Positions 1 to 64,000 of a stretch of DNA of 64,000 nt are shown piece by piece. Origin of the DNA: Eledone cirrhosa (lineage: Eukaryota); contig OZ024743.1 of the NCBI GenBank assembly GCA_964016885.1, forward strand, positions 160,084,001-160,148,000, given 5' to 3'. Below the pieces are notes generated by a model. The model ran no database searches. It was not told the DNA's origin and saw only the letters and a list, made by a program, of their open reading frames with translations. The translations under genes and the position numbers were made by a program. The first letter of the stretch is position 1. Each line of letters begins with the position of its first letter.

Positions 1-964
1 TATTGTTTAGATTAGGCCATCCATGACTGAGCAGCACTGTGATAATACGCATTCAGGCAGTGCACCTCTCACTATTTTATTCTGGTATAGAATATGTACA
101 AAATGTCCAGTGTGACCATGTCTTTATCTCAGAAGAATTTGAGGGAGATTTAATCTAATTTGCCAGGAGTTAGATAGACACTTGATGAGCTTTCTCACTC
201 TCCATTTTAGAGTACATGTTTATGTTCATGGTTTTATATAGGTGTGAGTATATACATATGTGCAGTTCACATATCTATGTCTGTGCTAATGCGTGTGTGT
301 GTGTAACAATTATTGACAACGTAGTTTTTGATACGATGTTTGTCAGTTCTGTCAATTTCTGCCTTCTCACCTCTACACGATTTCCATTTTTGGCTTATCT
401 CTTGCTCTCAAGATAATTTTTCTCTCACGCCTTCTAATTCTGCCGATGCATCAGTAATACATAATGACATTAGTAGTAACATCACTTCCATTTGATGAGT
501 TACATGTTATATATATGTACATATATATATATGTGTGTGTGTATGTGTATGTGTGTGTGTGTGTGTATGTGTGTGCGTATCCAAAGATAAATAAATATAT
601 ATTCGCACAACCAGATAAGATACTTACGGTGAGGCATATAATATATAAATTCTAATTAAGCCTATATTTAAAATAATGTCGATTATCAATTATGCACTGT
701 GATTTTATTTAATTAGCACGTTGCCGACAAATGAGTGGTTACGAAAACTTGACTGGCTATTTCCTTGGAGTCCTGGAGTTCTATTTCGTATATATAGACT
801 TCAATCTCTCGGTGGACAGAAATTGAAGGTTCTTGTTCTCTTAAGCATTCGCAAAATCCAATATGACTAAACAATCCCATTTTTGTCCTATCGCTGCAAG
901 GTATAACATTGTTTACATTTTTCACTATTTGCAACAAAGCTTGTAAGTTAATTGCCATATATAT

Positions 965-2400
965 ATATAGTTCAAAACGACCAACAAACGCAGGGGTCAA
1001 TTGTTCATAGTTGTATTAGGTTCCAGGCTTGGAGAGAGTGGGGGAGGTTCCAACATTTTGGACTTAAGTCCTTCATCAGGAAAGTTGAGAGGAATTCCAA
1101 GAGGGAGTAAGGACGGAAATCGAACAAGAACACGAAAAGGAGGAAAAGTAAAAAATAAAAACAGAATTTAAAAAGAGAAAAATAAAGGTGGTGGAAGGGG
1201 AGGTTGACAAGGGTGTGGTAAGGTGTATAGGGATGGGTGGAGGTTAAAGGGGAGAAAAAGGGTGAGTTGGGAGGGCAAGGAAGGAGTCCGGGCCAGGATG
1301 GTGGAAGGTAAGGTGTGTCTGTATGTGTAGATGTAAGTGTGTGTGTGTATGTGTGGATGTAAGTATGAGAGTCTGGAAGGAAGCGAGTGTATGTGAATGT
1401 AGGTTTCGAAAAAGCATTGTGTGTGTGTGTTGGGGTGGAGTATATATCTGTGCGTGTATAGTCCCTGTATGGGTGTTGGTGTTTATGTGTGTGGGGGGGA
1501 TGGAGGGGGCCGGGTGGGGAAGAACGTGTCAATCCGGAGCCGGTGCGGGGTGAAGTGTGGGTGTATGTGTAGAGGTGAGTGTGTGTGTGTGTGGTTAAAG
1601 GGAGGGGATGCGTGGTGTGTCTGCAGGCGATGTGGATTCGTGAAAGGTGCTTAGTTACATGTGTGCGTAAATGGTGCAAGTGCTTGTTTGTGTCTATGTT
1701 TGTGTATGGATTTTGGTGAGTGAGTGGGTGTGTGGATGGTAAAAACCCGAGGGTACAGCGAGTAGATTACAGCATGGTAAAGTCCCAGTGCGAGGAAGAG
1801 AAATATGGCGATGAGGAAGTGAAATGGCAGTGTGGCGTGCACAACCAGAACTGGTCAAGTCGAAAGAGTGGGAGTAGAGGGTGGTGATGGCAGGTCAATG
1901 TGTGAGAGGGAGGAGAGGATGTGGTGCCAACAAAACAAAACAAGGTGGGTGAGAGCAGTTGTGCCGCTATGTGTACTTGAGCTGTGTAGACAGACAAGTC
2001 TGTATTGAAGGAGGTGGCTGAGAGTAGCATGTGTATGTGAATGTGTGTATGGAGTAATGTGTATGTGTGTGTAGAAAGCGTAGTAGACATGCGAGGAAGT
2101 AGAGTCAGTGTGTGTGGGGGAGGGTTCTGTCGATCGGTGATTTGATGTGTATATAACGTAAGTGAGAGTATATACTAGTGTGTATGTTTAGGGCGTGAGG
2201 GCGTGGGTGTTTTTATTGTGTGAGGGCTGGGTAGGGGATGGAGTCAGGTGTGTGGTGGGGATTTAGTGAATTAGAGAGTGAAGGAGGAGTTGGTGGTGTG
2301 ATGAGAGGGTAGGGGTTAGTTGTGTTAGTGGGGGTGTGTGGGTAGAGGTTAGTGGTGATAGTATGGGGTGAAGGGAGAGAGGAAGGTGTGATACACACAC
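965..2400 (-). mobile_element. Probable 3' non-coding part of a Penelope-like element (CA-rich UTR ending in an HHR and a short tail at a TA tract)
   Basis: No real ORF. The layout (CA-rich UTR, CTGATGAAGGAC..GTCC hammerhead, ~80-nt tail, TA) mirrors the 3' end of the PLE at 49850-51800. Confidence 0.45.
1047..1083 (-). ncRNA. Degenerate minimal hammerhead ribozyme
   Basis: Minus strand: ttc CTGATGA a GGAC ttaa GTCC AAAA tgttggaa. GAAA reads AAAA, consistent with CpG decay. Confidence 0.55.
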
Positions 2401-3089
2401 ACGTATATATATTATATGATAGCTTTTTTCTTTAACAATGATAACAAAGGCAAGTTATTTTACATATCCTATTCATTGATCGTTTCGTAGGATTGATCTT
2501 TTCGATACATTGCCTGATCTGTAGCAGTTATAGAACTGTATATAATCAGGCATAGTATATGGGGTCAATCATACTGTCTTCTTCGGAGATTCGTCCCAAA
2601 AGTAAGTGTGCTGAGGTTTTATGTAAATGCATATTAGACTTACAAGAAACTACAAGTTATCTCCTTCAAGATTCGACCCATGGCAAGTCACACAATATTT
2701 TGTGTTTTCAACTTAAGGAAGAGGTAGATATCACACCGATATAGATCTGGCTGCAGGGAAGATGTGGAAGAGTGGAATGTTGTTTTTTTTCTCCAGAGAT
2801 TCTCTAATTGAAAGTGCTATGTGAGCAGGGCCGTTATCGTGGTGCACAAATCAATCTCCTGCAATGAACTTTCGGACTCGCTTGACCCATTTTCAAACAC
2901 AAATATAATTATATCAGAACTTTGTCACAAGAACATTGGGAGGATACAAAATATGGGTCGCTAGATAATCATAATTATCAACATTTACATAAGATAACAG
3001 AGGCGGAAGAAGCAAATGAAGAATAGGAGCATATAAATGCAATAAAAATGTTGGATACACTTATTAGTAACAAAAATAAAAAAAGAATA

Positions 3090-3890
3090 GAAGAAGGGTT
3101 AATTCCTATTTTAATCCAACTCTCAACTTAAATGTTTCTACTAATATACGAAGAGTATTCTTCTCTATTATTGAAAAAATTCCCACTTAATCACAAATAA
3201 CATAATTTAATTAATAAAAAATACCATTAAAATCTCTTATTCTACCACACCTAACATTGCTAATCACATAGCGGGTAGTAATAACACGAACATTAATAAA
3301 TGTTTTACTTCTTACAACTATAATAATTCGCAACCAGTAGATACGCTTAGCAAATTGTACCTAATAATATTAGTACCACGCTCATTATACATTAATATCT
3401 AGGACGTATAGGAATATTAATAGCAATTCTAGCACTCATACATCTAATTTTAATAACTCTTCACACATTTACCCACAAAACTGTTCAATCAATACCTATA
3501 ACTGTAGTTGTAGACCTAAAATGTATGCCGTCTAAATAGGAATTGCCTTGTTAAGAATATTGTTTATTCCTGTACTGTCACCATTCCCACTAACTCCAAA
3601 ACCTATATCAGTTCTACTTCGAGTAGTTTAAGACGAGGTGTAATTCCCCTCTTCATACTTTCAAGAACTAAGCTTAAGCATGCAACTTCTTTGTCTGGCT
3701 TTATATCATTTTTTTAAGAGTAATAATACACCTTACACTCTGACCCGGAATGTGATTGTCAAAACTTCGTATAAACCTCCCAATAAATGTTGTAACCTTT
3801 GCCTTCTTGAGTCTCGTGCTATTATTTATTCTAAACGAAATTTATCAAATAGGAAATCTGAAATTGTTCTACTTGTCCTCATATTAATCA
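3090..3890 (+). pseudogene. PLE linker plus GIY-YIG endonuclease remnant (frameshifted)
   Basis: Motifs LKISYSTTPNIANHI, NC.C...LNRNCLVKNIVYSCTV..KTYI.ST, CNLCLLES and SNRKSEI match the ORF at 54396-55663. Confidence 0.8.
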
Positions 3891-5663
3891 CCATTCCTTT
3901 CACTATTTTAGACCTAATAACTAATTTATATCAATGTAGATTTATACCTTTTTTTCAGTAACATTAGTATCATTGAATAGTTAAACCTAAAAGTTTATAA
4001 TAGGTTTAAATATATATAGTGTCTACCATACTTCACACATCTCCTCTCTGATCCCTTCTATTAGGATTACAATGTATGATAACCACCCCTTCATATTTAG
4101 GCAACTTATTATTACATTATTTCCAAACAAGCCCCACTTATATTTATTTTTGCTAATATTATATATAACTAGTGGTTTTCTGCTAGCATGTGTAGTGTGT
4201 ATATTGATATTATACGCAAGTATATATACATGTAGATATGATACATCAAATAAAATCGTAATTGACAATATAAACAGACGTTGTTACACTGTCTTATGTA
4301 ATCAGTAACGCAATCCATGATACATTAAAAAAATTCGATATTATATATAAACTGCATTAGGAGAAAATTAGTGACAGAAAATTAGTATGTTTATTTAAGT
4401 GATCGCCACCGGAAGTGTTGACATCACACACTCTCTCTTTCCATATATATGGTAGTTGAAGTGGTGGCAACGATATACCGGAACACAACTTTGAAAAGAA
4501 GTCAATTTTAAATTATTTATTTTTACGAAATTATTTTTGTTTACGAAATTTAGTAAATAAATTATGTAATATTCATTCATTATTTATTCAAAGTAATCCA
4601 ACTTACTTTACTAACGAGATAAAAAAATTAAATCGTACGCAGTCCCGCAGACCTTCCTTTATTATAGTTTACCATAGCCTCATACTTTATGTTTTTTATA
4701 GTATCTTTTCAATACTTGTATAATTAACTAATATAATTCTTTATCATTTAATATTGCTTAACATTCTATGTATATATAATTAATTTCTTTTAATAATACA
4801 TAGCATTTTAGTATACTTAGATAATTTTTTATCTATATTTTGTAAACTTTTTTTTAAATTCTTTAGTTCTATACAATCATTAGCCCTAATTTTCTTTCAA
4901 GTCGATACATCTTTACATATTAAAACTTTCTATTTTTCCTTATTAATATATAGTAACTATCTAATATATAGAATATCTTACAGGAATTACCTCGCTTTAA
5001 TTTTATTTTCGACTTAACCGTTTTTTCAATGATTAATTCTTTAAATTCCATTCTAAAATAGAGTTTGTTTACGCTTAAGGATATATGACCTTGTCTGCTC
5101 TAATCAACTATGTGGTACTTTTGGATGATGTGTCTTGACAACACTTCGATCTATATTTGATTATTTACTTTGATGATTCTATTTACTCAACATTAACTCC
5201 TTTGGACGGTTTGAAAAATAATAATTATTATTATGACAGAATATAGTAGTCGAACTTTTTTAAATGCATTATTGAAAATATTTTTGGAGATGTATTTTTA
5301 AATTTTCAAATTTATATTTGAATTGCATGCTTTCTCTTAATAATTTTATTAATTTTCTTTACTGCTTATGATATATGTTTTTCGCTGTACTTAACCTTTC
5401 TGTGGCAACATGTTTTATAACTTTTCTGTAACAGCATGCTTTTAATATTTTTTAATTGTCAATTTTTAATTTTTAATGCTTTTATCTGCTCCTAATTTTT
5501 AGTGCATTCATAAGTTCCGATTCTTCATATGCTTCTTCCACCTTTGTTATCTTATGTAAATGTTGGTACTTATGCTTATCTAGCCTGCTATATTATGTAT
5601 CCTCCTAATGTTCTTGTGACAAAGTTCTGATATTATTATATTTGTATTTGACCTTTATTATCG

Positions 5664-5708
5664 ACTCCGATGGGACCGGCCTTGTGCTAGGATGAAACGA
5701 TTGTAAGT
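5664..5708 (+). ncRNA. Degenerate hammerhead ribozyme in a PLE terminal repeat
   Basis: act CCGATGG ... GAAA cgattg TA agt. Stem I is act/agt and stem III is near-palindromic, but the core is altered. Confidence 0.5.
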
Positions 5709-5745
5709 GATTAAATGATTTAAACACTCTTTGATTGTCATTTAC

Positions 5746-6660
<915 letters not shown>

Positions 6661-6667
6661 TTATGAG

Positions 6668-6744
6668 ACATATAAATATATATATATATATACACACACA
6701 TTCACACCTACACTCACACACACACACACACACACGCACGCACG

Positions 6745-6813
<69 letters not shown>

Positions 6814-6892
6814 ACACCCACCCACACACCCACACACACACACACCCACACACACACATCCACCCACACATACATACATATAAATATATATA
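6668..6892. repeat. (TA)n/(CA)n compound microsatellite
   Basis: Directly visible. Confidence 0.9.
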
Positions 6893-7006
6893 AAGTAGGG
6901 CAACTCTAAATCAATTATAACTCTAGTCAGGTTACTTAATTTTGTAGTAAAAGGAGTAACGTGTTTTATGTTGACAAGAAGGAAATATCTCATTTTTAGC
7001 ATTTAA

Positions 7007-7365
7007 TCAGTTCAAATTGGATGTCAATGTTTCTAACGTCTCGGTTAACCAAAGATTGCATTTGGATCTATTTCCCGCATAAGGCCTTGCTGTACTAATT
7101 AGAAACCATTTAATATTATATTTAATCTTATCTTCTTTAAGGGAGCAGCTTATTATTGCCCGAGAAGCTGTATTTTTAAGTTTGTTATCTTTAAATGAAT
7201 TAGTGTGAGCATCGTATCTAGTTTTGAATTTATTGGCAGTAACACCTATATAATTAAAGCAAGTATCACTAGTTGAAACCTCACATCTATAAATATTATT
7301 TGTTTTAAGGCATTTACCCCCAATTGGGTACTTATTAGAAATTCTGCAATTACAATTGATCCCCA
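7007..7365 (-). pseudogene. PLE GIY-YIG endonuclease fragment
   Basis: CNCR..YPIGGKCL..NNIYRCEV..NYIGVTANKFKTRY.AH.NSF..KCNLWLTE. Confidence 0.85.
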
Positions 7366-7744
7366 AAAGCAATAATTAATAATATTTCTAAAAGAATAAG
7401 TACGCTTTCGACGAATATTGATGTTTTAATCAGAATACTAATTAGAATATAATGAGGCCATACATAGATCAGGATACAAAGAAAAAATAATATATAACGT
7501 TACTGATAAAAGAAGTTTTAATAAAAATCTTCAAGGAATGGCAATAAATCTACATATGTTTTTCATAATGATAGAAATAAAAATAAAAATAAGAATGCTA
7601 TGACTAAAACTGATAATTCGTCTTAACCAACTAATTACCTTAAAAATGACAACTTTAATCTAAACTTAATTGATTAAGTAGGTAGTAGTATAGATGATAC
7701 ACTAATTAAATCGAGTAATTATAATATAAGGTTCAAATTGATAA

Positions 7745-7920
7745 GGAAAAAGCGCATCTGATATAATCCTCCATTCGGTATTCAGGTTACTTCTAATATA
7801 CTAGTTTCCGCACAATCATAGATATTATAAGATACTAAACAGAAATAATGTAAAATTGTCCTTTTCTACAACCACTAAATTGGCGGATTACATAACAATG
7901 AATAATAAAAAGAAACTTAA
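7745..7920 (+). pseudogene. PLE linker fragment, opposite orientation to the 7007-7365 fragment
   Basis: I*YNPPFG.QV..FPHNHRYYKILNRNNVKLSFSTT, equivalent to [20 protein letters not shown] in the 54.4-kb ORF. Confidence 0.7.
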
Positions 7921-9402
7921 TTCCTTTAGAGTAAATAGTAGATTTATGATTGATCTAATACCGAAATAATATCGGTATTCGTACCACTAATAATACTAAT
8001 CGCAACAATATCTTGGTTGACAATAATAAAATTGATGAATGTATTTCCACTCTTAATATCGCAAATACAACACTCACTAATCTTGGTAATGATAGTGAAA
8101 CTGATATTTGGAATAATGGTAGTATTGTTAACAATAATGTAAACACTCAAATCATTAGTAGGGTGTCTGGAACGGATATTGACACCAAGGAATGTGGTAT
8201 ACCAATAACATTATTGCTAGAGGAAATAATAATAAGGATATAATCAATAATAATAGTAGACTTTGGGGATCAATTGTAATTGTAGAATTCATAATAATTT
8301 CCCATTTCGGGCTAAATGTCTTAAAACTAATGTTATTAATAGTCTCTCCCCCTCTGATAAAGTTTTTGTTTATATATGTGTAGCAACATAATGCGTATAT
8401 CACTGCTTTGTTGGGCACAAAGAAAGGGGAAATGTGAGAGACCGAGTAAAGAGAATAGAAATGCAAAATGTAGCTGTGTCCGCATTCCAAATTGCTTATC
8501 TCACTGCATTCTGTTATCTTTGCTTACCATTAAAATGTATGGGTAAATGAAAACACAAGACATAACTTTAAACATTTCCATATATAATATTACAACAATT
8601 GTATTGAAAAATGTATTTTCAAAATAAATATTTAAAATGTGCTCATACATATATACAACCCTACATACAGACAAACAAACAAATATAACTATCATGTATA
8701 CAATGTAAGCGAACATACAGATATGCATTGACATGTGCAGTGAGTAATTGCGCTAAAAAGTCTAATGGTAAGAATAGAACTTACAATCATTCATTTGTAT
8801 TCCATATTCTCTAAAAAGACATAAAAAAAGATGTATTTTTAGAGAATTTGAATCATAACTGAAGTAAATAAAAATGAAAAAAAAAATGTTCAAAGCACTA
8901 TTTCGATCTCTGTGTTTCAGGATGATTATCATACTTATGTATTACAGAAAATAACTATATTTTTCAAGTTTCGTTACTTTAATAAGCAATCTCAATCTGA
9001 TAAAATCTAAAAATAACTTGGAAAATTAGTTGCAATGAAATTTTTTCTGCCAAACAAAGAATTTCTAATATTCCTAGAAACCTATTATTCTCTGACGTTT
9101 TGTTTCCATTATCTCTTACAAATTTCTCGTCACTGACGTGAACCATTTTTGTTTTGCAACAGAATCTTTACGGTATATTATATGCATCTTTAAATGGAAA
9201 CAAAGAATATTTAATGTAACAACAGCAACAACAGAAAGGATCGTACGAAATAGGACGTAAACTACAAATATTATGAGCCTGGAAGACAAGCCTATGTGTG
9301 TATATATATGTGTGTGTGGGGGGGGGGAGTGTATGAGTGTACGTCTCTCTTCCTCTCTCTCTCTATATATATACACATATATATATACATAGACACATAC
9401 AT

Positions 9403-9485
<83 letters not shown>

Positions 9486-9976
9486 TATATATATATGTAT
9501 ATATATAATCATTATCGGGCACATGAAAATATTTAAATTTCTTGAAATCGTTGATACAAGATTTAATCGATACAATGTGAAATAATTACACTATGAAATA
9601 TTTAGAATGTTGTGCAACTGAAGCGATAACAAATCGCTTATTTAAACAAATTGTTTTCTCTCTTCCATGCACATCCCATAATTATCCTATACCAGCGGCA
9701 CATTAAGTAGTATGTACCATGTCTGTACTTGGCTTAAGTGAATTTGGATGCTATTTCAAGAAAGTCAAAATGTGAATTAGGTGGTCATAAAGACGGGTCT
9801 CTATCGATCATAAAGATGAACGTAGAGGCCGAACTCTTAACATTATCCATTGTAAAAATAAATTCAGAAATCTCTATTTACACTGCGGTATCTTTTACAG
9901 TGCGGTTCTTTGAAAATGAAAGAAAATACGATATGAATAAAATTGATAAAGTCAGGCATTATTACTTATGACTAAA

Positions 9977-10187
9977 GAGCGGTGGATTGACAGTATCAGT
10001 AGAGCACCGGGCAACATGTTTTGCAGCATAGAGTTACGGCCCTTTTACAATCTGAGTTAAAAGCCTGCCGAGGTTAGCTTTGCCTTTCATCCTTACGAGA
10101 TTGATAAAATAAAGCACCAGTAATGCACTCGGATCGATGTATTCGACCTTTACCTTCCTCTAAATGTCTGGCCTTGTACCTAAATCT
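9977..10187 (+). mobile_element. tRNA-derived SINE (diverged copy)
   Basis: Degenerate A/B boxes followed by the gcctttcatcc..gataaaataaag.accag core shared with other copies. Confidence 0.8.
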
Positions 10188-10640
10188 TATTGTTACTTAT
10201 AAGAAGTGGTTAAATGACATATTAATATATTTCTTATAAAATCGAAATTTGGTTTTTCATTTAATAAAATGCGTTGTGAATTGATGGTTAATAAAATTAT
10301 GTATTTAAAAGGAAGAAATATGTATTTATCAATGTACCAATACCGTATATTTAGGCGAATTTCCATAATGATAATAAATAACTCGAAGAAGGAAAATGAC
10401 AATAATACTTTAGATTTGTTCGTAATTTCCATAAATAACTCTGCGAATAGTATGGATTACATATTCCTGGAAGGATATTTTATATTCCTATATATCAGTT
10501 ATATTCCGAGTCAAGGCATGAATTTTAACCAGATTAGAACCCCATGGGGTGCTAATGTGTAAACTCAATTTCTAACGAGTGCCATCCAGTTATGTGGTGC
10601 ACGTATCCCCTCATACGCGCAGAATGTATTCTACATACAC

Positions 10641-10830
10641 AATTGTCTCTACTTTAGGCACTAGATCATGAATTATCCCAGTGCATTACTGGTACTTTAT
10701 TTTATCGACCCAGTGAAGATGAAAGGCAAAGGTAACCTCGGCGGAATTAGAACTCAGACTGTAAAAGACTGTAACTCTATGCTGAAAAGCATGGCATCTG
10801 ACCCTCTATCGATACTGCCTATTCACCGCA
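10641..10830 (-). mobile_element. tRNA-derived SINE
   Basis: Reverse complement of the 12288-12475 family. Confidence 0.85.
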
Positions 10831-11644
10831 TATTCTACATGCATAATGAAAAATATGATTTGTCTCAAATAGGTTATGCAATGAGCTAAGATTATTGAGG
10901 CAATTATTAGACAATATTGATCTTTAGAAATTTCAAATCCATTCTTCCGTCTTTATATTTATAAGGTCAACTTTTAGTCTTGTAAATTGGGTAACACTTA
11001 CAGTGCTAATAAATTTAAATTGGAAAGAAAGGGTATTTTGCTTTCAGTATTTGGTTCTAATGACAAAATGTATTTCTACAGGCATTTTGTATTAGTTAAC
11101 AAATCTTGAGCAAATAGTCTTATTGAAATTATTTCCCTTATTTGTTGATTTTAGGATGTAAATTACTCTAAAGTGAGGTTTTGTCTACTAATTGCTTAAA
11201 AGATCCCATTTGATAGAGGTTTTACTATTTCAATAATCATCGTTTGTCAACCCACTTAAATCACTGTTGTTTTTATCATCACCATCACTACTAGCACCTC
11301 CATGACCACTACCATCACAAACACCCCCACCTCCACCAACAACGACACCATTTTCGCCGCTATCCCCATCACCACCACCAACATCATTATTATTATCTTC
11401 ATCATCATTGTCAAAATCCTCAACACCACTACCCCAATCCTTATGACCAATATCGTCCAAAGCACCACCACAACAAGAACAACCATCACCATCACCAAAA
11501 CACAACCGAACCACCACCACCACCATCCCGTTCATGATAATTAGGATCGCATTATCCAAATCTGTTCATGATTTTTGGACGATCGGTGTTAATTTGAGGT
11601 ACAGATGGTTGCTATTTTTAGCTGGCACTGTCTCCGCGTAGAAG

Positions 11645-11698
<54 letters not shown>

Positions 11699-11933
11699 TA
11701 TATAGAAACACACAGATACATGCGGACAACTACATATACATGAATATATCCACATATATCTTTGAATTAGTGGTGCCAACCTCAACCGATGTTGCTCTAT
11801 GAGTAACTGGGACAAAATAATCCGATTGGATTAGATTGATTCAGTATCAGAGCTATATAATACATTATGAAGAGAGAAGAAACATTAGATATAATTAATA
11901 ATAAGATATATCATACCTAAACTCCTTCTTTAC

Positions 11934-12026
11934 TCCTCGACTACGTAGTTTCGTGGCATATTATGCAAAAACACTACATCACAGAGATATAGAATTGTTG
12001 TGTGGTCTGCCGACTTATCAAGAGGA
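11934..12026 (-). ncRNA. Hammerhead ribozyme (U3-A8 core, long stem II), inverted copy
   Basis: Reverse complement of the 12136-12228 motif. Confidence 0.75.
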
Positions 12027-12135
12027 TACCTCAGCTCTGTTTCTTGACCGCTGTATCACGTGATTGACTCCCCCTCCGCCTTTCGGGATTCTATCTCGCG
12101 TCCTACGGACGTGTTTTGAAACTCTTAATGAGGTA

Positions 12136-12228
12136 TCCTCTTGATAAGTCGGCAGACCTCACAAAAATTCTATATCTCTGTGATGTAGTGTTTTTGCATA
12201 ATATGCCACGAAACTACGTAGTCGAGGA
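12136..12228 (+). ncRNA. Hammerhead ribozyme (U3-A8 core, ~60-nt stem II region)
   Basis: tcctc TTGATAA gtcggca...tgccac GAAA ctacgtag TC gagga. 5-bp stem I, palindromic stem III, GUC site. Confidence 0.8.
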
Positions 12229-12287
12229 GTATAGAAGGAGTTTAGGTATGATATATCTTATTATTAATTATATCTAATTATATCTAA

Positions 12288-12475
12288 GGGCGGTGAATTG
12301 GCAGTATCGGTAGAGGGTTGGACGCCATGCTTTCTAGCATAGTTACGTCCCTTTACAGTCTGAGTTCAAATCCCGCTGAGGTTAACTTTGCCTTTCATCC
12401 TTACGGGGTCGATAAAATAAAGTACCAGTAATGTACTGAGTAATTGTTGGCCTTGTGCCAAAAGTAGAAACAATT
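12288..12475 (+). mobile_element. tRNA-derived SINE inserted into the HHR element
   Basis: A box tggcagtatcggt and B box gagttcaaatcc. Flanking duplication taattatatctaa. Confidence 0.9.
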
Positions 12476-12936
12476 AATTATATCTAATGTTTCTTCTCTC
12501 TTCATAATGTATTATATAGCTCAGATATTGAATCAATCTAATCCATTCGGATTATTTTGTCCCAGTTACTCATAGAGCAACATAGGTTGAGGTTGGCACC
12601 GCTAATTCAAAGATATATGTGGATATATTCATGTATATCTATGTGTCCGCATGTATCTGTGTGTTTCTATATATTGTTTATAACACCCTTGGTCGAGTAA
12701 CCTTTGAAGTGTAGTGACTGCTGGAAAGATATCATTAATCATACTTCTCGCCACCTTAGCTACCTCTTCTACAGCTTTGATATAAGTACCCCCTCCGCCA
12801 ACGTGGGATTTTTTTCACGGTTATAAGAGGCTTAGCTCTGTTTCTTGACCGCTGTATCACGTGATTGACTCCCCCTCCGCCTTTCGGGATTCTACCTCGC
12901 GTCCTACAGACGTGTTTTGAATCTCTTAATGGGGTA

Positions 12937-13029
12937 TCCTATTGATAAGTCGGCAGACCTCACAAAAACGCTATATCTCTGTGGTGTAGTGTTTTTGCAT
13001 AATATGCCACGAAACTACGTAGTCGAGGA
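12937..13029 (+). ncRNA. Hammerhead ribozyme, second tandem copy
   Basis: Same motif as 12136-12228 with one stem-I mismatch. Confidence 0.7.
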
Positions 13030-13097
13030 GTAAAGAAGGAGTTTAGGTATGATATATCATATTATTAATTATATCTAATGTTTCTTCTCTCTTCATA

Positions 13098-13129
<32 letters not shown>

Positions 13130-13356
13130 CGGGATAACAAATTATTGTTATAGGTAGTCCACTTAGGTGTAGTCCAGTTATGGTACTCCGGCTAGTGGAT
13201 GATATCAACGCTTGGCTAAGTTTGACTCAACAAGGCGTTTCCATAGTGATGCTGCGAGTACGCTGTAATTCCTATGTTGTAAACACTTGGAGTAATAATA
13301 AATCAGGAAAGAAGAGTGACACGGTTTGCTATACAAAAAAGGTTTTTAATCTCATT

Positions 13357-13462
13357 GCTGACAATTGTTTCTCTGAACTGGTAGGTCTAGAGATCGCTAC
13401 TCGCTTATTTTCACGTTACTCGATCACCAATAAAAAGTTATAACCAGTCAATTCATCGGAGC
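13357..13462 (-). ncRNA. Hammerhead ribozyme variant with long stem II (left arm)
   Basis: Reverse complement of the 13869-13974 motif. Confidence 0.6.
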
Positions 13463-13868
13463 TTGTGAGAATGAAAATAATATACAGGCATGGCTACTAT
13501 ATATAGTAGTAATGGCATTCAATCAGAACAATAACAACAATATTAACAATGTTAGCAATACATTATTTAAAATAATCACAACATCAATCTAGGTGGGAAG
13601 TATAGTACATCTACGATTTTAGCGTGTAAAATTAGCTGACATGAGGCAGATGTATAAAATTGACATGTAAAAGCTGTCGTCAATGTTATACATCTGCCTC
13701 ATGTCAGCTAGTTTTACACGCTAAAATCGTAGATATACTATACTTCCCACCTAGATTGATGTGATTATTTTATATAATTTATTGCTAGCATTATTGTTAT
13801 TGTGCTGATTGAATGCCATTACTACTATATATAGTAGCCATGCCTGTTTATTCTTTTCATTCTCACAA

Positions 13869-13974
13869 GCTCCGATGAATTGACTGGTTATAACTTTGTA
13901 TTGGTGATCGAGTAACGTGAAAAAAAGCCGGTAGCGATCTCTAGATCTACCAGATCAGAGAAACAATTGTCAGC
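13869..13974 (+). ncRNA. Hammerhead ribozyme variant with ~80-nt stem II region
   Basis: gct CCGATGA a ttgactggt...accagatcag a GAAA caattg TC agc. Palindromic stem III, GUC site, U4C core change. Confidence 0.65.
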
Positions 13975-14027
13975 AATGAGATTAAAAACCTTTTTTGTAT
14001 AGCAAACCGTGTCAATCTTCTTTCCTG

Positions 14028-14080
<53 letters not shown>

Positions 14081-16465
14081 ATCAAAAGATGGTTAAAAGA
14101 GTTCCATGTATTTTATTATGCGCATTTCCAAAAACAAATATCATCATGCAATAATATTTGTGTTTTCATCAGATAAAATAGGAAGACATGATATGAAGGT
14201 TAAAAAACACTTGTAAATAGTGCAGTTTTAAATCAACATATGAAAAGTAGTTTTAGATTGATGTGTGATATTAGGCACAAGAAATTTTGAGGGGGGAGGC
14301 TGGAAAGGATGAAAAAGAGGAGGAGATGAGAGTAAAAAGTGGAGGGGAGGAGTATAATGAGGAAGGATGAGATAGGAGGAGAGATGGGTGATAGAGAGAG
14401 AGAGAGATAGCTTTTATAACTGAGAAAAATATATTGTTTTACATAGAGAGGTTGAAAAACCGTTGGAAGATAATGTATAAATTAAAAGAATTTGAAAATT
14501 AACGAAGAGAAAAATAATGTAAAGTTAAGGTTTGTATATTGAAGGGTTTAATATGTGCGATGCAAAGAAATTGTTAATATGTATTAAGAATAATATTTAA
14601 GGGTTTAATATTATGTGCGATGGAAAGAAAATATTGATATGTATTATTAAAAAAAACAAAAGTAATGTAAGTAAGGATATATTGTGAGATGAGCATGAAT
14701 AAGTTAGATGAAAGGGAGAAAAAAATAATGAATTGAGGATGAATAATCTAACGTCAAAAAAATGTGTTTATGTTTACGAAGGATTTTTTCAAGGTGATAT
14801 AAAGTAAGAATATATTGTATTGTGTAATAATTGTTTCTATGTTAGGCACAGTGAGAAAATGTACAGATTAGGGGTTAGAAATTAAAAGAAAAAGAAAAGA
14901 AAAGGAAAAGGAAGAAAGGGGAGTGATAAATAGGAGTGATATAGAATGAGTAACAAGTATTATATAATGTATAATAAATAACTTTGAAATAAGGTAGAAA
15001 TATGGGTATATTTTTAAAGAAGTATATATATATATGTGCCTTTGAGAAAAGGATTCTAAATTCCAATACTTTATCAATTTAGAATCCTTTTCTCAAGAAC
15101 CGAGAATGAGGACGCTTTTTATTAGAGGTCACCTGCACCTGATGGAATAATTATCGCACGTCCGAGAAGGAAGCCGAAAATCTCCGTAACTGCGTCATAA
15201 TTGACGGTTAACTCCTCTGAATTGGATGAGGTGATTCGAAACCAATGCTCGCCAGAATGACAGCCACTGATCGGAGATCATGATAGATAAGCTCAGATCA
15301 GAGATGATGTCCTCCTCGGACCCCGTATAGCGTTTCAGGGGTATGTGGGTGTATGAATCTGAGATCCACAGCTGGTTCAGAATATTTGTTCTTGTCAGGT
15401 AGAGGAAGGTGTCGTCAGAGGCGAATAATCTGACGGCAACCAAGACATAACCCTCGGTGAGTTTAGTGTTTAACCGGCTGCGTATTCACTTTGAGCTGCC
15501 ATCAAATATTTCAAAATGGAAAGAATTAAATATCTGATTTTAGAGAAGTAATCAATCACCTAGAATCAAAGTGTTACTCCACCCACCCCTCAAAATATAT
15601 TCTATGCATATGCAAAGAAAACTATTAGCTATTAGTAGCAATTAAAAAGGATATTTTAGTTTCCAACGAAACATTGAGAATTCAATGTGTTAAAGACAGT
15701 TACAACCACCATTTCGTTGTATCAATTGCTGTCCTAATAGTGTAATCTATTATAGTATATATTATTTTCCTCGTATCTTTTAAGATGGTTTCGTGAGGTT
15801 CGATGTGATTGGACTGTTATTGCCTGTGGGTTTAGAAGCTGTACAGTGGCTACCCTTTTAGCTTATTTCTATAGTGTTGGATATGATTTAGCCTCATGTC
15901 AAACTCACTGTAGTAGACCAATGATCATAAATATGTCAGATGTAACCACGGCAAGCTTTTTCTTTTTCAAATATTATGTTATCTAAGTCTTTATTTCAAA
16001 TTTTATTCAGCGTTAGTTTCGCCTTTTGGTATTCCAGTTGATCAATGCTCTTAGTTGCCTTCTATTATAATGAATATGGCTGAATATTCCACATTCACGT
16101 ATCCTCCTAATGGAATAACCAAGCATCTTAGCTTTACATATGTGCAGCAAGACAGGTCTTGTGAATTAGAGGTACAATCAATATGGCATTGGTTTTGCAG
16201 TTTCCATTTATCAAATTTAAATTATACGTTTCGTGGCTATGGAAGAAAAATATCTATGCAAGATGCCACGCAATAACATTGAAACGAAGCCCATATTCTT
16301 GAAAAGCGTTCCTTATAAGAAATACAATCATACATGCATCCACATAGTATTATGCACCCACATAAACCCTAGATACACACGCATGTATCAACACACACGA
16401 AGACAAATGCAAATCTATATTGATGTATACATAAACATTGACGTAGTCAGACAAACACATTTTCA

Positions 16466-16543
<78 letters not shown>

Positions 16544-16754
16544 ATATATATAAAGAAAAAAAGATGAAATCGAAAATGCAACGAGTCTTATTTTAAAAAA
16601 AATATATATATTTATTTGGTTCCTTTACCGATTTCGCAGTTCTTCTGCTTTTCAAAAGTAGAGTTGAGATGGAGGGTCTGTGGTTTTTCTCACATCTGGT
16701 TGGTCTCTGAATGTTACTTGTTTAAATGGCAAAAAGAGGCGAATAATTATGGAA

Positions 16755-18625
16755 ATTATAATTAAGGAAGCGTACAAGGGAAGTACTGTTGTCATTATGG
16801 AGGCTGAAAAATTTAAAAATTCTATGTTCTCTCTCTTACAAAATACTAATTACTATGAAAGAGTAAAAACTACCAGCAATCAAAAACAATGACCAGATTA
16901 AACACACTGATTTATCGATACCAGGAAGACCTAACTAAAAAAGAACGCGATTATTTAACATATTTTGAATACAAAACCAGCAACCTTTACGGACTTCTGA
17001 AGATCCACAAATGTAAAATAATTAACGATGCCTGTAAACAATCCACCTCAGCCTGCGTGAACACACAATACCCTACAGACCTTAAATTAAGACCAATTAT
17101 AGCGGGCTCACAATGTGAAACAAACAGACTGAGCAACTTTATAGACATACTACTAAAACCAAATCTCAAACACATACCAAGCCTTGTAAAAGACGATCTG
17201 GACCTCTTAAACCACCTCCCCAAACATGTCAACAACGACACTATTATTGTGTCTTTCGATGTAGTGAATCTCTACACAACGATCCAACACCAATACGGAC
17301 TAGAAGCAATAGGATTCTGGCTCGAGAAATATCCCAATGAGATACCTGGGAGAATAGAAAAAAGCTTCATCACCGAGGGATTAAAATTCATCTCACAGAA
17401 CAACTTTTTTGATTTCGATGGCAGTACTTACAAGCAAATATCGGAGACTGCGATGGGTACAAAATCCGCTCCAACTTATGCCAACTTAGTCATGGCATAC
17501 TTAGAAGTCCAGATATATGAACAGTCCAAATCAAAATACGGATTGAACTTCCACAGATATTTATCAGAGAATTGGAAACGCTACTTGGATGATTGTCTCA
17601 TTCTTTGGTCCCACACACTCGACCAACTGAAGAATTTCAAAAACTTAATAAACGGCATCAATAACCACATCCAATTCACAATGGAATACAGCCAAGATCA
17701 ACTCCCATTTCTGGACATCTTAATCTTAAAAAAATACACAAATATTGAAACTGACATACACTACAAACCAACAGATTCCAAACAATACCTGCTATTCACC
17801 TCCAACCATCCAAAGCACACGAAGACGAACATTCCTTTTAATCTAGCAAGAAGAATTTGCACAATTGTCTCCAATTATGAAACGCGAAATAAAAGACTTC
17901 AAGAATTAAAGGAAATTCTACTCGAAAGAGAGTACCCACCATTACTAATAAATAATGGAATAGAAAGGGCTAAAGCAATATGCATTGATGAATTACGAAA
18001 ACAGAAACAAATTCAAGGTACGTCCAATATTCTATCATATATCTCAACACACAACCTAAGAAACGCGGAAGCTTACAACACTATTCCCAAGAACATCCCA
18101 CTACTAAAACAAAACCCGAGAATGAAAAAAGCCCTTGAAACACACAAAATAATCAAAAGCAAAAGACAACCGAATTCACTGAAAACATTACACACCAATG
18201 CCAAATTACCTACCACAAACCCACAACCAACTGTCAAAAAATGTGGTCGCTCTAATTGTGGAATCTGCACTCACCTCATTGAAGGCAACACGTATGTATA
18301 CATTTAAATCAGCACAATTTTTTACTGTAAAAAATCACTTCACTTGCTCATCAACAAATCTACTTTATGCCATTAATGTAAAGGATGCAATGAAGATTAT
18401 ATAGGACAAACTAAACTCACACTCAGAAACAGAATGACAGTTCATCGCCAACAATTACGAGATCCAACCATGAGACAGATACCACTAAGCGCACATCTAG
18501 ACATATGCGCAAGTAATAAGACACCCAAATTCCAAGTCTTCCCATTTTACCTTTGCGCTAACTATACTACAGAACAAATACGAATAAATAAGGAAAATAT
18601 AGACCAGCATTAAATATGGTTTAAT
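16755..18625 (+). pseudogene. PLE reverse transcriptase plus GIY-YIG endonuclease (main open segment 16889-18307, frameshifts on both sides)
   Basis: LYGLLKIHK, LRPII, SFDVVNLYT, AMGTKSAPTYANL, WKRYLDD, LPFLD, CGRSNCGIC, FTCSSTNLLY, YIGQT..LRNRMTVHR. Confidence 0.95.
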
Positions 18626-19072
18626 ATACATTATGTCAACACCATAACATGCTAACCATCCAAACACACACATAACACCTGCTACTTTAGAAAATAAAAA
18701 CCCTAACTAAATAAACCTTAACATACGTTTGCACTGACAATACAACAGAACAAATACGAATAAGTAAGGAAAATATGTTCATTCAATAATATTCCTACTA
18801 AAGGAATCATTTTCCTACACACACACACACACACAATATATATATATTCTCTTCATCTTAACATGCTAACCATACTCCCACACACATAACACCCATACAC
18901 ACACATAACCCCCCCCCCACACACACACACATATACCCCCCCCCCCCCACACACACACCCAACTCCCCCATTTCTACTAATAGAATCACTTTCCTACACA
19001 CATATATACACACACACAAAATATATATATTCTCTCCATCTTAACATATCCCCCCCACATACACACATAACA

Positions 19073-19125
<53 letters not shown>

Positions 19126-19136
19126 GCACACAAAGG

Positions 19137-19603
19137 GAGCGAAAATTTAATGAAAACTTGTTCACGTGACAGCCATAATTTCATTTATAACCAATCAAAT
19201 TACGTTTATTAAAAAAAAGCCTTCGTGAGACCCCTTTTTTTTAAGTAAAAAGAAATTCAAACACACACACACAACACACACACACACACAAGCACACAAA
19301 TAAACAAACGTATCTTTACTTTCTTTAATCAATAGAAAATCTGAATTCTGACACCCCAGCGAACTAACCATATTCACTGAACCAGAACAATTCTCCTATC
19401 CAATTTCCATTGACCATTATCTTTTGCTTGTCATAAAATTCTCTAAAAAGGCTACAGAATAGATTTCCTAATAAGAGCGCGAAAATTTAATGAAAACTTG
19501 TTCACGTGACAGCCATAATTTCATTTATAACCAATTAAATTACGTTTATTTTAAAAAAAGCCTTCGTGAGCCCCTTTTTTTAAAGTAAAAAGAAATTCAA
19601 ACA
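19137..19603 (+). repeat. ~125-bp direct duplication within the PLE 3' UTR
   Basis: gcgaaaatttaatgaaaacttgttcacgtgacagcc...aagaaattcaaaca occurs at ~19139-19263 and ~19479-19604. Confidence 0.85.
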
Positions 19604-19834
19604 TTCATATATGAAAAAAAACAACCTGTGACACCCCCCCCCAACCCACCCACCACCCTTGTTTGAAGAACTTTATAACGCGAACTGGCGCGAAATTTAT
19701 TATAATTATTGACCAACCAAACAAATTACTTCTCTAAACCCTGGCATTTCGAGCCACTTTTTCCATATAAAAGAAGTAACATTCAGAGACCAACCAGATG
19801 TGAGAAAAACCACAGACCCTCCATCTCAACACTA

Positions 19835-19870
19835 CTTTTGAAAAGCAGAAGAGCTGCGAAACCGGTAAAG
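19835..19870 (+). ncRNA. Minimal hammerhead ribozyme (U3-A8 core) in the PLE 3' pseudo-LTR; inverted copy at ~16623-16658
   Basis: ctt TTGAAAA GCAG aagag CTGC GAAA ccgg TA aag. Confidence 0.85.
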
Positions 19871-20008
19871 GAACCAAATAAATATATATTTTTTTTTTAA
19901 ATAAGACTCCAGTTGCATTTTCGATTTCATCTTTTTTTCTTCATACTTTCACTCGTGTAGAACACCTCGTTTATTTTTCATTTTGTAAAAAAAACCTCAC
20001 TTTCTAGT

Positions 20009-20057
<49 letters not shown>

Positions 20058-20076
20058 TGTGTGTGTGTGTGTGTGC

Positions 20077-20136
<60 letters not shown>

Positions 20137-20342
20137 AATTGTATACGTACATACATATATGTATACAGACGTACAATAGTATGTATATACATACATGCAT
20201 GCACATATATATATATATGTGTACATATGGATTTACCGAACATTTATTATAAGGCTCGGTATGTTTGTAAACAGACAGCCCGAATTAAGCCGTACAGTGT
20301 TCGGCAACCATCGTTGCCCTTTTTTTCAACACTGACAAAGGA

Positions 20343-20385
20343 ACGATGAACTAGTTTCTAGCTTCTTAGCTGTCATCAGCAACGT
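20343..20385 (-). ncRNA. Minimal hammerhead ribozyme (family A)
   Basis: acgttg CTGATGA c AGCT aaga AGCT a GAAA ctag TT catcgt. Confidence 0.8.
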
Positions 20386-20612
20386 ATACCTTCCTGTAAA
20401 TCGATTGAACGTTTGAAAATATATACTTTCCGTATGTATATTAAGTATCAGCCGTACTAAGAGTGAGAAATGAAATTTCATTTTTTCCATTTATCGTTTT
20501 CGGTACGCTCGGCCGACTAACTTACTTGATATGCAAATTAGGCTGCTCAGTCGTTAATATGCATAAGGAAAGAATATACTTTCAAACGTTCAATCGATTG
20601 ACAGAAAGGTAT

Positions 20613-20655
20613 ACGCTGCTGATGACAGCTAAGAAGCTAGAAACTAGTTCATCGT
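20613..20655 (+). ncRNA. Minimal hammerhead ribozyme (family A)
   Basis: acgctg CTGATGA c AGCT aaga AGCT a GAAA ctag TT catcgt. Confidence 0.8.
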
Positions 20656-20847
20656 TCCGTTGTCAAACAAACTGACCATTATAATAAATGTTCGGTAAAC
20701 CCATACGTACATATATATATATGTGTGCATGTATGTATGTATATACATAGTACTGTACGTCTGTATACATATATGTATGTACGTATACATACTTATATTT
20801 AAGTATCAGCCGTACTAAGAGTGAGAAATGAAATTTCATTTTTTTCC

Positions 20848-20904
<57 letters not shown>

Positions 20905-21881
20905 CAATGATATTAAATAAATGGAAACTATATTTATAAAACCATATTGATTGTATTATATATATTTCAAGGGTAGCAAAATGTTGGTACGCTATCATCA
21001 GATAAACCAAGGAGAATATACCTTAACGATTCAAGTTATCCTTGGATCGTGAAGTGATAAGAGAAGAAAAGTCAGATATTTCAAATTATTAAGATGAGTA
21101 TGCAAATGAGGTTTAGGTAAAAGGGCTGAAAAAAACGTTATTTTAGACGCTATGGAAAACTTAAATAATTGTGATAAGTTATTGTATGCGTATGAAAGAA
21201 GAGAAAGGAAGAAGAGCTAGCATTTATGTCAATTTGGTGGAAAAAAATAATTTACCTATATTATGAGTTATAATATTGTATTAATCAATTAGATTATATG
21301 AAGAATTATGGTTGTAAGTATTTTTATCTTATTACATTACGATAGGTTATATATATATATATAAATATCTACATATATATTAATAAATTGCGTATGTATT
21401 AGTTGTTTATATATCAAATATGAGTTACGAAGGACGTTGATTTTGTATTTTACTTAAAAATAGGTGGTTAAAGTTGTGATAGTAGAACAAATTGTGGATT
21501 CAAAAATGTTGTTCAACATTGAAAATGTTTTCAGAATATTGTTAATTTAGCGAAGCTATACAGATTCTCAAATATAATATGTTTATGTTTGCACGATTGA
21601 GAAAGGAAAGATAACTTCAATTTTGTTTGTTAACCATTAAATCAGATGAATGATTTACTCCAAAATATATATAGAAAATTATATATTATTTTGTGTGAGA
21701 TCCATTATTTTAATCGAAAGATGTGTTTGAGTAACAAAAAGAACGAGGAAAAATGTAATGTTTTTCGAAGATCTATCGTAAACAGGATACATTTTCAGAA
21801 TGCCATTTAAAGATTATCAATCTACATCTAAAAGTATATTTAGAGGAGTGTCCTTAGAAAATTAATGTCGAAATTAAAAAT

Positions 21882-22000
21882 AATTATTTCTACTTTTGGC
21901 ACAAGGCCAGCAATTATCTCAGTGCATTACTGGTACTTTATTTTATCGACCACGTAAGGATGAAAGGCAAAGTTAACCTCGGCGGGATTTGAACTCAGAC
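21882..22000 (-). mobile_element. SINE 3' fragment
   Basis: Same family core as 12288-12475. Confidence 0.85.
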
Positions 22001-22214
22001 CAAAATATTATGTCAAAATTAAAATAATGTCGAAAATTAAAATATTAAATTAAAATAATGTCGGAAATTAAAACATTAATAATATTATAAATATTAGAGG
22101 TATTAAAATTTTTTAGAAATGTTAAAAAATATTTAAAATATTTAAAAAAATATTTAAAATATTTAAAATATTTAAAAATTTACATTTAAATTTTTAAATT
22201 TTGTTGAAGCGGCA

Positions 22215-24600
22215 CAAACAATATATCATCAGCCGTTGTCAAAAGCAATGAAAATTTATTCAAAACCAATAGTAAATTGAGTTCTATGACCTTATTTGGA
22301 GGTAGCTGAAGAACAAACCAATCAAATTGTTTTTTGCCATATGGTGTTAAGATGAAATATAACTCACTTTAGTTGAGATCATGACCCTTTGCAAGAAATG
22401 GTTGAATGGTGTTAAAAATAGAATTACTATAAAGAACTTATGAACAAAAGGGATTGTTATATTGATAGTGGAATGTAGATGGTGGAGTGAAGTTTAAAAA
22501 GGAATGTAAAAATTAAATGTTGAGTTGTGTTGTATGGCTACCTCCAGATAAGGTCATAGAACTCAATTTACTGTTGATTTTGAATACATTTTCATTGCTT
22601 TTGACAACGGCTGATGATATACATGTAGGTAAATATATTCTTTATTTGATATTTTGTAACTAACCCTACATAGATCAATAACGAAATATGCGTACGATGT
22701 ACCATTATCACATAGAAACGATCGTAACGCAGTGAAGTATTGAATTTCTATTTCATTGTTTTAACTTATATCATGACTCTGTTTTTCTTTTGATGCTTTA
22801 TTGTTTTCCGGGATTTATTTTAATCTACAACATTTTAACATATGGATTACATTGAGTTCTTCATGCAGACTAGACCCCACAACTAACCGTGGATATTTCT
22901 GTGCATCTTGCTCCTTCAATATATTTTTTGATAATTATCTCCACTTCTGTGATTATAATATTTAGTCGAGCTCTTCTTCTATCTAATTTCTGCATCACAA
23001 TGGAAAATAAATATTTGGGTACATTCGTTGAAGAATATTCCGATTCCACCTAAAGACGAATATCTACTCTTGCTCATACAAAAAAACAAACCAGTTTATT
23101 AGGAGAATGCGATGGAGAGCCTATCATTTTGACAACAAAATCAATACAAATGAAAAGAAGTACCGCTATGGATTCAACACATGCAAAAATCCTCCTCATA
23201 ATATTCAACTTGAAAATTTTGAGAGCGCCCTACTGAACATAATTAAAAACATAAAGTTCAGGAAACAAATCTGAATCCAAAAGGGATCAGACTCAACCCT
23301 TCTGCAACTGAAAAATTCAAACAAGGTCCATGTCCATTCTGACAAAACTGGTAACCTGTACCCTATATACATCGATAAGTATAACCAGTTCGTTTATAAA
23401 GAACTTAGAAAAAACTATAAGAAAACCAGCACCACCGCACTGACATCCTTGAACAAAATATCATGTGATATACTAAAAAAACTCCACATTGAAGATAGGA
23501 CGGAGCCTTTCACACCTAAAAGCCCGCACTTCAACCTGAAGGACCACAAATCTGACCTTAATTCGAACCCATCTATTAGACTGATATGCCCATCAAAATC
23601 TGATATCGGTAATATCAGCAAGAAAATTATTGATCGAATCATCCCGCAGATTAGAAAATTTGTAACACTTCCATTATGGGATAACACTTCCCAGGTTATT
23701 GAATGATTCACTAATATCGAGAATAAAAACTCAGCTTCATTCATACAATTCGACATCGATTCTTACTATTCTTCGATTTCTCCAATTCTCTTAACTGATC
23801 TTCGCCAGAAATAGATCGGATTTATCTACAGAGGAAATCAACATCATAACTCACGCTAGAAAAACCTTACTAAAAGAACACAGAACAAGAAACACATATA
23901 ACAACTTATTCGATATAAAGATGGGATCCATGGACTCTGCTCAAGTTACCGACCTCGTTGGACTATTTCTCCTCTATAATATTCATTCCTCTTTTGCCCA
24001 CCTCAAAGGTGGTCTTTATCGGGATGATTGTCTATTGATATCTAACAATATTACCAATTCTAATAGAGAGAAAAACAAAAAAACAAATTAGGAAATTCCT
24101 CAAGGACTATTACAACCTTAACATCACCTTTGAAAACACCTCCAAACTAGCTAACTTCCTTGACGTTACCTTAGACCTCTCTACTAATATTTATCAACCT
24201 TACCACAAACCGAAGCAGAATCTACACTATGTACATTCACGGTCTAACCACCCTGGCTCTATATTCAGAAACTTAGTATATAACATATCTCTTAGACTTT
24301 CTAAATTATCTTCCAATGAGGATATATTTTATGAAAATGCACCCTTCTACAACGAGGCCCTAACTAGAAGTGGATATAAAGAAAAAAATTCATACATCCC
24401 CAACACTACTATGGACCATACTACAAAACCTACCAAAAACTACATACACCAAAAAATACCATCGAAACAAATGCCTAATGGGATCATTCCTATCACACCA
24501 AACAACCGCAAAACCACAACAACTATTACTACACGATCTATGACCAATGTTAACAACTCACATATGACTAGCAAACATTCAACCTTTCATAATCTACCCA
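22215..24600 (+). mobile_element. Decayed Penelope-like element (5' repeat with HHR-like motif plus RT region)
   Basis: 22221-22305 is inverted relative to 22536-22621. RT motifs: SDKTGNLY, LKDHK..NPSIRLICPSKSDIG, FIQFDIDSYYSSI, MGSMDSAQVTDLVG, GLYRDD, NFLDVTLDL, PYHKP, SNHP. Confidence 0.85.
22608..22729 (+). ncRNA. Possible hammerhead with ~95-nt stem II insert
   Basis: cgg CTGATGA ... GAAA cgatcg TA acg. Stem III is a perfect palindrome, but stem I is weak. Confidence 0.45.
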
Positions 24601-24713
24601 ATAATTGTTTCTACTTTAGGCACAAGGACAGCAATTACCCAGTACATTACTGGTACTTTATTTTATCGACCCCGTAAGGATGAAAGGCAAAATTAACCTC
24701 GGCGGGATTTGAA
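24601..24713 (-). mobile_element. SINE 3' fragment
   Basis: Same family core. Confidence 0.85.
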
Positions 24714-25246
24714 CAAGGTCTAAATGACTGCGATGGCTTCTATGCATATAGCCTTGTATCGATCTAAATTTCTAATTATATTTCACTCCTTATATTATGA
24801 TTTGATCAGTTGAGTTGTTATGATTGGACGAGCGAGCTGCTGCTATTTTTAAAATTCCTCCCGCCAAAATATCCTAATGGCCTGTTCTTGTCAGATACTG
24901 TTGAACATAGCCGCATAACTTCGTCTCCGTATAGGCGTAATGAGTATTTCTGGCTATTATTAGGGTTGTCTGTTAAGGAGAAATCCCAATCTTGATTTAT
25001 TAATAATCAATTGCTACCTGTAATTGGCAAATTTTTTCCAGGTTCGAATCCAATCGATCTGTAACTTTTTCCCCCTCTTTCTCAGTTCAATTGTTGGAAT
25101 TCTAAGATTTATTTTAATATTATTGTCTAATTTGCAATATCAAGATAACGAATTGATATGCCCCGTCACACGTGTTATCTACTGGAGGCAAGATCGAAAT
25201 GTTTGCGTTGCCTTCTATGCCTTTAGTATTGTATCGAAATACATTT

Positions 25247-25332
<86 letters not shown>

Positions 25333-26516
25333 AATTTATATTATACTGTATTTAGTTCAACTTTTTCTATTCCGATCAGAATGGAATTTGTCATTCATTC
25401 TTGTATACATAATTATTGAAATATATTACACTAGCTGCATTACCCTGTAATACCAGGTTAAGGTAGAGTTATTCGCCGTTCCCAGAGTGCGCCTGAAAAT
25501 GCTAGCGACCCTGGGTGCCAATACTAGATTTTCAGTAGCAACCTTTGCTAGGTGTGTTTATGGCAGATCAATTTTTTGTGTGGAACTATCAATAGCTATT
25601 TAAGTCATACGTCCTTCTTCCATCCACCTTTCTTCATTCAGAGTGAATAAGCCGGGGAAGTTTGAGCTCGAAGAGTATCGAACTAATTGAACAAACTTAT
25701 GTAGAGGAATAGCAAACTTATGGCATTAGCGTTCAAGAACAAACATAGAACAATTGAGGAAGGCATCGCAATTATTGAAGACATTATGACCGAGTGAACT
25801 TATTCAGGTAGTGTATATCACCGTTTGTAAAGCCCTTCGAATCACTGAAGCAATTCAATAAAACCATCCCCTCCCCCTATAGTAGACATAACCCGAGAAA
25901 AAACACCGTAATAAATCGGATAAACAATCAGAAGTGTTGGCCCTAAAGAGGGCCTTGTAGCATTCACTGTTTCAAAGTGTCAATAATGGAGAAGTTACAA
26001 CTTCCTTATTCGTGTTTATGTTCCCATGATCCGACACCTCGAAATATCGACAAAATAAACTCTACTTACTCTCAAAGACAGCAGGTTAACATACCGGGAG
26101 TACGAATAATCGTCAACATACGATTTGGATTTTATTCTCGGACTAATCTCATGGTAAGCCAACTTCCAGGTCATTGATCGTGAACCAAAATTAGATTGTC
26201 GTCTGGTTTGTTTGAAATTTCTTTATTCATATTTCTGATAAGTTGTTGCCTCGTTTTGGAGGACTGAGTTGTGGGAGGAGGAAGGGGAGTTGTGGGAGCG
26301 AGGGTTTAACATACAGTAGTTGTATCTCCTCTGCCCCTCCCTCACTGAAACGTCTTCTCTTTTCTCCTCCATTGTAAAGATGTTCCCAGGGTGCCATTAT
26401 TGATTCGTATTGAAATCCAATTAGCGTGTCCTGTTCCTGAATATTAGCGTAACATGTAAGGTTTCCTCAGGATCGGATCACTGGTTATACACAGATACAC
26501 AGTCAGACAGAAATGT

Positions 26517-26585
26517 TATCGACCCCGTAAGGATGAGAGGCAAAGTTAACCTCGGCGGGATTTGAACTCAGGATGGCAAGGGCTA
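26517..26585 (-). mobile_element. SINE fragment
   Basis: tatcgaccccgtaaggatga..gggatttgaactcag. Confidence 0.75.
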
Positions 26586-26669
26586 TTTAGTCAACTCTTA
26601 CGGTGAAGCCTTATATTTATATTTCAATTTTCATATACATATGTATGCGCATATATGTATATATATGGT

Positions 26670-26801
26670 CGTATCCGAAGAAGGTGAAACATTTGTTCTC
26701 GGTATGGTCAACTAACTGCTATGGAACTACTTCACTTCTACCATACTCCTCCCATGGTCTGAGTGCTCCACTAATACGGATAGAGCCCGCCAGTGTTCTA
26801 C

Positions 26802-26841
<40 letters not shown>

Positions 26842-26843
26842 TC

Positions 26844-26904
<61 letters not shown>

Positions 26905-27103
26905 ATAGTAGAACAGTGGTGGGCTATATCCGTATTAGTAGAGCACTCAGACCATGAGAGGAGTATGGTAAAAGTAGTTTCATAGCAGTTAGTTCACCAT
27001 ACCGAGAACAAATGTTTCACCTTAATCGGATCCGAGCTGAGGATCCGAATAAGGTGAAACATTTGCTCTCGGTTTGGTGAACTAACTGTTGTGAAAGTAC
27101 TTC
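26670..27103. mobile_element. Short HHR element pieces in alternating orientation around a (TA)n tract
   Basis: 26670-26806 (+), 26901-27031 (-) and 27031-27103 (+) are copies of one sequence. Confidence 0.8.
27032..27072 (+). ncRNA. Minimal hammerhead ribozyme
   Basis: ccgag CTGAGGA t CC gaataa GG t GAAA catttg CT ctcgg; sister copies read GTT. 5-bp stem I. Confidence 0.7.
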
Positions 27104-27637
27104 TATATACATATATATACATATACATATACATATATATACATATATATATATATATAAAGTATTAAAAAAATAATGAATAAAACAATGAAACAGTTCC
27201 TTATATTAAACAAAAAAAGTTCATTATTTAACGATCGTTTCTTGAGTTCTTCATACGGATTGGACACTACTGTAAACTCTTGGTAGATTTATCTATATAT
27301 ATATATATATATATATATTTCGTTTCTGAATTTGTTTAGCAAGATTCTTTATCTGAAAACGTGTGTTGAAACCGATATTGTTATAGTTTGGGAGGGTCAT
27401 GTTGCCAATAAGAAACACACGCACCAGCAATTTTCACTTCAATTTATTATAATAAATTTTTAAATTTATGCATTTATAAATTTCAGGTTGGTTGGTTGGT
27501 TCCACAACCAAATGGTTGTTTATATATTGTGAAAGTTCTTTCATCACACATTCTGTGATCTCTTCAGTGACTGGGGATTCTATTCTTTGTTTTTTGTGCC
27601 TCTACTTTGTTCTGTCCTACGCCATATATGTCCTACG

Positions 27638-27687
<50 letters not shown>

Positions 27688-27691
<4 letters not shown>

Positions 27692-27796
27692 TACTTGAGG
27701 AGGGTCATATTTGTGTAATATTGCCAGAATTAATAACAGAACACACTCACTGTTTGGTTGGTTTTCGCTTCTCACTGTCTTTTATATCGGTAATGT

Positions 27797-27800
<4 letters not shown>
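27688..27800 (+). repeat. Dispersed TA-associated repeat (copy at 46295-46470 on minus strand, diverged copy at ~27320-27430)
   Basis: gagggtcatatttgtg.aatattgccagaattaataacagaacacact.actgtttggttggttttcgctt..tcttttatatcggtaat. Confidence 0.75.
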
Positions 27801-27895
<95 letters not shown>

Positions 27896-27925
27896 ATATG
27901 TATATATATATATATATGTATATAC

Positions 27926-27985
<60 letters not shown>

Positions 27986-27999
27986 GTATATACATATAC

Positions 28000-28046
<47 letters not shown>

Positions 28047-28095
28047 CATATATATATACATATATATATATATATGTATATGTATATACATATAC

Positions 28096-28142
<47 letters not shown>

Positions 28143-28180
28143 CATATCTATACATATATATATATATATATATATACATG

Positions 28181-28235
<55 letters not shown>

Positions 28236-28249
28236 GTATATGTATATAC

Positions 28250-28292
<43 letters not shown>

Positions 28293-28346
28293 TGCATATA
28301 TATATATATATATATATATATGCATGTATATATATATATATAAATA

Positions 28347-28438
<92 letters not shown>
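27800..28438. repeat. ~640-bp imperfect (TA)n microsatellite
   Basis: Directly visible. Similar tracts lie at 32900-33650, 41110-41300, 55665-55850, 57140-57600 and 58265-58390. Confidence 0.95.
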
Positions 28439-28440
<2 letters not shown>

Positions 28441-28505
28441 CGTGTGACTGAATGGTTAGAGAATTGGATTCACAATCTTGAGGTTGTGTGTTCGATTCCT
28501 GGGCG
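28439..28505 (+). mobile_element. tRNA-like head (SINE 5' end or tRNA pseudogene)
   Basis: A-box-like gtgactgaatggtta and B box gttcgattcc. No complete cloverleaf. Confidence 0.55.
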
Positions 28506-28959
28506 ATGCGTTTTATTTCACGTTGCTCCTTCTACCTGGGATGGCGACCGATAGATAGTACAAGCAGTTGGAAAGACCGACGAAAACATTGTTTACTCGG
28601 TCCGATTTGACGAAAGTCGATCGATATATATATATATATATATGTGTGTATGTATGTATGTATATATATATATCCTGCCATCCCAACCGTTTTCTCGTTC
28701 GAAAACAAAATATATACGGTAGCCTTCAGCACTGATGATTGCCTCCGATCTTTGGTCTGGTGAATAGCCATAAAATACATCCATCCGAGTTTCAATTAAA
28801 TTTTCCATTTTCAATTATTTCAATGGTTTTAATTTTTTTAAATGCTTCTGTCTTCCATGATGTAAAACCAAGCCTTGGCTATATCGTCTTTGCATCCCTT
28901 CCCGCAACACCTATCCACCGGTGAGCTATTTTGGCAGACATGGCTTTAAGCCCAATCCA

Positions 28960-29620
28960 GCTCTACACAGTAAATGTGGTCATCGCCCCGAAACTGTGGT
29001 TCGCTGTGTGAAATGTTTGGCGTGGGCAACTGGCCAGTCCCTCCTTACAGCAGCGCCATTCAATGGCATACAGTGGTCATGCCTCCTAAACTGTGGTTCC
29101 GCTGTGAGAAGCTTCCTGTGCGGCCAACTGACCTGTCTCTCCTTGTAGCGGAGCCATCCAGTTCTGGGCTCCCAAACTGTGGTCTCGTGTGAGAAAGGTT
29201 CAGCGCGGCCGACTGCCATGTTTATCGTCATTGCTGTGCCACCCAATTTCACTGCAAACGTTGTCGTGGTCCCGAAACTGTGATTCTGCTGTGAAAAGGG
29301 TCAGGTGCTGCCAACATCCCTAACCCTCCTCAAAGCGGCACCAACAAATTCCACTCTGAACATGTTGTTGGACCAAACTGTAGTCTTGTTCTGAGGAAGG
29401 GGTAGACGCGGCCAACTGGCCTGTCCCTCCTTATAACGGTGCCATCCAGTCCCACACTGTAAATGTGGTTGGTGTAAGGAAGGGCATGCAGCCTAAATTT
29501 ACAGTCACATCAGAGCAAGGGACGGCGTGACCAATAATGGCCAAATTTTTCTTTCGATGGGTCTGACCCATGCAAGCATGAACAAATGGACGTTAAACGG
29601 TGATAATGATGTTGATGATA
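28960..29620 (+). mobile_element. SINE/LINE-tail-type repeat with internal degenerate ~95-110-bp repeats and a (GAT)n-like tail
   Basis: aaactgtgg...gccaactgg/ctg..cctcct units recur five times. It ends gacccatgcaagcatg..ggacgttaaacggtgataatgatg. Confidence 0.6.
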
Positions 29621-30056
29621 TCTATACATACAGTATATATATATAGCTGTAGTTGTCTATGTGTGTGTGTTTGTGTATGTGTGTGTGTGTGTGTATTAAT
29701 GTTGGCAAAGTCTATACAAATCCACATTTCTACGCCAATTGACTTCAAACTGGCATTTATATATTCTTTGCGGTCTAAAGATATTAACTTCAGCCTTTAT
29801 TTTTCAAATTTCTGTTCTTAAAGGCGTTTTTCTTTCACTAAAACTTTAAGCCCTTTCTATCAGTTTAGTTCGGCAATTTTGTCTACAATGATCAAGAGAG
29901 ACAATTCTATAGTATTTTGAAAGAGTTATCACTCTTTATAGACTATATTATCCCTATTTAAACGTACATCCCTTGAAATTGATGCAGAGAGCATGAAGGA
30001 ATTTACTTGGATACTTTTAATGTTACAAAAATATTTATATATATATATATATATAT

Positions 30057-30636
30057 ATAAGTATGTATACGTACATACATATATGTATACAGACGTACAG
30101 TAGTATGTATATAGATACATACATGCAAACACATATATATGTACGTATGTGTTTAGCGAACATTTATTATAATGCTCGGTTTGTTTGTAAACAAACGGCC
30201 TAATTATTAGCCGTACAGTTTTCGAAAACCATCGTTGCCATTTCGTTCTACACTGACAAAGGAACGATGAACGAGTTTCTACCTTATTAGCTGTCATCAG
30301 CACAGTATACCTTCCTCTCAGTTGATTGTACGTTTGAAAGTATATACTTTCCTTATGCATATTAACGGCTGAGCAGCCTAAATTGCATATCGAATGAGTT
30401 AGTCGGTTGGGCGGACAGGAAGGTATACGGTGCTGATGACAGCTAATAAGGTAGAAACTAATTCATCGTTCCTTTGTCAGTGTTGAACATAATGGCAACG
30501 ATGGTTTGCCGAAAACTCTACGGCTAATAATTCAGGCTGTTTGTTTACAAACAAACCGAGCATTATAATAAATGTTCGGTAAATCCATACGTACATATAT
30601 ATATGTGTGCATGTATGTATGAATATACATACTACT
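30057..30636. mobile_element. Family-A HHR element, fold-back copy
   Basis: 30057-30415 (-) and 30416-30636 (+) arms, each containing the HHR (30264-30306 minus, 30427-30469 plus, with slight decay). Confidence 0.85.
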
Positions 30637-30739
30637 GGGTATATGTTTTGGAAAGATAGTGTTATCTCGCCTAACGCTCCGAACTGGAACCAATGGATGT
30701 TGTTCGAAGGGTGCTGATATGATACGGAGAATCGACTTG

Positions 30740-31400
30740 TTACAAGGCGATATAACTGGAGTACACCATCCTTCCTATAGACAATCCTACATGTAAAGCT
30801 GCACCACCGCTAACCAACTATTATTCTCACAGACTCATGCTTGCAGACTCTCTTAATCTGCCTGTACATCCTGTATTTGCACTGCTTGTGCTCTGATGTA
30901 TCTATGCTTTGCTTTTTGGGGGGGTTAGGGGGGATTTATTGTTTTTGATCATGCTGAGTAACACCTTCACCCATTCCTTTCAACCCTCTCCCAACCTCCT
31001 TATCATCTATTGCACCATTTAAGTGATACATTTTTGATGTCATTTTTGATGTAATTTTTATGACATTTTATGACATTATGTGCGTCATGTATTGTGTATT
31101 TTTCTATATAGCACTGGGGACCCCCTGCTGGCCCTTTAACCTTGTTCTTGTCACGCAGCTTCATGGAGCATGCAACTGTTGATATACTCTTGTGTATAGG
31201 CTCTGATTATTCCTGCCATAGTGTATGGATGAAACACTGTTAGCTAATAAACAATGTATTTCTAAGAACTCTTTCGTTATTCCTAAAATTATAACGGCTC
31301 TGTAGTATACTAGTTATCCGACATTGAGCTAAAACCACACTGTCATACCAAGGGCAATATATCTGCGTGTCTGGGCACGTTGATATATTTATCAACGAAA
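30740..31400 (+). mobile_element. Family-B PLE-type 3' repeat with HHR (second copy 56240-56870, minus strand)
   Basis: Clear reverse-complement similarity to 56240-56870. HHR at 31200-31244: gct CTGATTA..GAAA cactg TT agc (G8 mutated). Ends in TA. Confidence 0.8.
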
Positions 31401-31433
31401 CCATATATATATATATATTTATATATATATTTA

Positions 31434-31478
<45 letters not shown>

Positions 31479-31480
<2 letters not shown>

Positions 31481-31890
31481 GGTAAACGGAAAAGAAAATG
31501 CTGACAAATTGTTCACAGTGAAAAATAGTTTAATTAGGAATAATTGAGAATTAGTAATAGTATTGGTTAGTATTCAGTTTTGGTTTTAAGGTTTACCGGT
31601 TCCGCATTTCTAATGCTTATCAAAAATAATTTTGAGATAGAGCGTCCGTGATGTTTGCTCTCATCAGATTAGAGCAAACATCACGGACGTTCTTTCTCAA
31701 AATTATTTTTGAAGAGCATTAGAAATGCGCAACAGGTAAAACTTAAAACCAAAACTCAATACTAACCAATACTATTACTAATTTTTACTTATTCCTAATT
31801 AAACTATTTTTCACTGTGAACAATTTGTCAGCATTTTCTTTTCCGTTTACCAATATATCATAACTTGTGTTACACCTCTATTCTTTTAAA
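31479..31890. mobile_element. Family-C fold-back element (~185-bp arms plus tail) with HHR-like motif
   Basis: 31479-31661 is the reverse complement of 31671-31854. A second copy lies at 41871-42293. Confidence 0.88.
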
Positions 31891-31891
31891 A

Positions 31892-31980
<89 letters not shown>

Positions 31981-32926
31981 CGTTTCTTTCAACACCACAC
32001 CATGGTGTCAATTAACACCCTTAATATTATGACCACCAATATACGGCCAACCTTTAATGTTCTGCTTGTTACTACCTCTAGATCACTTAACTGTCTTCAA
32101 CAGACTAGTATTCTCATCATCAGTATCATTGCTACTCTCCATATACTCAACAATGTAACCGGGAATAATACACATCTATCACGAGTACTATTAATATTAC
32201 CAACGTTTTTATCCCCATCCCTCACATTATATACACTGCCAGGGAAGTGTACGTGATACATCAGAACGGCAAGGTGTGGGCAGTGAGAAATAAACACGCA
32301 GATAATACGTTAGGGCGCAAAAATACATAACCCTTGTTTTTGAGGGAGAAATAATTTGAGAAGCGATATGTGCGGCAACATTTCATTGGTAAAATAGCTT
32401 CCATTGGGACATGAAACTGTTTTTTTTTCCACAGGAATTATCGGAAGACTAGTTATTTCTTCATATACACCGCTCGAAAAAACAGAATGCGTTTATTCAT
32501 GCTGCGACAACAACCAGTCAACCATAACCGAGATCACACCACATCACAATCAACTATTACCACAGCAAAAAACACAACAGTAACTTCAATATTATTACAG
32601 AAAGCGCCATTAAAATCATCAACACTACTGTTTATTGCTGTATTACATTCAACAGTATCACACGCTCCCACCTCCAATAATAACAACAACAACATAATAT
32701 CAAAAACCAAATCTAATTAAAATACGTACACACAAAAATAACTAGCTTCATTATTTTGGTGTATGAAAAATATTGAATTAAAATTCTTCACTTATTTTGT
32801 TAGATCAGCGAAGCTTTGAGATATTGTGATTAAACGGTCGCATTATACAGAAATCGACGTTAAGGGATCCAGATTTGATTTACCGACATACACATATGCA
32901 TATATATATATATTTATATGTATGTA

Positions 32927-32957
<31 letters not shown>

Positions 32958-32986
32958 GGGTGTGCACGTGTGTGTGTCTGTATATA

Positions 32987-33024
<38 letters not shown>

Positions 33025-33122
33025 TATATACAGACACACAGCCAGACACACACACCGCATACATGTATATGTATGTATATATGTGGTTAATAATATATAT
33101 ACATGTATATATATATATATAT

Positions 33123-33168
<46 letters not shown>

Positions 33169-33194
33169 ATATATACACACACACAAACATATAT

Positions 33195-33272
<78 letters not shown>

Positions 33273-33304
33273 CATATATACATATATATATATATGTATA
33301 TATG

Positions 33305-33339
<35 letters not shown>

Positions 33340-33514
33340 TTATATACATATATATAGTTTCAGAATATCCCGCTAATTGTGAAAGCAGCGATTCTTTGCT
33401 TAAACTTTAATCTGTTATTTTAATAAATATATATATATATATATACATGTGTATATATATATATATATATGTGTGTATATATATATTTATATATATATAA
33501 ATATATATATATAT

Positions 33515-33656
<142 letters not shown>

Positions 33657-34801
33657 GTGTGTGAGAGAAAACAAATGTGTATGAGAGAAATCTTTTAATG
33701 GCTAGGTTTGCCATGGTGATCGAACATGTAGTAGAAATTGTGATCATAAAATAGTTTTCTTCATTTTGAGTCTTTCCTTCATATACATTTTCGCCGCTCA
33801 TTTATTGCTTGTGAGGTGTTCATATGACAAACACGTTGGGAAATACGGTACCATACAGCAACCTCTTTTATGTTAAAACAAAAAAAATTAATGGGGTCGA
33901 GGCAACCATACTGCAAATGGTAATTATTATTATAATTTTTTTAAATCTTGACACAAAGCTAGTCATTCGTAAAAATGTGTTATAAAGTCAGTTGAATTGA
34001 ATCAACCGGAATATTTTACTGCTTCTTCTTTCTTTACTGGACCTTGAAGGGAGAGGATGAAAACAAATTATATACCGGCGAAATTTGAAATCAGAAATAT
34101 ATTGCGAATTATAATATTCAAGACGTTAAGGTTTCTGCCAACTGCACTACAACAATTATAATGCGAGTGACATTTATATTGTCACTCTACCTTCTAGATA
34201 TGACAGCCAAATTTCTCTTGCGTTATACTATAGGCTTAACAAAGTGAAGAGAATATGACTACATTGGATGAGATATGGGAAATTCCACTCATTCGTAAGT
34301 GAAGGAAGTTTATGTTACTTTTCTCACCTGTTCGTAAATATTTCAGGTAAGATAGTACTTCCTTAGTGGCATGCGACTGTCATGTTAATAAGTTCCTGCA
34401 GCAGAGAAATTTGTATTAGATTTATTTGTTCAGTAACATTAGCAAAATTGAAAGTTTTTTTTTTTTTTTGTTAAAGCCTTAGCTTGTGTCGTTTAATAAA
34501 AATGTCCTCTTGTTAAAATTGCAGTGTTTCTCATTCAGCAAAATGTAGATTCATACTTGTTTAATTGAATTTGTTTATTTTTTTTCTGTGTTGTTTCTTC
34601 ATTGATTCTTCTCTGGATTAAGAAACCATATAGAGATGAATGAAAATAGAGAATAAATAAAAGTGTATATATCTAAAATAAACCTTCTTTTCGTTCGACC
34701 AGTAGCGTTGGGAGAAGCGTCTAAACGTTCCAAGACTAAAATAATTCAGAAAAAAAGGTCCATGAGGTAAAACTTAATAATAATCCATGGCAAACTATAG
34801 A

Positions 34802-34866
<65 letters not shown>

Positions 34867-34883
34867 TAATAATAATAATAATG
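34802..34883. repeat. (AAT)n microsatellite at the LINE 3' end
   Basis: Directly visible. Confidence 0.95.
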
Positions 34884-37048
34884 CTTTCTTTATTAAACAC
34901 AAGGGTCTACATAAAGTAGACATTAAGGACAGTACAGGACAATACAGGGCGGTACAAATGGGCATTTCTGCCTGTTAAAAAAAAACAAGAAACAGAGGAT
35001 GTAATAATAGAACAATGAGAAAATTCCCCAATAGGGGGGAGACTTCCGAGGGACATTCGTGGAGAAAGCCCATTGAAAACCCACAGTGACCCTGACCACC
35101 AGGGCAAGTGCCCTCTCCCAGTTTTCCACCTTTAATTTACAGACACATACTCAGAGTAGGCCCATTAACTCGGGCCATTCTTACCTCTCTCACCCATCTT
35201 TCAACAAAATGCTGGGAAGAGAGCACTTCCCTTTCTACCCTGATTTTCCTTTTTAAATGATATTTGAAAAAGTTAATCTGGGCATCACCGAAGAGGTAAC
35301 TGCTCGTCTTCAACCCTTTCAAACGTGTCCACCATACTATCTCTTTCGCCATGGCCACCAGACAGATAAAAACTGCCTGCCTTTCCCGGCTAAAGGAAGA
35401 GGGCGGGGAAATCCTCACGATGGACTCAGCTGATAGCTGGATCGGTCCTACACGCGACAGCAGGTGTTCGACATAAACCCACAAGTCAGCAATGCTCGGA
35501 TACTGGACGAGTGCGTGCAGGACGGTTTCGTCGCCCTGCGCGCATCTCGGACATGCCCGGCTGACGGCACCTCCATGCCTGTAGAGTTTATCCCGAACTG
35601 GCAAAGCTCCTCGGTAGCACTGCCAGGCCAGGGATTTCTGGAAGTTGTCCATAGGCTCCGGCCCAAAAGTTCTTCCGAAGAGATTGTCTAGTTGATTTTC
35701 GTCGACGCCTAGAGTTTCCTCAAGTACGTCGTCGCTCTTCACCTCTACTAATCCTCTATAGAACGCCAAGGTGGAGTTTACACCGATCACATTGCCCGAA
35801 TGGTGGAGGGCTGTGAGCGCCTGAATGACATTCCAGTCTCCAAGCGCTCCCTCTCGGTCTTCGCTTGACCCAGGACTTCAGCTCCGTCAAGGAGACGAGC
35901 TGGGGAAAGACGCGTCTAGCAAACGGAGACCACACCTGATCACCGTCGAGGAAGAGGTGGAGATGTCGTAGCCTGAGCGCGTGTCTGCGCATCATCAGCC
36001 ACGGCATTCCAAACCCTCCGCGTAGCGGGTGTTGACAGCAGATGGACCGCCTGACCATCGGAGCGTGTCCCTTCCACAAAAAGCGAAAGAGCAAACGCTC
36101 CAGCGCAGTCAGGTGGGGTTTAGGACAAGGTACGACGGTCAGGCAGTAGTAGATGACGGACGCGATATACGCGTTAGCCTCCTCCGCTCGACCTTTCAGG
36201 GATAGCTTCCTCTCGGCTCATTTCTGGGTGAGAGAAGCCACCCTGCTCGTCACCTCGTCCCAGTTTTTGACCGTCTGGAGATCCGGACCGAACCAGACCC
36301 CGAGCAATTTAACTGGTCCGTCCGTCCAGCGCCCGACGACTCTGTCGGACGGCATGGACCTGCCTCTCCAGGTGCCGAGCTGCAGGCCCACTCACTTTTC
36401 CTGGTTGATCATTGCTCCTGTCACCGCTTCGTATTCTCTTAGTGTAGTGTCGATCGCCTTGATGTGTTTGGCATTCGACACCACTACGGTGACATCGTCC
36501 GCATATGCTGACACGGATCTTCCGCATCCTAGTTCGCGCCGGGCCCCCCTCAACATTTCCAGTTTGTGCAGTATGGCTCGAGAGTCAATACGTACAAGAG
36601 GGACGAGAGGGTACATCCTTGGCGGACCGAGCGCATGATGTTGAACGGTTCCGAAATGCGACCGTTCACTCTCACCACAGAGCAGATGTCGCTGTGCATG
36701 GCAGTGATCCAGCCCCCGAAGACGGGCCCGAAGCCAGCCGCCCTCAGCACTGGCGCTAGGTAACGATGGTCGACCCTATCGAAAGCTTTCGACTGATCTA
36801 AATTGATCGAAGACCCACCCGTGCCAGATTCCCTAGCTACCCTCGCTACGATGTATCGCATGAGGTGGAGGTTGTCGTGGATGGATCTGTCTGGAACAGC
36901 GCATGTCTGGGCCTCTCCCACCAGACCACCAACAACAAGCGCCAACCTCTTTGCTAGCACCTTGGCCAAAATCTTGAACTCTGTGTTTAGCAGAGTTATG
37001 GGCCTGAAATTATCTACGTTATCCCCCTTGTTCGGATCCGTTCTCAGC
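34884..37048 (-). mobile_element. 5'-truncated L1/Tx1-like LINE (RT plus C-terminal zinc knuckle, frameshifted)
   Basis: NFRPITLLNTEFKILAK, INLDQSKAFDRVDH, SVRQGC.LS, AYADDV, FRFLWKG, CPRC..ETVLHAL. AATAAA lies just before the (ATT)n tail. Confidence 0.92.
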
Positions 37049-37060
37049 ATAATAATAATA

Positions 37061-37250
37061 ATAATTGTTTCTACATTTGGCACAAGCCATCAATTACCCA
37101 GTGTATTACTGGTACTTTATTTTATCGACACCGTAAAGATGAAAGGCAAAGTTATCCTCGACGGGATTTGAACTCAGACCATAAAGACCCGTAACTCTAT
37201 GCGTCAAAGCATGGCGTCCGACCCTCTACCGATGCTGCCAATCCACCGCC
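37061..37250 (-). mobile_element. tRNA-derived SINE between the two LINEs
   Basis: Full-length family copy within AAT repeats. Confidence 0.9.
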
Positions 37251-37285
37251 GTTAATAACAGTAATAATAACAAAAATAATAATAA

Positions 37286-39565
37286 GAGGTAACGACGTAA
37301 TCCCTGAGGCTGAACAGACTAAGACATTCTGTAGAGGAATATGGGAGCAGGCTTTTGAACATAATAGTCAGGCAGTGTGGATTGGGACACTTCAAAAGGA
37401 GAACAAGCACACCAACAGCCTGATTTAAGTATCACAGCTGAAACTCTTAAAGGGTAGGCCAAAAACTAACCAACTGTAAACACCCAGGCCCAGATGGTGT
37501 GCAAGGATATTGGATAAAAAAATATAACATCCCTCCACCCAAAACTGACAGCCATGTTCAATGACTGCTTGATGTCGGGTGAAGTACTAGAGAGGTTGAC
37601 AAAAGGTACCACAGTTCTGGTAATAAAAGACCGAATCAATGGTAATGAGGTTACCAACTATAGACCTATCACATGTCTGTACGTAATGTGGAAACTGTTG
37701 ACAAGCATTATGTCTGAGAGCGGTGGGTTGGCAGTATCGGTAGAGGGTCGGATGCCATGCTTTGACGCATAGAGTTACAGCCCTTGCCATTGTGAGTTCA
37801 AATCCCGCCGAGGTTAACTTTGCCTTTCATCCTTACGGGGTCGATAAAATAAAGTACCAGTAATGCGCTGGGATAATTGATGGCCTTGTGCCAAAAGTAG
37901 AAACAATTATGTCTGAGGAAATTTACTATCACCTCCACATAAACAACTTGTTACCGGACGAACAGAAAGGATGCCGAAAGAAGTCCCGTGGTACAAAAGA
38001 CCAGTTACTTATTGATAAGTTGGTAATGAGGAATTGCAAGAGGAGACACACTGGTATTGCCATGGGTTGGATAGATTGCAAGAAGGTTTTTCGACATGGG
38101 ACTTCATTCTTGGATAACCAAAGGCCTAGAGATCTTCAAGTTGGCAGACAACATCAGACAGCTATTAAGTAAATTTATGAAGTCCTGGGAAACAGAGCTA
38201 ACATCAGGTGCAGAATCCTTGAGATGTGTGATGATCAAGGGAGGTATCTTCCAGAGAGATAGTTTGTCCCCTTTGCTGTTTATCCTTAACCTCATATCCC
38301 ACTTGTCGATCATATTGCTAAAAGTGAGAGCAGGATACAAGCTGGGAAGAGGAGAGCTTACCATCAACCACCTCCTCTTCATGGACGATCTTAAACTCTT
38401 TGACAAGAGTGAGAATGAATTGGGTGTACTTGTTGATACTGTCCGTATTTTCAGCAATGATATATGTATGGAATTTGGTGTTAATAAGTGTGGAGGCCTA
38501 GTGATTAGTGATGAAGACGGATAAATTGAGCAGAAGCAACGGAATCCAGGTACCAACAGGTGAGATGATAAGGAATATACTAAAATCACGTCTAAATAGT
38601 AGGAATGTCATAAGTGCAGTAAATTCCCGAGCTGTGTCTATTATTAGGTACAGTGCGGGAATTCTGAAATGGAATGTTACTGAACACAAAGAAATGGATA
38701 GGAAGACTAGGAAGTTAATGATAATCTACAACATCTTCCACAAGAGGAGTGATGTTGATAGACTCTACTTAAAGAGATCTGAAGGTGGAAAAGATCTTAT
38801 CAGGTAAGAGGACCTTGTTCAGATGGAGAAAAAACATCTGCACAAATATGTATCTGACAGTAGGGAGCCAATGCTCAAAATTGTACTGAAGGCGAAGACA
38901 ATAGCCCTGGGGATGTCCAAGGAAGAAATAACAAGGAGGAAGAGCAACCTTCATGAAAAATCCCTTCATAGCACCTTCTTTAAGAAAACAGAATTCAGAG
39001 ATCCACAGACATGGAACTGGAGGAGACCTTAAAAAAGCTACAGAAGGAATACATATAGCTGCGCAAGAGCAAGCCTTAAGAATGAAGTGGGTGAAACACC
39101 ATATTGACAAGGAGGAGGATAGCTCACTATGTAGGATCTGTGTAGAGAGGGGGAGGGGGCTGTGGCTCAATTTGTATCCTAGCCCAGACCCACTATAAAG
39201 GCTGGAGACATGATATGATAGGAAAGGGGATTCACTGGCATCTATGCAAAGTAGATATTTTACCACATTCTGAGAAGTGGTATGAGCATAAGCCAGAGTC
39301 AGTGAAAGAAAACGATCAACTGAATGTGGTATGAGATTTTAGGATACAGACGGACAAGAAATTAGAACACAATAGGCTTGACCTGGTGGTTTGGGACGAG
39401 GAAAAAAATCGTGCCTGATTGTGCAAGAAAAGGAGAGCGCAAGAAAAGGAGAGCGAGAAAATTAACCGATACCAGGATTTAAAGTGGGAGTTAAACAGTA
39501 TTTGGAACTGCCATGAGATCAAGGTCTCCCGATTGTCATAGGCGCACTAGGTACGATGTCAAAGA
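37286..39565 (+). mobile_element. Decayed R4/Dong-like non-LTR retrotransposon (RT plus restriction-like endonuclease)
   Basis: GPDGVQGYWIKK, NYRPITCL, EQKGCRKKSRGTKDQLLID, GIFQRDSLSPLLF, HLLFMDDLKLF, LYLKRSEGG, CRIC, DFRIQTD..HNR.DLV, EKINRYQDL, PIVIGALG. Confidence 0.88.
37719..37905 (+). mobile_element. SINE inserted in the LINE ORF with a 12-bp TSD
   Basis: attatgtctgag at 37707-37718 and 37906-37917. Confidence 0.92.
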
Positions 39566-39706
39566 GTATAGAGAGTCGGATACCATGCTTTGCAGCACAG
39601 AGTTACAGCACTTTACGGTCTGAGTTCAAATCCTGCCGAGGTTAACTTTGCCTTTCATCCTCCGGGGTCGATAAAATATAGTACCAGTAATGTACTGGGA
39701 TAATTA
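39566..39706 (+). mobile_element. SINE (partial)
   Basis: B box plus core. Confidence 0.85.
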
Positions 39707-39826
39707 CTCATCTAGGCACACAGGAGATAAAGAAGAATCAATATATGTTGTAGAGTAAGCTATGACTAAATGCATTCAAGTTATGTCCATACCTGTGTGC
39801 ATCCTAGATCATATTATTATCCAATA

Positions 39827-39985
39827 CGCCATGCTTTGCAGCATAGAGTTACTCCCCTTTACGGTCTAAATTCAAATATCGCCGAGGTAAACTTTCTTTT
39901 TCCTCCTTACGGGTCCATAAAATAAAGCACCAGTAATATACTGGTGCTTTATTTTATGGCCTTGTGCCAAAAGTAGAAACAATTA
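39827..39985 (+). mobile_element. 5'-truncated SINE with TSD
   Basis: attattatccaata on both sides. Confidence 0.85.
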
Positions 39986-41088
39986 TTATCCAATATCTCA
40001 TTTCACCATAGAAAAAATTAGTATCAAGATTTAGCTCCCATTTCCAGTTTGTCCAGCGATCTGTTAGATACAACCAAGCGTGAAAAATGAAGAGGAAGTG
40101 AGCGAAATAAAGAAAACGAGAGGGAGAGAGGGGTGGGGATAAAAGACTGAATGAAAGAGAGAAAGAAAGATAGAGATAGAAGAAATATAGAGACTGTTGC
40201 GTGTTTAATCGATAGAAAATACAAATACGTATTGATACTTTAGCTATACTATATCAAAGACAGTATAAATATCTATTTGAAAACATCATTTTACTATTGC
40301 CACTGAAAGACCGATCGGACTGACATGGACATTACAAAATGTCACAAACTGTGGGCCTTGGCGTTATATGTGAAATTTTAATTTAACTTTAGAAGATCAA
40401 ATAGCAAACGTAAAGTATCGATAGGTCTGGATTCTGAATGTCTTTTGCTGTTCAACTGAAACTAGAGATGAAGGGGTCATTTAGAAAGGCTGTTGGTACC
40501 GAACAAAAAGGAAATATGCAGTGATGGGCGAAACGTTGAGGAGTGATAGAGCAGAGTCAACGAAAGAGGGTGTGAGGGAGAATTAACAGAGTAGAGTAGC
40601 TGATTGAGAAGAAAGCAAGAATAATATTTTATTGAAGTTTCAGAAAAGTGTAACGAATGTATTTGTGACAGTTAATGCGTAGTTTATTTAATGGAATTTT
40701 GTATTTTGTTGTTATCCGTTCAGACAATGGAGCAATTTTTAAACTATGTAGATCTCCATTGATTCGACCCGTAAAATACTCGTTATTGTTACTAATCCCA
40801 TTTAGAGAAATGAGTATGAAAGTATGAATTTATATATATTTAATTGAGGTTGATTAAACTGCAATCAGATACAGCACATACATCATTTTTTCTGAGATAT
40901 GTCTCCAACTTTAATCGGTATTCAGAGAACAATAATGTCAGAAAATTGCTTGACATATATCCGTCTTGCATTTTTAACAGTGCCATCAATCATTGAAATT
41001 GGAAAATTCATAGATTATTTTCTGAATATATATGGGGATTGTAACGTCCACACACACACATACACACACATACACACACATACCACAG

Positions 41089-41210
<122 letters not shown>

Positions 41211-41251
41211 GTATATATATATATGTATGTATATATATATATATATATATG

Positions 41252-41306
<55 letters not shown>

Positions 41307-41309
41307 ATA

Positions 41310-41839
41310 ATAATAAATTTGAAGACTAAAATCCAAAGAGGGCTCGATAAGGATACATATATATCAAATATATAAGAACCGTAGAGCAAATATTTATTAA
41401 AATAACAGATTAAAGTTTAAGGAAAAGAATCGCTGCTTTCACCCTTAACGGGATCTTCTGAAACTAACAAAGTCAATCTGTAAACGCAGAACTGGATATT
41501 TCAAAAAACGTTGCAAGCGGAGGAAGACAGGAAGACGATACTTTGGTTCGTGGAAACGTTCGCTGGCGAAGAACGGGCAAATACGAATAATACGTGATTA
41601 ATAGGAGCGGTGAAAAACAATTTCGCGCAAAGACAGAACCACGTTTATGGTATAATAGAGGTCGTAGACTAATGTTCTCTTAGGTGGTGAAAGTATCGTC
41701 TTCCTGTCTTCCTCCGGTTGCAACGTTTTTTGAAACATCCAGTTCTGCGTTTACAGATTGACTTTGTTAGTTTCATAAGATCCCGTTAAGGGTGAAAGCA
41801 GCGATTATTTGCTTAAACTTTAATCTGTTATTTTAATAA

Positions 41840-41841
<2 letters not shown>
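41310..41841. mobile_element. Fold-back element (~150-bp arms, ~150-bp spacer) in (TA)n; fragment also at 33357-33430
   Basis: 41392-41543 is the reverse complement of 41692-41842. Confidence 0.85.
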
Positions 41842-41870
<29 letters not shown>

Positions 41871-41874
<4 letters not shown>

Positions 41875-42293
41875 TAAAAGGAAAAGAAAATGCTGACAAA
41901 TTGTTCCCAGTGAAAAATAGTTTAATTAGGAATAAGTAAAAATTAGTAATAGTATTGGTTAGTATTCAGTTTTGGTTTTAAGTTTTACCGGTTGCGCACT
42001 TCTAATGCATTTCAAAATAATTTTGAGAAAGAGCGCCCGTGATGTTTGCTCTGATTAATGTTTGCTCTGATTAGAGCAAACATCACGAGCGCTCTCTCTC
42101 AAAATTATTTTTGAAAAGCATTAGAAATGCGCAACCGGTAAAACTTGAAACCAAAACTGAATACTAACCAATACTATTACTAATTTTTACTTATTCCTAA
42201 TTAAACTATTTTTCACTGGGAACAATTTGTCAGCATTTTCTTTTCCTTTTACCAATATATCATAACTCGTGTGTTACACCTCTATTCTTTTAA
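41871..42293. mobile_element. Family-C fold-back element, second copy
   Basis: Same arms and tail as 31479-31890. Confidence 0.88.
42108..42143 (+). ncRNA. Hammerhead-like motif with U3-A8 and GCAA in place of GAAA (family C)
   Basis: ttt TTGAAAA GCAT tagaa ATGC GCAA ccgg TA aaa. Confidence 0.6.
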
Positions 42294-42343
<50 letters not shown>

Positions 42344-43698
42344 ATATGCATATGTATGCGTGTGTGTGTGTATGTGTGTAAGTGTGGTTTTGTGTATGTA
42401 TATATCACTTAGTCACATGACATCTATAAAATCATGGATTTTCTTTTATTTCTGTACTTTCCTCTCTCAGATAACATCATCAATATCATCATCATCACAA
42501 TCAATATTCTTGACATCGTCATTATTATCAACGTCATTATCATCCTTCTCATTATTTTGTAACTCACCAGGATTTCAGTGACGATATTCTTCTGCGAAAT
42601 AATGGAATTGGTTGTCTCCACGTCTTTCTCACAGCGCTACCAATTTTGTGAGTCAGAAAGAGTGAGTCAGAAAGTTAGAAAACTATACTAGTAATTGACT
42701 GATATTCAACTTCCTGAATCCCGGAAGGGCACAGGGAAAATTTTACTGCAATGGCATTTGAACTCGCAATAAAAAGATTCGCGTCAAATACTGCAAGTTA
42801 TTTGTTGCACAGTTCAAAAATTTTGGCGAATCCTACGCTACCAATATCTGTCCTTGTTTGATGAATTTTTCGCAGTATATTAACTCGAAGCTAACATTTT
42901 AGAAAAATTCCTTGTCCATGTGTATCGTCAGTCGATCCAAATTATAAATTATTTCAAAAGAGTTGTCATTAAGTAACCGCAGTCGTGTTTTGTTTACCCA
43001 TCATTTTTCCGGCAGTGCACGAATTTATCCATTGAGCCCTTCCTTGTGGAAGACATTGAGATATACCATTGCTGTTATATCTAGTCAGACAAATGACTGT
43101 GTAAAGGATCTCTCGTTGGTTTGTCGAATGAGTAGAAACGTTCTGGTGGTTAAAGAATCAGTATTGTCTGGGTATCTCTTTGCGAATGATAATTACATGC
43201 TGAAAACAGGTCTATGATAGATTACTTGTTCTAAGCAGCTGAGTGATAAGGGACTGGCTGTATGCAGACTGTTCTCGGTTAAGTGAATAACGGTGACGTC
43301 CATGTCACTCACCTTAGACTTATGGTTTGGTCTTTTCAATAACGCGACTAGTATTATTCTGTTTGAAGTTTTATCGCTAAATATTGATGTTGATTAGGTT
43401 ATCAATATTAATATTATTGGGCACCCACTGAAGAATTATAAGAGCCCACTTGAATAAGTATTTGTTGATCTTATATAAGATTCTACATAAATTGGTATAA
43501 TTTGACTCAACTTGTAGAAATCTTATAATGAAACGAGAAGGGATATATTTGATATATCTCACATGAAATGATACTGCCAGTTTTCCACACAATACAATTA
43601 GTTAGCACCCGAACGTTTAACTGGGAATATACTCAGGTATTTCCTAATGTTTGTTGAGTGAGTTGGGAGATAAGATGCATATGCTTTCTCCGATTCAG

Positions 43699-43730
<32 letters not shown>

Positions 43731-44440
43731 CATTTCTTTAGTTTCTTACAACATAGATATGCTTTAGTAAAATAATTAGGTTGTCCACTGAACTTCTTTG
43801 GAAAAGTGATATTTGTTATCCAAGTCTCTATTATGCACAGCTTTTGCTTATGTGTGATTATAGGGTGCGTTGGGAGATAAGATGCATATGAGAGGGAACT
43901 GTAATATCTGATGTTTGGATGTAATGTTTACATAAGTAAGATTGTAATTCGATCTGGTCACTGAGTTTGTGAGCAAGCAAATGTCACATTTCTCTGAGGC
44001 AACATCTCTTCCATTCTGTCAACTAAAACACAAGATGTCTACATATGACCACCCACACACAAGAGGAAAGTTACCCACACCTTTCGGTCCCGCATTTGGG
44101 TAGCGATTTTGAGTGGTTCTGCTGTTGAAGTTTCACGCTTCTTTGTGTTTTTCAGCCTTCTGTATTTTATATACGGAGCAATGTTTATAGTTTACTTTTA
44201 TAATTCGCTTGCTGGCCTTATAAATGTAGTTGCTATCAGTTGTTTAATAGAATTTTAATTTAACTCTGAATATTTCCATATTGTTTTGTGTTAGTGGTAT
44301 AAAGAGGTTTTATTCGGGTATTATTTTCCTATTGATTTAAGTGGTGCATTACTTATGCTATTACTTTTGGGTTCTACTAGAGGGAGGCGTGTTGAGTTGA
44401 TGTAAGATATTGAGGAATTATTTTTTAGGTATTTTATCAT

Positions 44441-44608
44441 AATTGTTTCTACTTTAGACACAAGGCCAGCAATAACCCAGTGCATTACTGGTACTTTATT
44501 TTATTGACCCCGTAAGGATGAAAGGCAAAGTCAACCTCGACGGGATTTGAACTCAGATCATAAAGGGACGTAACTATGCTGGAAAGCATGGTGTCCGACC
44601 CTCTCCTA
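44441..44608 (-). mobile_element. SINE
   Basis: Family core; ttatcataat on both sides. Confidence 0.88.
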
Positions 44609-44882
44609 ATTATCATAATACATTCTTTATTATGATAGCTCTGTGCTCAGTTGGGAGTGGTATTATATTTTTCTTTGCCTTAATTCGAATACTTTCTTGA
44701 TAAAGCGATGTGTACTTATTCATATGTGGTTGTTAATTTTATTTACTGCAAAAGGCTTAGTTCTTTTAATTGTTATTGCATGGGAATTTTCGATAAATCC
44801 TAATTGTATTTTCCTTAATTTTGTTAATTACTTTTTAATTATTTTGTGGATAGTCTTGAAACTCGTATACTTAAATCATATT

Positions 44883-45070
44883 TGTTTCTACGTTAGGCAC
44901 AAGGCCAGCAATTACCCAGTGTATTACTGGTACTTTATTTTATCGACCCCGTAAGGATGAAAGGCAAAGTTAACCTCGGCGGGATTTGAACTCAGATCAT
45001 AAAGGGCCGTAACTCTTTGCTGCAAAGCATAGCGTCCGACCCTCTACCGATACTGCCAATCCACCGCCCA
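44883..45070 (-). mobile_element. Full-length SINE with TSD
   Basis: acttaaatcatatt at ~44870 and ~45072. Confidence 0.92.
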
Positions 45071-45505
45071 ACTTAAATCATATTGATACATATTTGCAAG
45101 GGATTGTTAGAACTTTTACTTTTCTAAACATAATTTCATAGGTATTGCCAAGACATATTGAAATATGTTTTCCGAAATTTTGATTTATTTATTGATTAAT
45201 TTATCTATCTATTAATCAAATAACGAAACGAAATTAAATTTCGTTTCGTTTGTAACTCACTTTTGTATGACTGACGCTTAAACAATTAAGTTAAAAATGT
45301 ACATCTACATATGCATACTGAAATACTAGTGTGTATATGAATACACACACGTATACATATGTAGGTGTACCAAGTCTTTCACTGGTCGCTTTGCAGTGAG
45401 CGGCCAGCTATTCTGTATGTAAACACACAGACAAACCGGTTTTTAGAGTCATACTAGTTTTTCGGGGGAACACCTTCCCCCTATTCTCCAGAAAGCCAGA
45501 CAAGG

Positions 45506-45550
45506 AATATTGAACTAGTTTCGTTGTTGTTACAACTCATCAGCAATATT
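45506..45550 (-). ncRNA. Minimal hammerhead ribozyme on an extended stem I (45483-45578)
   Basis: aatattg CTGATGA GTTG taacaa CAAC GAAA ctag TT caatatt. Outer stem attctccagaaag/ctttctggagaat. Confidence 0.85.
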
Positions 45551-45804
45551 TACCTATCTACCGGCCTTTCTGGAGAATTGTAAAAGCACATATCGTTATA
45601 TGCTTTTTCTATGAAAATTAGTAGTGGGCAGACTAATTTATCTATTAATCATTATGTTGGTAGTGTTAATGCACACATCTGCATGTGATATATACAGAGA
45701 CAATAGATGCACATTATTCATAGATATATATGTATGTATATCATATGTACATATACACATATACACAGTATATACGTATAACACCCACATATACCCAAAA
45801 TATA

Positions 45805-45920
<116 letters not shown>

Positions 45921-46467
45921 ATATATATATATATATATAATAATAAATAAATACATACACCAGCACAATAACAACAAACACATAAACACACACTAGTCAC
46001 CCAATCACGAACACACATCAAACAAAACACTATACACACACGCAAACGCATGCGCAAAGAAGACAAAATAAAATAAACAAACAAGCAAATAAATAAATAA
46101 ATATATAGACAGACTAAATAAAAATGACGTAGACATACAATGCAACGGGAAGAAACAATAGCTCCACTGACGATGTTGCAGATGTGCAACGAAAGATTTA
46201 TGATAAACTATATATATGTGTTTGTGTCTATATTGTATCTGTATTATTTTTGATCGTCGGTCAGTCAATGGCAACATTGAGGACCGAGTAAATTAGATTA
46301 CCGATATAAAAGACACAGAAGCGAAAAGCGAAAACCAACCAAACAGTCAGTGTGTTCTGTTATTAATTCTGGCAATATTGCACAAATATGACCCTCCCCA
46401 AGTATAACAATATTTGTTTCGACACACGATTTCATATAAAAAACCTCGCAAAACTAATTCATCGCCG

Positions 46468-46507
<40 letters not shown>

Positions 46508-46658
46508 TTATATCAGATCTATACATTACACAGCACAAATTACAGATTAGACATACACTGCAGATCAAATCGGGTCGTTTGTTTATAAACGAAACGAACA
46601 TTAGTATTAATGTTCGTTACAACCCATACGCACATATGCATACGTATATATGTGTGTG

Positions 46659-46745
<87 letters not shown>

Positions 46746-46849
46746 GTGTGTATGTGTGTGTCTATGTATGTGTGTGTGTACGTGTGCATACTTACATTTA
46801 CGTATGAGCTGTGCTAGGGAGAGAAATGAGGCTACTCAGCGAGTGTGTA

Positions 46850-47088
46850 CTAAAGAAAATACTATATATTTTCAACCATTCAACAGACTGTCACAGGTAT
46901 ACAGTCCTGATGAAGGGAAATGACCCAGAAATATGCTGATTGTTCCTCAAAGCCAGTGTTGAATAAACGGGTGACGATCGGTCACAGGCACGACACACCT
47001 TCAAATCGAGCCGTTTGTTTACAAGCAAATCGAACATTATTATTACTGTTCGATATAGCTCATACATACATATGTATATGCATATTTG

Positions 47089-47095
<7 letters not shown>
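46850..47095 (+). mobile_element. Diverged family-A-like element with degenerate HHR (46901-46943)
   Basis: aggtat acagtc CTGATGA a GGG aaatga CCC a GAAA tatg ct gattgt tcct. Downstream gtttgtttacaa..cattattat..tgttcg as in family A. Confidence 0.7.
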
Positions 47096-47182
<87 letters not shown>

Positions 47183-47198
47183 ACTGTGTGTGTGTGTG

Positions 47199-47276
<78 letters not shown>

Positions 47277-47542
47277 TGAGTGTACGTGAGCAAACTTATA
47301 TATATGTATATATATATATATCAACTAGAAATAGATTGACATATATATATATATATATAAAATAAACATATGGAACAATCGCAGGGAATAATTTGTAATG
47401 TATGTAAGCACACATAACTAGGTAGGTAACCAATTAAAGTGTAACTAGAACTTCAAATATAGATACCTTTTAAAAGATACCTTTCTCTCCGACATGACAA
47501 CCCTTAATTTAATTTTGTATATATATATATATATATATATTA

Positions 47543-47790
47543 AGACAGGGGGGAAGAAAAAATGGCTTCACTTGTGCTTTCAACAAATTTATTTTCTTCA
47601 CAAAATCCAAAAAGAATTTTTCTTAAAAAAATTATTTTATAAATTAAGTTGTTGGTTTAAAATAATTTTTTTAAGAAAAATTCTTTTGGGATTTTGTGAA
47701 GAAAATAAATTTGTTGAAAGCACAAGTGAAGCCATTTTTTCTTCCCCCCTGTATTAATATACCTAACTGTACCAAGGATTACACACATTT

Positions 47791-47795
<5 letters not shown>
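47543..47795. mobile_element. Fold-back element (~95-bp arms plus tail) in (TA)n
   Basis: acagggggaagaaaaaatggcttcacttgtgc... and its reverse complement ending at 47752. Confidence 0.8.
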
Positions 47796-47825
<30 letters not shown>

Positions 47826-47877
47826 TAAAGATAAAAATGTAAAGTTGAAGATGTTAGAGTCCTATATTAATTGAGGC

Positions 47878-47922
47878 GTTATATATATTTCAATGACGAT
47901 AAACATCGTGATCTCTTCAGAC
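47878..47922 (-). ncRNA. Hammerhead-like motif near a TA-anchored element end
   Basis: gt CTGAAGA gat cACGAT gttt ATCGT catt GAAA tatata TA ac. Confidence 0.55.
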
Positions 47923-48252
47923 AGCAAAAATTGCATAAAAAGGTAACATTTCTGAGGCAATTTTAGGTGGAAGGGAGCAGTCTAAAAAGAAATATGTCTT
48001 TGCTATGTTTGTACGCCTCCTTCTGGTTTCAGGTCATCGCGACAGCTCTAAGGAGGTGGGAGACTGGTAGATGGAGAGAACATACAAGGCTGGTAGTATT
48101 CTGGGTGTAGGTAAGTGGTCAGCTGCCCACACCACTACGACTGCGCAGTGTTGTTGGGATGACCTGAAACCAGAAGGGGGCGGACAACCAAAGCAAAATC
48201 ACGTGTGTAATTATATATTTAGTGTAAAAATATATTAAAGATTGGAGTCATT

Positions 48253-48416
48253 AGTTGTTTCTATTTTTGGCACAAGGCAAGCAATTAATCCAGTGCATTA
48301 CTGGTACTTTATTTTATCGACCCCGTAAGGATTTGAACGCAGAACGCAAAGGGACGTAACTATATGCTGCAAAGCATGGTGTCCGACCCTCTAATGATAC
48401 TGCCAATCCACCACCC
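48253..48416 (-). mobile_element. SINE with TSD agattggagtca
   Basis: Family core with an internal deletion and a duplicated flank. Confidence 0.88.
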
Positions 48417-48693
48417 TAGATTGGAGTCAATAATGGTATGTTAAAACACGGTGTATTGATTTTTTCTATCATTCATGTACTCACACATGCACATACTACA
48501 ACCATACATACGCATTCAGACTGTTATGCACCTATGTACGCGTGTTGTACATATTTATATATATAGATAGAGAGATAGATAGATATGTGTGTGTGTATAT
48601 ATGTGTGTGTATGTGTGTGTGTGTGGGGGGGGGGGTGCGCGCGCGTGTGTGTGCGCGCGTGTGTGTGCCTGTGTGTGTGTGTGTGTATATATA

Positions 48694-48837
48694 TAATTGT
48701 TTCTACTTTTGGCACAAGGACAGCAATTATCTCAGTGAATTTCTGGTACTTTATTTTATCGGCGGGATTTGAACACAGTCCGTAAAGCGCTGTAGCTCTA
48801 TGCTGCAAACTGTACCGATATTGGAAATCTATCGCCC
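48694..48837 (-). mobile_element. SINE (internally deleted)
   Basis: Family 3' end and B box. Confidence 0.75.
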
Positions 48838-48896
48838 TTCATATATTTAAATAATATAAGCGTACACACACCGATTAGATCACTATTCCTTCCATT

Positions 48897-48932
<36 letters not shown>

Positions 48933-48933
<1 letters not shown>

Positions 48934-49356
48934 CGTTTATCGTTTTCGGTGCACCCGGCCGATTAACCCACTCGATATGCAAATTGGGCTACTCCACCGT
49001 TAATATGCATAAGGTAAGTATATACGTTCAACAATCTGGCAGGAAGATATACGTTGCTGACGATAGCTAATAAGCTTGAAACTAGTACAGCGTTCCTTTG
49101 TCAGTGTTGAACAAATGAGCAACGATGGTTGCTAGACACTACGGGTTAATTCGGGATGTTTGTTTACAAACACACCGAGCATTATGATAAATGTTCGGTG
49201 AATCCATACGTACATATATATATGTGTGCATGTATGTATATATATATACATACTACTATACGTCTGTATACATATATATATGTACGTGTACATACTTATA
49301 TTTAAGTAACAGTCGTACTAAGAGTGGGAAATGAAATTTCGTTTCATTTTTTCCGT
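48933..49356 (+). mobile_element. Family-A ~420-bp monomer bounded by (TA)n
   Basis: Runs from tttatcgttttcggt to gaaatgaaatttcgtttcattttttccg, the same ends that are joined head-to-tail at ~20490. Confidence 0.85.
49051..49093 (+). ncRNA. Canonical minimal hammerhead ribozyme (family A)
   Basis: acgttg CTGACGA t AGCT aata AGCT t GAAA ctag TA cagcgt. 6-bp stem I, GUA site. Confidence 0.88.
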
Positions 49357-49515
49357 ATATATATATATATATAAACGTGAATGAAGGGATTAGTGAGATA
49401 ATCGGTATGTCGACTTGTATATCTATGTATTTTTCTATATACATAAATATATCTATATATATATTTATTTTTCTATGTACATGAATATATATCTATATAT
49501 ATATAACTATATATA

Positions 49516-49590
<75 letters not shown>

Positions 49591-49849
49591 TGTGTTCTTC
49601 TGTTTTGGGGGTTCCTGCGCGTATAACATGTGAATATTCATAAACGTTATCCATATAATCTCAACACACATATATATGCATATTTCTTTCTGAAATTGGA
49701 CCCGTACAAGTTAGCACTGGTCGATACATAGATAGATAAATGGACATATAGTTATTGACCGATTCCAATTTAAGAAAAACCGTCTGAAACAGAAATTCGT
49801 CTGGACCCTTAACAAATAAAATAAAACAGGGAATAGTGCTAAGCGTGAT

Positions 49850-51800
49850 GACAACACTTCTCTCTGCCACACCACTTCCCACGTTAATATTGTCGAGATC
49901 CATCAGGTTGACCGCTACAAACACGGCAACGACAAGCCTACCGACTCTGTGAATACCACCACCGTTGACAGGCCGTTCGATAACCAACACTTCGTCATCA
50001 ACCTAAACCTGTCTCTTTCCAACAATTAACTGCATCACTTCCGCCTCAGACCCACGTTCATCCTGACGCAACGACTCGGCAACGCATTCTCTTACATGGA
50101 CAAACTCGACAGCGGAATACTCAGATCCTGCAACACCTGCGCTTTCTTTGCTAGATATGTTGCCGATATACTCATACTCACATTATCTAGGGAGAATGCC
50201 AACAGAATCCAAAAGGTCTTTCAACAACGCTTATAGAAACATCAGGTTTGGAATGGAACATCTTACCGACTCCTAGTCCCTCATCCTGCTCGACTTCAGT
50301 GAAATCCACAGCGATTTCTACCGGAAAGCTGCCAGCAGAGACCTTTTCGCCCACTATAAATCTGCTTCGAAAAGAGGGTTTATTTCTAAGGAAATTACTC
50401 GTATACGCAACCGATGCATCGACGTTACGAATAGAGCCACTCATATCAGACGGTTCCGCAGGGTGTTAGAGTCGAATGTCTATCCAGATTAATTCTCCAC
50501 CCTACAACGGAATCCCAGACACAGGGAAAGCACCAACACAGACACTAGTTGCTTCCGCATGATCGACACCTCAGCAAATCAACTACCACTGCCATACGCA
50601 AAGCCATCAGGAGAGACGGCCTCAGTATCAGATTAGCTCACTCGGGACATTCCCTGAGGAGATGCCTATCCACAAGACCCCCCCCCCTCCCCTCTATTGA
50701 AGATAACGAAAGCAGCTTAGCCATTTGCTCTATCCGCAACACTATGTTTCCTACATGGTATACAGGTTAGAATGTGACATGTGTAACCAATTCTACAATG
50801 ACAGCACTATTCGATCATTGCATCGAATTAAAGATCACATCAACACCAATTCCTCTTTCTTCAGCAAACACATAATCAAATGCGGAAACGAGGACTGTAA
50901 AATAACCACTACCATCTTTTCTACCGAATGTGGTATAGGCATGCTGAAAAATCAAGATTAAGCAACTAAAGCCGATCATCAATAATGGAATAGTAAGGAA
51001 TGCACCACAATGGCTAATCTTGTCCAACCTAATTATGCCACATGGCCAACATCCCAGCTGCCCGGTCTACGTTCGATTCTTAGCCTAAGTCGACACGACT
51101 AATGCTGGCAGCATGAACATTCCTGACTGGCTCTGAGTGTGTCACCTAGCAGACCAACTACATACGCACCCCTTGTATTACCTTACTCTAACAAATAGTG
51201 TATTATTAATATCATTATTATTCACTCACGTACACACACACATATATATATATATATTTATACATACACCTACCCAATTCTGCTCTGTATACACACATAC
51301 ACACCCTTATATTAACATACTTTTGCTCATAGCTTCGTATTACATGCACACACACTCTTTTACTCACATATACACACACATTTCTTCTTAGCTTCGTACG
51401 GAAGTATAATAACACACACACATACACACTCACACACGCTCACACACAAACACATGCTTACACACGTGCTCAAATACAGCTCTTTTTACAAAACGTTTCT
51501 TTTCCATTTCAGGTAGACACGCTCCATCATCCACTTTTCTAAAATATAAATCATACACAAAACGCCAGCACCAAGAATTTTGCAAGAGATGTCAACATGG
51601 ATGGACCTGTTATTGTTATCTAAAGACATTTTTTCCAATTCCATCTCGCCCGTCCCCTCAATCTTTCTTATTTCTCATTCTTCATCTGATGAAGGACTAG
51701 CGTCCGAAACTTTAAGGCTCTCTTACTGCTATATCAAGCGTTAACCTCATATATCCCTTACATATACTGTACCGATTGTGTTGTTATTTCGATTGCTTAT
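49850..51800 (+). mobile_element. Decayed Penelope-like element (RT C-half, GIY-YIG, CA-rich UTR, HHR)
   Basis: FFARYVADILI, FNNAY.NIRF.MEH, LLDF, FYRKAASRDLFAHYKSA, VYRLECDMCNQFY..STIRSLHRIKDH. Confidence 0.8.
51685..51718 (+). ncRNA. Minimal hammerhead motif (partly decayed)
   Basis: CTGATGA a GGAC tagc GTCC GAAA ctttaag. Core and stem II are intact; stems I and III are imperfect. Confidence 0.6.
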
Positions 51801-51947
51801 ATATATATATATATCAACGCTTACGTGGACCTCTCAAAATTCGTTGGATTTTCTAATTGGATTTTCACCCCGAAACTGGATACCAACCCGGAGTACACCT
51901 GAACCTTCACCAGGAAATATTTCGTATCGTAGAAATTGCCTTTGCTT

Positions 51948-52006
<59 letters not shown>

Positions 52007-52141
52007 TACTAGGGAGAGGATCAGGGGTGTATGACACTCCACTTATCCAGCAGGCAGTATAAGGTTAGCTCGATGTCTGAGGACAGAGCCGTGATATAAT
52101 AAATAACAAAGAACGCCTATAGTATATGCATATCTTTACTT

Positions 52142-52185
52142 GCTAACATTGTTTCATCCGCACTATAAGTGGGACTCATCAGAGC
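52142..52185 (-). ncRNA. Minimal hammerhead ribozyme
   Basis: gct CTGATGA g TCC CACT tat AGTG c GGA t GAAA caatg TT agc. Confidence 0.75.
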
Positions 52186-52744
52186 ATAAAGGTTAATTAC
52201 ATACCATACAAGCAATAACAAATCCAAGACATTGAAGAATGAAAAATAATAGAAGATAAAGGATATTAAGGAAGTAAAAGTAAAAATAAGAATAAAAATA
52301 AAAATAAAAATAAAAATAAAAAATAAAAATAAAAATAATAAAATAAACAATGAAAAATAAGGGGTGCTATCAGTCACAGTTGGGCGGGGTGCTGTCAACA
52401 TATAGTTACATACAAGCATACACATGGATAAGAGAACAGACACGAGTAGATAAGATAGATAGGATTAGGTAAGAGTAGGTAAAAAATAGGTGAAAAACAG
52501 ACTTATAATATATATAAGAAAATATAAAGAAATATATAACAAACTTACATATAAAATATAAAATATACAGATAATAGTGATACAGGGTAAGGAATGAAAT
52601 AAAATAATATAAAATTAAAATTAAAATTATATAAAATAGAACATAATATAATATAATCATAAAATAAGATAAGATAAGGTAAACTAAAATAAAATAAAAT
52701 AGACTAAAGTAAAATAATATAATATAAGATATAATTAAATGTAA

Positions 52745-52780
<36 letters not shown>

Positions 52781-52859
52781 AATTAAATAAATAAATAAAA
52801 TTAAAATTAAAATTAAATTTAAATAAATAAATAAATAAATAAATAAGTAAACAAATAAG

Positions 52860-52890
<31 letters not shown>

Positions 52891-54395
52891 ATGAAATTAA
52901 ATAAGTAAATAAATAGAATTAGATAAAATGAAATGAAATAAAATAAAATAAAATGAAATAAAGTAAATTGAGATAAGATATATATTTTTTTAGAATATAT
53001 CTCTTGAATATATCAGGGGCCCACGAAGGCACTAAGTGTCACAGTTATCTGTATCACTTGACCATTTTTTTTTTTTAAATATATTTCTTGAAAATATCAG
53101 GGGCCCACGAAGGCACTAAGTGTCACAGTCACCAGTATCACTTGACCATTGCAAGGCAATGGAGACGTCCCAGGTTGGGCAGTCTCAAAAGTTCACTCGA
53201 AAGTCACGGGTGTGCATTCACACAGTTGAGCGGTGGGGTAATCACAAACCGGTTCACACCCGGGCAGGAGTCCAATGGTCAGAGAGAGGTGCATCGAAGG
53301 AAGGTAGGAGAATTCACGTGCATTAGCAAGCGAGGTGCAGGCGGGTTAGCCAAAGCTAGCAGACACAGTTGGAGCGCATACAAAAGATATATAAAAATAC
53401 AAAAGATATATAAAAAATAGCTTCAAGAGCCATGAAGTCACCGCATTGGGACATCACAAGATTGTACACATCAATATGTTCAGCACGTATATGTACATAT
53501 ACACACCACATGCATATGCAGAGACGGTATACATATATATATATATTTTTTTTTATATACAGACATATACAACCACCTACACCCATACACATATAAATGT
53601 ATACACAGACACACACGCACACACACACAGCGTAGGACACCCGGGTCAAAGCTGATATTAAACACCGAAATACCACATTAGGCAAGACCCACCACCACGG
53701 ATAATACATTCAAAATAAATACATACGATGAGATGTAGTAAAATAAAGTTGAATTCCTACGGAGATAATCGTGTCCGCACGTGCCATTGCCCGATTCAAG
53801 TGTACACATACCGTTAGTAACTACGGAGGGCTATCGGGGCCAAAACGTTACTTTCGGGATCATAACAACGACCGTCAATATACGGAAGGCCGATCGTGCT
53901 AGAAAGACTACAACCCCGGGCAAGAGCTCCCAGAAGTCAGCCTGTAGATCTTAGACCACAGAATATGAGGGCAACACATACATGCGCCACGTATCTACTG
54001 CTTACGGCGGGATGGCACAGGTCCGCCCACAGTTACAGGCTAAATTTCTATTAGTGCAGCCTATATCACAGTACACGCTCTACATAGATACATTACATCA
54101 CAACTCATGCGCATACAGAGGTACAGATCCACAAGATATACGTCAGGATAGACCCACCAATGCACCAATGGTGGGTAGGCGAGCGTGGATGGGTTACATC
54201 CGCTGTGCCAAACAGGGGTGCTTATTAACATACACACCCACTCACCTGTACACCCCAATATCCAGATCAATATCCTCCCCCAGGCATACGTATACACTCA
54301 CCGACTCATATACATAGAAGACCAACAATAGGAGACAGTTACACACAATCAGAGACAGTTACACAAGATAGCCCAACTGGAGAAATAAGGAAGTG

Positions 54396-55662
54396 CTAGC
54401 TAACAGGTTTAAAGTAGAAGAAAGAGCTTAATATTCGGTGGGGGCAAGAGGAAAATATTTCAGACTTTCTATTTAGTAGAGGGCATTTAGCAAATATAAT
54501 AGAGTGGGATTCGGCAAGGCATAGGTTACATACTCTATTATGAGGAGTATATGGATGGGATTTAGCAACCTGCCGCCAAGTAAGTGTGTAATGTGTTCGT
54601 GCATTTTTTAAATTATGGACGTACGCTGCCAAGGAGGTGGAGTTCCTCAGTTTATTATGTCTAAAAGTGCATTGGTGAGAGTTAAACCTGGTCTTAAAGG
54701 GGGTGGAGGTTGATCCTATATAGGTTTTAGTGGACGCCGTAGTTACCACATCACATGCATAAACTATGTTTCTAACAAGGCAGAAACCATTCAGGGGGCA
54801 GCCTGAAGCCCTTCTACAGTTACAACCTCTGGTGATGCTATTCTCAGAATGATCACCACTTGTGTTTCTGCCCACTCTGTCCACTACCATGTTTTCCCCT
54901 AGGCTTAGGTTGTCCAGGCCTTCCTTTATTTTCTTATTATTAGTAATGGCCAGATGAGAGGCCAGATTTTGGGTTGTAGAATACGAAAGTTTAACAACAT
55001 TCTTATTGAGGATAGAGTGGTACCTATTACCAGGAGGGAAGTTCCTTTCTAACACAGAGAAGAAGGCCCTAGGAATGTTTATAGCCACTTCAGAATTAAA
55101 AGGGGGGTTGAAGTATGTATTCAATCTTCTTCTATTCTTTTTATTCTTTCTATTTCCATCACTATTATTAGCATTATTATTTCTACGGTTACTATGCTCA
55201 CCTAGTCTATGCGGGGAGCTGCGAGGCCTACCATTGCTATTACTTAGACTAATGGTGCCCTGCTGGTTCATTCCACCGGCATTTAGAAACCTCCCATTCG
55301 CGACACCTCTATTGCTATTACTTAGACTAATGGTGCCCTGCTGCTTCATTCCACCGGCATTTAGAACCCTCCCATTCGCGACACCTCCATTACCAATGGA
55401 CATATTATGTGTTATAACAACACTGGTAGAGCTACTATTAGGACTATTATTTCCCTGGGTGTAATACAATTTGTCCCTAAAGCCGGATCTAGCTAAGGCA
55501 TCATTATAGTAATCAGCCTGCGAGTCAAACGCCTCCTCACTATGTGAGAGTGAACTTATTCTGTTAGATACGCCCTTCAGTATACCGCTGATGACCGACC
55601 TAGGGTGGTTAGAGTTGGTATTCACGTAAGTCAGCAATTCATTAGGCTTATGGTACGGTGTG

Positions 55663-55663
<1 letters not shown>
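54396..55663 (-). CDS. PLE RT-thumb, linker and GIY-YIG endonuclease; uninterrupted frame but 5'-truncated (MYIY start is a microsatellite artefact)
   Basis: [68 protein letters not shown]. Confidence 0.9.
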
Positions 55664-55694
<31 letters not shown>

Positions 55695-55726
55695 TATATA
55701 CATATATAGATATACATATATGTATA

Positions 55727-55846
<120 letters not shown>

Positions 55847-56239
55847 TAGATATACTGCCGTGTAGATTTCACCTTCAACGCTTGACCCGCTCTACCTACT
55901 CCCCTATCGTTCTGCAGGCAAGTTCAGCCACCCCCACCCCGCACCAACTGACATGATAGACTTTTCTGTGTCTGCTACAAATTTTGACCAATCCTCTTGA
56001 CAACTACAATTTTCCCATATAAAGAAGTACCCCTTCAAAATTTCGGCTGTTTACCAGACTAAAAAAACTCTTACTTTGGTCCAGAAATAGCCGTCGAAAC
56101 GTCTTGAGCTCTGCCGTCGGGGTCATACTTTCTCCTATTATCCATTATACCCCCCCCCCTAAGTATTGAGTACTCTGGTCCATCTGGTTCCTTACCACAA
56201 CTCCTTCGTTATATATATTTATATATATATAGTTTTGTT

Positions 56240-56870
56240 GACAAATATATCAATGTGGCCAGACACGCAGATATATTTCCCTTGGTATGACAGTGTGGTT
56301 TTAGCTCAATGTAGGATAACTAGTATACTACAGAGCCGTTATAGGTTTAGGAATAACCAAAGAGTGCTTAGAAATACATTATTTTATTCGCTAACAGTGT
56401 TTCATCCGTAACCTAAGGCAGGAATCATCAGAGCCTATAAACAAGAGTATATCAATAGTTGCAGCTCCATCAGGCTGCGCCACCAGAACAAGGTTAAAGG
56501 ACCAGCAGGGGGTTCCCGAGGCCAGCGCTATATAGATAAAGACAATACATGACGCATATAATGTCATAAAATGTCATAAAAAATGTCATAAAAAATTACA
56601 TCAAAGATCACATCAAAAATGTATCACTTACATGGTGATAAGGAGGTTGGGAGAGGGTAGCAAGGAATGAGTGAAGATGTTACTCAGCATGATCAAAAAC
56701 AATAAAAAACAATAAAAAACACAGAAACAAAAAAACAAAAAAAAAGCAAAGCATAGATACATCAAAGCACAAGCAGTGTAAATACAGGATGTACAGGCAG
56801 ATTAAGAGAGTCTGCAAGCATGAGTCTGTGAGAAGGATGGTGGTGCAGCTTTACGTGTAGGATCGTCTAT
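56240..56870 (-). mobile_element. Family-B element with intact-core HHR at 56390-56434
   Basis: gct CTGATGA t TCC..GGA t GAAA cactg TT agc. Homologous to 30740-31400. Confidence 0.8.
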
Positions 56871-56965
56871 AGTATAGGTTCTCAACGGGGGGGGGGGGGG
56901 GCGTTTCGTTGCTCGAGGGAGGCGTTATGCTGTGAGGTGGCGTTAGGGGGCGTTGTTATGCAGTA

Positions 56966-57138
56966 GAATAAATGTTCGGTGAATCCATACGTACATATAT
57001 GTATGTGCGCATGTATGTATATATATATACATACTACTGTACGTCTGTATAGATATATGTATGTAGGTGTACATACTTATATTTAAGTAACAGCCGTACT
57101 AAGAGTAGGAAATGAAATTTCGTTTCATTTTTTCCGTT
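56966..57138 (+). mobile_element. Family-A 3' fragment
   Basis: Matches 49187-49356. Confidence 0.8.
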
Positions 57139-57157
57139 TATATATATATATATATAA

Positions 57158-57274
<117 letters not shown>

Positions 57275-57691
57275 TACATACATATATATATATATAAATC
57301 TACATATATATATATATATATATAAATATACATACATATATATATATAAATATATATACATATACATATATATATACATACATATATATATAAATATACA
57401 TACATACATATATATATACATATGCATACATACATATATATATAAATATACATACATATATATATAAATATACATACATACATATATACATAAATATACA
57501 TACATACATATATATATATAAATCTACATACATACATATATAGAAATCTACATATATATAAATCTACATACATACATACATTTACGTATGTATATAGCTA
57601 TGCATTTATACATTTGTATATATACATGCATTTATATTTAAGTGTGTAAGGTTAAATATATATATATGTGTGTGTGCGTAATATATATATT

Positions 57692-57725
<34 letters not shown>

Positions 57726-57727
57726 TT

Positions 57728-57850
57728 ATGCAGTGTGACCAGAAGCTTGTTTCCCAACCACATATTTCCGGGTTCAGTCCCACTGCCCGGGCCGACCAAA
57801 GCCCTGTGAGTGGATTTGATAGATCGAAACTAAAAGAAGCCTGTCGTATA
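57728..57850 (+). mobile_element. Second tRNA-derived SINE family (internally deleted)
   Basis: B-box-like gggttcagtccc followed by ggccgaccaaagcc..gtgagtggatttg..gaaact.aaagaagcc.gtcg. Confidence 0.65.
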
Positions 57851-58010
57851 TATGTATATATGTCTGTGTGTGTCTTTGCGTTTGTGTTTGCCCTCCCACC
57901 AATGCTTGTTGGTTTGTAGACGTCCCCATAACATACCAAGGTGATGCTCCAGCATGGCGTAGTCCAGAGACAGAAAAACAAGTAAAATATGTCCGTGTGT
58001 GTGTGTGTAG

Positions 58011-58185
58011 AAGGGGGCTCTCAAACTCAAGGACACAAAAGGGCTATTACGTCCTGGAGGAGAGGCACAGGGGGCCAAACATGGTGGTGGGTGAACATTT
58101 CCACCAGTTATAATGCGATATAAAATATGGGTTCTACCACGGGCCACAGATAAGTAGTTCGCGGGCCGCATGTGTGAGCCCCCTG
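58011..58185. mobile_element. Possible small hAT-type MITE
   Basis: Imperfect TIRs agggggctctca / tgtgagccccctg and an internal gcgggccgca motif. Confidence 0.5.
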
Positions 58186-58274
58186 TTGGGGATAGATAGA
58201 TAGATGTGTACCAAACACAGACACATTTCTTACTCTCTCTGTCCCTCCCTCTTTCTCTCTTCATTTATATATAC

Positions 58275-58394
<120 letters not shown>

Positions 58395-58551
58395 TGGAAT
58401 AAATGCTCTGAAATAGCGATATATATGTGAATATAGACATAGAATATTCGAAAATATTCTGTATGTTTATAATAAACATTTTGAAGACCTAATCGCTATA
58501 GAATAGAATACGTCACGTATTACAATTAGATTCTCGATAAAAGCAAGGGAA

Positions 58552-58594
58552 GTAATCTACGCGTTTCATTCTTGTTAGAAATCATCAGGACTAC
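58552..58594 (-). ncRNA. Hammerhead ribozyme (310-bp unit, inverted block)
   Basis: Reverse complement of the 59144-59186 motif. Confidence 0.9.
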
Positions 58595-59143
58595 ATATCC
58601 AGTGCTTTTATCGAGAATGACACAGCTAGAGACTTATAGAATACTTAGCTGTGTACAGGAACTGGTTTGAAAGAGCGGTTGCCGGTCCGGCAGAAATTAG
58701 AAATTGGAATAAATGCTCTGAAATAGCGATATATATGTGAATATAGACATAGAATATTCGAAAATATTCTGTATGTTTATAATAAACATTTTGAAGACCT
58801 AATCGCTATAGAATAGAATACGTCACGTATTACAATTAGATTCTCGATAAAAGCAAGGGAAGTAATCTACGCGTTTCATTCTTGCTTTTATCGAGAATCA
58901 AATTGTAATACGTGACGTATTCTATTCTATAGCGATTAGGTCTTCAAAATGTTTATTATAAACATACAGAATATTTTCGAATATTCTATGTCTATATTCA
59001 CATATATATCGCTATTTCAGAGCATTTATTCCAATTTCTAATTTCTGCCGGACCGGCAACCGCTCTTTCAAACCAGTTCCTGTACACAGCTAAGTATTCT
59101 ATAAGTCTCTAGCTGTGTCATTCTCGATAAAAGCACTGGATAT

Positions 59144-59186
59144 GTAGTCCTGATGATTTCTAACAAGAATGAAACGCGTAGATTAC
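59144..59186 (+). ncRNA. Hammerhead ribozyme, copy 1
   Basis: gtagtc CTGATGA t TTCT aaca AGAA t GAAA cgcg TA gattac. Predicted cleavage after 59180. Confidence 0.92.
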
Positions 59187-59453
59187 TTCCCTTGCTTTTA
59201 TCGAGAATCTAATTGTAATACGTGACGTATTCTATTCTATAGCGATTAGGTCTTCAAAATGTTTATTATAAACATACAGAATATTTTCGAATATTCTATG
59301 TCTATATTCACATATATATCGCTATTTCAGAGCATTTATTCCAATTTCTAATTTCTGCCGGACCGGCAACCGCTCTTTCAAACCAGTTCCTGTACACAGC
59401 TAAGTATTCTATAAGTCTCTAGCTGTGTCATTCTCGATAAAAGCACTGGATAT

Positions 59454-59496
59454 GTAGTCCTGATGATTTCTAACAAGAATGAAACGCGTAGATTAC
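59454..59496 (+). ncRNA. Hammerhead ribozyme, copy 2
   Basis: Identical motif at +310. Confidence 0.92.
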
Positions 59497-59763
59497 TTCC
59501 CTTGCTTTTATCGAGAATCTAATTGTAATACGTGACGTATTCTATTCTATAGCGATTAGGTCTTCAAAATGTTTATTATAAACATACAGAATATTTTCGA
59601 ATATTCTATGTCTATATTCACATATATATCGCTATTTCAGAGCATTTATTCCAATTTCTAATTTCTGCCGGACCGGCAACCGCTCTTTCAAACCAGTTCC
59701 TGTACACAGCTAAGTATTCTATAAGTCTCTAGCTGTGTCATTCTCGATAAAAGCACTGGATAT

Positions 59764-59806
59764 GTAGTCCTGATGATTTCTAACAAGAATGAAACGCGTA
59801 GATTAC
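59764..59806 (+). ncRNA. Hammerhead ribozyme, copy 3
   Basis: Identical motif at +620. Confidence 0.92.
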
Positions 59807-60073
59807 TTCCCTTGCTTTTATCGAGAATCTAATTGTAATACGTGACGTATTCTATTCTATAGCGATTAGGTCTTCAAAATGTTTATTATAAACATACAGA
59901 ATATTTTCGAATATTCTATGTCTATATTCACATATATATCGCTATTTCAGAGCATTTATTCCAATTTCTAATTTCTGCCGGACCGGCAACCGCTCTTTCA
60001 AACCAGTTCCTGTACACAGCTAAGTATTCTATAAGTCTCTAGCTGTGTCATTCTCGATAAAAGCACTGGATAT

Positions 60074-60116
60074 GTAGTCCTGATGATTTCTAACAAGAAT
60101 GAAACGCGTAGATTAC
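60074..60116 (+). ncRNA. Hammerhead ribozyme, copy 4
   Basis: Identical motif at +930. Confidence 0.92.
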
Positions 60117-60245
60117 TTCCCTTGCTTTTATCGAGAATCTAATTGTAATACGTGACGTATTCTATTCTATAGCGATTAGGTCTTCAAAATGTTTATTATA
60201 AACATACAGAATATTTTCGAATATTCTATGTCTATATTCATATAT

Positions 60246-60320
<75 letters not shown>

Positions 60321-60358
60321 GGGGGGGGGGCGTTGTTATTTGGCGTTGTTGAAAAGAG

Positions 60359-62289
60359 CAGTGGCAATAAAAAACTGTAGACAAAATTCTTTCTGTACCC
60401 AAACCAATATATATATACATAGATAGATACACAGACACACACAAACACACATAGCCACGCACACACGCACACACACACACATACACACACACATACACAC
60501 ACACAAACTTGTGTGTGTGTGTGTGTATGTGTGTGTGCGTATGTGCGTGCGTGTCTATGTGTGTTTGTGTGTGTCTGTGTATCTATCTATGTATATATAT
60601 ATATATAAGGGATACAAATACTACTTTCTCACTGTCCCCAAGCATCATTCGTTGCTAAGTATTTTATTTTACTACGAGGTATTTTATTTTGCAAGGTACT
60701 ATTTTTCCCCTGAGTTTGTGATTTCAGAGAAAGGTAAGAAATTCTTCATATTTTACATCTTTTGTATTTTGACTTTACAGTTTGAATTGTAGAATTGTTT
60801 ATCCAATCAAAATATTACAATAGCTAACAGTGAAATATAGAATTTAAAAAAAAAAGCGTTTTCGACTGAAATCAAGTCTTTGAGAACATTCACGTCTATT
60901 TTTCAAAAATATATAATTTGAAATAGTTTGCTTTTGTTTTGGATTGAAACTTCTTTTGTATTTAATTCGTACGGGTATTTCTTAAAGATCATTCTAACAT
61001 AACTTGATTTGGCCCATTACGTGCACTGCGGCATTCATATTTCTCAACTTATTATAACTAAGTCTGTACAAGAAGCTTCACTTATCAAAAATGTTCTAGG
61101 TTGCGTGAATGAATTGCGGAAACTATATAGTACATCAGGAAAATTTAAGCAAGCGTATTTATCACAACATGATGAAGAAAATGAAGTATCGTCACCACGC
61201 TCCTTAACACCTGTGTGCCCTACTCGATGGCTAACACGACTTTCTGCAGTCAAAGCCCTTCTTGACAATTATTCAGATGTCCCTATTTCTTTACAAGAGG
61301 CAACAAATGAGTTTGGCACCAACATTGCATCCAGAGCTAATGTTATTCTTACGTGTCACTCTCCGGGCCAATGTGTGCTTGGATTGCACGTTGTAGTTCA
61401 ATTACTTCAATTCCTTGAAGGATTGAACAAATATTTTCAAAGTACCACCTTCAATCTAGGTAGCATGTTGCATAGTGTCAAACTGGTACAGGGGGAGCTA
61501 AAAATATCTACGCAGTGAAGAAAAATTTCAGATGTTCAATACAGCAGAAAAAATTATTTATCAACTCGATATCTCTCCTTTGGAGCTACCCAGGCAATGA
61601 AAAGTTCCTAAAAGATACCAGGAATGGAAATGTTTGTGCTGAAGTGATCATACAGTATCCAGAGCTTGATGAATTTTCTTTAAGGAACGAAATATTTTTT
61701 TATAGAAATCATCATAGTGGATCATCTCTCGAGGATCATCGTAAAATATTCGGTGAAATGTAACCAGAAGTCCGTCGCTTGTTTCTAAATGATGTGCGAT
61801 TGTTCAGGCTACTTTTAATGTTTCCAACCAGTTCTTGTGAAGCTGAAAGATCTTTTAGCGCTCTGCAGAGACTCAAAACTTGGTTGCGATCGACCATGAT
61901 TTAGCAAAGGTTGAATCATATTCTAATATGAGACGTTCATAAAGATGTTTTGAAAAAGATTAGTTGTGAAGAAGTTGCTAAATTATTTATTGACAGCAAT
62001 GATGCGAGATATGATACATTTGGAAAGTTCTAAAAGACAATAAATTTACTTTATATGATTTTTATTCAAAGTCTATGTTTTATTTTTTTGTTTATTTGAT
62101 ATAATAAATACTTTTTAAGCTTATTTTTTTTTTATATCTGAACTTCATTTGAATATATAAAATTTAATTAGCGTAAAGAAATGTTTACTTATGTGATAGG
62201 GTTCAGGAAAGACACCAAAAGTAATACTAAAATGCTCCAACAAATGTTGGTTTGTCCCCCTCACATGTTTAAGGCAAACGAGGCCCCTG
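60359..62289 (+). mobile_element. Defective hAT DNA transposon with 8-bp TSD
   Basis: gaaaagag at 60351-60358 and 62290-62297. Ends cagtggc / gcccctg. Confidence 0.75.
61009..62033 (+). pseudogene. hAT transposase C-terminal part (ZMYM1-like, dimerisation domain)
   Basis: YVHC..H, CPTRWLTR, PTSSCEAERSFSALQRLKTWLRSTM..RLN. Contains stops and frameshifts. Confidence 0.88.
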
Positions 62290-63027
62290 GAAAAGAGCAA
62301 CATTATTTACTGACCCGTTCATCACCGTGATCGGCTTGACCTCGATACTTCAGCTCATTCTTACTAACATTCGGTTTGCTTGACCCCATCTTATCTTCAT
62401 TGCATTTCCACATCATTTATTCTATAACTAGGTTGTTGCTATTCCTATATAAACTGACTGTTTATACTACGATCAAGTCTTGTTATAGCCTTGGGTTTAA
62501 GGAAGTGCTTTTGTAGTCTTCAACAGTCATCAATTATAATTGCAGCACCATTACAAGAATATCACAGTGATGCATTAAGTTAAGGGCGATAATTTGCGTA
62601 ACTCTGACTAATAAGTAATGTCTTAACTTAGTATTATCGCGTCTTATCACTACGTGCTTAATTGATGAATTCCATTTCAAAATAGCACATTACTAGTCAT
62701 TCTTGCATTAAGTTCTCTTGAACTCGTTGCCTCGTTGATCCTTTATTCAGTCTGCCACCTTAATTCCCTCAAGCTAAGTTATTACTATTCCTACATGAAA
62801 GACTGGTTAATCGTCATATATAACTTGTCTCGACTTGGTTAATTAATGACAGTATTTGTCTTTTTCATTGCAGTTTTGTTTATTACAAAGTGTTATTCCA
62901 GAACATTACTTGAAACTTTATCATACTGGAACAGGACTCATTATAGTAAGTTCCTTATACATAATTGTATAGGCTTATATAGGCAAATCTTTGCGTAACT
63001 TTACCAGACATATTCGCTAAACAGAAA

Positions 63028-64000
63028 ATGGCCTCAGCAATGAAGAAAAAATGCAGGCAGTACAGCGTTGATTACTTACGGTTCGGATTCATCCCATCGC
63101 CGTCGAACCACCTGTCACCCATGTGTTTAATTTGCAGGGAGTCCTTTTCGAATGAGGCGATGAAGCCATCGCGTTTGAGTAGACACCTGAAGGTGAGGCA
63201 CCCCGATAAGAGATATAAAGATTTAGCATACTTTCAGTCTCTTAGGGACCAATTCCAGAAAACAACACTAATTTATTCTGCCTTTTCAAAAGTTGAAGCT
63301 TCAAATGTTGATGGACTTGTCGCATCTTACAATATTGCCAACATAATCGCAAGCCCCTGTCATCTCAGAAGTTCTTTCAACAGTACTACGTCAGAACCCG
63401 TTAAAGACCTTGAAATGTATTCCGTTGAGTAACGACTCAATAAAGAGACGCATGGACGAAATGGCGGAAAATGTTGAACAACAATTATGCAACATCTTGA
63501 AATCGACACAATTTGCTTTGCAACTTGATGAAAGCACACTTTCCGGGAATCAGTCCTTACTACTGGGATACGTGCGATTTTTCCACCAAAACGAAATGCA
63601 CGAGGAGCTTCTCTTCACTCTAAATCTAGCCACAGATACTAAAGGTGCCACGATCTTTGAATCTGTCAAGGGATACCTCGAAGAAAACGAGATACCTCTT
63701 AACAATATTGTATCATATGCTACGGACGGCGCAAGAGCAATGGTCGGCCAATATAAGGGTTTCGTCTCTATTCTGAAGAGGGAAAATCCATCTGTATTTG
63801 CTGTTCATTGTGTCATTCATCGACAACACTTGGCTGCGAAGAAACTCAGCGAGCCGCTGAGCAAGTCTTTGCAGGTAGCCATTGATGTCATCAATTATAT
63901 CAAACGCCATGCCCTCAATGAACGAATTTTCCGGCAACTGTGCGGAGATAATGACGAAGAATTCGTCAAGTTGCTCCTTCAAACTGAAGTGAGGTGGCTT
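63028..64000 (+). pseudogene. hAT Buster/Charlie-type transposase (BED finger plus DDE region), one frameshift near 63355, runs off the window
   Basis: RQYSVDYLRFGF, PMCLIC..SNEAMKPSRL..HL..RHP, PLSNDSIKRRMDEMA, FALQLDEST, ATDGA, HCVIHRQ, TEVRWL. Confidence 0.93.

What the first reader, a model, noticed from the sequence alone, without database searches (positions are those of the whole stretch)
48933..49356. Family A: ~420-bp non-autonomous HHR element present five times, with a head-to-tail junction
Copies lie at 20140-20852 (inverted plus tandem), 30057-30636 (fold-back), 46850-47095 (diverged), 48933-49356 (monomer) and 56966-57138 (fragment). At ~20490 the 3' end (..ttttttccat) runs directly into the 5' end (ttatcgttttcgg), showing the unit is closed on itself with no room for an ORF. 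This argues for a second retrozyme-like family rather than a solo PLE end.
Basis: partly seen in the sequence, partly recalled or inferred. Interest (0 to 1): 0.75.

Follow-up and report, generated by a model that had tools for sequence, protein, structure and literature searches.

The report
Penelope-spread hammerhead retrozyme lineage
This 420-base non-coding repeat with a predicted self-cutting RNA motif sits in thousands of places in an animal genome, and its mirror-image insertions nearly always pair one arm ending at one fixed site with one ending at a second site 60 bases on, which likely records a Penelope-type jumping-gene enzyme copying it from both sides of a DNA break.

Summary
The unit 48936-49355 is closed on itself: 3,584 of 4,236 exact unit starts in the genome are directly preceded by the unit end. 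It has no ORF over 53 aa and carries a type I hammerhead whose stems covary across subfamilies (13 of 26 pairs). No copy examined led into a Penelope ORF. The five window copies fall into three subfamilies of one lineage of ORF-less units (410-490 nt, 65-85% alike, collinear round the circle); a sixth relative at 45218-45660 was missed. Insertions have Penelope anatomy: (TA)n targets, partial tandems, head-to-head arms and two fixed 3' ends (unit 364-366 and 425). In an independent set anchored on end II, the opposite arm ended at site I in 29 of 34 two-armed insertions and at site II in none. Verdict: a metazoan non-LTR retrozyme, likely moved in trans by a Penelope-like RT. Not shown: expression, cleavage, circular RNA, or which Penelope family is the partner. 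Long arrays can be amplified locally, so they do not prove rolling-circle copying. The scan reported this family before on other DNA of this genome (e1-8665316).

The parts
48934..49356 (+). One full 420-nt unit (subfamily A1) between (TA)n runs
   Evidence: closed unit
49047..49097 (+). Type I hammerhead: stem I, core CUGACGA at 49057, 3-bp stem II, GAAA, short palindromic stem III (ACUAGU, 49081-49086), predicted cut after A49087
48977..48984 (+). ATGCAAAT octamer, best-conserved 9-mer across four subfamilies; role untested
   Evidence: host U2 promoters lack it
49196..49291 (+). Long TA/TG-rich hairpin
   Evidence: predicted
49293..49308 (+). Small hairpin whose loop holds fixed 3' end I (unit 364-366, 49299-49301)
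49328..49356 (+). Terminal hairpin; fixed 3' end II lies just behind it (unit 421-425)
20131..20444 (-). Inverted arm of an older-subfamily two-armed insertion, ending at site I in (TA)n; hammerhead core at 20379
20437..20853 (+). Forward arm with end-to-start junction at 20489|20490, hammerhead core at 20619, ~63-nt internal deletion, ending at site II in (TA)n
30055..30637 (.). Older-subfamily fold-back: inverted arm ending at site I, forward arm cut short at unit 323
46555..47095 (+). Decayed copy of the distant subfamily A2 (410-427-nt closed unit); core at 46907 damaged
56960..57141 (+). 5'-truncated A1 fragment (unit 244-425) without hammerhead, ending at site II
45218..45660 (-).

Best explanation
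It is a protein-free, head-to-tail-closed hammerhead repeat that is likely copied through RNA by the reverse transcriptase and endonuclease of a Penelope-like element acting in trans. Shown: closed unit, no ORF, covarying hammerhead, (TA)n targets, 5' truncation, head-to-head arms, and two fixed 3' ends used one per arm. Inferred: loci with more than one unit are transcribed; the weak palindromic stem III lets two hammerheads cut as a pair; monomers may be ligated into circles. A PLE protein, probably a dimer, would bind the two-hairpin region, nick both strands of a (TA)n run, and prime one DNA end at site I and the other at site II. Both cDNAs would run 5'-ward across the ribozyme site and be joined head to head. 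The template is more likely a circle (about 55%) than an uncut multimer (about 35%). The partner is unidentified; Hydra-type elements are the best guess.
For: Closure: 3,584 of 4,236 starts. Longest ATG ORF on the circle 53 aa. Hammerhead: 94% of cells paired, 13 of 26 pairs and all 3 stem II pairs changed on both sides, 0 of 500 shuffles as high, slid controls 27-40%. Circle folds at z -7.1 (monomer) and -9.0 (majority), 0 of 60 shuffles each. Ends: 3,204 exact end-II-into-TA matches. I+II pairing in 17 of 19 two-armed insertions with both ends classable (p 3e-4), and 29 I against 0 II among 34 in an independent set. 63 of 86 arm segments cross the cut site, with no pile-up of 5' ends there (4 vs 2.3 expected; 1 vs 2.6). 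43 of 98 segments exceed one unit. 9 rare variants are shared by both arms of one insertion. The 467/468 relative shows the same two-end pattern. A Poseidon PLE protein cuts and extends both strands and starts at two internal RNA sites that define the tail (PMC11167929). Hydra-type coding fragments lie in 22 of 100 sampled stretches, Neptune-type in 7, Poseidon-type in 3; Hydra elements have canonical hammerheads and (TA)n targets (PMC8557442).
Against: No autonomous element with this end was found among 60 endonuclease-anchored loci and 20 longer stretches. No RNA data. No A>G excess that would mark an edited RNA template (29 vs 20 single-unit, 1 vs 1 fixed; 29 vs 23). A 10-unit array alternates two variant sets and its opposite arm matches neither, pointing to local DNA amplification (L290). 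Two II+II insertions exist (L008, L016). The isolated ribozyme region folds no better than shuffles (z -1.1), and the reverse strand of the circle also folds well (z -5.2). In Xenopus 8 of 9 retrozyme dimers did not cleave in vitro. Covariation counts related sequences, not independent events.
Confidence: 0.8

Rival explanations
1. Same PLE-driven element, but the template is an uncut linear multimer read from tandem loci. The hammerhead is dispensable for insertion, and long arrays are rebuilt by local DNA duplication.
For: For the anole Poseidon element, ribozyme mutants insert normally and unprocessed RNA is the main substrate. L290, L019 and L303 show nested or alternating variants typical of local duplication. 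Arms crossing the cut site fit this equally well.
Against: The ribozyme has been kept with compensatory changes over subfamilies 65-85% alike. Circles are the main RNA form for coral, mussel and axolotl retrozymes.
Confidence: 0.35
2. The copies are truncated ends (pseudo-LTRs) of a rare autonomous Penelope-like element whose partial tandems give the end-to-start junction.
For: Partial tandems, inverted 5' copies and tails are standard for autonomous PLEs. The genome search scores only top candidates, so a rare coding parent could be missed.
Against: Arrays of 2-10 full units with nothing between them. Four subfamilies are collinear round the whole circle. Copies lying near a PLE ORF sit behind that element's own end and a (TA)n run, or abut older unrelated DNA.
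Confidence: 0.08
3. A satellite or MITE-like repeat spread at the DNA level, with fold-backs from replication errors at (TA)n runs.
For: Local amplification does occur (L290). The unit contains a microsatellite-like hairpin.
Against: Fixed 3' ends with scattered 5' ends, the I+II asymmetry, dispersal over many contigs and a strand-specific conserved ribozyme are not expected from DNA-level copying.
Confidence: 0.05

Closest known systems
Metazoan non-LTR retrozymes (Cervera and de la Pena 2020, PMC7229834: passages and parts 2-4 of 6 read; Li, Clavereau and Pollet 2026, 10.64898/2026.07.22.740005: parts 1-3 of 5 read)
   Same: Type I hammerhead in each short low-GC tandem unit, no ORF, thousands of copies, self-paired predicted circle, PLEs in the same genome. 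Stem III is one pair plus a palindromic tetraloop as in axolotl HHR_Amex1; stem II has a basal U-U mismatch as in HHR_Amex2.
   Different: Unit slightly longer (420 vs ~170-400 nt). The parts read describe no two-armed insertions, fixed paired ends or (TA)n targets for retrozymes. Expression, cleavage and circles are untested here. No matching PLE terminal repeat was found, unlike 21 PLE matches for Xenopus families.
Penelope-like elements: insertion anatomy, non-autonomous Chlamys (MRC1) and Hydra clade (Craig et al. 2021, PMC8557442: passages and section 11 read)
   Same: Partial tandems, inverted 5'-truncated copy, a tail on one side only, (TA)n targets, non-autonomous head-to-tail copies.
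   Different: No RT or endonuclease; tail about 60 nt rather than 30-40; Chlamys mostly lack canonical hammerheads and their non-autonomous forms match an autonomous 3' end.
Poseidon PAc of Anolis (Frangieh et al. 2024, PMC11167929: parts 1-2 of 4 read)
   Same: Two internal start sites that define a tail, a start in a stem-loop, AT-rich target, both strands extended.
   Different: PAc is autonomous and showed no difference in start site between strands in vitro; here genomic copies use one site per arm.
Newt satellite 2 (seen only as cited in PMC7229834 and PMC2220036; primary paper not held)
   Same: Tandem hammerhead unit with weak stem III; reported internal snRNA-type promoter, which the conserved octamer here recalls.
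   Different: No promoter match to this host's U2 upstream sequence was found.

Membership tests
Metazoan non-LTR retrozyme | Type I hammerhead in every tandem unit | tested here: met
   core and stems; 37,114 exact motif matches over the lineage
Metazoan non-LTR retrozyme | Short head-to-tail units, dimers to multimers, GC under 50% | tested here: met
   420 nt, GC 0.38; arrays to 10 units; junction counts
Metazoan non-LTR retrozyme | No protein coding, no LTR structure | tested here: met
   longest ATG ORF 53 aa; ends map to internal sites, not LTRs; PBS/PPT not searched
Metazoan non-LTR retrozyme | Highly self-paired predicted circle with free hammerhead | tested here: met
   z -7.1 and -9.0, stems I and II formed; reverse strand also folds (z -5.2)
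Metazoan non-LTR retrozyme | Self-cleavage in vitro | not testable with these tools
   needs a bench assay
Metazoan non-LTR retrozyme | Expression as linear and circular monomer RNA | not testable with these tools
   no RNA holder listed
Non-autonomous Penelope-like element | Partial tandem, inverted 5'-truncated copy, one-sided tail | tested here: met
Non-autonomous Penelope-like element | Microsatellite/AT-rich target | tested here: met
   outer ends run into (TA)n
Non-autonomous Penelope-like element | Sequence shared with the 3' end of an autonomous family | tested here: inconclusive
   none among 80 PLE-anchored loci; only part of the genome's PLE families were seen
Autonomous PLE pseudo-LTR (solo end) | Copies extend into an RT/GIY-YIG ORF | tested here: not met
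   none in 27 + 17 + 59 insertions
snRNA-promoter-driven hammerhead satellite (newt satellite 2 type) | Internal snRNA-type promoter | tested here: inconclusive
   octamer conserved (role of the octamer recalled), but absent from 4 of 4 host U2 upstream regions, and best alignments fall in TA-rich DNA

The most novel reading that the evidence does not exclude
A long-lived lineage of RNA circles that evolves with no coding parent, like a SINE lineage, and records the missing step of Penelope integration: one RT dimer on one circular RNA primes the two ends of a DNA break at two different hairpin-marked sites, which explains both the inverted repeat and the one-sided tail of Penelope insertions.
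Probability: 0.4. Interest if true: 0.72.

Novelty: new member of a known kind. Interest (0 to 1): 0.52.

Why it matters
How animal retrozymes spread has been proposed (circles copied by a PLE enzyme) but not shown in the papers read, and the origin of the inverted repeat and one-sided tail of Penelope insertions is described there as open. This family gives a 420-nt defined substrate with two exactly mapped start sites and a near-strict one-site-per-arm rule, so both questions can be tested with one RNA and one purified protein. It also shows that such units can persist as a diverging lineage of tens of thousands of loci. The element class itself is known, so the value lies in the mechanism, not the category.

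Tried and rejected
(1) Partner search: 30 GIY-YIG loci, 30 Hydra-type loci and 20 stretches of 9-9.5 kb around GIY-YIG hits showed Neptune-, Hydra- and Poseidon-like families (clade names from motifs and PMC8557442, no tree built), each with its own end; none matched this unit. Naiad-type elements were not searched. (2) Apparent chimeric insertions pairing this arm with another element (L268, L278, L286, L291, L314, L316, L318) were not accepted: the L268 neighbour is at most 94% alike to its best relatives while this arm is ~100% to majority; the L314 flank is a LINE and the L316 flank an old broken Hydra copy; the other four were not dated. (3) RNA-editing scars: none. The G>A excess comes partly from selecting hits by likeness to the window copy. 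(4) The count of 54 Hydra fragments was inflated by a common short repeat matching the bait's tail and was replaced by the recount. (5) No RNA holder listed; the contigs laid are from runs of unrecorded kind and say nothing on expression. (6) snRNA promoter: no support from U2 upstream DNA. (7) Long arrays as proof of rolling circle: rejected (L290). (8) Rfam miRNA hits are TA-repeat artefacts. (9) Literature: 'retrozyme' + 'twin priming' gave 0 papers; 'retrozyme' + 'octopus', 'octopus' + 'hammerhead ribozyme' and 'cephalopod' + 'Penelope' + 'ribozyme' listed no paper on such a family by title or abstract start; the host group in these searches was a guess. Supplements were not read and may list such repeats.

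Full report
Observation. The monomer 48934-49356 is one full unit between (TA)n runs. It holds a type I hammerhead: stem I, core CUGACGA at 49057, a 3-bp stem II with a basal U-U mismatch, GAAA, a palindromic stem III (ACUAGU) and a GUA triplet ending at 49087. The copies at 20131 and 30055 are 80-85% alike and two-armed, the 56960 copy is a 3' fragment without ribozyme, and the 46800 copy is about 70% alike. The junction at 20489|20490 is real.

Genome context. The window lies in a 3.0-Gb genome. A search with the first 270 nt gave 1,109 candidates, of which 40 were scored at 96-100%. The hammerhead pattern has 37,114 exact matches (control 0); it covers several subfamilies but not A2. In 100 evenly spaced 10-kb stretches there were 17 loci of the lineage, about 51,000 genome-wide (30,000-82,000).

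The unit is closed. Of 4,236 exact unit starts, 3,584 are directly preceded by the unit end; the shortfall is about what mutation in six extra bases and truncation would give (inference). Arrays reach 5-10 units with nothing between them. The longest ATG ORF on the circle is 53 aa. No copy ran into a PLE ORF among 27 top-hit insertions, 17 sampled loci and 59 end-anchored insertions. Seven of 62 segments lay within 2 kb behind a Neptune-like ORF, in four loci. In three of them (window, L055, L102) the repeat sits behind that element's own end and a (TA)n run; in L230 it follows unrelated DNA and a (TA)n run.

One lineage. Units of 410-427 (A2), 420 (A1), 467/468 and 490 nt align round the whole circle at 65-85% identity (z 8-36 over shuffles). 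The 310-nt family in the window is at most distantly related (z 4-6). Over 23 copies, 94% of hammerhead-region cells pair, 13 of 26 pairs change on both sides, and stem II is rewritten in all three pairs; related copies inflate such counts. The stem III loop stays palindromic (CUAG in A1, CAUG in A2), as in axolotl ribozymes that cut as dimers. The circle folds at z -7 to -9 with stems I and II formed; the reverse strand reaches -5.2.

Insertion anatomy. The 3' ends fall at two sites, unit 364-366 (loop of a small hairpin) and 425 (just behind a terminal hairpin), and run into (TA)n; 3,204 exact end-II-into-TA matches exist. Among two-armed insertions with both ends classable, 17 of 19 paired site I with site II, 2 were II+II and none I+I (p 3e-4). 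For an independent test I took the first 60 listed end-II sites on one contig. Two were duplicates of one insertion and one could not be anchored. Of the remaining 58, 24 were scored one-armed and 34 two-armed; the opposite arm ended at site I in 29, elsewhere in 5 and at site II in none. The 467/468 relative has the same two-end pattern. The 5' ends are scattered, with no pile-up at the ribozyme cut (4 of 86 vs 2.3 expected; 1 of 98 vs 2.6) and a cluster at unit 403-411 in the terminal hairpin (8 of 98). 63 of 86 arm segments cross the cut site (7 of the 86 are pieces of one 490-nt array), so the template was not a cut linear monomer. Nine rare variants are shared by both arms of one insertion, against 262 confined to one unit.

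Mechanism. Partial tandems, an inverted truncated copy, a one-sided tail and (TA)n targets are PLE hallmarks (PMC8557442). The only purified PLE protein cuts and extends both strands, starts at two internal RNA sites that define the tail, and is predicted to be a dimer (PMC11167929). I infer that a PLE protein acting in trans primes the two ends of a break at sites I and II, copies 5'-ward across the ribozyme site, and the two cDNAs are joined head to head. The one-site-per-arm rule goes beyond that paper, which saw no strand difference in vitro. Whether the template is a circle or an uncut multimer is open. Against over-reading: a 10-unit array alternates two variant sets that its opposite arm does not match, so arrays can grow in place (L290); there is no A>G excess; and there are no RNA data.

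Partner. Neptune-, Hydra- and Poseidon-like families were seen, each with its own end and none matching this unit. Hydra-type coding fragments are the commonest (22 of 100 stretches, against 7 and 3), and that clade has canonical hammerheads and (TA)n targets, so it is the best guess and no more. Apparent chimeras with other elements were explained by older neighbours where I could date or identify them.

Known and new. The element fits metazoan non-LTR retrozymes (PMC7229834) on every feature testable here. A 2026 preprint already argues that these are non-autonomous PLE derivatives and says their mobilisation mechanism remains to be worked out. My searches found no paper on this family or on paired two-site arms in retrozymes; supplements were not read. 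Earlier unchecked notes of this scan describe the same family and sister families in this genome with the same two-armed reading. I had noted the two ends before reading them and tested the pairing afterwards.

Verdict. A real, high-copy new member of a known kind, useful mainly as a substrate for testing Penelope integration. Interest 0.52.

Noticed in passing
window 45218-45660 (-); L241-L260: Very young 467/468-nt homologous subfamily (99-100% between copies) in two-armed arrays with the same two-end pattern; some insertions carry private variants in every unit of both arms (L250, L257). A listed array on C1 near 5.74 Mb has about 30 units.
   Followed up: partly
window 58388-60248: 310-nt hammerhead array with an inverted arm and palindromic CGCG stem III loop; at most distantly related to this lineage.
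   Followed up: partly
window 16553-20010: Neptune-like PLE (RT ORF 16859-18307, GIY-YIG remnant) with inverted terminal copy and a ~70-nt one-sided tail; its hammerhead-like core is degenerate (UUUUGA), as in other Neptune-like families here. The family A copy at 20131 sits in the (TA)n behind it.
   Followed up: partly
window 23032-24677 (+), 7010-7375 (-), near 55868 (-): Broken Hydra-type PLE fragments (RWR and DKT motifs, CxC before GIY-YIG); the clade gave 47,564 search candidates in this genome.
   Followed up: partly
L290 (G000:C1:49583612-49589512): Ten-unit array with strict ABAB alternation of variants: a higher-order dimer repeat arising inside a retrozyme insertion.
   Followed up: partly
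window 48977-48984 and 49018-49025: Octamer ATGCAAAT and an ATATA box about 43 nt downstream are kept in all four subfamilies, with length changes placed after the box; may be an internal promoter.
   Followed up: partly
unit 403-411 (window 49338-49346): Cluster of 5' truncation points in the terminal hairpin, possibly an RT pause or a protein-bound site.
   Followed up: no
window 21001(-), 14172(-), 27037(+), 51686(+), 52182(-), 56431(-): At least five further hammerhead-bearing repeat families in the window, some with oversized stem II.
   Followed up: no
window 11700-13096, 13307-14024, 31481-31851, 41876-42287, 47545-47752: Other fold-back repeats; 31481 and 41876 share a short stretch with the Neptune-like end at 19797-19869.
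   Followed up: no
L291, L318, L281, L304 right flanks: Different PLE-type elements often sit tail to tail around one shared (TA)n run, showing repeated reuse of the same target.
   Followed up: no
window 61003-63999: DNA-transposon-like coding fragments (hAT-like by recall, not searched).
   Followed up: no
run X6, records 25 and 26: Low-depth contigs under another organism label cover both ends of the unit in one record; could be a relative or carry-over.
   Followed up: no
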